NCBI GenBank assembly: GCA_044070495.1
Contig: JBIPSI010000020.1
Location: 43,122 to 107,121 of the forward strand
DNA: 64,000 nt
Direction: 5' to 3'
Source: Spirulina sp.
GTDB lineage: Bacteria; Cyanobacteriota; Cyanobacteriia; Phormidesmidales; Phormidesmidaceae
Below the pieces are notes generated by a model. It was not told where the DNA came from, made no database searches, and saw only the letters and a list, made by a program, of their open reading frames with translations. Each line of letters starts with the position of its first letter. The stretch's first letter is position 1. Both the position numbers and the translations under genes were made by a program. Of the stretch, positions 1 through 64,000 are shown one piece after another.

Positions 1-1
1 C

Positions 2-367
2 ATCACGGGTGGCGGACGACCTGGCTCTCAAGCTGTAGCAACTGCGTCGTTTATTCAGGTTTGTTCTATCACCAATAGGCCGCTGGCCCAGGTTTTGCAG
101 GCCGAGCTAGATTATGGCGAAGCTGAGGCGATTGCTCTGTTTCTGGAGAACCCCACCGATGCTTTGCTGCTAGATGAAAAAAGTGCGCGGCGAGTAGCCG
201 CCAGAATGCGCTTGCCCGTGCTGGGAACGGTGGGGATTTTGATTTGGGCCAAACAGAATGGCCTAATTGCCAGCCTCAAGGAGCAATTAGATCGACTGAC
301 CAATCAGGGCGGTTTTCGCCTAGGGCAGCGAATTTACCATCGGGCCTTGCAGCAAGTAGGAGAATAG
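2..367 (+). CDS. DUF3368 / PIN-like TA-associated protein (5' partial)
   Basis: Frame open from the window start; motifs LDYGEAEAIAL, LLLDEKSARR, GTVGILIWAKQNGLI are typical of DUF3368. Confidence 0.85.
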   Translation: MTGGGRPGSQAVATASFIQVCSITNRPLAQVLQAELDYGEAEAIALFLENPTDALLLDEKSARRVAARMRLPVLGTVGILIWAKQNGLIASLKEQLDRLTNQGGFRLGQRIYHRALQQVGE

Positions 368-373
368 GTTCTC

Positions 374-451
374 TTATCTCGCTTTCGTTTCTGCGGCAGG
401 GGCACCGCGCAGCATTCCTTCGGTACTGAGGTTTTCGCCTAGGGATTCCCA
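374..451 (-). pseudogene. 3' remnant of a DUF2442 gene
   Basis: Translates WESLGENLSTEGMLRGAPAAETKAR*, near-identical to the C-terminus of the DUF2442 ORF at 2182 (WESLDEDLSTEGMLRGAPSPEARTR). Confidence 0.75.
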
Positions 452-517
452 GCAGGAGAGGTGGATTGGTAATAGCTGTGGTATTCAAGTCTGTCTGGGT
501 AGCTGTAGTTAGGTGGC

Positions 518-760
518 TCAATAGCGCAGCCATTTGGTGAGCACACGCATGGGTCTGCCCGTTTTGGGGTCAATCTGAGGTTTACTCCAGGCTCTAGCTT
601 CGGCAAAGCCCAGGCGATGGAGGATTTTGACCACCAAGTCGAGGCCAGTGGCGGAACCGATGATGGTAATGAGAATCGGTTCGCGACTGGGCTGGGTAGG
701 CGCAGGGTCGCTGGGTGGAGCGCTGTAGATTTCGCTGTTGGGGATGAATTCTTCTGACAT
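518..760 (-). CDS. Conserved small cyanobacterial hypothetical protein, divergent from an XRE regulator
   Basis: REPILITIIGS...LHRLGFAEARAWSKP...MRVLTK resembles a recurrent cyanobacterial family; ATG at 760. Confidence 0.65.
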   Translation of the reverse strand: MSEEFIPNSEIYSAPPSDPAPTQPSREPILITIIGSATGLDLVVKILHRLGFAEARAWSKPQIDPKTGRPMRVLTKWLRY

Positions 761-775
761 AAGCACACCAGGTCA

Positions 776-831
776 ATGTAGTCACAAGTGTGACATTAGC
801 ACAGGCGCGATGTATCCACAAGTGTGACATT
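776..831. promoter_or_regulatory. Tandem putative operator pair in the divergent promoter
   Basis: Direct repeats ATGTAGTCACAAGTGTGACATT (776-797) and ATGTATCCACAAGTGTGACATT (810-831); the first holds the perfect palindrome GTCACA-N2-TGTGAC. Confidence 0.6.
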
Positions 832-864
832 TACCTTCGCGTGCGGCTCTGACAAGATTAGGGC

Positions 865-1113
865 ATGGGAAGGGCAAGCGACGCACTGAAGCAGGTTTTA
901 GACACCTACAGCATTAGCCAGAACAAGCTGGCGGTGACGATGGGCATTAGTCGCGCCAATGTGGGGCGCTGGTACCATGGGCTTGACCCCAGTGCTGAAA
1001 ACATTGCTCAGATTACCCAGGCACTTAAAACCCTGAACCCCCTGGCGGCTAAGGAGTTTGTTAAGCTCTATCTAGGTAACCTTGTCGAAGATGACCAGGC
1101 TAGCGAGTCATAG
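865..1113 (+). CDS. XRE-family helix-turn-helix transcriptional regulator
   Basis: ISQNKLAVTMGISRANVGRWYHGLDPS HTH_3 signature. Confidence 0.85.
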   Translation: MGRASDALKQVLDTYSISQNKLAVTMGISRANVGRWYHGLDPSAENIAQITQALKTLNPLAAKEFVKLYLGNLVEDDQASES

Positions 1114-1138
1114 GTGATGGGCTTTTGGATGAATCTCT

Positions 1139-1258
1139 ATGAAGGCAACAGCGTTTGACCAAAAGTTTGACGAGGGCCAAGAGGACATTATCGATGACCT
1201 CGACTTATCTCAACTCAAACGCCCTGGGTACGAACAGCGGCGCATTGATTTCCCAATT
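1139..1258 (+). pseudogene. Truncated BrnA/CopG-type antitoxin
   Basis: MKATAFDQKFDEGQEDIIDDLDLSQLKRPGYEQRRIDFP matches the N-terminal half of BrnA-like antitoxins; C-terminal RHH helices missing. Confidence 0.65.
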
Positions 1259-1286
1259 TTAGATACTAAGCTCAAAGATAAAGCCG

Positions 1287-1535
1287 ATGACTCAACTCAG
1301 TGCTCTAGAAATACCTGATGCCCTCTATACCCAAATTCAGGGTATGGCCTTGTCTCAGTCTCGCTCTATGAACGAGCAAATTGTGGCACTACTTCAGCGG
1401 GCGCTAGACATTGAAGCCCAGCGGCATAGCCAAGCAAAAATCTTACAAGAGATTCATCAAGCACGATGGACACCTCCTGAAATCGTCCCCGACAGCGTAA
1501 CCCTTTTACGAGAAATTCGGGGATACGATGAGTGA
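1287..1535 (+). CDS. FitA/Arc-like ribbon-helix-helix antitoxin
   Basis: IPDALYTQIQGMALSQSRSMNEQIVALL RHH pattern, ending DSVTLLREIR; overlaps the downstream PIN gene. Confidence 0.8.
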   Translation: MTQLSALEIPDALYTQIQGMALSQSRSMNEQIVALLQRALDIEAQRHSQAKILQEIHQARWTPPEIVPDSVTLLREIRGYDE

Positions 1536-1962
1536 CCCCACCCGCTGCGTGGTTGATGCTAGCGTTGCTATTAAGCTTTTCATCGAGCAAGAAGGATCGG
1601 CCCAAGCCGAAGCGCTCTTTGACCAACTCAGTACCCAACCAGGCACCGAGTTGTATGTACCGGATCTGTTTTTTGCTGAATGTGCCAATGTGCTCTGGCA
1701 GTATGTGCGCCGGGTCAACTACCCGCCGGATAAAGCAAAAGCAAGTTTGGCTCGGCTGAAGACGTTGTCTTTGCAGACGGTCGCTATTCAAGACGTTGTC
1801 AGTGAAGCGTTAGAGATTGCGATTACCCACAACATTTCAGCCTATGATGCCTGCTATGTTGAATTATCTGAACGCTTGCAGTTGCCTCTAGTGACCGCCG
1901 ATCAGAAATTGATTCGTGCGCTTGCAGGTACGAATTACCAAATTCAAAACTTGATGGATTGA
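1528..1962 (+). CDS. vapC: VapC-family PIN domain toxin
   Basis: VVDASVAIK...ECANVLW...ISAYDACYVELS...LVTADQKL acidic PIN catalytic residues. Confidence 0.9.
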   Translation: MSDPTRCVVDASVAIKLFIEQEGSAQAEALFDQLSTQPGTELYVPDLFFAECANVLWQYVRRVNYPPDKAKASLARLKTLSLQTVAIQDVVSEALEIAITHNISAYDACYVELSERLQLPLVTADQKLIRALAGTNYQIQNLMD

Positions 1963-2177
1963 AATCGAGAATATTTTTTCGGCTGAGGGCAATACGCTCG
2001 AATATCTTCTGATCCCAGTGTTAGCAAAGCCAGAGTCTCCCCCGACTCAGCCACAAATTCTACTTCAAAAGCTTGTCTGTCCGCGTAGCAATGAACAATC
2101 GCACCCCGACTACCCTTCGATAAGCCATGCTCAGGTATATCGTGGGTCAGCATAACGACATCGAGTTCTTTAATCAT
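1944..2177 (-). CDS. DUF4926 domain protein
   Basis: MIKELDVVMLTHDIPEHGLSKGSRGAIVHCY...FEVEFVAESGETLALLTL. Confidence 0.85.
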   Translation of the reverse strand: MIKELDVVMLTHDIPEHGLSKGSRGAIVHCYADRQAFEVEFVAESGETLALLTLGSEDIRAYCPQPKKYSRFQSIKF

Positions 2178-2181
2178 GTCG

Positions 2182-2424
2182 TCACCTTGTTCTTGCTTCT
2201 GGGGAAGGTGCGCCACGCAGCATTCCTTCGGTACTGAGGTCTTCGTCGAGGGATTCCCAATGAATGCCGTAGCCGCCGCTGCAAATTTCCCACTGGGCAA
2301 GCTGTTCGGGTGGGGCATTCAACAGACGCGGATACCAAACCAGCGGCACGGTAACGGTGCGGCCATCCATTAAATCAACGCTGATGGTGTCTTCTGCGAA
2401 GTGGATATCTTTGACCGTAATAAT
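2182..2424 (-). pseudogene. DUF2442 domain protein, probably 5'-truncated
   Basis: VKDIHFAEDTISVDLMDGRTVTVPLVWYPRL...GYGIHWESLDEDLSTEGMLRG; in-frame stop at 2425-2427 with no ATG before the conserved start region. Confidence 0.7.
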
Positions 2425-2542
2425 TCACTCCCCTCCTGGCTAAATCGCTATAACCTTTTATCTCTCATTCAAAGGTAGGGGTGGTGTGAACAGTTGCCTT
2501 TAGCGTCCTTTACCCTTTACCCGCTTACTGGAAGATACAACT

Positions 2543-2680
2543 TTAATAGCCTGCCTTATAAGACTTCCAAGCAAGATACCAAAAAAGGGGAAGTGTGATA
2601 GGCCATAATGGAAGAATTACTCCGAGAATCAAGAATATAACAGTCCTGAATTTAACAGTATTTGCTTGTTCCGCAGCCAT
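2543..2680 (-). CDS. 45-aa hydrophobic membrane microprotein
   Basis: MAAEQANTVKFRTVIFLILGVILPLWPITLPLFWYLAWKSYKAGY*, preceded by strong RBS AGGAGGAG; below the ORF-track length cutoff. Confidence 0.65.
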   Translation of the reverse strand: MAAEQANTVKFRTVIFLILGVILPLWPITLPLFWYLAWKSYKAGY

Positions 2681-2874
2681 AGTGACTCCTCCTGCATCAG
2701 CCTACATTAGCTAAACATGTTTCAATTTTCAACAATCTATGACGCAATCATTGAATTGACAAAGAGCATATCTAAGACTAACCCAAGCCAAGAGATATGA
2801 ATCTGCGCATTATTGAAATTTAAATCAAGTAAAGTCCTATTAGATTATACTATCTAAATGTTCTCTCAAGTCGT

Positions 2875-3597
2875 TTAGCGAGATTTAAACCACAAAATCC
2901 CCCTCTTTACTCCTGCATTAACGTCATCTAATATACTTTTAACATCCTTCACTGTATTAAACAGGCCATTGCCAATTGAATCGCCAATATCACCAATATC
3001 TTCTATCACCTTTTGCTCTCGCCTAAAAATAGTGTAGTCGGATGAGCCTGGAAGCATTCTAAAATTAGCCTCATACAATGCGGTACAGCTTTCTGCATAA
3101 GGCAAAAGATTATATACTTCTTCTCCCTTCCTTAAAGAGTTCAGCGCATCTTGACCAGCAGTTGTAGTCGCAGTAAATAGAGATGTGTAAGTTGAAATAT
3201 TTTTGTGCCATTCTAAATTACTACCTTGTGAAAACCCCTGCGATTGGTTTGGCTTCTGAATGACTTGGCTGATGATTTCCCCTGCGGCTGTCTTTGCTAT
3301 TACAATTGTTCCTTTGGCGATTTCCGCTCTCCACTTACGTGCCTGCTCAACTCTGGCCTTGAAAGTGGTGCTTATCGGCAGAGAAAGCTCGCCTTCAATG
3401 AGAAGATAATCATGAATATTAGCGAATTTAGCTTTTGCAGCAGAACCATGAAACTCTTGTTCAGTTTCAACTATCCAGACTTTTTCGTTTTTCTTTAAAT
3501 CCTCTTCTGAAAGAAGCTTTACCCAACAACTCGGACAAAATAAAAGTCCTTCCCAGACCCTTTGATTGCAATTTTCGCAACGAATTCGATTTTCCAC
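2875..3597 (-). CDS. Hypothetical protein with N-terminal zinc ribbon
   Basis: CENC-x10-CPSC at the N-terminus; AGGAGGA RBS before GTG; AT-rich. Confidence 0.7.
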   Translation of the reverse strand: MENRIRCENCNQRVWEGLLFCPSCWVKLLSEEDLKKNEKVWIVETEQEFHGSAAKAKFANIHDYLLIEGELSLPISTTFKARVEQARKWRAEIAKGTIVIAKTAAGEIISQVIQKPNQSQGFSQGSNLEWHKNISTYTSLFTATTTAGQDALNSLRKGEEVYNLLPYAESCTALYEANFRMLPGSSDYTIFRREQKVIEDIGDIGDSIGNGLFNTVKDVKSILDDVNAGVKRGILWFKSR

Positions 3598-3636
3598 CCT
3601 AAGTATCCTCCTGAAAATAAGTCAAACTCAAAAAGT

Positions 3637-4338
3637 CTATTTTGAAGTGAGAACAAGTTTTAGCACCTCCTCGAGATGTTCTAGACCGCAACCAATAGGA
3701 CTACCCGCCCATTCAACTAGGGCACTAACTCGATCTGCCTGTGGAGATGTCGCAGAAGGAATATTTCCAGAGGGTACCTCTAGTCCAAACACAACTCGAT
3801 TAAATTGAGGTGGCGGTAAACTAGAAAGTATTTGATAGAGTTGACTTAGCTTATTAAAGCGCTCAAGCTTTCGTTTCTTGTCAAGATATGCACAAGCTGC
3901 TGGATCCCCAAGTTCTGCAAGCAGGATTAGCTTCAGTTCTTCAGTGTCAAGTCCCAAGTTTTCAAGTACTCGATTTGCCACTCCTTCTCCATCTCGGATA
4001 ATTGCCAGCAACAAATGCTCAGTTCCTTGATAACCATGACCAAGCTTTCTTGACTCTTCCAATGCAAACTCTAAGATTCTCTTTGCCCTTGGGGTAAATG
4101 GAATTTCTTCTGCTACAGCGTCATTTCCAAATCCAATAATTTGCTCTACCTGGACTCGAGAATTATGCCAGTTAACACCATATGAATTTAGTATCTTGGC
4201 AGCAATCCCACTTCCTTCACCAATGAGTCCAACCAAAATTTGTTCAGAGCCAACAAAATTATGTTTTAGACGACGGGACTCTTGTTGAGCAATCATAATC
4301 GCCTTGATTGATTCATTAGTAAAATGTTCAAACATCAT
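3637..4338 (-). CDS. ClpC N-terminal (double Clp-N) domain fused to a C-terminal Death-like/effector-associated domain
   Basis: [34 protein letters not shown]...[30 protein letters not shown] is ClpC-N; no AAA+ domain; tail [16 protein letters not shown]...[18 protein letters not shown] is EAD/bDLD-like. Confidence 0.75.
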
Positions 4339-4646
4339 TCTCAACTGGGGGATCTTCCGGGGTCAGGGGGATAAGACAAGCTAATGTCTAGGCACAGCAA
4401 AGCTTTCAGCAGGCTCAATACAAACACTACGTATCGAATGATACGGTTTTAACCGCAGATCCGGCAGAACCTAACTAACTGGCCCTGTGCAGTAAATGAG
4501 GAAGTTTTTATTTTTATAGTAATGTTACACACATATTATCACATCTAATTTCCACAGAAATTAGAGCAAATCCTTGATTACAACCCTTACTTATCCTATA
4601 GACAAGAATCGATCAGTCAAACAGGGACTGCTAAATTCTAGCTTAG

Positions 4647-4678
4647 CAAAAGGGATAGACGCAAACGCCTATCCCCCC
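4647..4678 (-). terminator. Intrinsic terminator downstream of chlN
   Basis: Minus-strand stem GGGATAGGCG/CGTCTATCCC followed by TTTT. Confidence 0.55.
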
Positions 4679-4821
4679 TTGGGATTTCGAGTTTGTATGC
4701 CTCGCCCGTTAAGTCAGTGAGGCTCAGCCATGAGATGCACCTAGCGCCCATCGGTCTAGAGCAGCATGCTTAAGCGGGAAGCGCTGCTTGCCAAAGGTAG
4801 GTGCTCATGAAAATTACGTGT

Positions 4822-6754
<1,933 letters not shown>

Positions 6755-6859
6755 AGATCCTCGTGGGCGGGGTTCGCCAATCTCTAGTTCAGAGATGGAT
6801 TAAACCAGAAAACCGTACCGGGAGTCAGTGATATACCAGTGATTTGCTAGGGAGATTCG

Positions 6860-7207
6860 CTATAAATCAGAGCCATCGGACAGTAGGGGATGATCTTCGT
6901 TGGCTTCGATGGTGGTCGTTTCTTCGCCGTTGTCCAAAATCATCTCTGGGTCGAAATTGAGACCCAACACCTGTACCAGGGCGTCTTCATCAGAGTTGAG
7001 CTGATAGAAGGGCACCATCAGGTTCGAGAGCTTTGGCTCTAGGGCATTGACCACCCCCAAAATCAGGAAAGAGGACGGTCGGCGGCCCCCATCGGGCGTA
7101 CGGACAGAGGTTTGCTGCATTTGGATGGTCAACCAGCCGCGATTGGCTTGCACATAGTCCAACCACTTCTGGCGGATGACCTGGGTAAAGTTCTCAAAAA
7201 AGGCCAT
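6860..7207 (-). CDS. DUF5331 family protein (second paralogue)
   Basis: MAFFENF..IRQKWLDYVQANRGWL...TPDGGRRPSSFLILGVVNALEPKL...LGLNFDP. Confidence 0.85.
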   Translation of the reverse strand: MAFFENFTQVIRQKWLDYVQANRGWLTIQMQQTSVRTPDGGRRPSSFLILGVVNALEPKLSNLMVPFYQLNSDEDALVQVLGLNFDPEMILDNGEETTTIEANEDHPLLSDGSDL

Positions 7208-7308
7208 AATCCTGCCTCGTTTGCTAAGTTGAATGGCTGCGTACCGATGATAATGCAGCCCTTCCAAATCAGAACTTTATCCGGTGAGATCTTTGCAGCG
7301 GGGGGGAT

Positions 7309-7406
7309 GCCCTCACCCTAAATCCCTCTCCCAAGCTGGGAGAGGGACTTTGAAATTGTCTTCCGGCTCCCCTCTCCTCCCTGGGAGAGGGGCTGGGGGT
7401 GAGGGC
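7309..7406. repeat. Dispersed palindromic repeat (GCCCTCACCC...CTCTCCC..GGGAGAGGG...GGGTGAGGGC family)
   Basis: Terminal IR GCCCTCACCC/GGGTGAGGGC with two internal hairpins; related copies at 15776, 28414, 56509. Confidence 0.85.
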
Positions 7407-7414
7407 CGATAGGA

Positions 7415-8296
7415 TCAAACCATCATCAGATCCAGCTCCTCCACCTCCTGCTTGGGGGCATCGGCGGGGGGATTGAGGTAGAAGTCCGACAGCAGGCTGA
7501 ATAGGTCGCGGTCGGGGGTTTCGGTGGGTACTACGCCTTCGGGACGGGCCAGGATTTGGTCGGCGATGTTGAGGTAGTACTGGCAGACGGGTTCCAGGGC
7601 GGGATCGGTTTCCGCCATTTCAAACACCGTCTTACCCTTCACGCGGGAGATGCGGATGTCTTCAATCAGCGGCAGAATCTCCAGCACGGGCATGGGCACA
7701 TGCTCGACGTACTTGTCGATCAAATCCCGCTTGGAGGTGCGGTTGCCGATCAAGCCTGCCAGCCGCAGGGGGTGAGTACGGGCCTTCTCGCGTACCGAAG
7801 CCGCAATACGATTGGCGGCAAACAGGGCATCAAAGCCGTTGTCGGTGACGATCATGCAGTAGTCGGAATAATTCAACGGGGCCGCAAACCCACCGCAAAC
7901 CACGTCGCCCAGCACGTCAAACAAAATCACGTCAAACTCGTCGAAGGCGTTCAGTTCCTTCAGCAGCTTCACGGTTTCGCCCACCACATAGCCACCGCAG
8001 CCTGCCCCCGCCGGAGGCCCACCCGCTTCCACGCAATGCACGCCGCCATAACCCTTGTAGATCACATCCTCCGCCCACACGTTCTCGTAATGGAAATCTT
8101 TTTCTTGCAGCGTGTCGATGATGGTGGGAATCAGAAACCCGGTGAGGGTAAAGGTGCTGTCGTGCTTGGGGTCGCAGCCAATTTGCAACACCTTGCGACC
8201 CCGCTTAGCCAGGGCCACGGAAATATTGCAACTGGTGGTGGACTTGCCAATGCCCCCTTTTCCATAAACAGCGAGCTTGAGTGTCTGGTTGTCCAT
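7415..8296 (-). CDS. chlL: Light-independent protochlorophyllide reductase Fe protein
   Basis: [24 protein letters not shown]...GCDPKHDST...[13 protein letters not shown]; start MDNQT. Confidence 0.97.
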
Positions 8297-8334
8297 AGGG
8301 ATGACGCGATGTAGGTAGGGCAAACGAGAAGTGG

Positions 8335-8443
8335 GATCCCCCCTAGCCCCCCTTGTTAAGGGGGGAACTGGAGTCAAACTCCCTTTTTGGGAAGGGGGAA
8401 TCAGAGTCAAAGTCCCCCTTCCCAAGGGGGATTTAGGGGGATC
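8335..8443. repeat. Dispersed palindromic repeat (GATCCCCCCTAGCCCCCTT..AAGGGGG..GATTTAGGGGGATC family)
   Basis: Terminal IR GATCCCCC/GGGGGATC enclosing three C-run/G-run hairpins. Confidence 0.8.
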
Positions 8444-8928
8444 AAATCTAGGCAACAGTTCACCCAGGGGCACCTTGCGGTTTGGGGATAGGCCACCCGC
8501 AACGGCAGGGCACCCCCAGAGGATCTGTTTTCAAACTTGGTCTACGTCGATGGGGTCTGACGCAGCCCAGGGTGTTTCGGCTGTTTGGATTATGCGCACA
8601 GCCCCAGAGCCTTGAGAAGGGGCGTTGAGAACGACTAGGGGCGTAAATCAGTCCTTAATAGACTAAATCGATTTTAAGCAGCTTTCCTAGCCTCAAAATC
8701 TGATTCAAGGATTTATAAATCCTAAAAATCAGTTTTGTGTAAATATTAAAATTAAATTAGAACAATAACAAAAACCAAATCCTTAAATCTTTTAGCGCAG
8801 AATATTTCCGCCTAGGTAGTGGCAATCGGGCCATCCTCCCGCCTAGGCCGTTGCCCGCCAAACCTGGCCAACGCCCAAACCATCAAAGGGTCAGGTCTTC
8901 TGTCCCTGGGTGTCTGACATTCTCAAGG

Positions 8929-9013
8929 GTAGGTTGGGTGCAGTGAAGCGAAACCCAACGCTCACGGAGGTTTTGGGGCTTGTTGGGTTCTGCTATCGCG
9001 CCACCCAACCTAC
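8929..9013. repeat. REP doublet (GTAG-type, REPIN-like)
   Basis: GTAGGTTGGGTG...AACCCAAC...GTTGGGTT...CACCCAACCTAC; same-length copy at 15019-15103. Confidence 0.8.
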
Positions 9014-9507
9014 GAGAAATCAAGGCCTCGCGGAGTTGTATCAGTCAGCCAGATCCTGACCTCTAACGTCTCCCAATGCTGTAGAGGACAGCCCGATGCA
9101 GAATCTTTGGCCCATCGCGTAGGGTGCATTCGCGAAGCAATGCACCACCCAGCAGTTTCGACCGAGTCATCAGCCTGACAGGCTCGTTGATTCGGTTCTT
9201 GGCCTGTCGCGATCCCTGGCCGCGATTCAACGAAATCGAACTTTCTCTATAGATTTGTAAAACTTTTGTCTGTGCAACGAACTGTTGCCGATTGTGTGGA
9301 GATAGTTGCAATCCTCTTTCTCCCACTGGCCCCATGCAGGAGGTGAGTCTCAGTGGTGGATGGGGTCAGGAATTTTTGGCGCTGGCCGAGCCGTTCGATG
9401 GGGCGATGGTTGTGGATCAACCCTAGCAATGGCGGTTTTCTCCGGCATTTCTCAGGAAGATGGGTTCTAATAAGTCATTGTCCCTAGTTATTCCAGCGAG
9501 TTTGCCG

Positions 9508-10542
9508 ATGGTTGCCTCCCCCCCCTCTGTTTCCGCCGTTTCCACTGAATCTGCCGCTGTCCTTGGCGTAACGCCCTTTGATCAGCGGATTGGCCAACCC
9601 CTCACCAAGCTGCCGATTACGGTGCTGCAAATTAACCTAGGGCGGCGCTGCAACCTGGCCTGCACCCATTGCCATGTAGAAGCAGGGCCAAAGCGCACGG
9701 AGGAACTCTCGGCAACGGTGTGCGACCAGCTCATTGAGGTGATTCGCCGCTATCCGCAACTTGCCACGGTAGATTTGACCGGTGGTGCCCCAGAGATGAA
9801 CCACGGCTTTCGGCCCATCGTAGAGGCGGCCAGGGCGGCGGGCAAAACCGTGATGGTGCGCACGAATTTGACCATCTTTTTTGAACCGGGCTATGGCGAC
9901 CTGCCGGACTATTTCGCCCACCATCAGCTTCAGGTAGTGGCTTCGATGCCCTGCTACCTAGAAAACAACGTTAACCAGCAGCGCGGATCGGGGGTCTACG
10001 ATGCTTCGGTGCGGGCCTTGCAATGGCTCAACCAACTGGGCTATGGCCAAGACCCCAACCTGCGGCTAGATTTGGTCTACAACCCCCCCGTGCCCCGCTC
10101 CGCCGAGTTCTCCCTCACCCCGCCCCAGGCCCAGCTCGAGGAAGACTATCGCGCCTACCTGAAAACCCACTTCGGCATTGCCTTCAACCAGCTCTATACC
10201 CTCACCAACCTGCCCATTGGCCGCGTCAAACAAGCGCTAATGGCTCAGGATCTCCATGAACCCTACCTTCAGTTCCTCTCGCTGCACCATAATGACGCCA
10301 CCGTGGCTAATGTCATGTGCCGCAACCAGCTTTCCGTGGATTACCTAGGAAATCTCTACGACTGCGACTTTAACCAAATGGAAGGGGTGCCCTGCCGCCT
10401 GCCCAACGGTCAACCCTTCACCGTGGCAGATTTGCTAACGGAAGCGGGATTAGATCAGCTTCAAACGGTGCAAACGCGGCCCTACTGCTATGGCTGCACG
10501 GCGGGCAGCGGATCTAGCTGTGGCGGTGCGTTGGTGGATTGA
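9508..10542 (+). CDS. arsS: Radical SAM protein, ArsS (arsenosugar biosynthesis)/DUF3641 family
   Basis: QINLGRRCNLACTHCHVEAGP CxxxCxxC motif; YDCDFNQM; C-terminal CYGCTAGSGSSCGG. Confidence 0.85.
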   Translation: MVASPPSVSAVSTESAAVLGVTPFDQRIGQPLTKLPITVLQINLGRRCNLACTHCHVEAGPKRTEELSATVCDQLIEVIRRYPQLATVDLTGGAPEMNHGFRPIVEAARAAGKTVMVRTNLTIFFEPGYGDLPDYFAHHQLQVVASMPCYLENNVNQQRGSGVYDASVRALQWLNQLGYGQDPNLRLDLVYNPPVPRSAEFSLTPPQAQLEEDYRAYLKTHFGIAFNQLYTLTNLPIGRVKQALMAQDLHEPYLQFLSLHHNDATVANVMCRNQLSVDYLGNLYDCDFNQMEGVPCRLPNGQPFTVADLLTEAGLDQLQTVQTRPYCYGCTAGSGSSCGGALVD

Positions 10543-10553
10543 GTATTGACCCA

Positions 10554-13500
10554 TCAGGAGGGGGTCGTTAGCTGAGCTTGCCATAGGGCCATCGCCATCT
10601 GGTTCAATAGGGTTTCTGCGTCAAAGGGCTTATCCAAAAAGGCGTTGGCCCCCAAGGCTCGGGCGAGGGTTTCGTGGCTGGGAATACCGCTAAAGGCGAC
10701 GATCGGCACCTCGGTATTGTGGGCGCGTAGGATTTCGATCAAGGTTAGGCCGTCTACGACGGGCATCATGATGTCGGTCATGACGAGCTGAATGGTGTCT
10801 TGGTGCTGTTGGTACAGTGCTAGGGCGGCGGCCCCATCCTCGGCCAGGATGAGGTGATAGTGGTGGCTTTCGAGGAGCGAACGCAACATTTCGCGCAGGA
10901 TTTCTTCGTCCTCCGCCAGCAGCACCGTTGCCCCTGGGGGGCTGGGGAGGATGGGCCGTGGCGAGGCTTCCTCATCTCCGGGGACAGGGTCGGCAACCTG
11001 GGGAAGGTATATCTGAAACCGGGTACCCTGGCCCACTTCGCTCCAAACCTGTAAAAAGCCGCCGCTGTCCTTCACCAATTCGCGCACGGTGGCCAAACCC
11101 AAGCCGGTGCCCTGTTTGGGGGCTTTGGTGGTAAAAAACGGTTCAAACATCCGCCTTTGCACCTCAGGGGTAATGCCGATGCCGGTGTCGGCCACGGTAA
11201 TCACCAGGTAGGGGCCACTATGGGCCTCTGGAATTTGGCTGGCCATGGCCTCGTCCACCTGGGTTTGGGCCACCGCCAGGGTGAGGGTGCCGCCCTTGGG
11301 CATGGCGTCGCGGGCGTTGACGCATAGGTTGAGGAGGATCTGGTGCAGGTAGGTGGGGTCGGCCATAATTCTGCCCAGGGGCGCGGTAACGGGGTCTGAT
11401 GGGGGCAAACTAGCCTGAATTCGGATAGATTTCGGAAAACTTTGCTGAATTAGCGCAATTTCCTCCCATAGCAATGCCACCGGATCGACAGGGATGGGAT
11501 CGCCGTTGGGGGCGCGGGTGACCGCCAGAATTTGTTTAACTAGGTTGGCTCCCCGTTGGGCACTCCGTTCGATTAGGGCGAGTTGATCCTGCCCCTTGTC
11601 GTCTAGCCCTGGCTGGGTCTGCCCCAGGTTTTGGGCCATGGTCAAAATGGGGGTGAGGACGTTGTTGAGGTCGTGGGCGATGCCGCTGGCCAAGGTGCCC
11701 AGATTCTCTAGCCATTGGGCATGGTAAAACTGGGCTTCCATCGCCTTCCGTTCAGTGATGTCGGTGGAGATGCCGCCGAGGGCGTAGGGTTGGCCCTCGG
11801 CATCGTAGAGGGGAAACTTGACGGTGATGTAGCTGTGATTACCATCGGCAAGGGGAACCGTCTCCTCAACTTGCAGCCGTTGGCCCGTGTCTAGCACCGT
11901 GTGGTTTTGAGCAGCAAAGAGATCGGCGGTCTTGGTGGGCCACACCCCATGGATGGGCTTGCCGATCAGGGCTTCTGGCGTGGTCGCGAGCTGTTGGGCA
12001 TAGCTCTGGTTGACCAGCAGATGCCGGTTCTGCCTATCGATGAGATAAATGATGGCAGGGGAGTTGTCTAGAATGGCCTGGAGCCGTCGCTCACTGGCCC
12101 GCAGAGCCTGTTCGGTGGTGCGCCGTTCAGTGATGTCTACGGCGGTGCAGACATGGCCAATAATTTCTTGGTGGCTGGCCTGAATGGGGGCAAAACCCAT
12201 GGAAATCCAGCGAATGGTTCCGGTTGGGGTTAGCAGCCGAACGTCGGGCGGGCTTTGGAGGTCGTCACCTTCTAAATAACTGGCCCAGGCGGTGGATAGG
12301 GCCTCATAATCGTCGGGATGAACGCTATGAAGCCAGCCAGCCCCCAGGCAGTCTTCGTAGCTAAACCCTGAGAGTTCGCACCAGCGGGGGTTGACGTATA
12401 GGCAAACGCCATCGGCATTGGTCTGACAAATGCCAATGGGGGCCGCTGTACTGAGGGAACGAAAGCGGGCCTCACTTTCCTCCAGCACCGTCTGCATGGC
12501 CTCCCGTGCAGCGAGCTCGTTGCGGGCCTGGGCGTAGAGTTCAGACTGGTGGATGGCAATGCCCACCTGGGTAGTCAACCGCTTCAGCAGGGCAATGTCT
12601 GAACCTTGCCACTGGCGCGGGGCATCACACTGATGGGCGATCAACAATCCCCAAAGGATCTTTCCCCTAAAAATCGGTACGGCCAAACTAGCCTGCACCT
12701 GAAACTGCTGCAACAGATCCACGTAGCAAGGTTCTAAACCGGGCTGACGAATGTCGTCTAAGACCGCCACATGGCCCCGGCGAAAGGGTTCAATTAAGCG
12801 ATCAGCAAAGCAGGGGTCGGCAATGGTCGTGGACTGAATCGCTGTCCACCCATCGCCCACCGATTCCATCACCACATCGCCCTGCCAGTTGGGCCAAAAG
12901 CGAAAAATGACGACGCGATCACAACTCAGCCAATCTCGCACCCGATTCACCGCCGTGCAGAGTACCTGGCTAAGATCGAGGGACTGGCGAATTTCCTGGG
13001 CAATGTCGCCCAGCAAATACTCCTGGCGAATTTGCTGCTCTAGGGTAAGGGCAGCCACCTTACGATCGGTGACATCGCTAAATAAGACAGCCGCCTGGCG
13101 GGTTCTCCCATCGCCAATCCGCGAGACATAGGACGAATACCAGCGTTTGGTGTGTTCGTTATAGTTCTCTAGGCGAATGGGCTGCCCGGTCCGCACAACT
13201 TGCTCGTAGACGGCAAGGCAGTGGGCGTTTGTGGTTGGCGTAATCTCGCCGCCCAACCGACCCACGACGTTTTTTAAACCGGTCTGCCGTTCAAAGGCTG
13301 GGTTGACTTCCATAAAGCGGTAATCCACTGGATTACCAGCTTCGTCCTCAATCAACTCGATAATACAGAAGCCCTCATCCATCAAATTAAATAAAGATTG
13401 ATACCTGGCTTCCGAAACCTGAAGGGTCTGTTCGGCGTAGGCCCGTTCGATGCGGGGAAAGGTGCGGTTGGCCACCTCTTGAATCAGATCAATCTCATCG

Positions 13501-14342
13501 TTACGCCAGCGGCGGACGGCGGAATCACCGACTACAAACAGGTATTTCCAAACCCCTTGGCGATGAAAGGGCACGGCAATGTAGGCATAGGCCTTGAGGG
13601 CAGCGTAGCGCTGGCTATCGACGCGAGGATCGCTCTGGGTATCGTTGATGATAATGGGGTCTCCGGCCCGTGCCGCCCGCCGGAAATCTTCGTTGATAAA
13701 GTCGGAGAGACAATATCTCCCCGCCACCTCTGGGGTATCGGCGGTGTGCCAGGCGTGGTAAGCCATCGCCTGATCGTGTTCCTCGTCAATTTCAAAAAAC
13801 AGGCAGGTGGTCGTCGCTAGATACGCGCCTACCTTTGCGCCGATGGCCTGCATAATGTCCTGGGCGGTCGAAAGCCGAGAAAAGTCATCCTCAAGGCTGG
13901 CAAAAAAGACCAGGTGCGCGGCGATGCTTTTGAGATCCGGCACCGTATCCACCGTGAGAAGACGGCCTGAGGCTGCCCCAGAGGACGGCGCAGCAACCAC
14001 TTCTCCATACTGCGGATTGAGCTGATACCCCCGCCGAGGCACCGTTTTCACCAGGTCTGCCGGGGCACCGTGCTCGCAAAGCACCCGGCGCAACCGCTGG
14101 ATCTGGGTACGAATCTCGCTATCCCTGGGAGGAGCTAAGCCACCCCAGCCGCGCTCTGCCATGGCGTGGGCACTCAGAATGGCGGGAGCCCAACGCAGCA
14201 AGATTTCCAGCAGCCGGTATTGCAGAGGCGTTAAGGGCAGATCTGTCTCACCATAGCTCACCTGTAGCTGGCTAGGATCTAAGCACAGGGAACCCCATCT
14301 CAACACCGGGGACTTTAGCTGATTAGAACGATGATTCTGCAT
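10554..14342 (-). CDS. Hybrid histidine kinase: wHTH-GAF-PAS-GAF(cyanobacteriochrome)-PAS-PAS-HisKA-HATPase-REC
   Basis: N-terminal trans_reg_C (LTPLQYRLLEIL...IRTQIQRLRRVL...KTVPRRGYQL); GAF with DPCF and PCY; GIAHDLNNVLTPI; FFTTK..GTGLGL; C-terminal receiver TDIMMP. Confidence 0.9.
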   Translation of the reverse strand: MQNHRSNQLKSPVLRWGSLCLDPSQLQVSYGETDLPLTPLQYRLLEILLRWAPAILSAHAMAERGWGGLAPPRDSEIRTQIQRLRRVLCEHGAPADLVKTVPRRGYQLNPQYGEVVAAPSSGAASGRLLTVDTVPDLKSIAAHLVFFASLEDDFSRLSTAQDIMQAIGAKVGAYLATTTCLFFEIDEEHDQAMAYHAWHTADTPEVAGRYCLSDFINEDFRRAARAGDPIIINDTQSDPRVDSQRYAALKAYAYIAVPFHRQGVWKYLFVVGDSAVRRWRNDEIDLIQEVANRTFPRIERAYAEQTLQVSEARYQSLFNLMDEGFCIIELIEDEAGNPVDYRFMEVNPAFERQTGLKNVVGRLGGEITPTTNAHCLAVYEQVVRTGQPIRLENYNEHTKRWYSSYVSRIGDGRTRQAAVLFSDVTDRKVAALTLEQQIRQEYLLGDIAQEIRQSLDLSQVLCTAVNRVRDWLSCDRVVIFRFWPNWQGDVVMESVGDGWTAIQSTTIADPCFADRLIEPFRRGHVAVLDDIRQPGLEPCYVDLLQQFQVQASLAVPIFRGKILWGLLIAHQCDAPRQWQGSDIALLKRLTTQVGIAIHQSELYAQARNELAAREAMQTVLEESEARFRSLSTAAPIGICQTNADGVCLYVNPRWCELSGFSYEDCLGAGWLHSVHPDDYEALSTAWASYLEGDDLQSPPDVRLLTPTGTIRWISMGFAPIQASHQEIIGHVCTAVDITERRTTEQALRASERRLQAILDNSPAIIYLIDRQNRHLLVNQSYAQQLATTPEALIGKPIHGVWPTKTADLFAAQNHTVLDTGQRLQVEETVPLADGNHSYITVKFPLYDAEGQPYALGGISTDITERKAMEAQFYHAQWLENLGTLASGIAHDLNNVLTPILTMAQNLGQTQPGLDDKGQDQLALIERSAQRGANLVKQILAVTRAPNGDPIPVDPVALLWEEIALIQQSFPKSIRIQASLPPSDPVTAPLGRIMADPTYLHQILLNLCVNARDAMPKGGTLTLAVAQTQVDEAMASQIPEAHSGPYLVITVADTGIGITPEVQRRMFEPFFTTKAPKQGTGLGLATVRELVKDSGGFLQVWSEVGQGTRFQIYLPQVADPVPGDEEASPRPILPSPPGATVLLAEDEEILREMLRSLLESHHYHLILAEDGAAALALYQQHQDTIQLVMTDIMMPVVDGLTLIEILRAHNTEVPIVAFSGIPSHETLARALGANAFLDKPFDAETLLNQMAMALWQAQLTTPS

Positions 14343-15018
14343 GACAACGAGTTCGGATTTTCAGCGGAACTTAAACAACGGTTCACCCCATTGATGAAAG
14401 AAACGCAAGCTATTAGAGTACCTATCGAAGGTTTATTGCCGACTCTTCAAGACAGGCGCGATCACCCGTTTTTAGGTTTTTCTGCCACGCCCTGCATTTC
14501 TCTCAATGATAACCTCCTTCACAAATTCCTTACAAGTATCTTGCATAATCTTAAAGAAGAAAGTAGTTCACCTTTTAAGGGCAGATAATGTAAAGCTATA
14601 TAAACGCCATTGTCCTGATGGGTTCGATTGAGAAAAATAAATTTTGAATAAATTTCAGGTGTTTTGTAAGTCTCGTTAGATTCACACTTTTAGATCATCA
14701 CAGTTTTAGATCAATAGAGTTTGCATCCTATCATCAGGCAAGGTTAACAAAAATGAACATAGCATCAACCATAAAATCAAGATCTTTTCACATGTCTTGC
14801 CAGCGATGCAAATACTATCAACACCAAGGCAGACGGGGTGGGCAGTGTCATCGGCTCGATGTACCCGTTAAAGCCGATTGGCGTGCCTGTTCCTTAGCTA
14901 TTTCTGTATTTTTAGCCGCCTAGGATCGGTCTATTCTTCCTGATTGACTGGCAAAACTTGCCAGAACTGCCACAGGCTCAGGAAACTTAATCCCCTGATT
15001 GCCTGACACATCTTCTAT

Positions 15019-15103
15019 GTAGGTTAGGTGCAGCGATGCGGAACCCAACACTCGCCGAGGATTTCGAGCTTGTTGGGTTCTGCTATCGCGCCGTCCAACC
15101 TAC
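15019..15103. repeat. REP doublet (GTAG-type), second copy
   Basis: GTAGGTTAGGTG...GTTGGGTTCTGCTATCGCGCC..CCAACCTAC, homologous to 8929-9013. Confidence 0.8.
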
Positions 15104-15328
15104 CGAACGATACCTGAGACAACCCTTTTCAAACCCCCTCAAAGAGACTCATTCATTGACACAAAACCTTAGCGAAATGGAAGGTGGCGAATGGCCTACT
15201 ACCTTTCTACAAGTACCTTGACAGCGCATAGCCAAGCGCATTCTTCTTCTTAGGTTCTTGTATATCTAAGGACATTTTTCGGTTACCATATCCCTTACAT
15301 TTTTTCTTTGTTGCCCCCGGTATTCGAT

Positions 15329-15631
15329 ATGATCATCTCTTTAAGTTCCATCACCCATCGAACCAGTCAACTTTTCAGCCAATCAGGCTCAGCCCTGAAG
15401 CAATTTTTGAGGCCCCAACAGCCTTGGTGGGTGAAAATTCACACTCAAAACCCAACCTATACCTACTACTTTGGGCCTTTTGATGGTAAGGCAGAGGCTA
15501 TGGTGGCACAGGCAGGCTACGTTGAAGACTTAGAGCAGGAAAATGCTCAGAATATTCGGCTTGAAGTGAATCAATTTTCTCCCCAGCAGCTAACGATTGA
15601 TGAAGACGTGCTATCTCCGCTAGCTCGCTGA
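15329..15631 (+). CDS. DUF1816 domain protein
   Basis: WWVKIHTQNPTYTYYFGPF...GYVEDLEQENAQNI. Confidence 0.85.
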   Translation: MIISLSSITHRTSQLFSQSGSALKQFLRPQQPWWVKIHTQNPTYTYYFGPFDGKAEAMVAQAGYVEDLEQENAQNIRLEVNQFSPQQLTIDEDVLSPLAR

Positions 15632-15733
15632 GTAACCAGCAATTCTCAGTATGACTAGGCTGGTGAATAAAATACCGCTCAGGCTGAGGGCGAACGGCCA
15701 ATTTGCCAAAATGAGAATTGCTGCTGAGTAACA

Positions 15734-15931
15734 AACCTGAGTTCGGGTTAAGCTCAGCAGCCCTATGCCCTGGCAGCCCTCACCCCCAGCCCCTCTCCCA
15801 CGAGGAGAGGGGAGCTAGAAAGGCTCAAAGTCCCTCTCCCTTGGGGAGAGGGATTTAGGGTGAGGGCTGAAGTACAAGCTGGCAGTAGGTTTCTCAAGAT
15901 TGAAGTGTTTGGCTTATCCCGAACTGAGGTT
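15734..15931. mobile_element. MITE with 20-bp terminal inverted repeats and 4-bp target duplication, containing a nested hairpin repeat (15776-15867)
   Basis: Left AACCTGAGTTCGGGTTAAGC, right GCTTATCCCGAACTGAGGTT (2 mismatches); AACA directly flanks both ends. Confidence 0.75.
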
Positions 15932-16032
15932 AACAAGGTATGCCCAAGGAGGGATTGGGTATCCCCTTGCTACGCCCAGCATAGCCGCTACCCGCTATCG
16001 GCGGCGGCTTGACTATGTCCACGCCATGATGC

Positions 16033-16635
16033 CTACAGTTCAGAGTCAACGGGAAGGCCGCTGGGGGTTTGAAGGGAGCGACCATCCACAGGGGTGGCCA
16101 CTGGCGCAGGGATCGGGAAGGCGGGTTCATCGATGGCAATGTGAAGGGTCTCGCCGGGAACCCCATGCGGCCCTTGGGCCACCGACCACCGGGCTGGGCC
16201 AGATCCCATGGTGCCCGATAGCAGGTTTAAGACGCCCACAATGGCAACGCCTGCCCCGGCCATGGTAACCATCCGCAGCCGACGATTGAGGCATTGAAAC
16301 ACCCCGGAGAGGGTGACTTCTGGATCGCAAGGGGTGTTACAGGCATCCTCTCGCAGACCATGGCGCAGCGCCATAAGGCGGTTGTATAGGCACTTGGCGG
16401 TGGGGTCATTGTGGAGCCAAGTTTGGACAAGGCGACGCTCCTCCGGGGTCACTTCCCCATCGAGGTAGGCGCTCAGCAGTTCAAAGCGATCTCGTTTCAT
16501 TACATCTAGGTCCGAACACATCGCTACAGCGGAACCGAACCGGGGACTGACTTGGCCGTAGTGGCCCCCGCGACCTTGGAGTGAAACCGGCGTGTAAGGG
16601 GAGGTGGACATACCGAAAACAGCACCTAAAGTCAT
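16033..16635 (-). CDS. Transmembrane anti-sigma factor family protein
   Basis: RDRFELLSAYLDGEVTPEERRLVQTWL followed by one TM helix; start uncertain. Confidence 0.8.
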   Translation of the reverse strand: MTLGAVFGMSTSPYTPVSLQGRGGHYGQVSPRFGSAVAMCSDLDVMKRDRFELLSAYLDGEVTPEERRLVQTWLHNDPTAKCLYNRLMALRHGLREDACNTPCDPEVTLSGVFQCLNRRLRMVTMAGAGVAIVGVLNLLSGTMGSGPARWSVAQGPHGVPGETLHIAIDEPAFPIPAPVATPVDGRSLQTPSGLPVDSEL

Positions 16636-17035
16636 GACACTAGACGACAGAGGCGACTCCCAGGTTTCCCAGGCTGGGGATCGGGCATTGGCCTATTACA
16701 TTGAGAAGCCAGAACTGATCATAAGCGGAATTTCTAAAAATCGGTAATCCCCCTTAGAAGAATTCGTTATTTCTTTAGGGCAGATTGGCAAATCAGCCCT
16801 GTCAAGGTAAGAGGGCGTTTACTCCCTGGTGGTCGTGGCCAGAGTCCCTCAGTCTATCGGCGTTTGGGGAATAGTTGAACCCCCTTGACAGGGCTGAGAT
16901 TAGCCAATCTACGAACAGCGCTAGATGGCTTCCACCGGATCCCATCTAGGGCGCAGTCATGGGCCATTTCCTTTGCCGAGGGGGATGGCCGTGAGCTAGG
17001 GTTAGAACCAGTGCTCTCGAACGACTGCCCCTGTG

Positions 17036-18250
17036 ATGACTTCCTCCGCCACCCACCCATCGACCGCCGACCTCGACAGGCTACTTCACCATCGTCAGAC
17101 CTTTCCCGCCCTTCAGCGGAGCCAGTATTTTAACTACGGTGGCCAAGGCCCCATGGCGACGGTGGCCCTAGAGGCCATGGCCGAAACCCATCGCCACATT
17201 CAAACCGTGGGGCCGTTTTCCAACACGGTGAACCAGTGGATTGGGGCCGAGGCCGCCCGTACCCGTGAGGCCATCGCCGCCGAGTTGGGCACCACCGCCG
17301 CCACCATTACCCTCACCGAAGACGTGACCGTGGGCTGCAATATCCCCCTGTGGGGAATGCCCTGGCAGGCGGGCGACCATATTCTGCTGTCCGACTGTGA
17401 ACACCCTGGGGTGATTGCGGCGGTAGAAGAAATTAGCCGTCGCTACGGCGTCACCCACAGCCCTTGCCCCCTGCTGGAGACGGTGAACGGCGGCGACCCG
17501 GTGGCGGTGATTGATCGCGCCCTGCAACCCAATACCCGCCTGCTGGTGATCAGCCATGTGTTTTGGAATACGGGCCAAGTGCTTCCCCTCCAGGCCATCG
17601 TGGATCTCTGCCATAGTCGGCCCCAGCCCGTGCGGGTGTTTGTGGATGCGGCCCAGTCGGTGGGGGTGCTGCCCCTGGATTTGCCTGCCCTGGGGGTGGA
17701 TTTCTATGCCTTTACGGGGCATAAGTGGTGGTGTGGGCCGGGGGGATTGGGTGGCTTGTACGTTAGCCCAGCGGCCCTAGAGGCCATTCATCCCACCTTC
17801 ATCGGCTGGCGCAGCATCACCACCGATGCCACCGGAAACCCCACGGGGTGGCAGCCCAACGGCCAACGCTTTGAAGTGGCCACCTCTGACTACGCCCTCC
17901 AGGCTGGACTGCGGGCCGCCCTAGCCCACCAGGCCACCTGGGGCACCGCCGAAGAACGCTACCAGCGCATCTGCCAACTCAGCCAGCGGCTTTGGCAGCA
18001 GTTGAACACCCTTCCCCATCTGCGCCCAGTGCGGCAAACGCCCCCCGATTCGGGCCTGATTTCCTTTTGGGTGCTGCACAACGGCGAACCCTCCCCCCAA
18101 CACCACCGGCAACTGGTAAACACCCTAGAATCCGAGGGCATCTTCCTGCGTACCCTGCTGTCGCCCAACTGTGTGCGGGCCTGCGTCCACTACCTCACCC
18201 TAGAATCCGAGGTCGATGCCCTAACGGAACGCTTGCGCCACTCGGTATGA
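17036..18250 (+). CDS. Class V PLP aminotransferase, L-cysteine/cystine lyase-like
   Basis: [35 protein letters not shown]. Confidence 0.9.
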
Positions 18251-18290
18251 TGGGGCCGATGCCCTCTCCCCGCTGCTCCCAGCTACTGCC

Positions 18291-18860
18291 ATGTCCCACG
18301 ACACCACAACGGCTCTGGTTCTCCAGGCCCTCCAGTTTGCGGCTCTCAAACATCGGGATCAACGCCGTAAGGATGCGGCGGCTTCCCCCTACGTCAACCA
18401 CCTGATTACCGTGGCGAACCTCTTGGCCAACACCGGGGCCGTCACCGACGCCGTTACCCTGATGGGGGGCATTCTGCACGACACCATCGAAGATACTGAA
18501 ACCACCCCCGACGAGCTAGAGGCCGCCTTTGGCCCAAGGGTGCGCCAGGTGGTGCAGGAGGTCACCGACGATAAGCGCCTCCCCAAGGCGGATCGCAAGC
18601 GAATTCAGATCGAGAAAGCGCCTCACCTGTCTATCCACGCCCGCCAGATCAAGCTGGCCGACAAAATTTCCAATGTGCAGGATATCACCCACTCCCCCCC
18701 AGCCGCCTGGTCGTTGGAACGCTGCCAAGCATACCTAGCCTGGACGGAACAGGTTGTAGCGGGGTGCCGGGGGGCAAATCCGGCCCTAGAAGCCCTCTAC
18801 GACCAAGCCCTAGCGGCAGGCTGGCAGGCCCTAGGGAAGCCTACCCCCACGCCCAATTAG
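18291..18860 (+). CDS. HD-domain small alarmone hydrolase (Mesh1-like)
   Basis: [12 protein letters not shown]...PYVNHL...ILHDTIEDT...EVTDDK...IKLADKISN. Confidence 0.85.
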
Positions 18861-18986
18861 GCCATCCTAATTCCCCGCCCGTCACACCGTAGGGGCGAGA
18901 TCTCCTCGCCCGGTTGAACCGGGGACAAGCCCTCAGGATGTCCTGAGGGAGGCAGGACGCCATGGCTTTGAACAGGGCTTGATCAT

Positions 18987-19022
18987 AAAAAAGACGCTTG
19001 ATCGCCTTGAGATCAAACGTCT
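18987..19022 (-). terminator. Intrinsic terminator on the minus strand with no annotated gene upstream
   Basis: AGACGTTTGATC-loop-GATCAAGCGTCT followed by a T-run on the minus strand. Confidence 0.55.
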
Positions 19023-19423
19023 ATAGCTGGAGATAAAGCCTGAGCTTAGAAAGCACGGGTTTCTTTCACCTGGAGCAACAGGGCCAAGACACAGTCCCTA
19101 GGGCCGCTAGCGCAGGGCTTGGGTTCCATGCTGTAGCCATTATGGGGATGGTTAGGCCGAGAAGCAAACGACAGGCCGTCAAAGATTTCTAACCCGACAA
19201 CTGCCCCTGCCGTTGGGATTTGGGGTATATCGAGGGGGTGGGCTGCGGATTGGGTTGTCGCGAACCCTGGGTAGCGATCCCTTGTCAAATAGCCCCTATT
19301 CAATAAACTATGGATATCGTCAAGGCAAAGCATGTTTGGTCTTGGCTGTGGGGCTGTCGGTGCCCTAGCCGATACCACCTCGGCTAAAGACGTTGTTTCG
19401 TACCCTGTCACCCTGCCTGAACC

Positions 19424-19864
19424 ATGGCTCCCCTTCCCTTGTCTCGTCCCCACCAGTTGACCCTTGGCCCCCTAGAACAGGAAATTTTGTCCATTCTGTG
19501 GCAGCGAGGTTCCGCCACGGTGAAGGACATTTTGGAAGAGATTTTGACAGATCTAGATCGCGATCTCAGCCAAGCTACGGTGACGACGGTGTTGCAGCGT
19601 CTCGCCAAAAAGGGTTGGGTGCGCCGAGAGCCAATCACCTTCTCCAGCCTGAAAGGCCGAAAGGGCTACGTGTGGCACCCCCAGGTGAGCCAGCAGGAAG
19701 CTAGGATGCTGCAATCCCACCGACAGCTTGAAGAATTCTTGGCCATCAGCAACCCAGACCTTGTCGCCGCCTTTGCTGATAGCCTAGATGCCACGGCCCT
19801 AGACCGCTTGGAAGCCATTGCCCGTCGTCTGCGGGATATCCGCGCCACCCAGGAGGATGCCTAA
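19424..19864 (+). CDS. BlaI/CopY family regulator (PetR-like)
   Basis: LGPLEQEILSILW..GSATVKDI...TVTTVLQRLAKKGW...NPDLVAAFADSLD; adjacent M56 peptidase. Confidence 0.85.
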   Translation: MAPLPLSRPHQLTLGPLEQEILSILWQRGSATVKDILEEILTDLDRDLSQATVTTVLQRLAKKGWVRREPITFSSLKGRKGYVWHPQVSQQEARMLQSHRQLEEFLAISNPDLVAAFADSLDATALDRLEAIARRLRDIRATQEDA

Positions 19865-19866
19865 CC

Positions 19867-20724
19867 ATGCACCTAGGACTTCTGTGCTTGACGATAACGG
19901 TGGCAGCGGTGGTGCGCTGGCGGTGGAAGCCAGGGTTAGGGACTTGGTCGCAGCGGTGGTGGTGGGCGGTGCTGGCCCTATGTTGTCCGATTTTTGGGCT
20001 GTTTTCTACGGCCATCGCCATTCTGGGCATGGGGCACCACGGCACCATGCTGGGTTGGGCGGTGGGGCCAACGGGTTGTCGCATCAGCCAACTAGTCCTA
20101 ATCGGCGGTCTGATGGCGGGGCTGTATGGGGTGTTCCAGGCCGGATGGACAACCTGGCGGTGGCGGCAATATCCGCTAACTCAGTTACCCCAGGGCATTC
20201 CCGCCCGCCTTATAGATACGGAAGTACCTATTGCCGCCCAGGTGGGGTTTTGGCGATCCGCCCTCATGGTCAGTCGTGGCTGGCTCGATCAGCTCTCTAG
20301 CGAAGAGCAGGCCATGGTTTTGGCCCACGAACAGGCCCATGCCTACTATCGCGATCCGCTGGGGTTTTGGCTGCTGGGCATGGTGCGGCAGCTCACGGCT
20401 TGGCTCCCTTGCACCCAAGCCCTTTGGCAAGAATTGCTGCTACTGCGGGAAATTCGGGCGGATCGCTGGGCGGCCCAACAGGCCCATCCCCTGGCGGTGG
20501 CAGAACTTTTGGTGAAAATGTCTCGCCAAACCATACTAGAAAAGGCTGTTCCGTCCTCCGCGCTGATCGGTTTCAGCAGCCCCGACGAGATGGATCGTCT
20601 AGAACAGCGGGTGGATGCCCTCCTAGAACCGATGCCTAGCGAGGAGACACCACCCCTGGGCAAGGTCGTCGTGGGGTTTACCCTTACCCTTCTGCCTCTC
20701 CTGGCCATGGGGCTGCACCATTAA
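19867..20724 (+). CDS. M56 membrane metallopeptidase (PetP-like)
   Basis: HEQAH zincin motif, N-terminal MH, MGHHGTM, LREIRADRWA. Confidence 0.85.
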   Translation: MHLGLLCLTITVAAVVRWRWKPGLGTWSQRWWWAVLALCCPIFGLFSTAIAILGMGHHGTMLGWAVGPTGCRISQLVLIGGLMAGLYGVFQAGWTTWRWRQYPLTQLPQGIPARLIDTEVPIAAQVGFWRSALMVSRGWLDQLSSEEQAMVLAHEQAHAYYRDPLGFWLLGMVRQLTAWLPCTQALWQELLLLREIRADRWAAQQAHPLAVAELLVKMSRQTILEKAVPSSALIGFSSPDEMDRLEQRVDALLEPMPSEETPPLGKVVVGFTLTLLPLLAMGLHH

Positions 20725-20800
20725 AGTAAGGCAAAATAAGGGTTCCCGGCATGGGGTGATGACTTCGTGCCGTCTTTGAATCGGGGAACCTTGGCATGGC

Positions 20801-23695
20801 GTGTTGCCCAAAACCTGGAGGGTTGTGTTGATCAGACGCTACATTCGACTGGGGTTGATTCTCCTCTGTGGCCTGCTAGTGAGCTTGCTGTTCCAAGCGG
20901 CCCCGGTGTCGATCTCTGGAGTTCCAACCCTGGTTCACGCGGCTAAGGCCACTGAGGCTAAGGCGGCATCGGGCGACGGGCTTAAGCCCTTTGCGGAGGT
21001 GACCCGCGATTTTACGGCCACGACGGGGCTATTTACGCTGTATCACCAGCCCCGCACCAACCGCACCCTGCTGGGGTTGCGCCCCGACCAACTCAACCAA
21101 AATCTGTTGCTCATTACTACTCTGGCCTCTGGGGTGGGGGAGGCCGGACTGCTGCGGGGGATGCCCGTGAATAACGGCCTGCCGATCCAGTTTCGGGCCG
21201 CGCCCAACGACCGTTTGCAGGTGGTGGTGCCCAATTTCTTTTTCCGAGATGAGCTAGGCCAACCCCGTGATCGGCAAGCTCTAGCGGATTCCTTCAGCGA
21301 TTCAGTACTGTTTGCCCTGCCCATTCTCAGCCGCCACCCCGACAGCGGCGAAATGCTGATTGACCTCGCTGAGTTTTTGATCACCCAGGATCCGGCCAAT
21401 GTGTTGGCTGCCTTCCCGTGGATTGCCGATAACTATGGTGTGAATGCCGATCTGTCCTACCTGGGGCCAGTCCAGGTGTTTCCTGAAAATGTGGAGATGG
21501 AGACGGTACTGGGGCTAAGTGGAGGCGGTGGATCGGCGGATTTCTTTGGGCAAGGGCTAAGCAGTCTGTCCGATCAGCGGGGGTTTACCCTGCGGGTGCG
21601 CCATAGCCTTTCGGCCCTGCCCAACCATCCCAGTTTTCAGCCCCGTCCGGCGGATCAGCGGGTGGGCTATTTCATCACCGCCTACCGCACCGCCGAGCGT
21701 CGTCGTTCCCCCGACCCTGTGGTGCGATACATCCATCGCTGGCACCTAGAAAAGCAAGACCCCACGGCGGCCCTGTCTGCTCCCAAACAGCCCATCGTGT
21801 TTTGGCTGGAAAATACCATTCCCCAGGAGTACCGATCCGTCATTCGGGAAGGGGTGGAATGGTGGAATGCGGCCTTTGAACAGGCGGGGTTTCTGCGGGC
21901 CATCCAGGTGGAACAAATGCCGGACAATGCCCCCTGGGATCCGGCGGACGTGCGCTACAACGTGATTCGCTGGTCGGATTCCTTCCGGTCTAGCCTACTG
22001 GGCATTGGGCCATCGCGGGTGAATCCCCTCACCGGGGAAATTTTGGATGCGGATGTGATTCTGGATGCTAGCGCCATCAGCTACGCCAACCAGCAATATC
22101 AAACCCTCGGCCCCGGTGGCGGCGGGGAGGCGATGGCCCTTGGCCCCCTCTGCCAGTCTGGTTTGCTGCGTTCTGCCCTACGGCGGGAGGGTGCCCTCGC
22201 CAACGCCCCGGTCAACCTGCGCCTGTTTGCCACCCTGGCTACCCCCACCGCCGCCGGGGCCATGGCCGATGGGGCGGATTTCTGTGCCGGACTAGCCGGA
22301 CTGAGCCAAGTCGCCTTTGGCCGCCTCGCCCTCAACACCCTAGGCGCACCCCTAGCCAATCGGGCCACCCAGGAGGCCTACGTGCAAGACTTTTTGCGTA
22401 CCCTAACTGCCCATGAGGTGGGCCATGTGCTGGGGTTGCGCCACAACTTTGTGGGCAGCGTCCTGCGATCTCCCGAAGAACTCCACAACCCGGAAATCAC
22501 CCGCACCGAGGGCATGATCACCTCGATTATGGATTACCTGCCCCCCAACATTGCGCCGCCCGGATCGCCCCAGGGCGACTTTTTCCCCAATCAGCTTGGG
22601 GCCTATGATCGGTGGGCCATCGAGTACGGCTACCGCCCCACCAGCAACCCCATCGTCGCCCAGCGGGAACTCCAGGCCATTGCCGACCGGGCCAGCGACC
22701 CCCAATTGGCCTACGCCCCCGACGAAGACATCTTTGACGTGCTGGATCCCAAGGCCAACCCCTGGGACTGGAGCCACAACCCCCTCGACTACGCCGCCGG
22801 ACAAATGGCCCTCGCCCAAAGCATTTGGAGCAATCTGGACTGGTTTTCCCTCAACCCTGGTGAAGGCTACGGTCTGCTGCGCCAGCGGGTGGATTTGGTC
22901 TTCAACCACTACCTCAGCCAGGCCCTGGTGATGGCCAACTACATTGGTGGGCAGCGGTTCCTACGCACCGACCCCTGGAGTTCGAGAGGGCAGCCCCCCT
23001 TCCAACCCATCGCCGCCGCCGACCAGCGCCGCGCCTTAGAGGTCTTGGGCCAATCCCTGTTTGCCGTCGATGCGGTACAGATCTCCCCTGATCTGGTGCG
23101 CCTGCTGGCCCCCGACCGCTGGTGGCACCAGGGCCAACAGCCCACGTTTTTTCCCCTAGACTACCCCCTCTCCGACCGGGTTTTGACCATGCAGGCCATT
23201 GTCCTCAGCGACCTGCTCTACGGAGATCGGCTGTCCCGGCTCAGCAGTGCCGACCTCTACACCAGCGGCGATCACCTCAGCCTCACGGAACTCTCTGCAC
23301 GGATCACCCAGGCGATTTGGGGAGAATGGATGGCCCCCGCCGACCCGCTACCCGCCTCCAGCCTGCGCCGAGGGCTGCAACGGTTCCACCTCGATCTGCT
23401 GACCCAGTTTCTATCCCCCACCGCCAGCGCCCCCAACACCGTCCTAGACTGGCTGGCCCAGGAAACCGCCCGCACCGCCCCCGCCGATGCCCGACTGATG
23501 GCCCGCCACCAGCTTCGTCAACTTCAAACCGCCCTGCAAACCTACCACCGACACCACGCCACCCGCCTCGACAGCCTCAGCCGCGCCCACCTAGAGGAGG
23601 TCACCCAGCGCATCAACCAAGCCCTTAGCGCCATCAGCCCCGGTACCCGCTACGGCAGCGGGGCTAAAGGCGATGCCGACTTCCCCCCAGCCTAG
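20801..23695 (+). CDS. Exported zinc-dependent metalloprotease (DUF5117/DUF4953-type)
   Basis: Signal-like N-terminus; ADQRVGYF; AHEVGHVLGLRHNF; SIMDY Met-turn. Confidence 0.85.
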   Translation: MLPKTWRVVLIRRYIRLGLILLCGLLVSLLFQAAPVSISGVPTLVHAAKATEAKAASGDGLKPFAEVTRDFTATTGLFTLYHQPRTNRTLLGLRPDQLNQNLLLITTLASGVGEAGLLRGMPVNNGLPIQFRAAPNDRLQVVVPNFFFRDELGQPRDRQALADSFSDSVLFALPILSRHPDSGEMLIDLAEFLITQDPANVLAAFPWIADNYGVNADLSYLGPVQVFPENVEMETVLGLSGGGGSADFFGQGLSSLSDQRGFTLRVRHSLSALPNHPSFQPRPADQRVGYFITAYRTAERRRSPDPVVRYIHRWHLEKQDPTAALSAPKQPIVFWLENTIPQEYRSVIREGVEWWNAAFEQAGFLRAIQVEQMPDNAPWDPADVRYNVIRWSDSFRSSLLGIGPSRVNPLTGEILDADVILDASAISYANQQYQTLGPGGGGEAMALGPLCQSGLLRSALRREGALANAPVNLRLFATLATPTAAGAMADGADFCAGLAGLSQVAFGRLALNTLGAPLANRATQEAYVQDFLRTLTAHEVGHVLGLRHNFVGSVLRSPEELHNPEITRTEGMITSIMDYLPPNIAPPGSPQGDFFPNQLGAYDRWAIEYGYRPTSNPIVAQRELQAIADRASDPQLAYAPDEDIFDVLDPKANPWDWSHNPLDYAAGQMALAQSIWSNLDWFSLNPGEGYGLLRQRVDLVFNHYLSQALVMANYIGGQRFLRTDPWSSRGQPPFQPIAAADQRRALEVLGQSLFAVDAVQISPDLVRLLAPDRWWHQGQQPTFFPLDYPLSDRVLTMQAIVLSDLLYGDRLSRLSSADLYTSGDHLSLTELSARITQAIWGEWMAPADPLPASSLRRGLQRFHLDLLTQFLSPTASAPNTVLDWLAQETARTAPADARLMARHQLRQLQTALQTYHRHHATRLDSLSRAHLEEVTQRINQALSAISPGTRYGSGAKGDADFPPA

Positions 23696-23980
23696 GGAAT
23701 ACCGCCTAGACTCCATCCACCAGGGCTTGGCTAAGCGCGACAGACCAGCAACCTTCCCATGGCCTGACCGCCTAACACCCCTGCAACCTATCGCCAGTAC
23801 AAATCTGCGACCGCAAAGGCCAACGCTTGACCTGCCTGCGGCCTTCCCCAAGGTCTGCCTTCCGGCGCTGAGTGATAGACCGCCTCAATTGCCTGGGGAA
23901 AGCCTTTTAGGCCATCACAGCAGGCCATCAGGATATCCTTGAGTTCTCGATTTCGCTAACTATGGCGGTGACCTCGCTTG

Positions 23981-24017
23981 AAAGAAGGCGAGATGCGCCG
24001 TTAACGTATCTCGCCCC
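23981..24017 (-). terminator. Intrinsic terminator after tal
   Basis: GGCGAGATACG-loop-CGCATCTCGCC then TTCTTT on the minus strand. Confidence 0.55.
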
Positions 24018-24048
24018 CTGTTATGGAGAACAGTGTCCGAGGGAAATC

Positions 24049-25221
24049 CTAAACTAGTTGAAAGGCAGCCCCTAGGCCAACACCGATTTCGTGGACGGAG
24101 AGTTTGCCGTCGTGGTCGGAGTCGAGGGCATCAAAGACGGCATCGGTGCCGAGCCATTCTTCGCGGGTGATGAAGCCGTCGCCATCGAGGTCGTAGGCTT
24201 TGAATAGGTCGTCGCGGGCATGGGTGATCATGATTTCGCCCTGGGTGAGCTGAGCTAGGCGGGTGGCGAGGAAGTCTTCCAGGGTTTCTAGGGCCTTGCT
24301 AAAGCCTTTGATACCTTCGTCTAGCTTTTCCTTGGACATGCGGTCAGCTTCATGCATGGTGCGGAAGGTGGCCTCATCCATAGAGATTTTCTCGATATCC
24401 ATGGTCGCCGCCTTCTCAGGGTCGAGCTTGCGGGGCAGGTCGGCCTCGGTGCCCTCTAGCTGAGCCAACAACTGGGGCGAAATGGTGAGCAAGTCACAGC
24501 CCGCCAGTTCCGTAATCTCGCCAATGTTGCGGAAGCTGGCCCCCATGACCTCGGTGCTGTAGCCAAACTTTTTGTAGTAGTTGTAGATCTGCGTGACGGA
24601 GACCACACCGGGATCTTCGTGGGGGGCGTACGCTTCACGCCCGGTCTCTTTTTTGTACCAGTCTAAAATGCGCCCCACAAAGGGAGAAATCAGCGTTACC
24701 CCGGCCTCGGCGCAGGCGATGGCTTGGTGCAGGCCAAACAGCAGGGTGAGGTTGCAGTGAATTCCCTCCTTCTCCAACACCTCGGCGGCTTTGATGCCCT
24801 CCCAGGTGGAGGCGATTTTGATCAGCACCCGATCCTTACCAATGCCGAGCTTGTCGTACTGGTCGATGATGTTGCGGGCGGTGGTAATGGTGGCCTCGGT
24901 GTCGTAGGAGAGCCGCGCATCGACTTCGGTAGACACTCGACCGGGGATAATCTCCAAAATTTTCTGGCCAAAGGACACCGCCAAACGGTTAAAGGCCAGG
25001 TTAGCAATGTCCTTATCCGACGCCCCAGCGCCCGCATCGGTCTTGGCTTTGAGCAAGGTTTCATCCACAATTTGGTGATACTGGGGCATCTGCGCCGCCG
25101 CCGTAATCAGCGAGGGGTTGGTGGTGGCATCGCGGGGCGTAAATTTTTCGATGGCTTGGATGTCCCCGGTGTCGGCCACCACAATGGTGACTTGCCGAAG
25201 CTGCTCTAAAAGGCTGGCCAT
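24049..25221 (-). CDS. tal: Transaldolase with C-terminal EF-hand pair
   Basis: [39 protein letters not shown]-hand. Confidence 0.95.
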
Positions 25222-25602
25222 AATATTCTCCTGAAATGGTAAGCGGGCTGGGGCGGGCTGCCCCCATGGGCTGTCCACATTATTGTAATCACAGCGGTTT
25301 TAGCCGTTGTGAACGCCCCATTAACGCCCTCAGGTTGCCATAGCCGCCTCCTGCACCGCTGTCCTGTCCATTCATCTGCGGGTTTTCTTAAGCTTTGGCG
25401 GCGAAATTTTTGGGCCTGTGCAGATCCTTGCCTAGGGATTCCCACCGCATGCCGGGCTGGCGCTTGGCCTGTCGTGGGCGGTGGGCTGGCTTTGGCTGCG
25501 GGGAGGGATTGGCATCGTCGCAAAGGAAGGATCAAGGCAATCGCACCCAAAAGCCAAGGAAAGCCCTATAGAATAGCCGACAGCGAATCACTCTCCTGCC
25601 CT

Positions 25603-26829
25603 ATGACGTCTCAACGCAAACCCAAATTCCACCCATGGATGCTGCTGTTCTGGGCCGCGCTGCTGGCCGTGGTCATGCTAGATCGGCCTGCGGTTGCCTT
25701 TTCGCCGCCGGTGGTGCCTTGGGGGGCCGATCCGTGGGAGACCGCCCCAATTCCCCAGAGCTTCCAGAACATTCGGGGGGTGTGGCTGACCACCAACGAT
25801 ATGACGATGCTGCGAGATTCCTCTCGGGTGCAGATCGCCATGGCCGAGTTATCTCAGCTCAACTTCAATACGGTCTATCCCGTCGTCTGGAATTCGGGCT
25901 ATGCCCTCTACCCCAGCGTGGTTGCCCAGCAAGCCGGGATCCCCTACATTCACCGAGGCGCGGCGGGGCAAGACATTCTGGCCGACGTGATTCACCAAGC
26001 TCACCGTCAGGGGCTGCTGGCAATTCCCTGGTTCGAGTTTGGCTTTATGGCTCCGCCGTCATCGGAGTTGGCCATCGCTCACCCCGACTGGCTCACCCAG
26101 CGCCAAAACGGCAGCCAAACCTCAGGCAGTGCGGCGGGGGAAGTGGTATGGCTCAACCCCTTTAAGCCAGAGGTGCAGCAGTTCATTACCAGCCTGGTGG
26201 CCGAAATGGCCTCCCGCTACGACATTGACGGCCTTCAGTTCGATGACCACACCGCCCTGCCCAGCGACTTTGGCTACGACCCCTACACCCTGGCCCTATA
26301 CCAGCAGGAAACCGAGCAGCCGGTGCCAAATAACCCCCGCGACCCAGCCTGGATGCGCTGGCGGGCAGACAAAATTACAGACTTTGTGGCTCAGCTCAAC
26401 CAGACCGTGAAACAGTATCGTCCCCAAGCCATCATCTCTGTATCTCCCAATCCCTACGACACCGCCTACAACTCGTTTTTGCAAGACTGGGTGGGCTGGA
26501 TCAATCGTGGCTTGGTGGATGAACTGCTGGTACAGGTCTACCGCTGGGACATGGACAGCTTTACGAACCAAATTCTGCGGCCCGAAATTCAGACCGCCCA
26601 AACTCAAATCCCGGTGGGCATTGGCATCCTAACGGGGTTACGTAATCGCCCCATGCCGATGTCGATGATTCAAGCCAAGGTGCAGCGGGCGACAGCCCAG
26701 GGGTTAGGGGTGGCCTTTTTCTACTACGAAAGCCTCTGGTACGATGCACCGGAGCCTGTGGCAGAACGTCAGGCCCGTTTCCGAGATTTGTTTAGCGTTC
26801 CGGCCTCCCGGTTTAGTCTCCGTCGCTAG
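25603..26829 (+). CDS. Glycoside hydrolase GHL10 (DUF187/YddW-like)
   Basis: IRGVWLT, NFNTVYPVVWNSG, IPWFEFG, YDIDGLQFDDH; start MTSQRK. Confidence 0.85.
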   Translation: MTSQRKPKFHPWMLLFWAALLAVVMLDRPAVAFSPPVVPWGADPWETAPIPQSFQNIRGVWLTTNDMTMLRDSSRVQIAMAELSQLNFNTVYPVVWNSGYALYPSVVAQQAGIPYIHRGAAGQDILADVIHQAHRQGLLAIPWFEFGFMAPPSSELAIAHPDWLTQRQNGSQTSGSAAGEVVWLNPFKPEVQQFITSLVAEMASRYDIDGLQFDDHTALPSDFGYDPYTLALYQQETEQPVPNNPRDPAWMRWRADKITDFVAQLNQTVKQYRPQAIISVSPNPYDTAYNSFLQDWVGWINRGLVDELLVQVYRWDMDSFTNQILRPEIQTAQTQIPVGIGILTGLRNRPMPMSMIQAKVQRATAQGLGVAFFYYESLWYDAPEPVAERQARFRDLFSVPASRFSLRR

Positions 26830-26923
26830 GCTTAAAAAGCCGTAGTTTGAAGAGTATTAGGCAGAAAGCTTCCCTCTAATAAAGGGCTATACCCCCAAAC
26901 ACACTACAGGTGATACGTGAAAT

Positions 26924-27058
26924 ATGGAAGCATCAACAACTATTAGGAAAATGATGGCTGGCAACAAAATTCTTGTGCCTGCATATCAGCGTGCGTATTC
27001 GTGGGATACCCCTATAGAGAAAGCAGGTAGAACGACACAAACTGACGTGTTCTTGTCA
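26924..27058 (+). pseudogene. N-terminal fragment of a DUF262 (GmrSD-like) protein
   Basis: ILVPAYQRAYSW is the DUF262 N-terminal motif; the AT-rich segment ends abruptly at the stop of the convergent gene. Confidence 0.65.
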
Positions 27059-30000
27059 GAACAGCGTGATCGGTGCGACGGGTTCGATGTCGGGGTTGTT
27101 GCCGCCGATTTGATTGGTGCGGAGAACCCAAAGGGCGGCTCCGTGGTCGAGGCAGAGTTCGGTGATGGTGTCGCTGGCCTTGCGGGGCAGCATGGTGCGC
27201 CAGCTTAGCAGCCCTCGGCCCAGGGTTTTGAGGGGATAGTCGGAGAGGTTGCTGCCGAGGGTGTCGTTGGCGGCTTCCCAATCGGCGCGGGCGCTGCCGA
27301 AGGGCAAGAGTTGTCGCTGAATGGCTTTGCGGAAATGGATGAGTTGCCGCAACTGTTGGGCCTGTTGGGGGTAGCGGGCTTCCCAGGCTTTGAGTTTGGC
27401 GCGGTGCGCTAGGATGGCCTCTTCCAGGTATTTGGCGCTGGCATACATGGCCTGGTTCGAGTCTTGGGCGCAGTTGTTGGCGGGGCCGATGTAGGTGACG
27501 CCGTTGCCATCTCCAATGCGGTAGCGGGCGGTCATGATTTCCAGTTCTAGGCACAGATCATCCAGGGCCGACCAAGCGCTACCGACAAAGGCAAAGGGTT
27601 CGGTGTAGGCGGGCAGCTTCACCAAAATATCTGACACGGGCCGAGTGCCCAAAAAGCCCCACTGACGGTCGCCCATATACAGCGACCAGTCCAGCGTTCC
27701 GGCAATTAGCCCCCGCCGATTGTGGGTATAGACCTGGTGGTAGCGAATTTGAAACTGAAGCTCGTTGGTGATGGGTTCCCGCACCACCCGCGCAATGCCG
27801 TAGGAAAAATGGCCAAAATACACCGGCCCCTGGGTGGCAGGTTCCGCCTTGGCCCCCCCAATGCCGCCATAGACATGCACCAATAGGGCCTGATCTCCCT
27901 CCTGCCATTGGGCCACAGCCTCCTCGGCATCGGCCCAGCGGGGATCAATCAGCACCGATTCTAGGGTGTTTTGCTTGGCTGCGAGATTTTGCCAAGATTC
28001 CCGTTCCAAGTACTGCCTGCCCTGGCGATGGTTGCCAATAAACCGCCCAGGGCGCAGTTGAAACAGCCGCCGAGGCCGCAGGGATTGCACCACAAACTCG
28101 CCGTTGGCCGCACAGGCCCCATAGATGTACCAACCGTCCTGGTTGAGGGGAGACTGTTCCAAATCCTGATTCACCGAGGCCGGGGTGTTGTTGATATCCA
28201 GCACCACCGTCGGCAACCACAGGGTTTCGATCAGGCCATCAAACTGCCCTGTAGACGGGTTGAAATGTACCACCCGAAACCGCTCTGGCCCTTCATCCAC
28301 GGGTTCCACAAACCGCACCAACCCATAAAACCGCCCGGAGGTCTGAATCGGCTCCTGGGTCACCGTCAACCGCAGCGTTTTCCCTGAAATCGTTGATCTA
28401 CCACCACTCTTGTCCCCCTCTCCCAGGGGGAGAGGGGCTAGGGGTGAGGGCTGCACCCACTCCACCGTCACTGGATCCGGCAACTGCACCACCACGTCAT
28501 CCACCGGACGCGCCCCCGCCAAGGATTCCAGCGGCGACACCACCCGCCAGTGGTTCAGCCGAGTCGGCAAAATTAACCCATCCCGGTGGGAGGCCTCCGC
28601 ATCGGCACTGAAGTGAATATCGCGGCTGATGATCTGGAACTCGCGCCGAAAGTCGGGGTCGGGCCGCCAGTGGATCTGCACCACCTGACCAATCCAGTCG
28701 GCGTATTCCGGTGGTGCGTGGAGAACCTGGAAGCCCACATCGCCCTGGGGGTGGCGGGCTTCCAGGGCGGGCAAAATCAGTCGCCCTACCCAGGGGGCCA
28801 CGGGCTGATACCAGGGGGCCGGGGGCGTGATGCCGGGGGGGTAGAAACTGGGGTGGTTGAAGTCGGCGGTTTGGTAGCGGTAGTAGTTGCCCTTGGTGAG
28901 AATGTCGTCCTTTTGTAGATCGAGCTGTTGCCGCAGATCGCCCACCAGAATGTCGAGCGTCAAGTCCACGGTTTGCTGGAGGTGGCTGCGGCCATCGGGC
29001 AAAAAGGCGTTGGGATCCACCACACCCCCCGGCACCTGGTGGGCCACGGGACCAAGGGAAATGAAGGTGATATTGCCCTGGCGTTTGGCTCGGTTCCAGT
29101 AGGATAGCCGCATCAGGGGCCAACGGCGGGGAAACATGATTGGCCCCAGGCGTTCTACTTTGTCGCGGTCGCCCACGAGGTGATAAAGCTGCTCGGCCTC
29201 TAGGGCACGAACGTTGCCGCTAATCACGCCGCCGAGGGAAATTACCTCGATGGGGGCAAATAGCGCCTGCCGTAGAAAGGGCATGATGCCCATGGCAATT
29301 TGGCCGCCACCGCTGTAGCCAATCAGGGTGAGGGGCACACCACCGCCGAGGGGGTAGCCGTGCTGCACCAGGCTTTCGTAGACCCGCTGGGCCACGCCCT
29401 GGTTGTAGATGGGGCCATAGCGCGAGTCGGCAGAAACCGCCACAATCAGCAAATTGCGCAGGTTAATCACCATCCCCAGCCAGCCCGCAAACCGCTTAGA
29501 CATGGCCTTGGTGGAGCGCCAAAAGAAGGCTAGCGGTCGCCCCTGGGTAAGGGAACGGTTTAGCACCGAGTAGGGCATCAACCCCTTCACGAGGGCCATA
29601 TCGGCGGGAAGACACTGCTCCAGTTCCGCTAAATATTGGGCCACCGCTGGCTGATAGTCTGCCGTAGCCTGATTGATGCCATCCAAATAAACGATGTAGC
29701 GACGAATGGCCGGAGCCTCTGGGGTCGCGAGGGCCGAAGGGTCTAAGGGGGGCAGGGTTTGCACGGTATCGCCATACCACCCGGCCCACCAGCCCAGGGC
29801 TTCTAGGGGAGCCAGCAACCCCGCCACGACTAGGGCCAAACTGCCAATCCAAAACAATTCAAACAGTGGCCCCGTGGGCAGGCGGGTAAAACTGAGGCGG
29901 TTAAACAGCAGCAGCAGCAGATCGCGCACAGGCTCTAGGGCAAAGCTGATCGCCAGGGTGAGCAGGGCCAACCCACCGTAGATCAAAAACAACCGTAGCC

Positions 30001-30826
30001 ATCGTCGCAGCCACCGGATACGAGGATCGGTGGCGGCACGGGCTAGCCGCTCTTGGCGGGATGGAGGGGACTCTGGTTGAGGCGTGGCTCGTGGTGTGGA
30101 ATTTGAAGGATCTGGATAAATCGTTGAATTTAGCGATTGGGAATCGTTTTGCGACGATTTTACCGTTAAATCCAGGTTAGACGGGTTGTTCGTCGTCCCA
30201 GAGGATGCGTCCGACGTTCCCCAGCCCTCCGTTGTGGCCCGTTGGTTAATCAGCGTCCGCAGTTGATTTTGATCCACCACCAACTGCACCCCGGCCACTT
30301 TGTTGGTCAGCCAATGGCCAAAGTTCACCAGGGGTTGTCCCACGGTTTGCTGAAGCACCAGCATCACCACCCAGCCCAGCCCCACATGGGCCACCACCAG
30401 CGGGGTAGAGAGGTGGGCCAATAGCTCGAAGCTAGCCACCACCAGCAGCAAACTCCACACCGCCAGCAGCCGCAGAATGGGCAACCCCAGGTAGGGGAGC
30501 GCCCCCAAAAAACTTAAGGTCAGCGGCAAATAGCCCAGGGTCAAGCTCTGGGTGATCACCCGCAGGGAAAGGGGGGCATTCAGCAGCCAAGCGCTGGCCA
30601 GCCAAATGCTGAAGGCCCAGGTGCCATAGCCCACCACAAACAGCAGGGCTGCCAACACCAGGCTAATCACAAACCGCAGGGGCCGCACTTGGTTGACAAA
30701 CAAAATGATGCTCTGGGCAACGGCCTGGGAAAACCCCGCCAAAAACACCACCCAAAAGCCACTATTTTGAAAGCTATCGCTCCAGGGTAGAACGTTGCCC
30801 AGGAGGTCGAACAGGTTATTGAGCAT
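27056..30826 (-). CDS. Large membrane protein: multi-TM N-terminus, alpha/beta-hydrolase-like domain and cyanobacterial CAAX/Abi-associated domain
   Basis: Several TM helices; LIGYSGGGQ nucleophile-elbow-like motif; HVYGGIGG, GHFSYG, NNCAQDSNQ motifs of cyanobacterial CAAX-protease-associated proteins. Confidence 0.7.
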   Translation of the reverse strand: MLNNLFDLLGNVLPWSDSFQNSGFWVVFLAGFSQAVAQSIILFVNQVRPLRFVISLVLAALLFVVGYGTWAFSIWLASAWLLNAPLSLRVITQSLTLGYLPLTLSFLGALPYLGLPILRLLAVWSLLLVVASFELLAHLSTPLVVAHVGLGWVVMLVLQQTVGQPLVNFGHWLTNKVAGVQLVVDQNQLRTLINQRATTEGWGTSDASSGTTNNPSNLDLTVKSSQNDSQSLNSTIYPDPSNSTPRATPQPESPPSRQERLARAATDPRIRWLRRWLRLFLIYGGLALLTLAISFALEPVRDLLLLLFNRLSFTRLPTGPLFELFWIGSLALVVAGLLAPLEALGWWAGWYGDTVQTLPPLDPSALATPEAPAIRRYIVYLDGINQATADYQPAVAQYLAELEQCLPADMALVKGLMPYSVLNRSLTQGRPLAFFWRSTKAMSKRFAGWLGMVINLRNLLIVAVSADSRYGPIYNQGVAQRVYESLVQHGYPLGGGVPLTLIGYSGGGQIAMGIMPFLRQALFAPIEVISLGGVISGNVRALEAEQLYHLVGDRDKVERLGPIMFPRRWPLMRLSYWNRAKRQGNITFISLGPVAHQVPGGVVDPNAFLPDGRSHLQQTVDLTLDILVGDLRQQLDLQKDDILTKGNYYRYQTADFNHPSFYPPGITPPAPWYQPVAPWVGRLILPALEARHPQGDVGFQVLHAPPEYADWIGQVVQIHWRPDPDFRREFQIISRDIHFSADAEASHRDGLILPTRLNHWRVVSPLESLAGARPVDDVVVQLPDPVTVEWVQPSPLAPLPLGEGDKSGGRSTISGKTLRLTVTQEPIQTSGRFYGLVRFVEPVDEGPERFRVVHFNPSTGQFDGLIETLWLPTVVLDINNTPASVNQDLEQSPLNQDGWYIYGACAANGEFVVQSLRPRRLFQLRPGRFIGNHRQGRQYLERESWQNLAAKQNTLESVLIDPRWADAEEAVAQWQEGDQALLVHVYGGIGGAKAEPATQGPVYFGHFSYGIARVVREPITNELQFQIRYHQVYTHNRRGLIAGTLDWSLYMGDRQWGFLGTRPVSDILVKLPAYTEPFAFVGSAWSALDDLCLELEIMTARYRIGDGNGVTYIGPANNCAQDSNQAMYASAKYLEEAILAHRAKLKAWEARYPQQAQQLRQLIHFRKAIQRQLLPFGSARADWEAANDTLGSNLSDYPLKTLGRGLLSWRTMLPRKASDTITELCLDHGAALWVLRTNQIGGNNPDIEPVAPITLF
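28414..28451. repeat. Half copy of the CCCTCACCC hairpin repeat inside a CDS
   Basis: CCCCTCTCCCAGGGGGAGAGGGGCTAGGGGTGAGGGC matches the right half of 7309-7406. Confidence 0.75.
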
Positions 30827-31673
30827 GGACAGCGGCCTGTAGGGAGGCTTCTAGCGATGTTTTGGCCTGCCGCAATGGTTCTAGCAGCGCCATCGATAAC
30901 TGAAGCTGATTCAGCCGAGTTTGGCTTTTTGCCCTGGCGGCATCGGGGCTGGGGCCGTGGTAATCGCTGCCCCCCGTCATCACCAAACCGTAGCGCTGGC
31001 AAAACGCCTCCAGCCGCCGCACATCGCTGGGGCTGTGGCTGGGGTGATAGACCTCTATCCCCATCAACCCTGCTTCTACTAATTTGGGCAAAGTCTTGTC
31101 CACCGTGCCGCCCCGGAACAGGTAGGGATGTGCCCACACGGGCACCGCCCCACAAGCCCGCAGCAGCCGAATGCCGTCCGCCGCCGAAAACTCCGCGTAG
31201 GGCACGTAGGCAGGGCCATGATCCCCCAGCCAACGGTCAAACACCTCATCCATGGAGTTGGCATAGCCCGCCGCCACCATCGCCGCCGCTAGGTGGGGCC
31301 GTCCCGGTGCCCGATTGCCCTCCATCGCAGGTAGCGTAATCGGATAGCCCAGTTCCGCCAGCCGATCCACCATCGCTGCCGCCCGCTGCCGCCGCACCGC
31401 TAGTCGCTCCTGCAAAGCCGGATCCAAAGCGTCGCGATTGGGATAAAACCCCAGCACATGGAGCGACCGCCCGTTTTCCGTGGTGCTCAGTTCCACCCCC
31501 GGCACAATCTCTAGGGCATCCCCCGCCGCTGAGAACGCCTCATCCCAGCCCGCTAGGGTGTCGTGGTCGGTAATGGCCAAGGCTTTTACCCCCGCTGTGA
31601 TCGCCTCTTGCACTAAAGTGGCTGGAGAGAGGGTGCCGTCGGAGTAGGTCGTGTGGTTGTGGAGATCGAGCAT
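30816..31673 (-). CDS. PHP-domain phosphoesterase (TrpH/YciV-like)
   Basis: DLHNHTTYSDG, AITDHDT, GVELS, WAHP, TGGSDYHG. Confidence 0.9.
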   Translation of the reverse strand: MLDLHNHTTYSDGTLSPATLVQEAITAGVKALAITDHDTLAGWDEAFSAAGDALEIVPGVELSTTENGRSLHVLGFYPNRDALDPALQERLAVRRQRAAAMVDRLAELGYPITLPAMEGNRAPGRPHLAAAMVAAGYANSMDEVFDRWLGDHGPAYVPYAEFSAADGIRLLRACGAVPVWAHPYLFRGGTVDKTLPKLVEAGLMGIEVYHPSHSPSDVRRLEAFCQRYGLVMTGGSDYHGPSPDAARAKSQTRLNQLQLSMALLEPLRQAKTSLEASLQAAVHAQ

Positions 31674-31963
31674 GGGAGAGAGGAAAGAAAGGTCTCAACG
31701 GCTGACGCTGGAGGCTGAGGGCGAGGCTGATCACATGGTCGCAGGTTTCGCCTAGCGGTGTCGGTTCTATTTTACCGCCCGTGTTCAGACGCAGTTGGTG
31801 GAGGTGAACCATGGGAAAGCCGACTTGTGAAGCCAGTCTAAAGGTTGAGGATGATTCGGCCTGGGGCTTCTTACCATGGAGAGAGGTGATGGAGCGAGGA
31901 ATTTTGGATCTTGGATTTCAGAATCTTCTGCCCCTGCCGCTTCCGACTTACCAAGGTATCTCC

Positions 31964-33028
31964 ATGACGGACATGACAGACTATCAACCCACCGATGCTA
32001 CCTTCGCGGTGGATCGGGACTGCAAAACCCTGTCGCGCCACGTCCTAGAACAGTTGCAAAGCTTCAGCCCCGATGCCCAGGATCTGAGCGCCCTGATGAA
32101 CCGCATTGCCCTGGCCGGAAAGCTCATTGCCCGCCACCTCAGTCGGGCTGGGCTGATGGAATCGGTGCTGGGCTTTACCGGAGAAACCAACGTGCAGGGC
32201 GAGGCCGTCAAGAAGATGGATGTCTACGCCAACAACGTCTTTATTTCGGTGTTCAAACAAAGCGGCCTCGTCTGTCGGCTGGCTTCCGAGGAAATGGAGC
32301 AGCCCTACTATATCCCCGAAAATTGCCCCATTGGCCGCTATACCCTGCTCTACGACCCCATCGATGGATCCTCTAATATCGACATTGACCTCAGCATCGG
32401 CTCCATCTTTTCCATCCGCCGCCAGGTGGGGGACGACCTCGATCAATCCGCTGGGGATCTCTTGCAGGATGGCCACCAGCAGTTAGCCGCAGGCTACATC
32501 CTCTACGGCCCCAGCACCATGCTGGTCTACACCCTGGGCCAGGGGGTTCATGCCTTTACGCTGGATCCTAGCCTGGGGGAATTCATCCTCGCCGCCGAGA
32601 ATATTAAGGTGCCCAGCCACGGCCCCACCTACAGCGTCAACGAAGGCAACTTCTGGCAGTGGGACGACTCCATCCGCGACTTCACCCGCTATGTTCATCG
32701 CCACGAGGGCTATTCGGCCCGCTACAGTGGGGCACTGGTGGCGGATTTTCACCGGATTTTGCTCCAGGGCGGCGTGTTCCTCTATCCCGGCACCGTCAAA
32801 AAGCCCGACGGCAAGCTGCGGCTGCTCTACGAAAGTGCCCCCCTCGCCCTGCTGATTGAACAGGCCGGAGGCCGCGCCAGCACCGGCATTCAGCCCATCC
32901 TGGATATCGTGCCGACGGAACTGCACCAGCGCACCCCGCTGATCATCGGCAGCACCGAAGACGTGGCCCTAGTGGAATCCTTCATCCACGACCACAGCCG
33001 TCGGCAGCAAGACCAAGAGGCAGAGTAA
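31964..33028 (+). CDS. fbp: Fructose-1,6-bisphosphatase class 1
   Basis: [39 protein letters not shown]. Confidence 0.95.
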
Positions 33029-33030
33029 TG

Positions 33031-33064
33031 AGGTAAGGGGCTTGTCCTAGGCAAGCCCCTTACC
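33031..33064. terminator. Palindromic hairpin between convergent fbp and mnmG
   Basis: GGTAAGGGGCTTG-TCCTAGG-CAAGCCCCTTACC. Confidence 0.5.
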
Positions 33065-33108
33065 CCCATCCATCCGGTTCTATACCAAGGTGTTGGCTCA
33101 GGATGGCC

Positions 33109-35067
33109 TTAGCCTATTAGGGTTGTTTCGGTGGTTTGGGACTTCGATCCATGGGTTCCAGCAGGCGGCTGATTGCGGCGCAACTGAATTTCCAAATGCA
33201 CCAGCAGGGCATTCACATCGGCGGGGTTGACGCCCCCAATGCGGGAGGCTTGGCCGATGGTGAGGGGTTTCACCTGGTTGAGTTTTTCGCGGGCCTCTTT
33301 AGAAAGGGTGTCGATGGTCGTGTAGTCGAGGGTTTCGGGCAGTTTGCGGTTAGCGTTTTTGGCGATTTGGTCAATCTGGTTTTGCTGACGCTGAATGTAG
33401 CCGGAGTATTTGATGTCGATTTCAGCCCCTTCCTTTTCCTCGCGGTTGAGGTCGGGATGGCCCAGTCCGTAGCGATCCAAATCCACGTAATGAAAGCCGG
33501 GACGACGCAGCAGGTCGGCCAGGGTGATGGAACCTTTGATACGTTGATCGGTGTCGGCGGCAATTTGTTGGCCAATGGGATCGTTTTCTTTAACGCGGGT
33601 GCTGTGCAGACGGTCTTTTTCGGCGGCGATGTGGTCGTATTTGCGGGTGAACAAATCCCAGCGGCGGTCGTCAATCAGGCCGATTTCTCGTCCCAAAGGC
33701 GTCAGTCGCTGATCGGCATTGTCGGAGCGCAGCAGCAGACGGTACTCCGAACGGGAGGTCAGCATTCGGTAGGGTTCCCGCAGATCCTTGGTACAGAGGT
33801 CGTCTAGCAGGGTGCCGATGTAGCTGCCTTCGCGGGGCAGAATCAGTAGGTCTTGGCCCTGTACCAGTCGCGCCGCGTTGACCCCGGCCACAAAGCCCTG
33901 GGCGGCGGCTTCTTCGTAGCCCGTGGTGCCGTTGATTTGTCCGGCGCAGAACAGCCCTTCCACCCGTTTGGTCATCATGGTGGGGTAGCACTGGGTAGCG
34001 GGTAGATAGTCGTACTCCACGGCGTAGGCGGGGCGCAGCATGGCGCAGTGCTCCAAACCGGGGAGGGTGCGCAGCATGGCCAGTTGCAGCTTTTCGGGAA
34101 GCCCCGTCGAAAAGCCCTGGACGTAGATTTCGGGGATGTCGCGCCCTTCGGGTTCGAGGAAAATTTGGTGGCTTTCCTTGTCGGCAAAGCGGACGATTTT
34201 GTCTTCAATGCTGGGGCAATAGCGGGGGCCTTTAGAATCCACCCAGCCGCCGTAGATGGGCGACAGGTGAATATTGTCTTGGATCAGGCGATGGGTGGCG
34301 GCGGTGGTGCGGGTGAGGTGGCAGGGCATTTGTTCCCGCTCGACCCAGACCTTTGGGTCAAAGCTGAACCAGCGCACATTGTCGTCACCGGGCTGGGGTT
34401 CCAGGACATCGAAATTGATCGAACGACGGTCTACCCTGGCCGGAGTGCCTGTTTTCAGCCGTCCTGTTTCAAAGCCCAATTGATTCAGGGTATCGGTCAG
34501 CCCTTCAGCGGCAAACTCCCCGGCTCGTCCAGCGGCCATGGATTTATCGCCAATCCAGATCGTGCCGCCTAGGAAGGTGCCCGTCGTCAGAATCACCGCC
34601 CGACAGCGGAAGGCCACCCCAAAGTAGGTTTGAACGCCAATTACCTCGTCGTTTGGCCCCAGCACCAAGTCCGTCACCATGCCCTCGCGGAGGGTGAGGT
34701 TTTCCTGGTTTTCTACGATGGTCTTCATCACGGCGGCGTATTCGCGCTTGTCGGTCTGTGCCCGCAAGGCCCACACCGCAGGGCCACGGGAGTTATTCAA
34801 AATGCGCTTTTGCAGGTAGGTGCGGTCGGCCATTTTGCCAATTTCGCCGCCGAGGGCATCCACCTCGTGGGTAAGCTGAGATTTGGCAGGGCCACCCACC
34901 GCCGGATTGCAGGGCTGCCACGCAATTTTGTCTAAGTTGAGGGTGATCATCAACGTGCGACAGCCCAGTCGCGCCGATGCTAAAGCCGCCTCGCAGCCGG
35001 AATGCCCCGCGCCAACCACGACGACATCATATTCATCCAAAAAATCAGCGGTATCGGGGGCAATCAT
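33109..35067 (-). CDS. mnmG: tRNA uridine-5-carboxymethylaminomethyl synthesis enzyme
   Basis: [49 protein letters not shown]. Confidence 0.97.
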
Positions 35068-35214
35068 GGGCGTTGGGCAACAGGGCAGTCAATGAACAGA
35101 ACGTTATATCAATTCTAGCGGTTCAGTTCTAGGGATTTTGGTTGAGTTTTTCGCCTGGGTGATCATAGGCTTCTCCGGGGCTGACCCTGGTTTTTCCCCA
35201 GACTTCCCCCTGGG

Positions 35215-35742
35215 CTATGACGAGGAGGATCGACCGACGACCCAGGCGATCAATCCGTGGACTAGGGCAGGGCTAAGGCAACTGCCCACAAGGGCACCCA
35301 GGATAGCTGGGGTAGCACGATCACTGCTGGTGGGCAGCAGCCACTGGGCAATGGCGCTGAAAACGATCACCACGATCAGCGGCAGGACGGCCCCCACCAG
35401 GATGCTGCCCAGTAACCCAATCCCTTGCCAGAGCAAGAAATTGTGCTGGCTAGCTCCAAACCAATAGCCCCAGGCCACAGACCATACCCCAATTAAAAGA
35501 CCAGAACCCACAAACAGGGGCACGAAAAATACTAAAAAGGCAATGCCACCGCCCTGGCTTTCAAAGGTTTCTGGGGCAAAGGTCTGGAGCATGAAGATAC
35601 CTAAGCCTAACCCTAGAATCGTCGCCACCGCAACCGCTAGCACCATCCATCCCAAAAAAGCAAAGGATCCGCTTTTGGCCCAACTGATCACCCCCGCTGC
35701 CACAAAATATAGAAGCACAAATCCTAACAGCAGGTATTCCAT
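35215..35742 (-). CDS. Hypothetical integral membrane protein
   Basis: 175-aa ORF that is almost entirely hydrophobic helices. Confidence 0.6.
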   Translation of the reverse strand: MEYLLLGFVLLYFVAAGVISWAKSGSFAFLGWMVLAVAVATILGLGLGIFMLQTFAPETFESQGGGIAFLVFFVPLFVGSGLLIGVWSVAWGYWFGASQHNFLLWQGIGLLGSILVGAVLPLIVVIVFSAIAQWLLPTSSDRATPAILGALVGSCLSPALVHGLIAWVVGRSSSS

Positions 35743-35868
35743 CTGGATTATCTCCTGTAGCTATGTAGGGCTAGTTACCGAGGGCTATCGCTCCCGCAGG
35801 AGATGACAGAAAAAGGATTGCCCTTCTGCCTTCCACCTCCATAGTTTTGCATTGCTGTACTCTGGGCA

Positions 35869-36690
35869 TTACACGGCAACAACGTAAGAACTTACCTCGC
35901 TAAAGGTAGCCTGACTTAACTGTTGTGGATCGATAAAGAAATAGAAGTAGACCCCGTCTGAATCGGGATGTTCTAACTCTAGCAAAAGCTGCCCTTCTGC
36001 ATCTTCTAGCGTTTCTGGTACGTAGGAGTGAACTTCGGGATATCCCCCTAGCTTACCCTGCTCTTTCAACGCCATGTGCTCTTTTTGCTCATAGAACCAG
36101 TCGTAGTAAAATTCCTCCCACATTGGTTCTAGCTCCTCCGGTGTATCGAGAGGCTGAGAAACCTGGAAGGCAGAGGATCGATAGTCGAAAAAAACGTCCT
36201 GTTCGATTGAGAAGCTAAGGCGATAAACGGGAGTAAACCATTCGTCGTTGCTGCGATCATGCTCTAAAAAACTGAAGTCTGTAGTTAAGTCTTCGGCATC
36301 ACGAGAAAATTTTGGGAAATAACGGATGTAGTGCTGTGTCGTGCCCCACTCCCCCATGGGAACCACGTATCCAGTATAGAATTGCAAAAGTCCCTGTTTT
36401 GGAAAGTTAAAGCCCTCAATCTCTGGCACGTCTGCACAATTAATTTGCCCCAAGAACATCAAAAAGCGATCCGCGTCTTCATCCTTGGGATAATCCATAC
36501 CCTTGGGCAGATAGGGATACCCTCCAACCTTACTTTCCCAAGGGTTTAACAAATCTGGGTCGGCGGCATTATCGAGGTAGCCTATTTCCTCGCATTTGAG
36601 GGCAATATAGGGCAGAAGATTCTGGGTAAGAAAGGGTTTGACGGCTGCAAACTCCTCAGGGATTTTGGCGATCAAGGTAGGATCAATCAT
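35869..36690 (-). CDS. YwqG/DUF1963 family protein
   Basis: SKVGGYPYLP...LMFLGQIN...GLLQFY...KLGGYP. Confidence 0.85.
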   Translation of the reverse strand: MIDPTLIAKIPEEFAAVKPFLTQNLLPYIALKCEEIGYLDNAADPDLLNPWESKVGGYPYLPKGMDYPKDEDADRFLMFLGQINCADVPEIEGFNFPKQGLLQFYTGYVVPMGEWGTTQHYIRYFPKFSRDAEDLTTDFSFLEHDRSNDEWFTPVYRLSFSIEQDVFFDYRSSAFQVSQPLDTPEELEPMWEEFYYDWFYEQKEHMALKEQGKLGGYPEVHSYVPETLEDAEGQLLLELEHPDSDGVYFYFFIDPQQLSQATFSEVSSYVVAV

Positions 36691-36819
36691 GGTTTTCCTG
36701 AGCTAGGTTTGGCGTTTTTCCATGCTGGTCAAGTCAATAGAACCTGTTTAACTAGGGGTTAAATCAGGGGCATCTTGGCGGCGGGCGGGTACCCAGCGCT
36801 TTCATTATGGCAATAATCC

Positions 36820-37653
36820 CTAGGGTAGCCAGGGATATTGACGGAAATCGGGGGGGCGTTTGTCGAGGAAAGCCTGTTTGCCTTCGGCCCCTTCTTCGGT
36901 CATGTAGTAGAGCAGGGTGGCGTTTCCGGCGAGTTCCTGGAGACCCGCCTGCCCGTCGCAGTCGGCATTGAAGGCGGCTTTGAGGCAGCGAATGGCCAGG
37001 GGGCTTTTTTGCAGAATTTCCTGCGCCCACTGAACACCCTCAGCCTCCAGGTGTTCCACGGGCACGACGCAGTTGACCAGGCCCATATCGAGGGCTTCCT
37101 GGGCATTGTATTGGCGGCAGAGATACCAGATTTCTCGCGCCTTTTTCTGACCTACCAACCGCGCCAGGTAGCTGGCCCCAAAACCCCCGTCAAAACTGCC
37201 GACCCTTGGCCCCGTTTGGCCAAAAATGGCGTTGTCTGCGGCAATGGTGAGATCGCACACCACATGGAGCACGTGGCCCCCGCCGATGGCATAGCCCGCC
37301 ACCAGGGCAATCACCACCTTGGGCATGGATCGGATCAGCCGCTGCAAATCCAGCACGTTTAGCCGAGGGGTGCCGTCTTCATCTACGTAGCCGCCCTGGC
37401 CGCGCACGCTTTGGTCGCCGCCGGAGCAAAAGGCGTATTTGCCGTCGGTGTGGGGGCCAGCCCCGGTGAGCAGCACCACCCCAATGCGGCTGTCCTCCCG
37501 CGCATTGACAAAGGCGTCGTAGAGTTCCGAGACGGTTTTAGGCCGAAAGGCGTTGCGCTTGTGGGGCCGATTGATGGTGATTTTGGCGATGCCGTCGGCC
37601 TTTTCGTAAATGATATCTTCGTAGGGTTTAACCGAGTGCCATTCAACCTGCAT
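36820..37653 (-). CDS. menB: 1,4-dihydroxy-2-naphthoyl-CoA synthase
   Basis: [38 protein letters not shown]. Confidence 0.97.
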
Positions 37654-37927
37654 GGGGCGCTTATCCAGAACTGTATCCATTTTCCAATACTTCAGCCTCT
37701 CACACCCTTGTCCCCTTAGGATCGACTCGGTACCCGCCCGCCGTCTAACCCTTGCCGGTGTTGACGCACCCAGTCGGTCAAGGACAGCAACCCCTAGGTC
37801 AACGGCCTTCCCTCGTCCACCGAAATGCCGAGGGGAATGATACTATCTTGGAGCTTCAGTGCTATCCCCAGGGCTTCGGGGGAATGTTGTGGCCAAGGAC
37901 ACCCTAGGAGAGACTCGTAGGACGGTT

Positions 37928-38764
37928 ATGCAGACGCGGATTTTGGAGAAGCAGGATATCTTAACGGGCTACGATGCCGTGTGTCCGCTCTACCCCCATC
38001 TTCCGTCGGTGAGCCACTGGCGTGCCTGGGAGTACGCAGGCTACCAGCACTATCACCTGAGTGGAGACATTCTGGATCTGGGCTGTGGCGATGGGCAATA
38101 CTTTCGGCTGCTGTGGCCCCAGACGGGCTGTGTGGTTGGGGTGGATATTAACCCCGCCGCGATCAGTCTGGCCGAGGGAAGTGGCGTCTACAAGACCGTT
38201 CACCTCACGGAGGCCCACCAGGTACCGGAGCCGGATGGGCGCTTTGATCATGTCTTTGCCAACTGTTCCCTAGAGCACATGGATGAACTCGATGCGGTGC
38301 TGGCGGAGGTGTATCGCTGCCTGAAGCCAGGGGGAACCTTGCTCTGTAGTGTGGTCACCCATCGCTTTATTGAGTGGGCCTGGCTAGGGCAACTGATGGC
38401 CCAGGCCGGATTTCGTGAAGCGGCCCAAGCCCTCAACCAGGATTTTCTAGATTTCCACAACCTCGCCAACCCCCTCACCCCAACAGAGTGGGAGCAGCGT
38501 TTTCTGAAGGCCAAGCTGGTGCCAGAGGATCACATCCCGCTTTTGCCCCAGCACAACAGTAGTGTGTTTTTATTTATCGATAGCCTTTGGCACCTGAGAC
38601 AGGCCGGGGGTGGCGAGGTCGGGCATCAGGTGCTTCCGATCTTGGCCACCAACCCCAACTTCCCCGCCGGGTTTCGATCTGTCCTGGCCGGGTTGTTAGA
38701 TATGGAAACCGACTGGCTAGACTGTAGCGGGGCCATTTTCCACGCCAGAAAGCCCATGGCCTGA
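37928..38764 (+). CDS. Class I SAM-dependent methyltransferase
   Basis: ILDLGCGDG, GVDI, NCSLEHM, LKPGG. Confidence 0.85.
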   Translation: MQTRILEKQDILTGYDAVCPLYPHLPSVSHWRAWEYAGYQHYHLSGDILDLGCGDGQYFRLLWPQTGCVVGVDINPAAISLAEGSGVYKTVHLTEAHQVPEPDGRFDHVFANCSLEHMDELDAVLAEVYRCLKPGGTLLCSVVTHRFIEWAWLGQLMAQAGFREAAQALNQDFLDFHNLANPLTPTEWEQRFLKAKLVPEDHIPLLPQHNSSVFLFIDSLWHLRQAGGGEVGHQVLPILATNPNFPAGFRSVLAGLLDMETDWLDCSGAIFHARKPMA

Positions 38765-38873
38765 TTGCCCCCTTAAACCCAATGCCGGTCAGGGTTTTGT
38801 CCCGCAGAGTCTGCGGGGTGGCGAATCGCGACAGCCTGACCGTGCCTTCGCCCAGATTTTCTCTAAAAACATC

Positions 38874-39113
38874 GTGCAACCAGGGTTTGCCGAGGCGGCC
38901 CAGGCCAAAGCCCAGGCCACTCCTCCGGTTGAGGTGGTCAAGCCCGTGGATGAGCGGGCCACGATGCGGGCCACGATGCGGGCCGACCTCCGCCAGTATT
39001 TGGACGTGCAGGCCCAGCACCCAGAGGCCATCATTCTCGTAAAGTCCCCGGATCTGCGGTTTTATAAGGCGTTTCTGGAGGGAGTTCAGCAAACGCTATC
39101 ATCATCGCCATAA
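38874..39113 (+). pseudogene. Possible gene fragment with a MutS-domain-I-like segment
   Basis: RQYLDVQAQHPEAIILVKS..RFYKAF resembles MutS-I (RQYLEIKAQHPDAILF..FYELF); no clear start. Confidence 0.3.
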
Positions 39114-39226
39114 ATTCCATCACAGCAAGCTCCTCAGACCCTCGCCTGAATTCTGCTTGCTGCTTTCCTTGTCGGACCAAATGGATAAAGTCGAGCTAAG
39201 ATAGTAGCGTCCGAAAATGCTCCAGA

Positions 39227-40315
39227 CTACTTGGCTGCAATAATATGAAGATCGACGCTAGGAAGCGCTCGCATGAGCCGCTGGACAATCGAGCCTTTTG
39301 TCAGCAGTTGCCAGCGTGATCGTTGGGTTTCTCCCAAAACAATTTGAGTGACATAATTGTTGGTCGCAATGTTGGCAATGGCTCTGACCACATCCTCAGA
39401 TTCTACCCGCAAAAACTCACCCTCAAATTCCTCACAGAGCCGTTTGCAAGTTTCGACATGAAGCGCTTCTACCTTAGACAAAAACTGATGGGGATGAGCG
39501 ACAAACAGCACATAAAAGCGACCATTCATTTGGCTTGCGATACGTGCCCCTCGCCGCAACAGTTGAATTGAACTGGGATTTGTTGAAACACATACCAAAA
39601 TGCATTCTTGGATATTGCAGTAATTCTGGGCGTTTTCCTCTCGGCCATTTTCTTCAATATTGTCGGCAACTTCTCTCAGGGCTAATTCTCGCAAAGCCAC
39701 CAGATTCTGGCGCTTAAAAAAGTTTTGCAAAGCCTGATCAATCTTTGTGGGAGCGTAGATTTTACCCTCCTGTAACCGCTCTTGCAACGTTTCAGGGGTG
39801 ACATCAATGACTACGACCTCATCGGCTTCGTCAATCAGGCGATCAGGCACTCGTTCTCGCACCACGACCCCAGAAATTTTGTGTACTAGATCATTCAAGC
39901 TCTCCAAATGTTGAATATTGATGGTGGAATACACATCAATCCCTGTATCTAAAATGAATTCCACATCTTGATAACGCTTTTCTCGTAGTGAACCAGGAAC
40001 ATTAGTATGGGCCAACTCATCAATAAGCACTAGGTGGGGGCAACGGTCGATAATACCCTGGACATCCATCTCCATCAGGCCACGTCCCTGCCAAAATGTC
40101 GGCTTCAGTGGGACTTGTTCTAGGCCATCAGCCTTTTCAGCAGTGTCGGCTCGTCCGTGGGTTTCTAATAAACCAATCACCACATCAAAGCCTTCCTGCT
40201 TAAGCTGCTGTCCTTCCTCCAGCATCCGGTAGGTTTTGCCCACCCCAGGAGCCATGCCGATAAAAATTTTGTGCTTGCCTCGGCGGGGAGGAGAGGGGGA
40301 TTGGGTGGGGGACAT
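39227..40315 (-). CDS. kdpD: Truncated KdpD (KdpD sensor + USP domain, no TM or kinase)
   Basis: GKHKIFIGMAPGVGKTYRML, LIDELAHTN, TINIQHLESLND, USP tail; start MSPTQS. Confidence 0.92.
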   Translation of the reverse strand: MSPTQSPSPPRRGKHKIFIGMAPGVGKTYRMLEEGQQLKQEGFDVVIGLLETHGRADTAEKADGLEQVPLKPTFWQGRGLMEMDVQGIIDRCPHLVLIDELAHTNVPGSLREKRYQDVEFILDTGIDVYSTINIQHLESLNDLVHKISGVVVRERVPDRLIDEADEVVVIDVTPETLQERLQEGKIYAPTKIDQALQNFFKRQNLVALRELALREVADNIEENGREENAQNYCNIQECILVCVSTNPSSIQLLRRGARIASQMNGRFYVLFVAHPHQFLSKVEALHVETCKRLCEEFEGEFLRVESEDVVRAIANIATNNYVTQIVLGETQRSRWQLLTKGSIVQRLMRALPSVDLHIIAAK

Positions 40316-40323
40316 GGGGGGGT

Positions 40324-40468
40324 GGAGGGTTGGGAGGTTGGGAGATTGGGAGGTTGGAGGGTTGGGAGGTTGGGAGGTTGGGAGGTTGGGAGGTTGGAAG
40401 GTTGGAAGGTTGGAAGGTTGGAGGGGTTGAGAGTTTGAGGGGTTGAACTTTCCAGCTTTCCCACCTTC
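40324..40468. repeat. Octamer tandem array (~15 GG(G/A)AGGTT units, then ~3 inverted units)
   Basis: Direct reading of the sequence between the kdpD start and the response-regulator stop. Confidence 0.9.
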
Positions 40469-41153
40469 AACCGTTGAATTGAGGACGGGTGTGGGGTTGG
40501 GTGGTGGCGCGGTGGAGGGTTTGTTGAGCGGGTGTGTAGGTGGGGTCGAGGTCGAGGGCGGCACGGTATTTTTTTAGGGCGTCGAGTCGGTTGCCGAGGT
40601 ATTCTTCAATTTCACCCAAGAGGGTTAGGGCTTCGGGGCGTTTTGGGTTGCAGCGCAGCGCCTCTTTCAAAAAGCCTGTGGCCTGGGAGTAATCTTGGCG
40701 ATTGAGGTAGTCTTGAGCGGTCTTAAGCAGGGTGTCGTAGTCCGCATCAAGCTTGGCCCAGGGGTGGGGACTTTCCAGGGTCTTACGGACAATGGATTGA
40801 ATGGTGCGGGCGCTGAAAGGCTTTTGCACATAGCCATGGGGTTCTTGAATAAAGTCCATAGCACCCGACTTCATGGCCTGTACGGCTTCATCAACGCTAC
40901 TGTGAACGGCGGTAACGATCACCCGCAAGCAGGGATAGTCGTGAAGTAGCTGCCGAATGATGTCCACATCCTCAGTCTGGGTAAGCATCGCATCTAAGAT
41001 CGCCACATCGATATGCTGATGAGCCAGAATTTCATTAGCAGCCTCAATGGTTTCTGCTTGGAGGACTTCGTAGTCAGCGGCAGTTAAAAACTGTGCCACG
41101 GTGCTGCGGGATATCTCGTCATGGTGAATAATCAGGATGGTGTTTTTTAGCAT
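40467..41153 (-). CDS. Response regulator, REC + TPR output
   Basis: VAILDAML, AVQAMKSGAMDF..QKPF receiver; TPR helices ALTLLGEI..ALKKYRAALDLDPTY. Confidence 0.85.
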   Translation of the reverse strand: MLKNTILIIHHDEISRSTVAQFLTAADYEVLQAETIEAANEILAHQHIDVAILDAMLTQTEDVDIIRQLLHDYPCLRVIVTAVHSSVDEAVQAMKSGAMDFIQEPHGYVQKPFSARTIQSIVRKTLESPHPWAKLDADYDTLLKTAQDYLNRQDYSQATGFLKEALRCNPKRPEALTLLGEIEEYLGNRLDALKKYRAALDLDPTYTPAQQTLHRATTQPHTRPQFNG

Positions 41154-41189
41154 GGGATTAGAGCGATGAGAACGTGAGAACGTGAGTAG

Positions 41190-41300
41190 GGGAGGTTGGG
41201 AGGTTGGGAGGTTAGAAGGTTAGAAGGTTGGGAGGTTAGAAGGTTGGGAGGTTGTAAAGGTTTAAGTCTCTAAAATTTTTCACTTTCAAATCTTCACACT
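41190..41300. repeat. Octamer tandem array (GGGAGGTT/AGAAGGTT x~8) with degenerate inverted tail
   Basis: Spacer between kdpC and the response regulator. Confidence 0.85.
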
Positions 41301-41325
41301 TACTAAAAATCCTCACACCTATATT

Positions 41326-41895
41326 TCAGCGGTTATCCAGCGCTAAATTTAGGGTCAAGACATTGATTCCGGGTTCACCAAAAATCCCTAGAAATCGACC
41401 GTCAGTGTTTTGAGCAATGAGTGATTGAACTTCGTCTACCGACAGCCCTCGTGCCTGAGCTACTCGCTCCACCTGGGCTTCGGCGGCGGCGGGGGAAATA
41501 TGTGGGTCAAGGCCAGAGCCAGAGGAATAAAGCAGATCGGCAGTGGGTTCCACTCCCTCACTGCGAAGGCGTTCAGCTTCTACTTTAATGCGCTCTAACA
41601 GTTCAGAATTATCGGGAGCTAGGTTGCTGCCACCGGATAGGCCCGTGGGATTCGCATCGCCCCCTTCGCTGTAGGCAATGACGCTGGGACGACTCCAGAA
41701 GTACTCATTGGTGGTGAAGGTTTGGCCAATCAATGCTGACCCCACGATTTCACCCTGGCTATTGGTTAGTAAGCTGCCGTTGGCCTGGTAGGGAAAAGCC
41801 GTTTGGCCGATGAGAAAAATTAGGAGTGGATAGAGAAATGCTGTCAAGAGCCAGAGGGTGGCAATACTGCGGATGCTGATGATGAGGTCTTGCAT
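41326..41895 (-). CDS. kdpC: K+-transporting ATPase subunit C
   Basis: FPYQANGSL, GSALIGQTF, YFWSRPS, SGSGLDPHIS, FGEPGINVLTLNLALD. Confidence 0.95.
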   Translation of the reverse strand: MQDLIISIRSIATLWLLTAFLYPLLIFLIGQTAFPYQANGSLLTNSQGEIVGSALIGQTFTTNEYFWSRPSVIAYSEGGDANPTGLSGGSNLAPDNSELLERIKVEAERLRSEGVEPTADLLYSSGSGLDPHISPAAAEAQVERVAQARGLSVDEVQSLIAQNTDGRFLGIFGEPGINVLTLNLALDNR

Positions 41896-41918
41896 GGGAA
41901 GTAAGGGGGTAGGGGTTT

Positions 41919-41958
41919 GAAGGTGTGAACGTGTCAACGTGTGAACGCTGGAACGTTG
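41919..41958. repeat. Degenerate octamer array (GAA(G/C)GT(G/T)T x5)
   Basis: gaaggtgt gaacgtgt caacgtgt gaacgctg gaacgttg. Confidence 0.7.
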
Positions 41959-41963
41959 GTTTT

Positions 41964-42155
41964 TTAAAACTTTTCGGGTTGGACGATCACTGCGGCTAAA
42001 TAGACAGCGAGACCCACGACAACGAGGCCGAGAAGACCGAGGGCATAGGCGGTGCCACGGGAGATATCTGGGCCGGTAGTGGCATGGAGAGCGGGTGCAA
42101 TCAAAGCGTTGATCAGCAAACCCAGCAGCAAAATTTTGGGGAGATTAGGTTTCAT
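41964..42155 (-). CDS. kdpF: KdpF/KdpG-like small membrane subunit
   Basis: Two hydrophobic segments ending AVYLAAVIVQPEKF (KdpF signature); lies between kdpB and kdpC like cyanobacterial kdpG. Confidence 0.8.
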   Translation of the reverse strand: MKPNLPKILLLGLLINALIAPALHATTGPDISRGTAYALGLLGLVVVGLAVYLAAVIVQPEKF

Positions 42156-42207
42156 AGGAAGAAAGGTTTTGTGATGGATGATGGATAGGGTTTAAGAATT
42201 AGATGTT

Positions 42208-42311
42208 GTCAGGTTAGAAGGTTGTCAGGTTAGAAGGTTGGAAGGTTGGAAGGTTAAAAACTTAGAAAACCTAAACCTTCACACGTTCCAACCTTCACAT
42301 GTTCCAACCCC
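42208..42311. repeat. Octamer array, forward (x6) and inverted (x4-5)
   Basis: gtcaggtt agaaggtt ... ggaaggtt, then aaccttca cacgttcc aaccttca catgttcc. Confidence 0.85.
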
Positions 42312-44402
42312 CTAAAAATTCGTTACCGCCGACACCCCCAAATCAATGACCTTAATGGCGACAAACGGGGCGATAATGCCGCCGAGGCCGTAGATCAAAA
42401 TGTTGCGCTGGAGCAATTGATTAGCAGTTAACGGACGAAATTCGATGCCTTTTAGGGCCAGGGGAATGAGGGCGGGGATGATAAGGGCGTTGTAGATTAG
42501 AGCCGAAAGTACGGCGGTGCGTGGGCTGCTGAGGCCCATCACATTTAGGGCACCGATGCCTGCCGATGCAAACATTGCAGGGATGATGGCAAAGTATTTG
42601 GCGATGTCGTTGGCTAGGGAGAAGGTGGTGAGGGCACCACGGGTGATCAATAACTGTTTGCCAATGGTGACCAGGTCGATCAGTTTGGTGGGATCGGAGT
42701 CGAGGTCTACCATGTTGGCGGCTTCTTTGGCGGCCTGGGTGCCGGAGTTCATGGCTACTCCGACGTTGGCTTGGGCTAAGGCGGGGGCATCGTTGGTGCC
42801 GTCCCCGGTCATGGCCACTAGCTTGCCTTGGGATTGTTCAGCCTGAATCACCTGAATTTTGTCCTCTGGGGTGGCCTCGGCCACAAAGTCGTCTACCCCG
42901 GCCTCTTCGGCAATCACGGAGGCGGTGATGCGGTTGTCTCCGGTTAGCATCACGGTGCGTACCCCCATGCGGCGCAGTTGGTCAAAGCGCTCTCGAATAC
43001 CCGGTTTGATGATGTCTTTGAGGTAAATAACGCCGTAGACATTGCTATTCCGGCAAACAGCCAGGGGGGTGCCGCCCAGGCGTGAAACTCGCTCGAAAGC
43101 TTGATCGAGTTCGGCAGGGGCGGTGCCGCCGCGTGAACGCACAAAGCCGCGAATGGCGTCCACAGATCCTTTACGCACTTCGCTGCCGTCGGGCAAATCG
43201 GTGCCACTCATGCGAGTGCGGGCGGTAAACTCCACGCCTTCGGCCTTGTCTTTGTTAAAAGAGATGGCGGCTCCCAACTTTTCGGCTAAGCGCACAATAG
43301 ATTTGCCCTCTGGGGTGGTGTCGAATACGCTGGCCGCCAAGGCGATGTCAGCCACCTCCTGCTCACTGTGGCCGTTGACCGGGATAAATTCTTCGGCCAG
43401 ACGGTTGCCTAGGGTGATGGTGCCAGTTTTGTCTAGCACCAGGGTGTTGATGTCGCCACAGGCTTCTACCGCTCGCCCGGAGGTAGCCACCACATTGAAC
43501 TGAGCGACCCGATCCATTCCGGCAATACCGATGGCACTGAGCAGCCCGCCAATAGTGGTAGGAATCAGCGCCACCAGTAGCGCCACCAAAATGGTGATAC
43601 CCACTGGACTATTGGCGTAGTTAGCGGGGGCGGGCAAAGTCGCCACCACAATTAAAAACACCAGGGTAAGCACCGCCAGCAGCACCGTCAGGGCAATTTC
43701 GTTGGGGGTTTTGCTGCGCTCGGCCCCTTCCACCAGGGCGATCATGCGGTCAATAAAGCCCTTGCCGGGGTCAGAGGTGACTTGCAAAATCAGCTCGTCG
43801 GAAATAATCCGGGTGCCGCCCGTCACCGAACTGGCCACGTCGGAACCAGGCTCCTTCAGCACCGGGGCCGACTCGCCCGTAATCGCCGACTCATCCACCG
43901 AGGCCACGCCTTCAATCACCTCACCATCGGCAGGAATCATGTCGCCAGCCACAACTTTGATACGATCCCCCCGCTTCAAGCTAGTCGAGTTCACCTCTTC
44001 TATCGCCCCATCAGCCCGCAACTTTCGAGCAACCGTATCCGAGCGGGTAGATCGCAGGGCATCCGCCTGGGCCTTACCGCGCCCTTCAGCCACGGCCTCC
44101 GCGAAGTTGGCAAACAGCACCGTCAACAACAAAATCAACGTAATTAGCCCGTTATAAACCGCTGCGCCGTCCCCATCGGTAGGGCCAAATAGGGTAGGGT
44201 TCACGGTCAACACAGCGGTGATCACCGTGCCGACCCAAACCACAAACATCACCGGATTTTTCACCATGATGCGTGGATCGAGCTTGCGAAAAGCTTCGAC
44301 CACAGCTCTTTGATAAAGGTCGGTCATCTTCGCCTTGGGGGTGTGCTTGCGCTGTTGGCGTGGCCCACCGGGTTGTTTGAGGGGGAGGGTAGATTGGGTC
44401 AT
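42312..44402 (-). CDS. kdpB: K+-transporting ATPase subunit B
   Basis: [28 protein letters not shown]. Confidence 0.97.
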
Positions 44403-44415
44403 GGATCGGGTAAGA

Positions 44416-44525
44416 GGAATGGTTGGATAATTGGAGAATTAGGAGGTGTGAAGGTTGGAAGGTTGGAAGGTGTGAAGGTTGGAAGGTTGGAAGGTGTGAA
44501 GGTTGGAAGGTTGGAAGGTTGAGAT
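44416..44525. repeat. Octamer array with higher-order 24-bp unit (GGTGTGAAGGTTGGAAGGTTGGAA x3)
   Basis: Between the kdpB start and the four-helix-bundle gene. Confidence 0.9.
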
Positions 44526-44564
44526 GTGGGAATACTCAGGGAGATATGTTTTTGGTTGATGCAG

Positions 44565-44936
44565 ATGGGTGCTATTCAGAGATTTGAAGATATCTTGGCT
44601 TGGCAGTCGGCGCGGGAGTTGACCAGGTTGGTTTATAGCCTGTCAAATACGGGGAGCTTTGCACGGGATTTTGGCTTGAAAGATCAAATGCGACGGGCGG
44701 CGGTTTCTGTGATGTCCAATATTGCAGAAGGGTTTGAAAGTCGAACTCGAGGCATGTTCATTAACTATTTAGGTCATGCCAAGGCTTCAGCAGGAGAAGT
44801 ACGTGCTCAAGCCTATGTGGCGTTGGATGTGGGCTACATTGACCAGACACAATTTGATCACCTAATAACGTTGGCAGAGCGGTGTAGCAAACAAGTTAGT
44901 CGGTTCATGGTGTATTTGGAGGGGAAAAAGGGGTGA
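44565..44936 (+). CDS. Four-helix-bundle protein (23S rRNA-IVP / Avd-like family), antisense within the kdp operon
   Basis: RFEDILAWQSAREL...FARDFGLKDQMRRAAVSVMSNIAEGFE...FINYLGHAKASAGEVRAQ. Confidence 0.92.
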   Translation: MGAIQRFEDILAWQSARELTRLVYSLSNTGSFARDFGLKDQMRRAAVSVMSNIAEGFESRTRGMFINYLGHAKASAGEVRAQAYVALDVGYIDQTQFDHLITLAERCSKQVSRFMVYLEGKKG

Positions 44937-45041
44937 GGGTGGGGAGGTGGGGAGGTTAAAAGGTGGAAAGGTTAAAAGGTGGAAAGGTTCAGAACTTGTC
45001 AACTTTCCAACCTTCCAACCTTCCAACTTTCCAACCTTCCC
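44937..45041. repeat. Octamer array, forward (x~6) and inverted (AAC(C/T)TTCC x5)
   Basis: Between the convergent four-helix-bundle and kdpA stops. Confidence 0.9.
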
Positions 45042-45042
45042 A

Positions 45043-46719
45043 CTACCCCAATCTAAACGCCGCTGCCACTGGCCCTAACGCTAAAACTGGCAGGAAGGTC
45101 AAGGCTCCGAGGATTAAAATGGCTCCGGCGGTGACTCCGGTGAACAGGGGGGTGTCGGTGCGGAGGGTGCCTGCGGTTTCGGGGACGGGTTGTTTGCGGG
45201 CCATGCCGTCGGCGAGGAAAATCAGGGCGGCAATGGGCACGTAGCGACCGACGAGGAGGGAGAAGCTGGTGCTGAGGTTCCACCAGAGGGTGTTGTCGCC
45301 TAACCCCTCAAAGCCGGAGCCGTTGTTGGCGGCAGCGGAGGCATATTCGTAGACTACCTGGGAAATGCCGTGGAAGCCGGGATTGCTGATGCCGGAGAGG
45401 GTTGCCGGGAAAGCTAGGGTGATGGCGGTGGGAATCAGGATGGCAATGGGGTGAACGAGCAGAATTAGGCTAGCGAGGACGATTTCGCGCTTTTCGATTT
45501 TGCGACCCAGAAATTCGGGAGTGCGCCCCACCATTAGCCCGGTGAGGAAGACGGTAAGAATCAGAAATACAAATAGGTAGGCGGTTCCGGTGCCCTGTCC
45601 ACCCCAAACGATCTGCAAAAACAGGTTAGAGAGGGTGACAAAGCCGCCTGTGGGCATCAGGGAATCGTGCAGACCGTTGATGGCTCCGCACATGGTGCCC
45701 GTGGTGGAAACGGCCCAAAGAGCGGTGAGGAAAGGCCCAAAGCGGGTTTCTTTACCCTCCAAATTGGGCTGTTGGCTGCCAAGCACCTGATTGACCAGCG
45801 GATTGCCCTGGTATTCACCCACGGCGGCAATGGCGATAAAGGCAACAAAGATGGCAAACACCATCCAGAAGATCAGCCAACCCTGTTTGGGATTGCTCGC
45901 CATGTAGCCGTAGGTGAGAATCAGTCCGGCGGGAATCACCAGCATGATCACGGTTTCGAGCAGGTTGGTAAAGTTGTTGGGGTTTTCAAAAGGGTGGGCG
46001 GAGTTGATACCAAAGAAGCCGCCGCCGTTTTCCCCCAATTCTTTGATGATTTCAAAGTGGGCTACTGGGCCACGGGCGATGAATTGGGTGGCTCCCTCCA
46101 GGGTAGTAGCCTGGGCGGGGGCTGCAAAGGTTTCGGGTACTCCGGCAATTAGCAGGGCAATTGCCCCCACGATTGAAATCGGCAGCAAAATGCGGGTAAT
46201 CGACACCATTAAATCGGTGTAGAAATTGCCTAGGGGTCGCCCCGTTAACCCACGAATAAAGGCAATCGCCACCGCAATGCCCGTCGCCGCCGAGGTAAAC
46301 ATCAGAAATCCCAACGCCCCCACCTGACTGAAATAGCTGTAGGTGGTTTCGCCGGAATAGTGCTGCTGGTTCGTATTCGTGGTAAACGAAATAGCCGTGT
46401 GCAGACCTAGATCCCAGCTTGGGGCACCTAGCTCTGTCGGATTTAGGGGCAGCACCCCCTGGAGCATAAAAATAACGTAGACCAACATGATCATGGCTAG
46501 GTTGCTGACCAGTACGGCACGAATATATTGACCACCAGTCATCGGACGGTTATCAAGTACGCCAGACCCAGAAAAAACGACTCGCTCCACCGGAGAAACA
46601 ATCCAATCCAGCCAGGTTTTTTCACCCAGAAAGACTTGGGCCATATAGCGCCCCAGTACAGGTGAAACCGCCGCCAAGATGACGAGTATCAAAGCTATCT
46701 GAAGAAATCCTTGTAGCAT
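45043..46719 (-). CDS. kdpA: K+-transporting ATPase subunit A
   Basis: [51 protein letters not shown]. Confidence 0.97.
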
Positions 46720-46776
46720 GGGATTGATAGATATAAAGCAACACAGACAGACACATCCAGAAGAAAACAGTCCCCG

Positions 46777-47019
46777 CTAATGCACTTTTTGCCTGAGCTT
46801 CAAGCAATTTCCTAGATGAGGAGAGATGGCAGGGTTGAGAGCAATGGCAATCAGACAATCACCATCTTCAACCACAGGATTCTGGTGAAAATGAATCAAC
46901 TGCTCTGCTCGAACTAAGCCTAGAAAATGACAACTATCCGGCAGACAAATTGCCCCCAGGGTTTTTCCAAGGTGTGCGCTGTGAAAATAAACCGTACCAG
47001 TAATCAACTTGGCCTTCAT
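46777..47019 (-). CDS. Small TrkA-C (RCK_C)-like protein leading the kdp operon
   Basis: LGKTLGAICLPDSCHFLGLVRAEQLI...VVEDGDCLIAIA fits the TrkA_C pattern. Confidence 0.6.
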   Translation of the reverse strand: MKAKLITGTVYFHSAHLGKTLGAICLPDSCHFLGLVRAEQLIHFHQNPVVEDGDCLIAIALNPAISPHLGNCLKLRQKVH

Positions 47020-47253
47020 GACGAGAGACTTTCCAAAAAAGAGCCATTCGATATCTCCATTTTGCTACTCTTTCACCTAAAAATAAGGTATAGAAAAGTG
47101 TTTAATCTAGATTTATACCCTCCATCTAAGCTCCAACTAGACATAGCGTTTAGGCAATGATTAAACTCCTATATCATTTGATATAAACGTCACCACTCCA
47201 CACCAAGTCAGCCCTAAAATAGATTGACAAAATCACCTCAACCAAACGCCCAT

Positions 47254-47306
47254 AACCTTCCAACCTTCCAACCTTCCACTCTCCCAACCCCCCACCTCCC
47301 TCCCCC
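47254..47306. repeat. Octamer array AACCTTCC x3 plus C-rich tail
   Basis: Immediately upstream of the sensor kinase ATG. Confidence 0.8.
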
Positions 47307-48416
47307 ATGCCCCGCCCCACCCCCCCCTGGCAACAAACCCACTGGCTGATTGCCGCCCTCTTTGTTGTGGTCATTGGGCTGGAATACAGCACACCACCGC
47401 CCTACGTATTTGGCTATCTGTACATTGGGGCGGTGCTTTTGGCCAGCGGACGACTGGGCCGAGGGGCAACACGGTGGGTAACGGCAATCGCCATTGTGCT
47501 CACCCTGCTCAACCTGGTGATCCCTGGCCTAGAGCCGATTAGTACGGTGACCATCGCCAATCGGGCGATTACGGTGCTAGCCCTGGCGGTGACGGGATGG
47601 CTGAGCGACCGCATTCAGCGCTACGAGAAGGCCATCACCCACCAGCACGCCCAAATCTTGGCCCAGGCCCAACTGGCTCGGATGCGGGAAGATTTTGTCT
47701 CGACCCTGACCCACGATTTGAAAACACCACTGCTGGGGGCGATAGAGACCCTCCACGCCCTGGAGACCGAGCAGTTTGGAGCAGTGACATCGGCCCAGCG
47801 GCGGGCCATCACGATCATGACGCGCAGTCACCAGACCACCCTGCAACTGGTGGAAACCCTGATGGATGTCTACCGCAACGACGCCGAGGGGTTACGCCTC
47901 AACCTGAGCGCTGTGGACGTCGTTTCCCTGGCAGAGGACACCATCATGCAACTCACGGCCCTAGCGGCTTCCCGGCAGGTGCATATTCGTCTACACCAAG
48001 GGGAATCCGACTTTCGCCAGCCCTGCTGGGTAAGGGCCGATGTGCTCCAGCTCCAGCGAGTGCTGAGCAACCTGATTGCCAACGCCATTCACCATTCGTT
48101 GCGGGGCAGTTTGGTGGAGGTCGTGATTCGCCATCACGGCGATGATTGTTTGGTGCAGGTATTGGATCAAGGCCAGGGCATCGCCGCCGATGAAATGGCC
48201 CACCTATTCGAGCGGTTTTACCAGGGCCACAGTGATCGTCAGGCCAAGGGTACCGGACTGGGCCTCTACCTCAGCCGTCAGATTGTGGAGGCCCACGGCG
48301 GCAGAATTTGGGCCGAACCGCGCCAGCCCACGGGGGCGGTGTTTGCGTTTCGACTGCCCGCTCAGTCCCCGGTACAGGATAATAGCCTGATGGTACGCAC
48401 TGCTAACCTCCGATGA
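47307..48416 (+). CDS. Membrane sensor histidine kinase, divergent from kdp
   Basis: N-terminal TMs; FVSTLTHDLKTPL, NLIANAI, DQGQGI, GTGLGL. Confidence 0.92.
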   Translation: MPRPTPPWQQTHWLIAALFVVVIGLEYSTPPPYVFGYLYIGAVLLASGRLGRGATRWVTAIAIVLTLLNLVIPGLEPISTVTIANRAITVLALAVTGWLSDRIQRYEKAITHQHAQILAQAQLARMREDFVSTLTHDLKTPLLGAIETLHALETEQFGAVTSAQRRAITIMTRSHQTTLQLVETLMDVYRNDAEGLRLNLSAVDVVSLAEDTIMQLTALAASRQVHIRLHQGESDFRQPCWVRADVLQLQRVLSNLIANAIHHSLRGSLVEVVIRHHGDDCLVQVLDQGQGIAADEMAHLFERFYQGHSDRQAKGTGLGLYLSRQIVEAHGGRIWAEPRQPTGAVFAFRLPAQSPVQDNSLMVRTANLR

Positions 48417-49081
48417 CCGACCAGCCTATTGATATTCTTCTGGTCGAAGACGATGAGCTGTTTCGACTGGGCCTTACCACTCGGTTGCAGCAGGAGCCGA
48501 CCTTGCAGGTTGTCGCTGAAGCGGAGGACGGCGAAACGGCCATCGCCCTAGTCAACCAGCAGCCCTTCGACGTGGTGCTGCTGGACATCGGCCTGCCGGG
48601 AATTGGCGGTCTCGAAGCCTGTCGCCAGATCAAGCAGCAGCATCCCAACTTGCCAGTGCTGGCCCTCACTTCCCACAACCAGCCAGCCCTGATTGCCCGC
48701 CTGATCGAAGCCCAGGCCCAGGGCTACTGTGTCAAGGGCATTGCCGCCGAGGCGCTGGTGCTGGCGATTCGCTCCGTTGCCCTGGGGGCTACCTGGTGGG
48801 ATGCCATCGCCTCCCAGGAAATTCAGGCTGCGTTCCAGTCCCCCGCCCTAGAATCGCCACCCACCCATACCCCGACCACCCTAGACACCCTCACTAAACG
48901 CGAGCAAGAAATCCTAGCGCTGATGGCGGTAGGGCAAAGCAATCAGGAAATTGCCGAGGCTCTCTACATTGCCCCCGGCACGGTGCGCGTCCATGTCCAC
49001 TCCATTTTGCAAAAGCTGGAGGTGCGTGATCGAACCCAGGCCGTCATTCTGGCGATGCAGATGGGTCTCGTTTCACCCTAG
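48413..49081 (+). CDS. NarL/LuxR-family response regulator
   Basis: LVEDDE, LLDIGLPG, LTKREQEILALMAVGQSNQEIAEAL. Confidence 0.92.
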   Translation: MTDQPIDILLVEDDELFRLGLTTRLQQEPTLQVVAEAEDGETAIALVNQQPFDVVLLDIGLPGIGGLEACRQIKQQHPNLPVLALTSHNQPALIARLIEAQAQGYCVKGIAAEALVLAIRSVALGATWWDAIASQEIQAAFQSPALESPPTHTPTTLDTLTKREQEILALMAVGQSNQEIAEALYIAPGTVRVHVHSILQKLEVRDRTQAVILAMQMGLVSP

Positions 49082-49486
49082 AAAAAGCCTGCGGCAATGA
49101 CTGATGATCGGAATCCTTCGGCCTAACGATGACTTAGACCAACCCCCACAACGTTGATTCCCCCTGATCATCCGCAGGGGCGTGCGCTTGGCTCCAGTCA
49201 ATAGGGCCTGACTAGATGGAGCCTGACTAAATAAAGCCTGGCAAGCTAGGCCAACCTAGGACTTTTATGGAGACTTGGTTAAGGCGAGATTGCCCTGCAT
49301 CAAGTTCTGTCCGTCGCTGCCCTAGATCAGCCTAGGGGTTTTCCCGGAGGTGTTAGGGTAATGTCGAGTTCTGGGGCCATCGCTAGGCCAGGGGATATTC
49401 CACCAAGCCTAGGGCAGCAATTGGCAATCTGGGACAACGTTATAAATGACCGCCATAGATACTGATATTGATACCTGTCACGTAAC

Positions 49487-50311
49487 GTGGATCTCCATCA
49501 GCTACACCAAGCCCTCCAACAACCTCCCGGCAGCCTCGGTGTTTTGCCGGAGTTTGCTGGATTGCGCCCCTGTTTCCAAGTCCAGTGGGTGAAGCAAACC
49601 GAATCCACCAATCACGATCTAATGGCCCAAATGGCGTCGGGGGCAGTGGCAGGAACCGTATTGATCGCGGCTACCCAGCGGGCCGGACGGGGGCAGTGGG
49701 GCCGCCAGTGGCAGTCGGCGGCGGGGGGGCTGTATCTCTCCCTAGGGCTGCGGCCAGAGATGACGGTGGAGCGCAGTCTCTATCTCACCCTGGCTAGCGC
49801 TTGGGGGCTGGCCACCAGCCTAGCCAACCTGGGTATTCCAGCTCAGGTGAAATGGCCCAACGATCTCGTGGTGCAGGGGCGCAAGCTGGGGGGCATTTTG
49901 ACCGATACACGGGTGCAGGGGGATCGGGTGCAGGCGGTGGTGGTCGGATTGGGGCTGAACGTCCAAAATCCAGTGCCGCCTACGGGAATTTCCCTAGGCC
50001 ACCTGTCAAAGTTGCCGGAACCGCCGCCCGGCCCCCTGAATACCTTGGAGGGCGTCGCCGCTGTAGCGCTCTACGGGCTGATGCAGGGCTACAGCGTTTG
50101 GCAAAACCAGGGCGATCAAGCTTTCCTGGCCCTCTATCAGCAGCGTATGACCCACCTGGGCCAGCCGGTGGTGATAGAGGACCAGTCGGCCACAGTAACG
50201 GGTCTTGCCCCTTCCGGGAACCTGTCGGTGCGGGTCTCGTCCGACGGTAGCTGTGCGCCCCTGGAATGGGAAATTAAGCCGGGCGAAGTAACTTTAGGCT
50301 ACAATGCGTAG
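49487..50311 (+). CDS. birA: Biotin-[acetyl-CoA-carboxylase] ligase
   Basis: STN, QRAGRGQWGRQW, KWPNDL, KLGGIL. Confidence 0.92.
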   Translation: MDLHQLHQALQQPPGSLGVLPEFAGLRPCFQVQWVKQTESTNHDLMAQMASGAVAGTVLIAATQRAGRGQWGRQWQSAAGGLYLSLGLRPEMTVERSLYLTLASAWGLATSLANLGIPAQVKWPNDLVVQGRKLGGILTDTRVQGDRVQAVVVGLGLNVQNPVPPTGISLGHLSKLPEPPPGPLNTLEGVAAVALYGLMQGYSVWQNQGDQAFLALYQQRMTHLGQPVVIEDQSATVTGLAPSGNLSVRVSSDGSCAPLEWEIKPGEVTLGYNA

Positions 50312-50321
50312 CGGTTGATTG

Positions 50322-51827
50322 ATGGTGAACTCTAAACGCAATTCAGCTCAATTTTCGAGGCTCCCTCGACTCATGCAGGGCAATGTTTACCGTGGTTCCA
50401 GCCTCGGTGGATGCCCCAGGCTACACCCCGTCCAGGGGCTTGCCCTAGTGGGCAGTTTAGGTCTCATGGCCAGCGGTGCAGCAATAGCCGAGGAATCGGG
50501 CTTAGAGGTTGCCGAGCCGACGGCAGAGTTCCCGGTGAAAGCCCCTGACAAGGCTCCTGATGTGGAGGTCGTTCCGCGCCCCCAGGTCAGCTTGCCCCAC
50601 GTGAGCGGTGCTACCGGATCAGCGGTCACCTTGACGGCCCCTGCCAAGCCTCAGTTTTCACCCCCCGCCATTGCTCAGACGTCTCCCCCCCACCTAAGCC
50701 AGCCCATGCAACCCCCGGTTCCACCCCCAGCCGCAGCGGCCATCGTCATTCCTGAACCCGCCGCCGCCCCCACCATGGCCGAGAGTTTGCTAACGCCAGC
50801 CTCGCCCGCCGCCGCCCCCACCATGGGTGAATCAGCGGCCCCTAGTACTTCGGTGACCCCCAGCCCAGGCACCCCCAGCGCCGCCGACCTCGTGGTACCC
50901 GGATCAATTGCCGCCGATGAGTCGGTGCCAGCGGGCTACAACAGCGTCTTCATCGATCCCACCCGCTACGACGTGGGAGCCACCTCGGCTCCGGCGGCCC
51001 CCAATGTGGTCTTTGCGGATCGCTCAACGGGCTGCCAAATTACGGTTGCCAGTGGCCAAACGGCCTCCAACTGTGGCGGTGGTGCCGGGGTCATCCCCGG
51101 TTCAGGCGTGACCACCACCCCAGGCGGTGCCCTAGCGTCTAACGGGTCTTTGGTGGGTGGTTCCCGGTTGCCCTCCGGCACGGTGACCGTTAGCCCCCGT
51201 GGGGTGAGCCTAGACAGCCGCAGCGTTGTCAGTCGCGCCGCCCTCAATGACCGCATCCGACCCCTCAACATTTTGCGCCGGGGCAACGAAGAATTTGTCT
51301 TCCCCCTGTCGATTCCGGCCCCCATTTCTTCGGTGTTTGGTTGGCGGATGCACCCCGTCCACCAATCCTGGCGCTTCCACTCCGGCACGGATTTAGCGGC
51401 TCCCATGGGCACCCCCGTATTGGCCACCCAGGCGGGGCGTGTGGCCGTGGCCGATTTCCTCGGTGGCTACGGCCTCACGGTCATTCTGCGCCATGGCGAC
51501 GGCAACCTAGAGTCTCGCTATGCCCACCTATCCCAGGTGGCGGTGCGATCCGGCGAATGGATTGACCAGGGCGAAGTGATTGGCCTGGTGGGCAGCACAG
51601 GAACTTCCACTGGCCCCCACCTGCACTTTGAGGTACGCCAACTCACCGGAGAAGGGTGGGTAGCGATGGATCCCGGCGAGGTGCTGGAGTACGGGATTGC
51701 CAACCTGCTCAACGTCATCAACAATCCCATGGCGGCCCTAGGGCAAACCCAGCCGACCTCCACCGAGGACGATGGTTCGCTGCCCGTAGACTATCCCTAC
51801 CGCCCAGCCCAGCCCAACGCCAGCTAG
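50322..51827 (+). CDS. M23 family metallopeptidase
   Basis: FHSGTDLAAPMGTPV, YAHL, GSTGTSTGPHLHFE; Pro/Ala-rich N-terminal linker. Confidence 0.9.
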   Translation: MVNSKRNSAQFSRLPRLMQGNVYRGSSLGGCPRLHPVQGLALVGSLGLMASGAAIAEESGLEVAEPTAEFPVKAPDKAPDVEVVPRPQVSLPHVSGATGSAVTLTAPAKPQFSPPAIAQTSPPHLSQPMQPPVPPPAAAAIVIPEPAAAPTMAESLLTPASPAAAPTMGESAAPSTSVTPSPGTPSAADLVVPGSIAADESVPAGYNSVFIDPTRYDVGATSAPAAPNVVFADRSTGCQITVASGQTASNCGGGAGVIPGSGVTTTPGGALASNGSLVGGSRLPSGTVTVSPRGVSLDSRSVVSRAALNDRIRPLNILRRGNEEFVFPLSIPAPISSVFGWRMHPVHQSWRFHSGTDLAAPMGTPVLATQAGRVAVADFLGGYGLTVILRHGDGNLESRYAHLSQVAVRSGEWIDQGEVIGLVGSTGTSTGPHLHFEVRQLTGEGWVAMDPGEVLEYGIANLLNVINNPMAALGQTQPTSTEDDGSLPVDYPYRPAQPNAS

Positions 51828-51856
51828 ATCCCCGGTTAACACCCTAGAGGCAGCCC

Positions 51857-52279
51857 ATGGCCTTTACCCACACCTATCCAATTCGGTTTCGAGATACCGA
51901 TGCAGCGGGGGTGATGTATTTTGCTAATGGGCTGGCCCTATGCCACGCCGCCTACGAAGATTCTCTACAAGCCGCTGGCTTTGATTTAAAGGTTTTTTTT
52001 AGCCCCACCGCCGCCCTGGCCTACCCGATCATCCATGCTGGCATGGACTATCGGCGACCGATCCGCTGTGGTGATTGGGTGACCATTGCCCTACACCCCA
52101 AACGGCTGGAGTCCTCCAGTTTTGAGGTGACCTATCGGCTATCCTTAGAGGCCAATGCGGATCACATTCTAGGGGAAGCCCTAACCCGCCATTGTTGTAT
52201 TAACACTCCTAACCGTCGCCGCCATTCCCTACCAGCGGAGATGGAACAGTGGATTCAGCGCTGGAGTTGTGATCCATAG
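51857..52279 (+). CDS. Acyl-CoA thioesterase (cyanobacterial DHNA-CoA hydrolase-like)
   Basis: IRFRDTDAAGVMYFAN..CHAAYE hot-dog fold. Confidence 0.85.
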   Translation: MAFTHTYPIRFRDTDAAGVMYFANGLALCHAAYEDSLQAAGFDLKVFFSPTAALAYPIIHAGMDYRRPIRCGDWVTIALHPKRLESSSFEVTYRLSLEANADHILGEALTRHCCINTPNRRRHSLPAEMEQWIQRWSCDP

Positions 52280-52723
52280 TTCAAGGGAATTCCGAGATAA
52301 ATCCAGCATTTTTCCTTGGGGTTTAATGGAGGTTCTATTGATGGATGGGTTGACGGGTAGTGCTTGGCAGGAATGGATCTTTGTGGCAGGCTACGTATCG
52401 TTTTTGCTGGCCATTGCCTGGTTGGCCGTGCGGCCTAGACTGTAGACCGATCAGGGAACATAGCCCAACTAGAGTACGACTAGAGAGGAGAGAAGCCGCT
52501 TTCTCCAAGGGATGTATTGCTCTAGAATCAACGGTTCTCCCACTGGCTTGGTTATTTAGGCACAAGCCGTTTAGCCTAGGGATGGTACACTGCCTACGAA
52601 GTTTCTCCCGTTTTTACAGGCCATCGCCCCTACCATTTCTAACGATGCCTGAAACGTGCCCTCGTCCTTAGCACCGGGCTAAGCGAGACCTTCATTTTCG
52701 ATGACGAACGCAAGGTATTCAAC

Positions 52724-53686
52724 GTGAAGATTGATCCAAAGGCTGTCCGATCTACGGCTCCTCATCCCGCTGTAGATCCCTTTGTATCGGTAATTATTCC
52801 AGTCTACAATGACGCCCGTCGTCTAAAAACCTGTCTTGCGGCTCTGGAGGAGCAAACTTACCCCAGCCACCGCTACGAAATTATTGTGATCGATAATGGC
52901 TCCGAGCCTGAGGAAGACGTCACCGACTTAGCCCACGGCTTTGACCATGTGATTCTGACCCAGGAGCAGATTCCCGGATCCTACGCTGCGAGAAACAAGG
53001 GTCTGACCCTAGCCAAAGGCAACATCATTGCCTTTACAGATTCTGACTGCGTTCCGAAACCAGACTGGCTAGAGCAGGGCGTCAGCTATTTAGTGAACCA
53101 CCCAGACTGTGGGTTAGTGGCGGGTCGCATTGATATGTTTGTAGAACAACCAGAAAAGGTAACGGCCATTGAAATGTATGACCAAGTGGTCATGGGCTTT
53201 CCCCAAGAGTCGCTGATCATCACCTATAAAACGGCGATGACAGCCAATATCTTCACGCGTCGATCCGTCATTGAAGACATTGGCAATTTCCGCTCCGATC
53301 TGCGATCCACCGGGGACGGAGAATGGGCCCAGCGGGTTTACAAGGCGGGCTACGAGCACCGCTATGCGGCCCAGGCCTGTGTCGGACATCCAGCTCGCGA
53401 TACCTTTAAGGCCTTAACCACTCGCGTGACTCGGTATACCGGCGGCAAGGTTGATCGATTTATTACCCATGAGCCTGTTTGGTGGAAGCGTTATCGTCGA
53501 TTTGTACGGTTTATCGTCGAGGACTTGACCATCCATGCGTTTACCCAGAGCCGAAAGGTATTGCAGGATGACCGCATCAACACCATCGGGATGCGCATAA
53601 AGGTTTTGGGATTGGTCGTGGTCATGCAGTTGCTCAGTGTCTCCGAGATCGTGCGTATTAAGCTAGGGGGGCAGTCTCGCCGCTAA
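52724..53686 (+). CDS. Glycosyltransferase family 2
   Basis: VSVIIPVYND, IDNGS, AARNKG, FTDSDC. Confidence 0.9.
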   Translation: MKIDPKAVRSTAPHPAVDPFVSVIIPVYNDARRLKTCLAALEEQTYPSHRYEIIVIDNGSEPEEDVTDLAHGFDHVILTQEQIPGSYAARNKGLTLAKGNIIAFTDSDCVPKPDWLEQGVSYLVNHPDCGLVAGRIDMFVEQPEKVTAIEMYDQVVMGFPQESLIITYKTAMTANIFTRRSVIEDIGNFRSDLRSTGDGEWAQRVYKAGYEHRYAAQACVGHPARDTFKALTTRVTRYTGGKVDRFITHEPVWWKRYRRFVRFIVEDLTIHAFTQSRKVLQDDRINTIGMRIKVLGLVVVMQLLSVSEIVRIKLGGQSRR

Positions 53687-53782
53687 ATCCCAGGGCCCCT
53701 TGGATATGGGGTTGGCGTCTTGACCGTCAAGTCATGCTGATGGTCAAGGACGGGGGTGGTCAACCCCCGCACGAATAGTTTG

Positions 53783-53834
53783 TGCCCTAAGGACTTGCCC
53801 TAAGGGCTTGCCCTAAGGGCTTGCACTAAGGTGT
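53783..53834. repeat. 13-bp tandem repeat x4 (TGCCCTAAGGGCT)
   Basis: Overlaps the stop codon of the serine hydrolase gene. Confidence 0.7.
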
Positions 53835-54978
53835 TAGGAATTACGGCATCATCCCAGGCGGGAGGATCTTCCCCCAACCGCACAACCACCAGGTCATAGG
53901 ACGGGATAACGTATACCTTTTGGTGATGGCGTCCATCTAGGTAGAAAGTGTCGGGGGCCAAAAAAGGCGCTGAGGAGGCTGAGTTCACATTGGGGTAGTC
54001 GGGGGTGCGCGCTTTAATCCACAGGTGCATCCCAAAGGTAGGTTCCAGGGGTGATTCCTGCCGCATTTTAGCGATCCAGTCCGCCGGAATCACCTGACTA
54101 TCCCCGACTTTGCCCTGGCGTAAAAACAGGTGTCCTACCCGCAGCCAGTCGAGGGCCGTGGCAAAGAAACAGCAAAACGCCTTGGCGCTGCCCCCCGGTC
54201 GATCCATCCACAAAAACGTATCTTCCGCCCCCAAGGGTTGCCACAGGCGGCTAGAAAGATAGCGGCCAAAGGATTCGCCCGTGGCGGCTTCCAACACGAA
54301 AGCCAACAGTTGGGAATTGACGTTGTTGTACTCGTACCCCTGACCGGGGGGCTGGGCCAGGGGTATGGAGAGGGCCAAGGGACGCAGGTTCGATCCGCCG
54401 TAGAGCTTCACCAGGTCGGAACTCAGGGTGTCGGTGCGGTCATCGTTACGCAGGCCCGACTGCATATAGATCAAGTCCTCCAGGGTGATGTCCCCACGGG
54501 GATCATCGGCCCACTCCGGTAGATAGTCGCCCACCCGATCCCCTAGGGACTGAATATGCCCCTCCGCCAAGGCCACGCCAATCATCAAGCCCAGCAGGTT
54601 TTTAGTCATCGACATGCCGTTGACCGGGCTATCTGGCCCATATCCCTGCCAATAGCGCTCGAAAACAAGGCGATCCCGATGCAGCACCAGCAAGGCAATG
54701 GAATTTTGACGCTCGGCAAAGGCCGCTACCTCTTCTAATACCGCCGGGGACAGTTCCCCCGGTTCTGCGGTCGGCGTTACCACTGTCCAGGGCGGCGGCG
54801 CAGGGCTTCCCAGCACTGGATAGCGGGGCTGATACCAATCCACTGAAGTAATGGGCCGATCTGGATAGCTCAGGGATCGCGTCCACAGTCGCCAATCCAC
54901 GCGGCTACTCAGAATCCCCATCCCTCCCAGGGCAAGAAGCCCCATCCCCAAGACAGTTTTAAGCCCAAGATGCTGCAT
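53800..54978 (-). CDS. Serine hydrolase, beta-lactamase family
   Basis: SMTK (SxxK), YEYNN, LSSRLWQPLG; start MQHLGL. Confidence 0.88.
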   Translation of the reverse strand: MQHLGLKTVLGMGLLALGGMGILSSRVDWRLWTRSLSYPDRPITSVDWYQPRYPVLGSPAPPPWTVVTPTAEPGELSPAVLEEVAAFAERQNSIALLVLHRDRLVFERYWQGYGPDSPVNGMSMTKNLLGLMIGVALAEGHIQSLGDRVGDYLPEWADDPRGDITLEDLIYMQSGLRNDDRTDTLSSDLVKLYGGSNLRPLALSIPLAQPPGQGYEYNNVNSQLLAFVLEAATGESFGRYLSSRLWQPLGAEDTFLWMDRPGGSAKAFCCFFATALDWLRVGHLFLRQGKVGDSQVIPADWIAKMRQESPLEPTFGMHLWIKARTPDYPNVNSASSAPFLAPDTFYLDGRHHQKVYVIPSYDLVVVRLGEDPPAWDDAVIPNTLVQALRASP

Positions 54979-55227
54979 AGAACACAGTCTTTTCCCAAGG
55001 GGTTTACTACAGTAAAAATAATTTGGCGCTGTCAATAACCTCGGTTTCTAGGCGATGGCAACCGACGACTTGCGCTCTCTGGCCCGTAGGCCGACCTACA
55101 GGCTAGCTTACAGTGATACTCTAATAAAAAGATAAGGGCGTTGGGGTTGGTCGAGGTCATCCTTGGCTAGGCCACGCTTAATGCGGCAGGTTAAACTCCA
55201 TAAACCTGTTGCCACTAGTAGGGTTAA

Positions 55228-56472
<1,245 letters not shown>

Positions 56473-56508
56473 GTTTGATGGCCCACCCTGACGGGAAGCA
56501 AGCTACAT

Positions 56509-56594
56509 CCCCAGCCCCTCTCCCCACGGGAGAGGGGAGCCGGAAAGGCCTTCAAAGTCCCTCTCCCCACGGGAGAGAGATTTAGGGTGAGGGC
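56509..56594. repeat. Dispersed CCCTCACCC-family hairpin repeat
   Basis: CCCCAGCCCCTCTCCCCACGGGAGAGGGGAGC...AAAGTCCCTCTCCC...GATTTAGGGTGAGGGC. Confidence 0.85.
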
Positions 56595-56634
56595 GAACGG
56601 TCAACCAGAAAGCTTATTTTCAATCTGATTGCCG

Positions 56635-56663
56635 AAGGGAAGGGGGAAACGCCTTCCTTTTTT
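56635..56663 (+). terminator. Intrinsic terminator after petH
   Basis: GGAAGG..GAAA..CCTTCC followed by TTTTTT. Confidence 0.55.
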
Positions 56664-56722
56664 ATTGGCTGCCGTCTCCCTTTACAATTGGAGGCAGAGC
56701 GCGTCGTTAGGGGTATAGCACT

Positions 56723-58045
56723 TTGGGTATCAACGTTGGGCTGTTGGGGTTAGGGACAGTAGGTTCAGGCACCGCCAAGATTCTTTTAGATCCGGTAGGT
56801 CGTCATCCCTTACTGAGCCAAATTACCCTCACTAAGGTGGGAGTACGAACCCTTGACAAGCCCCGCAGCGTTGCGATCCCCGCCGATTGCCTCACAACCG
56901 ACCTAGAGAGCATCGTCACCGATCCCGCCGTGGATGTGGTGGTAGAACTATTGGGCGGACTAGAACCCGCTCGCAGTTTGATCCTGAAGGCCATCGCCCA
57001 CGGCAAGCATGTTGTCACCGCCAACAAAGCCGTCATTGCCCGCTACGGCGACGAAATTTTTACCGCCGCCAACGAGGCCGGGGTCTACGTTCTGTTAGAA
57101 GCTGCCGTGGGGGGAGGGATCCCTGTGGTGCAGCCCCTCAAGCAAGCCCTGGGGGTGAACCGGATCCAGGCCGTCACTGGGATCATCAACGGCACCACCA
57201 ACTACATCCTCACCCGAATGCAGCGGGAGGGCGGCGACTTTGAGCCGATTCTGGCCGATGCCCAACGGCTGGGCTACGCCGAGGCCGATCCCTCCGCCGA
57301 TGTGGACGGGCTGGATGCCGCCGATAAGATTGCCATTTTGGCCTCCCTCGCCTTTGGGGGGCGCATTAAACTGTCCGAGGTCTACAGCGAAGGAATCCGC
57401 CACGTTTCCGCCGCCGATATTACCTACGCCAAGGGTCTAGGGTTTGTGATTAAGCTGCTTGCCATTGCCCGCCGCCATGCCGAGGTCGATGGTGACCATA
57501 GCGTCGAAGAACTGGAACTGCGCGTCCATCCCACCCTGGTTCCCGAAAGCCACCCGCTGGCCTCGGTGAACGATGTGTACAACGCCATTTTGGTAGAAGG
57601 CAACCCCATCGGCCAGGTGATGTTCTTTGGGCCAGGGGCCGGAGAAGGCCCAACCGCCAGTGCCGTGGTGTCCGACATTGTGAACATTGCCGCCACCCTG
57701 GTGTCGGGCCAAGGCCGCGAGGTGACGCCCAAAACCGCCAACCCTCTGCTGGCCTGTAGCCACCAGCACTACTGCAAAGTTAGCCCCATGGCCGACATTG
57801 TCAGTCGGTTCTATGTGCGGCTGCTAGCCAAGGATGAACCGGGAGTGATTGGTCGGCTGGGCCTGTGCTTTGGGGATCATGCCGTCAGCCTAGAATCCAT
57901 CGTGCAAACAGGCATCCACGACGACGGGGCCGAGATCGTCATCGTCAGCCATGAAGTGACCGAATCCAACTTCCAAACCGCCCTCGACGAAATCCGCGCC
58001 TTCCCCGAAATTGTCAGCGTGGCCAGCGTCATCCGCGTCCTGTAG
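56723..58045 (+). CDS. hom: Homoserine dehydrogenase with ACT domain
   Basis: GLLGLGTVG, VVTANK, EAAVGGGIP, GIINGTTNYIL, GYAEADP. Confidence 0.95.
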   Translation: MGINVGLLGLGTVGSGTAKILLDPVGRHPLLSQITLTKVGVRTLDKPRSVAIPADCLTTDLESIVTDPAVDVVVELLGGLEPARSLILKAIAHGKHVVTANKAVIARYGDEIFTAANEAGVYVLLEAAVGGGIPVVQPLKQALGVNRIQAVTGIINGTTNYILTRMQREGGDFEPILADAQRLGYAEADPSADVDGLDAADKIAILASLAFGGRIKLSEVYSEGIRHVSAADITYAKGLGFVIKLLAIARRHAEVDGDHSVEELELRVHPTLVPESHPLASVNDVYNAILVEGNPIGQVMFFGPGAGEGPTASAVVSDIVNIAATLVSGQGREVTPKTANPLLACSHQHYCKVSPMADIVSRFYVRLLAKDEPGVIGRLGLCFGDHAVSLESIVQTGIHDDGAEIVIVSHEVTESNFQTALDEIRAFPEIVSVASVIRVL

Positions 58046-58135
58046 CCCTCTAAAATAAAAACCCGTAGCCCTCCGTCGGGGCGAGGTCCCCTCGCCCGCT
58101 CCCCGCCCCCCGTCCCAAAGATTCCCTATCCCGCC

Positions 58136-58873
58136 ATGACCGCCATTCCCGACAGCCTCGAAACCGCCATTGCCCAAGCCCGTGAGGCCACCCGCGCCGC
58201 AATCCAGGCCGGAGTGCCCCGTATGACCGTCGAACTGGTCTATTCCGAACTGAAGGGAATGCCCGTGGCGGAGCAGTTCTACCCGGTGCTGCAAGAGATG
58301 GGGTTAGCCTTCAAAATGTACTTCCCCGATGCCGGAGCGGCGGCCCTAGCTCGACGCGACTGGGGCGACCCGGAGTTTTCGGTGCGCGGCATTGGCGAAA
58401 TTAAGGGCCAGATGGAGCCGGACGACCAAGCTTACCTGTTTGTGGAGCCGTCCTCGGTGGAGGTGACCCAGGTGGAGGAAATGTGCAACCAGGCCGGTGA
58501 CAAGTTTGTGATTATGCTGAACCCCAAGCTAGAGGACGTGGCAACCATCGGCATCGGCTATGCGGGGCGGCAACTGCGAGAACGCTTCCTGAGCACCCTA
58601 GAACCCGCCTATTACCTACGCCCCATGGCGGGGGCGGTGCTGCTGCGGGCCTACCCTGGGCCTTGGCAAGTGTGGCAGGAAACCAGTGAGGAGAACTATA
58701 CCCTGGTGGCGGAACTGCCCCAAAAACCCTCCGGCGAAGCCCTGGATCGGATTCTGTTAGGGGAACCCTCCACCGATAGCAGCGCCACCCCAAACTCGGA
58801 CGCCCCCCTACGACCTCGACGGGGTGGCTTTTTGTCGGATCTGCAAAACTTCCTCAAAGCGCTTAGCCAGTAG
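58136..58873 (+). CDS. DUF1995 family protein
   Basis: FPDAGAAALARRDW, LNPKLED..IGIGYAGRQLRERF. Confidence 0.85.
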   Translation: MTAIPDSLETAIAQAREATRAAIQAGVPRMTVELVYSELKGMPVAEQFYPVLQEMGLAFKMYFPDAGAAALARRDWGDPEFSVRGIGEIKGQMEPDDQAYLFVEPSSVEVTQVEEMCNQAGDKFVIMLNPKLEDVATIGIGYAGRQLRERFLSTLEPAYYLRPMAGAVLLRAYPGPWQVWQETSEENYTLVAELPQKPSGEALDRILLGEPSTDSSATPNSDAPLRPRRGGFLSDLQNFLKALSQ

Positions 58874-59152
58874 GGCTGTCCCCATCTGTGTAGCCTAGGG
58901 CACGGTTTCGCTAGGCTAAAACGACGAAAAATGCTAAATGTCCGGATTTGCCGACAAATGCCCTTTGGCGGTTTAAAACTGTAGAGCAAGCCTCCTAAAC
59001 TGTGGATACCTAATATGGTGTCCCTTAGCACGGCGTCACGTGGCCTAGCGCCCAGCGCCACTGCTACCTTATGGACATTAGGGCTTAGGAAGGTTGATAT
59101 CTTTGGGCTGTCAGCCATCACGAACCTTCATCACTGGCGAGTAACTGGATCT

Positions 59153-61846
59153 ATGCGAATTCTGAAAACCCAGACCCTACGAGGGCCGAACTACTGGAGC
59201 ATCCGCCACCCCAACCTGATCTTGATGCGGTTGGATTTGGAGGATCTCGCAGACCGTCCCTCCGACCAAATTCCTGGGTTTTACGAAGCGATCTCAGCCA
59301 CCCTGCCCAGCCTGATCGAGCATTTCTGTTCCCCAGGGCACCGAGGCGGGTTCCTCAGTCGGGTGCGCCAGGGTACCTACATGGGCCACATCGTCGAGCA
59401 CGTCGCCCTGGAACTGCAAACCCTGGCCGGAATGCCCACGGGCTTTGGCCGCACCCGTGGCACCGTCGAGCCTGGGGTGTACCAGGTGGTGTTTGAGTAC
59501 CAAAACGAGCAGGCCGGACGCTACGCCGCTAGGGCCGCTGTGCGCCTGTGCAACAGCCTGGTGGAAACGGGCCACTATCCCAAGGAAGAACTAGAGCAGG
59601 ACATTGCCGACCTGACGGAATTCCGCCTGGATGCTGCCCTTGGCCCCAGTACCGAGGCCATTGTCCGCGCCGCCGAAGGGAAAGACATTCCCTGGACGCA
59701 GTTGCCCACCCGCGCCATGATCCAGCTCGGCTATGGCCGCTACCAGCAGCGCATCCAGGCCACCCTCAGCAGCAAAACTAGCATCCTAGCGGTGGAACTG
59801 GCCTCGGACAAAGAAGGCACCAAGCAAATCCTGAGGGACGCCGGGATCCCCGTTCCCCGTGGCACCGTGATTTACTACCAGGACGAGCTAGAGGAAGCCA
59901 TTAACGACGTGGGCGGATTCCCGATTGTGGTGAAGCCCCTCGACGGCAACCACGGGCGCGGCATCACCATCGACATTAACAGCTACGAAGCCGCCGAGGA
60001 AGCCTACGAAGCCGCCCGCGATGTCTCCAGTGGCGTCATCATCGAGCGCTTCTACCGGGGGCGAGACCACCGGGTTTTGGTAATTAACGGTCGGGTGATT
60101 GCCGTGGCGGAACGGGTGCCCGCCCATGTGGTGGGAGATGGCCATTCCACCATTGAACAACTGATTGAGATCACCAACCAAGACCCCCGCCGAGGCGACG
60201 GCCACGACAACATCCTGACCCGCATCACCGTAGACCGTACCACCTGGCAACTGCTAGATCGCAAGGGCTACACCCTAGAAACCGTGCTGCCCAAGGGCGA
60301 AATCTGCTACCTGCGCTCCACCGCCAACCTCAGTACCGGCGGCATCGCCATCGACCGCACCGACGAAATCCACCCCGACAACGTGTGGATTGCCCAGCGC
60401 ATCGCCAAAACCATCGGCCTGGATATTGCCGGGATCGACATCGTCACCACCGACATTTCTAAGCCCCTGCGCGAGGTGGACGGCGTGATTGTGGAGGTGA
60501 ACGCCGCTCCGGGATTGCGGATGCACATCTGCCCCAGCGAAGGCATCGCCCGCAACGTGGCAGAACCCATCCTAGAGATGCTCTTCCCTCCCAGTACGCC
60601 CACCCGCGTGCCCATCGTGGCGATTACGGGCACCAACGGCAAAACCACCACCACCCGCCTGATCGCCCACATCTTTAAGCAGACGGGCCAAATCGTAGGC
60701 TACACCACCACCGACGGCATCTACATCGGCGAAAACCTGGTGGAAGCCGGAGACACCACTGGCCCCCAAAGCGCCCAGGTGATCCTGCAAGATCCCACCG
60801 TGGAAGTGGCGATTCTAGAAACAGCGCGGGGCGGTATGTTGCGCTCTGGTCTCGCCTTCAAAGCCTGTGACGTAGGCGTGGTGCTGAACGTCGCCGCCGA
60901 CCACCTGGGCATTGGCGACATCGAAACCGTGGAAGACCTAGCTCACCTCAAAAGCATCGTGGCCGAAACTACTCGCCCCAGCGGCTATGCGGTGCTGAAT
61001 GCCGACGATCCCCTGGTGTCGTCCATGGCCCAGCGGGTGAAGGGGCAGGTGGCCTACTTCTCCATGGATCCCCACAACGAACTGCTGCGGAAACATACGC
61101 AGCAGGGGGGCCTCGCCGCCATCTACGAGCACGGCTACCTGTCCATCCTCAAGGGCGACTGGCTGCTGCGCATCGAACAGGCCGAAAAAGTACCCCTCAC
61201 CATGGGCGGGTTGGCCCCCTTCCAAATTGCCAACGCCCTCGCCGCCAGCCTCGCCGCCTTTGCCCAGGGGGTCAGCATCGAGTATATTCGCCAAGCCCTG
61301 CACAGCTTCCAATCGGGCGCGCAGCAAACCCCAGGCCGCATGAATCTGTTCAACCTAGGCCGCTTCCATGCCCTGGTGGACTACGCCCACAACCCCGCCA
61401 GCTACGAAGCCCTGGGCGGCTTTGTGAAGAACTGGCCCGGTCACTGCATTGGCGTGGTGGGTGGCCCTGGGGATCGGCGCGACGAAGACTTCATCGCCCT
61501 CGGCAAACTGGCGGGGCAAATCTTCGATGAGGTGATCGTTAAAGAAGACGACGACACCCGTGGTCGCCCCCGTGGCGATGCCGCCAAGTGGATCGTCCAT
61601 GGTCTCGAAGAAGTGCCCACCGCCGCCAGCTATCGCACCATTCTCAACGAAACCGAGGCCGTTAACACCGCCCTCGACAGTGCCCCCGACGATAGCCTGG
61701 TGGTGATTTTGCCGGAAAGCGTCAGCCGCGCCATTGGCCTCATTCAGGCCCGCAACCCTCTGCCCCAGGGCAATGCGGCCCCGGCTACAGAAACCTCCGA
61801 ACCCACCGTCCCCATCTCCGACCAATACGCCGAGGCCCACGGCTAG
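59153..61846 (+). CDS. cphA: Cyanophycin synthetase
   Basis: MRILKTQTLRGPNYWS, EHFCSPGHRGGF, KPLDGNHGRG, TGTNGKTTT, DYAHNP. Confidence 0.97.
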   Translation: MRILKTQTLRGPNYWSIRHPNLILMRLDLEDLADRPSDQIPGFYEAISATLPSLIEHFCSPGHRGGFLSRVRQGTYMGHIVEHVALELQTLAGMPTGFGRTRGTVEPGVYQVVFEYQNEQAGRYAARAAVRLCNSLVETGHYPKEELEQDIADLTEFRLDAALGPSTEAIVRAAEGKDIPWTQLPTRAMIQLGYGRYQQRIQATLSSKTSILAVELASDKEGTKQILRDAGIPVPRGTVIYYQDELEEAINDVGGFPIVVKPLDGNHGRGITIDINSYEAAEEAYEAARDVSSGVIIERFYRGRDHRVLVINGRVIAVAERVPAHVVGDGHSTIEQLIEITNQDPRRGDGHDNILTRITVDRTTWQLLDRKGYTLETVLPKGEICYLRSTANLSTGGIAIDRTDEIHPDNVWIAQRIAKTIGLDIAGIDIVTTDISKPLREVDGVIVEVNAAPGLRMHICPSEGIARNVAEPILEMLFPPSTPTRVPIVAITGTNGKTTTTRLIAHIFKQTGQIVGYTTTDGIYIGENLVEAGDTTGPQSAQVILQDPTVEVAILETARGGMLRSGLAFKACDVGVVLNVAADHLGIGDIETVEDLAHLKSIVAETTRPSGYAVLNADDPLVSSMAQRVKGQVAYFSMDPHNELLRKHTQQGGLAAIYEHGYLSILKGDWLLRIEQAEKVPLTMGGLAPFQIANALAASLAAFAQGVSIEYIRQALHSFQSGAQQTPGRMNLFNLGRFHALVDYAHNPASYEALGGFVKNWPGHCIGVVGGPGDRRDEDFIALGKLAGQIFDEVIVKEDDDTRGRPRGDAAKWIVHGLEEVPTAASYRTILNETEAVNTALDSAPDDSLVVILPESVSRAIGLIQARNPLPQGNAAPATETSEPTVPISDQYAEAHG

Positions 61847-61868
61847 CCAGCCCATCGGTGCGTCAGGT

Positions 61869-61936
61869 CTAAAACCTCGGTTTCTGCGTCGTTACTCCAG
61901 CGGCATGGCCTATGGGCCGAGAAACCGGGGTTTTAG
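61869..61936. repeat. Inverted repeat (CTAAAACCTCGGTTTCT / AGAAACCGGGGTTTTAG) after cphA
   Basis: 17-bp arms with one mismatch; a partial arm also occurs near 55038. Confidence 0.6.
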
Positions 61937-62039
61937 GTCGTCACGTTAGCCCGACCGGAAGGGTTGGGAGGAACTTGGTACACTGGAAAGCAGCCACGCT
62001 GGTTGAGCGAAACTGGCCCCTGCCGTTGTCCTTGAACGC

Positions 62040-62627
62040 TTGATGATGCTAACCGTCTTGCCTATGCCGCTCCTTGTTGTGTCCCCCACCTTAGCCCTGC
62101 TGGGGATGGACAGCATTTTGTCTACCCAGGGCATTATGGTGATGCTGCTAGTGGCCTATGCTGGGGCCATGTGGATGTTCCTCAAAAGTGCTCCCAAGGT
62201 CTACACCATCATGGTGTCTGATCTAGAGGTAGCCCGCCGCTTCTACGAGGGCATGCTTAGCCTCCCTGCCGCCGAGGTGCCCCTACACTACTACTACAAC
62301 TATGAGCAAACCCTAGGCACAGGCGGACTTGACCCCTTCTACATGGGCGGCACCTCCAGCTTAGCGGGGGCGGGGCCAGCGGGCGGGCCGGATGGGCTGT
62401 GGTATCAACTACGTAAAAATACTCAACTACACATCATCACTGGAGCTAGCCTAGGGGAGCGCAATCGCCAGCGCCACGTTTGCTTTGATCGCAAGTGCTT
62501 GGAGTACATCCTCATGCGGGTGCAGCTCACAGGCATTCAGCACAAAATTCGCACCGAAATGCCCCTGAACTTTTTAGTCAGAGACTACGAAGAGCAGGTG
62601 ATCGAACTGGCCGAAGTGGATGGTTAA
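62040..62627 (+). CDS. Membrane-anchored VOC/glyoxalase-like protein
   Basis: STQGIMVMLL TM; IMVSDLEVARRFYEGML; GLWYQL..QLHII; RHVCF; start uncertain. Confidence 0.75.
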   Translation: MMMLTVLPMPLLVVSPTLALLGMDSILSTQGIMVMLLVAYAGAMWMFLKSAPKVYTIMVSDLEVARRFYEGMLSLPAAEVPLHYYYNYEQTLGTGGLDPFYMGGTSSLAGAGPAGGPDGLWYQLRKNTQLHIITGASLGERNRQRHVCFDRKCLEYILMRVQLTGIQHKIRTEMPLNFLVRDYEEQVIELAEVDG

Positions 62628-62781
62628 TCCCCTTCAGCGGGGTTGCCCATGCAATTTCATCAACGCCACTGGCCAAATCACACCCGTTAACGCTTCACAT
62701 CACAGAGGATGAGACAGCCCATCACAGGATTTACGGAAACCCTTGGTTAGCCTAGGAATATCCTGATACAGAGGTTGTGTT

Positions 62782-63378
62782 ATGGGCTGGTATCGCCGAG
62801 GTTGGTACACCCTAATACCTGACAAAAACTACGAAGCCCTATGTCCTGGTTTGCCGATGTCGGGTGATATTACCTTACAAATTCCAAGCCAACAGTCATT
62901 GCCCAATCATCAACCGATTACGCTTCACTGGCAGCGTTTCTATGGGCTAGACAGTCCGGCTTGTGAGAGCCTTAGGGCACAGCCTGACTGGCGTAAACAG
63001 TCTTCCCCTTCGGCCTGTTTACCATCCTGTAAGTTTCACTGCGATGATCGGATACAATGCACCCTAAGCTATGGAGATAAGCCCCTTTGGCTTAACTTGG
63101 TACTGGATCATGTCTATATTTCTAGTGCAGGCATCCAGGATGAAACCCATCTAGAACAACGCAATATCAATCAACTTCCCTGCTACTGGCTCTTCCTAAG
63201 GCTATATCAAGGGCTATCGGCCACACCTTTCTTTATGCGCAAAGGAAAAATCTGGGATTTAGCAGGGGGGCACAACGATGACGAAGGAACGGTCTCCCAC
63301 ACCGTCAACTATCGCTTTGATTTAGAGAATCTTGAATGTACCTACATCCACTACTATCGCGAAAATAGGCAGAATTGA
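62782..63378 (+). CDS. Hypothetical protein
   Basis: 198-aa ORF with no recognised motif. Confidence 0.45.
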   Translation: MGWYRRGWYTLIPDKNYEALCPGLPMSGDITLQIPSQQSLPNHQPITLHWQRFYGLDSPACESLRAQPDWRKQSSPSACLPSCKFHCDDRIQCTLSYGDKPLWLNLVLDHVYISSAGIQDETHLEQRNINQLPCYWLFLRLYQGLSATPFFMRKGKIWDLAGGHNDDEGTVSHTVNYRFDLENLECTYIHYYRENRQN

Positions 63379-63523
63379 AGGCTCTTCCGGATCTGTGGTT
63401 GAAACTGTATTAACTGATACACTTTGCTTTTCCTGCATTCGCTGAAAGCTTTGCTGTGCCTAGATATTAGCTGGGCTTATCACCCTGAACCCGGAGGAGC
63501 CATGGACTTTTGAATGAATCTCT

Positions 63524-63610
63524 ATGAAGGCAGCAGTGTTTGCCCAAACGTTTGACGAAGGTCAAGAGGACATTATCGATGACCTCGATTTATCTCAACC
63601 CACAAGCTAA
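63524..63610 (+). pseudogene. Second truncated BrnA-like antitoxin remnant
   Basis: MKAAVFAQTFDEGQEDIIDDLDLSQPTS*; DNA about 91% identical to 1117-1214. Confidence 0.65.
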
Positions 63611-63882
63611 CGGCTGCCCGTAGCGACTCTGAATTACTCACGGGATTAAGCCACGATGAGCTAGTGGCCCTGGCAGAAACTGCCCTCTCTCTATCAACTC
63701 AAAATCAACTGCATGATTTATTAAATTGCAATGCAGAGGGAGAACTTCCAGCAGATGACGTGGCCACCCTTGATCAGCTTTTGGCACGGGTGGATGATCT
63801 CAATATTCTCAAGGCTAGAGCCCGCTACACCCTGGATTATCTGAGACCACTGGCCCCGTGCTGGTTGACTGACAAAACTTAG
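63607..63882 (+). pseudogene. 5'-truncated conserved hypothetical (antitoxin-like) gene
   Basis: SELLTGLSHDELVALAE...LDQLLARVDDLNILKARARYTL; protein-like sequence continues upstream of the GTG at 63664 with no earlier start before the in-frame stop at 63580. Confidence 0.5.
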
Positions 63883-64000
63883 TCGGCGGCATAGCTGTAC
63901 GTGTGTATTTTGAACTCAATTTGATAGGTGCGCTGCTCATGCTGCTTCCGAGAGGCCATGGCGGGTTCAGGGTCGCAGTTGTGGGTGAACCGGACATGGC

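Follow-up and report, generated by a model that had tools for sequence, protein, structure and literature searches.

What has brought one family of octamer repeats into seven spacers of a kdp locus, around a gene that lies antisense in its midst? Two old puzzles meet in this question, a widespread protein family of solved structure without a function, PF05635, and the intergenic tandem repeats of 7-8 bases that have no known origin; cyanobacterial STRR repeats are polarised intergenic short tandem repeats of this sort. The kdp junction provides a natural experiment, the gene having been kept or lost across the genus and in further relatives.

Results

Octamer arrays of the kdp locus

In the 64,000-nucleotide stretch of DNA analysed (the window), Tandem Repeats Finder (period 8 or 16/24) confirmed the preliminary description in placing one octamer array family, AA(C/G)GT(T/G)NN, in seven spacers of the kdp locus, around an antisense PF05635 gene (Table 1). 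A search for ASGTKDGRASGTKDGRASGT with one mismatch returned 35 matches, all within 40335-47274, against a mean of 0.01 in shuffles, which rules out a chance origin and bears out the statement that the unit is absent from the rest of the window. The unit itself had been given as GG(A/G)AGGTT, but the array at 41918 and parts of those at 41167 and 42274 are built of an older AACGT unit. The G-rich unit contains GGAGGT, and its resemblance to a Shine-Dalgarno sequence was treated as incidental because the AACGT units of relatives lack that motif.

In all seven spacers the arrays share one polarity relative to the host genes, with the G-rich strand after stop codons and the C-rich strand before start codons, between aligned genes. 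As previously described, the arrays leave the kdp ORFs (kdpA, kdpB, kdpC, kdpF and kdpD) intact, and the two-component genes are intact as well; the starts adopted for kdpD (40315) and kdpC (41895) are those matching relatives, and longer frames would run through the arrays. The histidine kinase and NarL-type response regulator genes overlap here, and an extra array lies between them in the relative G053, while the receiver-TPR gene is missing from its kdp junction in G046 and G053.

Table 1. Genes and octamer arrays of the kdp locus, in window coordinates.
Feature	Position	Strand	Description
kdpD, non-kinase form	39227-40315	-	KdpD and Usp domains
Array, receiver-TPR/kdpD spacer	40324-40466		Longest array (14.6 units) with a degenerate inverted arm of short length, together occupying the spacer; Tandem Repeats Finder interval 40328-40445
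Receiver-TPR gene	40467-41153	-	Flanked by two arrays
Array preceding receiver-TPR gene start	41167-41254		Short GAGAACGT run, then ~8 GGGAGGTT/AGAAGGTT; Tandem Repeats Finder
kdpC	41326-41895	-	Intact; start taken from comparison with relatives
Array, kdpF/kdpC spacer	41913-41956		Single array; older AACGTG unit; Tandem Repeats Finder interval 41918-41956, and pattern search
kdpF	41964-42155	-	Intact
Gene-less hairpin, kdpB/kdpF spacer	42205-42309		G-rich array 42205-42267, then C-rich array 42274-42309; Tandem Repeats Finder
kdpB	42312-44402	-	Intact
Cassette 5' arm	44444-44521	+	~9 copies of GAAGGTTG/GAAGGTGT; opposite strand is the C-rich array preceding the kdpB start
PF05635/TIGR02436 gene	44565-44936	+	123 aa; four-helix bundle of the 23S rRNA intervening-sequence protein family; lies between the minus-strand genes kdpB and kdpA, antisense to the operon
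Cassette 3' forward arm	44937-44989	+	G-rich octamers in the direction of the 5' arm; begins at the PF05635 gene stop codon; Tandem Repeats Finder interval 44935-44989
Cassette 3' inverted arm	45000-45040	+	CAACCTTC x5; can base-pair with either forward arm; ends at the kdpA stop
kdpA	45043-46719	-	Intact
Array upstream of histidine kinase	47254-47300	+	C-rich (AACCTTCC); immediately upstream of the divergent histidine kinase start
Histidine kinase	47307-48416	+	
NarL-type response regulator	48413-49081	+	

The PF05635 gene and its cassette

The identification of the central gene as a four-helix-bundle (23S-IVP) gene was upheld by matches to PF05635 (E 4.6e-31; 107.6 bits, curated cut-off 33.8), to TIGR02436 (E 3.3e-29; 101.3 bits, cut-off 24) and to PDB 2gsc (E 7.8e-12). 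Its start at 44565 is the one conserved in relatives, by alignment with G005 and G053. The cassette reads in the order forward array, gene, forward array, inverted array. Profile searches found no recombinase or reverse transcriptase near the gene, and a consensus scan of 44000-47400 for its promoter or terminators gave no more hits than shuffles (2 vs. 2.2; 1 vs. 4.3). A known RNA family was rejected, there being no Rfam match in 39000-49500.

Forward and inverted blocks had been expected to form hairpins, and this holds for two of the four spacers tested: 44934-45045 (z -4.6) and 42180-42315, the kdpB/kdpF hairpin (z -3.7, -41 kcal/mol), fold better than shuffles, but 40318-40467 (z -1.5) and 41154-41300 (z -0.07) do not. 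For the whole cassette (20 shuffles), the outer arms of the gene-sense strand are paired in both the minimum-energy and the centroid structures (z -4.6), and on the kdp-sense strand the minimum-energy structure has a z of -5.9 and the centroid retains just 10 pairs. The complementary ends are thereby predicted to form a stem around the ORF, which is the defining layout of a 23S rRNA intervening sequence (IVS).

Comparison with known systems

The 23S rRNA IVS with S23p (PMC4990558) is an ORF inside complementary ends that form a stem; its distribution is patchy, heptamers are reported to stand in tandem, in varying number, ahead of the ORF, and reductive evolution has been suggested for it. The kdp cassette shares the protein family (PDB 2gsc), the ORF within complementary ends and the patchy distribution. 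It differs in lying outside rRNA, antisense in a protein-coding operon, in having long octamer arrays as arms together with a third, forward array, in the gene-less array copies that fill the adjoining spacers, and in a protein that is under purifying selection rather than reduction.

Polarised intergenic heptamers have been described as GGGAATC and GGGGA(C/T)T in Xanthomonas and Nostoc (PMC4692102) and as TAACTGA in Beggiatoaceae and cyanobacteria (PMC4679880). Like these, the kdp arrays are tandem, lie between aligned genes, often occur as inverted pairs and have the G-rich strand after a stop or non-coding before a start, whereas their period is 8, unlike the heptamers of the Rehm et al. 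type. The accessible text of both papers draws no link between heptamers and PF05635 genes and reports no crowding around one gene; likewise, no description linking PF05635 genes with repeat arrays in operons was found among open-access papers.

REP/REPIN elements are intergenic inverted repeats, each family near one cognate RAYT gene (PMC3116915), and to that extent resemble the kdp locus. The arms here are, however, tandem arrays of variable length instead of fixed palindromes, and in the profile search the protein matched PF05635 only, a four-helix bundle and not a tyrosine transposase. It is also homologous to Avd of diversity-generating retroelements, a pentameric four-helix-bundle barrel that binds RNA (PMC10053308; bioRxiv 10.1101/2023.10.23.563531). 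Such a retroelement was rejected, since no reverse transcriptase adjoins the gene and the two PF00078 proteins of the genome are encoded on contigs C15 and C54. An insertion sequence or MITE was rejected as well: instead of fixed ends, a target-site duplication and many near-identical copies, there is one copy per genome, the paralogues are 20-26% identical, and the ends differ between close relatives.

Distribution across the genome

Throughout the 5.31-Mb genome (G000), 27 of the 58 octamer matches and seven of the 20 sites lie in the 7 kb of the kdp locus. Mapping of the arrays against four-helix-bundle genes thus reveals crowding, but the remaining 13 sites lie far from the PF05635 gene, so that the family is not confined to the kdp locus as had been supposed. 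In G053, which has 279 octamer matches genome-wide, 26 of 32 sites are similarly distant. The nif cluster has mixed arrays and no PF05635 gene in 14 kb; all three observations count against local copying of the arrays. Orphan arrays were found upstream of unrelated genes, and at two of the four sites inspected a C-rich array leads up to a start codon in the same orientation, the other two being less clear.

Loci with and without the gene

With the search pattern fixed beforehand, kdp-locus sites as a fraction of all sites were 2/2 in G005, 3/5 in G069, 4/6 in G070, 4/4 in G071, 6/32 in G053 and 4/15 in G000, where the gene is present, and 0/0 in G046, 0/4 in G068, 1/1 in G015 and 1/4 in G054, where it is absent. 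Two-unit counts in kdp loci were 17, 31, 22, 39, 38 and 4 with the gene, and 2, 3, 6, 7, 6, 1, 0, 0 and 0 without it. In three distant relatives most long arrays sit in the kdp locus, and distant relatives have arrays at the same kdp junctions. The kdp loci are all orthologous and are therefore not independent events; most counts were made by hand from result tables, and gain versus loss of the gene is argued from sequence identities only.

It had been expected that arrays would be absent where the gene is absent, their presence in gene-less relatives being taken as a refutation. They do shrink in such loci, but short remnants stay, and the array before kdpC is nearly unchanged in G015, G048, G054 and G018, in part without the gene at the locus, which suggests that the host may select the short arrays that persist. 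In G018 the gene is present together with mixed units, a further point against local copying. The gene is held at a single junction across genera, and none of the seven gene-bearing loci was found to have a further copy at a different kdp junction (family search for G000, G005, G018 and G053, single-query search for the other three).

Turnover of the unit

At four spacers, AACGTG in G005 stands for AAGGTT in G000, and eight sites of G053 carry AACGTG-type units, one of them at a junction left empty in G000, G005, G046 and G068. Close relatives thus differ by a concerted turnover, in which several spacers had their unit replaced together. Between G000 and G005 the PF05635 gene shows 18 synonymous and 3 replacement changes (hand count); the protein is under purifying selection. 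A change of unit thus went with changes at 3 residues of the protein, and any recognition of the repeat must be loose.

Other loci, other units

All four PF05635 genes of G000 have their own 7-9-bp repeat arms, and of 21 further loci, 18 have tandem-repeat families close by. Spread of arrays with other units was seen in seven of ten neighbourhoods of unrelated paralogues (1-2 of 10 in controls) and not in the other three. Independent loci with different units are the cas4-cas1-gene-cas2 locus in G000, an operon with an antisense PF05635 gene in G068, and hemB-znu-folE in G024; a kdp-specific signal is weakened by such cas, zinc-uptake and other operons, which have the same layout. Among 30 close homologues, the arms have period 8 and are of the AA(C/G)GTT / AAC(C/T)TT kind in 11 and are related but of period 7 in 10, arms being undetected in eight at the settings used, whereas of 17 homologues of the cas-locus paralogue 16 carry period-7 arms belonging to a different family and none carries the octamer. 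Across phyla, each PF05635 subfamily retains a unit family of its own.

Discussion

We read the kdp junction as holding an old cassette that resembles an rRNA intervening sequence, the arms of which have been copied and homogenised locally, and we would give this reading an even chance of being correct. A single, ancient insertion would have brought the cassette to the kdpA-kdpB junction, and several lineages would later have lost it. As RNA of either strand, its outer arms are computed to close a stem of ~40 bp around the gene, in the IVS layout, which RNase III would be expected to cut. The other six arrays would be gene-less copies of the cassette arms. Short-range DNA copying would have seeded them a few kilobases from the cassette at most and kept them similar; slippage may account for their length, and exchange among adjacent arrays, by template switching or gene conversion, for their sequence. 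Copies would survive only between genes, with the G-rich strand following stop codons and the C-rich strand preceding start codons. We take the PF05635 protein to be functional and its cognate repeat, in the form of RNA or single-stranded DNA, to be its probable ligand, by analogy with the RNA binding of Avd; such binding would explain both the match between subfamily and unit and the erosion of arrays after gene loss. The protein may have a role in array copying, and its lack of known catalytic activity, with no recombinase or reverse transcriptase nearby, counts against this. The proposal that protein and arrays form one system is favoured by the arms on all four PF05635 genes of the genome, the crowding of arrays near such genes and their shrinkage where the gene is missing; of its two branches, a local repeat-seeding mobile unit fits best, but a single old insertion under purifying selection is not freely mobile. 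In a bolder version, which we consider unlikely, PF05635 proteins would propagate repeats in cis and sequence-specifically: each subfamily would read a private word of 7-9 bases, on single-stranded DNA or nascent RNA, and drive its copying into nearby gene junctions. The polarised short tandem repeats of cyanobacteria and other bacteria would then be footprints of a repeat-spreading family that lacks both a recombinase and a polymerase.

The reverse order of events, in which STRR-like arrays build up in some operons independently of the protein and the cassette recombines in and out of them, the gene following the arrays, is in our view rather unlikely too. If the DNA between the two forward arms were deleted, a gene-less hairpin exactly like that at 42205-42309 would remain; the receiver-TPR gene has also been gained, lost or moved at array-bearing junctions, and the nif arrays, the abundance of matches in G053 and the stop/start polarity published for orphan heptamers (PMC4692102) all suit it. 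It leaves unexplained, however, why arrays shrink after gene loss, why a fast-changing unit keeps its core beside one protein subfamily across phyla, and why three distant genomes have most of their long arrays only around the gene.

That the protein binds the repeats on polycistronic kdp RNA, or that the hairpins serve as sites for RNase III or for decay, either of which would set the Kdp subunit ratio, appears quite improbable, and the regulatory branch of the preliminary description is weakened with it. Although the selected gene at one junction across genera, the arrays at the same junctions in distant relatives, the conserved array before kdpC and the strong hairpins of two spacers would be expected of a host regulator, the same layout recurs in unrelated operons with other units, orphan arrays precede unrelated genes, half of the tested spacers do not fold, and unit and copy number vary freely among close relatives, with the protein changed at so few residues. 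Moreover, all six gene-less loci in which the junction was read keep the kdpA-kdpB pair without the gene there. Finally, it is very doubtful that every spacer once received a full cassette by local hopping and now holds decaying arms, for even though the gene-less hairpins are shaped like a cassette minus its gene and relatives have two pairs of closely placed PF05635 paralogues (G018:C2, G053:C31), independent decay would not shift the unit in the same way at four spacers, no remnants of the gene are seen in the other kdp spacers, and second copies are missing from the gene-bearing loci.

The filling of nearby spacers with the repeats, and their shrinkage in relatives without the gene, tie the PF05635 family to long-unexplained short repeats of bacteria rather than to potassium control. 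The cognate unit becomes a candidate ligand of the protein, for which a unit of another subfamily offers a control, and gain and homogenisation of arrays within ~5 kb of a PF05635 gene is a measurable prediction. If the protein does drive the copying, this would be a new bacterial way of making repeats; if it does not, the arrays would still mark sites at which operons gain and lose genes.

Arrays and genes of the kdp locus

Tandem Repeats Finder confirmed tandem octamers of the AA(C/G)GT(T/G)NN family in all seven kdp spacers where they had been proposed. Within the window (G000:C20:43122-107121; G000, the Spirulina sp. source genome, has an assembly of 5.31 Mb at 56.7% GC) every one of the 35 matches to a degenerate 2.5-unit pattern falls in the kdp stretch, as previously claimed, against 0.01 expected in the window, and this clustering is real, not chance. 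The minus-strand operon reads kdpA-kdpB-kdpF-kdpC-receiver/TPR-kdpD, with a kinase and a regulator gene divergent, and all of these genes are intact, in agreement with the preliminary description. The antisense four-helix-bundle gene that it had placed amid the arrays lies between kdpB and kdpA; profile matches assign it to PF05635/TIGR02436, and its product is related to PDB 2gsc. Array polarity is uniform relative to the host genes: C-rich arrays end just 5' of start codons and G-rich ones begin at stop codons. Both arms are present in only some kdp spacers, and the proposed forward-inverted hairpins fold in two spacers but not in two others.

Features of the window and of other loci
Coordinates	Feature	Observation
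40335-47274	Degenerate-pattern matches	35/35
44565-44936, plus strand	PF05635 gene
44534-44538	GGGAA motif	Between 5' arm and start codon
44934-45045	Spacer, folds	-48 kcal/mol, z -4.6
42180-42315	Spacer, folds	-41 kcal/mol, z -3.7
40318-40467	Spacer	Does not fold
41154-41300	Spacer	Does not fold
40467-41153	Receiver-TPR gene
L053:7700-8400	Stretch compared for the receiver-TPR gene
L130:2960-3100	Stretch compared for the receiver-TPR gene
46777-47019	80-aa frame between kdpA and kinase gene	Weak TrkA match, E 4.5e-4; similar DNA in relatives G053 and G068
14676-14722	Unrelated tandem repeat	16 bp
38954-38984	Unrelated tandem repeat	12 bp
53783-53831	Unrelated tandem repeat	13 bp
L076:5362-8081 (G000:C1)	CRISPR locus	csc2 ... 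cas4-cas1-(four-helix-bundle gene)-cas2; one array-filled spacer is a hairpin of 23 plus 12 heptamer units
L062 (G000:C4:88500-102500)	nif cluster	Six or more arrays from a mixture of 7- and 8-base families, some of them within a long nitrogenase-type ORF
L004:1215-2180 (G000:C16)	AAAGTTC-armed paralogue	Seems to have taken the place of the central part of a transposase-like gene
L015:1858-1885	PF05635 gene arm	TAACTGA/CAACTGA kind
L163:2860-3700	Cognate-like octamer arrays	Within an intact 663-aa ABC-transporter ORF adjoining a PF05635 gene
L168:2857-3728	Cognate-like octamer arrays	Apparently orthologous to L163, judged by spacing

The cassette and its subfamily

The cassette comprises a forward array 5' of the gene and a forward, then an inverted, array 3' of it. 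On the gene-sense strand the minimum-energy and centroid structures both pair the outer arms in a stem of ~40 bp enclosing the ORF; on the kdp-sense strand the minimum-energy structure does so, while the centroid retains only 10 pairs. G000 holds four PF05635 genes, and the other three are also armed, each with units of its own (GTTATTG/AACCAAT, AAAGTTC/TTTTGAA and a 9-base GAGGGTGAG type). Tandem repeat families lie close to 18 of 21 further loci from relatives. The transposase-like gene at L004, presumably of Y1/RAYT type judged by motif, has a frame that stops after SNHVHYLIEP, its downstream part restarting beyond the inverted arm.

The closest named homologues of the kdp protein are from filamentous cyanobacteria (Phormidium sp. 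FACHB-1136, L080, 98%; Nodosilinea nodulosa PCC 7104, L086, 64%), and the closest non-cyanobacterial ones mostly from Chloroflexota (~55-66%), the same-genome paralogues being only 20-26% identical. Arms were surveyed in 30 of 75 non-kdp homologues, which share 56-65% identity and come mainly from Chloroflexota. Period-8 arms of the AA(C/G)GTT or AAC(C/T)TT kind occur in 11, among them an Armatimonadota record (L127) with the window's own GTTGGAAG unit; a further 10 carry related arms of period 7 (GGTTGAA, CAACCTT and similar), eight show none at the settings used and one is doubtful. By contrast, homologues of the G000 paralogue between cas1 and cas2 (54-77% identical; 301 genomes searched) bear period-7 arms of a different family at 16 of 17 loci and the octamer at none of the 17. 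Arm units in that subfamily (L181-L197) include TTAGTCA, TTGTCAG and CAACAGT types, which we take to resemble classic cyanobacterial STRR units. Co-inheritance alone could produce the match between subfamily and unit. Nevertheless, a fast-turning repeat keeps its core across phyla, and therefore some constraint is expected, for which recognition by the protein would be the simplest candidate.

Loci with and without the gene

Among 53 genomes searched of the genus, 16 have kdpB. The gene occupies the kdpA-kdpB junction in G000, G005, G053, G018 and three further relatives (L081, L082, L130; the kdpB motif occurs in 5 of 80 homologue loci), and is missing from that junction in G046, G068, G015, G054, G003 and G048; it was not found in G009, G051 and G045 by family search only, and G056, which breaks inside kdpB, was left out. 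KdpB identity is 98, 94, 85 and 83-85% for gene-bearing and 91, 90, 85, 85, 84 and 82% for gene-less loci, and the GGGAA leader motif is kept in 7/7 aligned cyanobacterial kdp-linked copies, not being evident in five aligned non-cyanobacterial ones. These identities and the shared motif suggest one old insertion followed by at least two losses of the gene.

Two-unit matches per fetched kdp locus (both strands, 7.5-12.4 kb, palindromic units counted twice) number 17, 31, 22, 39, 38 and 4 with the gene, the 4 belonging to G018, whose arms are made of other units, and 2, 3, 6, 7, 6, 1, 0, 0 and 0 without it. The proposed tie between gene and arrays holds in that units are generally fewer without the gene, but not strictly, as remnants of two to three units persist at the same junctions; an array of four units 5' of kdpC has hardly changed between G015, G054 and G018. 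In G000, G005 and G068 the receiver-TPR gene is found between kdpC and kdpD, whereas in G018, and apparently in L130, its place is between kdpB and kdpF. G046, G053 and G056 lack it at the kdpC-kdpD junction; these changes coincide with array-bearing junctions.

Although KdpB of G000 and G005 is 98% identical, the arrays that precede kdpB, the kinase gene, the receiver-TPR gene and kdpD have different lengths and units, mostly AACGTG-type or degenerate in G005 and AAGGTT in G000. AACGTG-type units occupy eight sites in G053. One of these is the kinase-regulator junction, where the two genes simply overlap, or nearly so, in G000, G005, G046 and G068. Orphan sites of G000, far from the gene, likewise lean to AAGGTT, and therefore the shift is partly genome-wide. 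A short self-complementary AACGTT octamer pattern matches 279 times in the G053 genome, far more often than in related genomes, which suggests that it has expanded across the whole genome. Between G000 and G005 the gene shows 18 synonymous and three replacement changes (hand count), and its protein is maintained by selection.

Crowding around PF05635 genes

The pattern RASGTKNN x2.6 matches 58 times in G000, distributed over 20 sites. The expected co-location with PF05635 genes is borne out at kdp, with 27 matches and seven sites within 7 kb, and not by the 13 scattered sites. From the background, 0.017 sites would be expected in 7 kb, and the five kdp sites other than those of the gene's arms represent a ~300-fold enrichment, a post hoc figure because the pattern was derived from this locus. 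With a fixed 3.6-unit pattern, kdp sites among all sites are 2/2 in G005, 3/5 in G069, 4/6 in G070, 4/4 in G071, 6/32 in G053 and 4/15 in G000, one or two per genome being the gene's own arms. Since these kdp loci are orthologous they are not independent events, and independent evidence of crowding comes from other paralogues: the heptamer-armed cas1-cas2 gene of G000 has cognate arrays in four consecutive spacers, and an antisense mid-operon gene of G068 has heptamer arrays in five. Ten PF05635 loci, picked for contig size, were compared with ten control stretches 30-50 kb away on the same contigs; arrays >600 bp from the gene occurred in 7/10 neighborhoods (6/9 if L163, whose arrays sit within an ORF, and L168 are one locus) against 1/10 controls (2/10 with the short palindromes of L174). 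The three negative neighborhoods all have AT-rich heptamer arms. Counting against strict dependence on the gene are the orphan sites, which are the majority in G000 and G053, and the mixed arrays of the G000 nif cluster, where no PF05635 gene was found (L062 stretch).

Interpretation

Warrier et al. 2016 (PMC4990558) describe rRNA intervening sequences with complementary ends and RNase III excision, in which tandem heptamers lie 5' of an S23p ORF whose function is not known; Rehm et al. 2015 (PMC4692102) describe orphan heptamers and inverted pairs with a stop/start polarity identical to that of the kdp arrays; and MacGregor 2015 (PMC4679880) reports TAACTGA arrays 5' of start codons with no evident mechanism. 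The searched text of the latter two does not link heptamers to PF05635 genes, nor does MacGregor's give a cognate gene to the repeat found as an arm at L015; no such link was found in the open-access literature searched. REPINs (PMC3116915) offer the closest parallel to repeats that go with a single cognate gene, and Avd, a homologue of the PF05635 protein, is described as binding RNA (PMC10053308; bioRxiv 10.1101/2023.10.23.563531).

We hypothesize, at about even chances, that the core is an old cassette with the layout of an rRNA intervening sequence, that short-range DNA events would copy its arms into nearby spacers and homogenize them with those already there, that the protein probably binds its cognate repeat, and that arrays would erode once the gene is gone. 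That the protein itself drives the copying is rather doubtful. Landing pads, whereby arrays arise first and the cassette follows, are an unlikely alternative; were the two forward arms to recombine, the gene would be lost and a gene-less hairpin would remain, an outcome that fits both readings equally. The earlier proposal that protein and arrays form one system fares better as local seeding, to which the comparisons lend support, than as regulation of kdp RNA by a host protein, which has less of it and is improbable. Passive leftovers of repeated local insertions are a shade less probable again.

The kdp cassette is not itself an rRNA intervening sequence, diversity-generating retroelement, REPIN or insertion sequence. 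The kdp element belongs to the PF05635 family and probably behaves like an intervening-sequence cassette that has come to lie in an operon.
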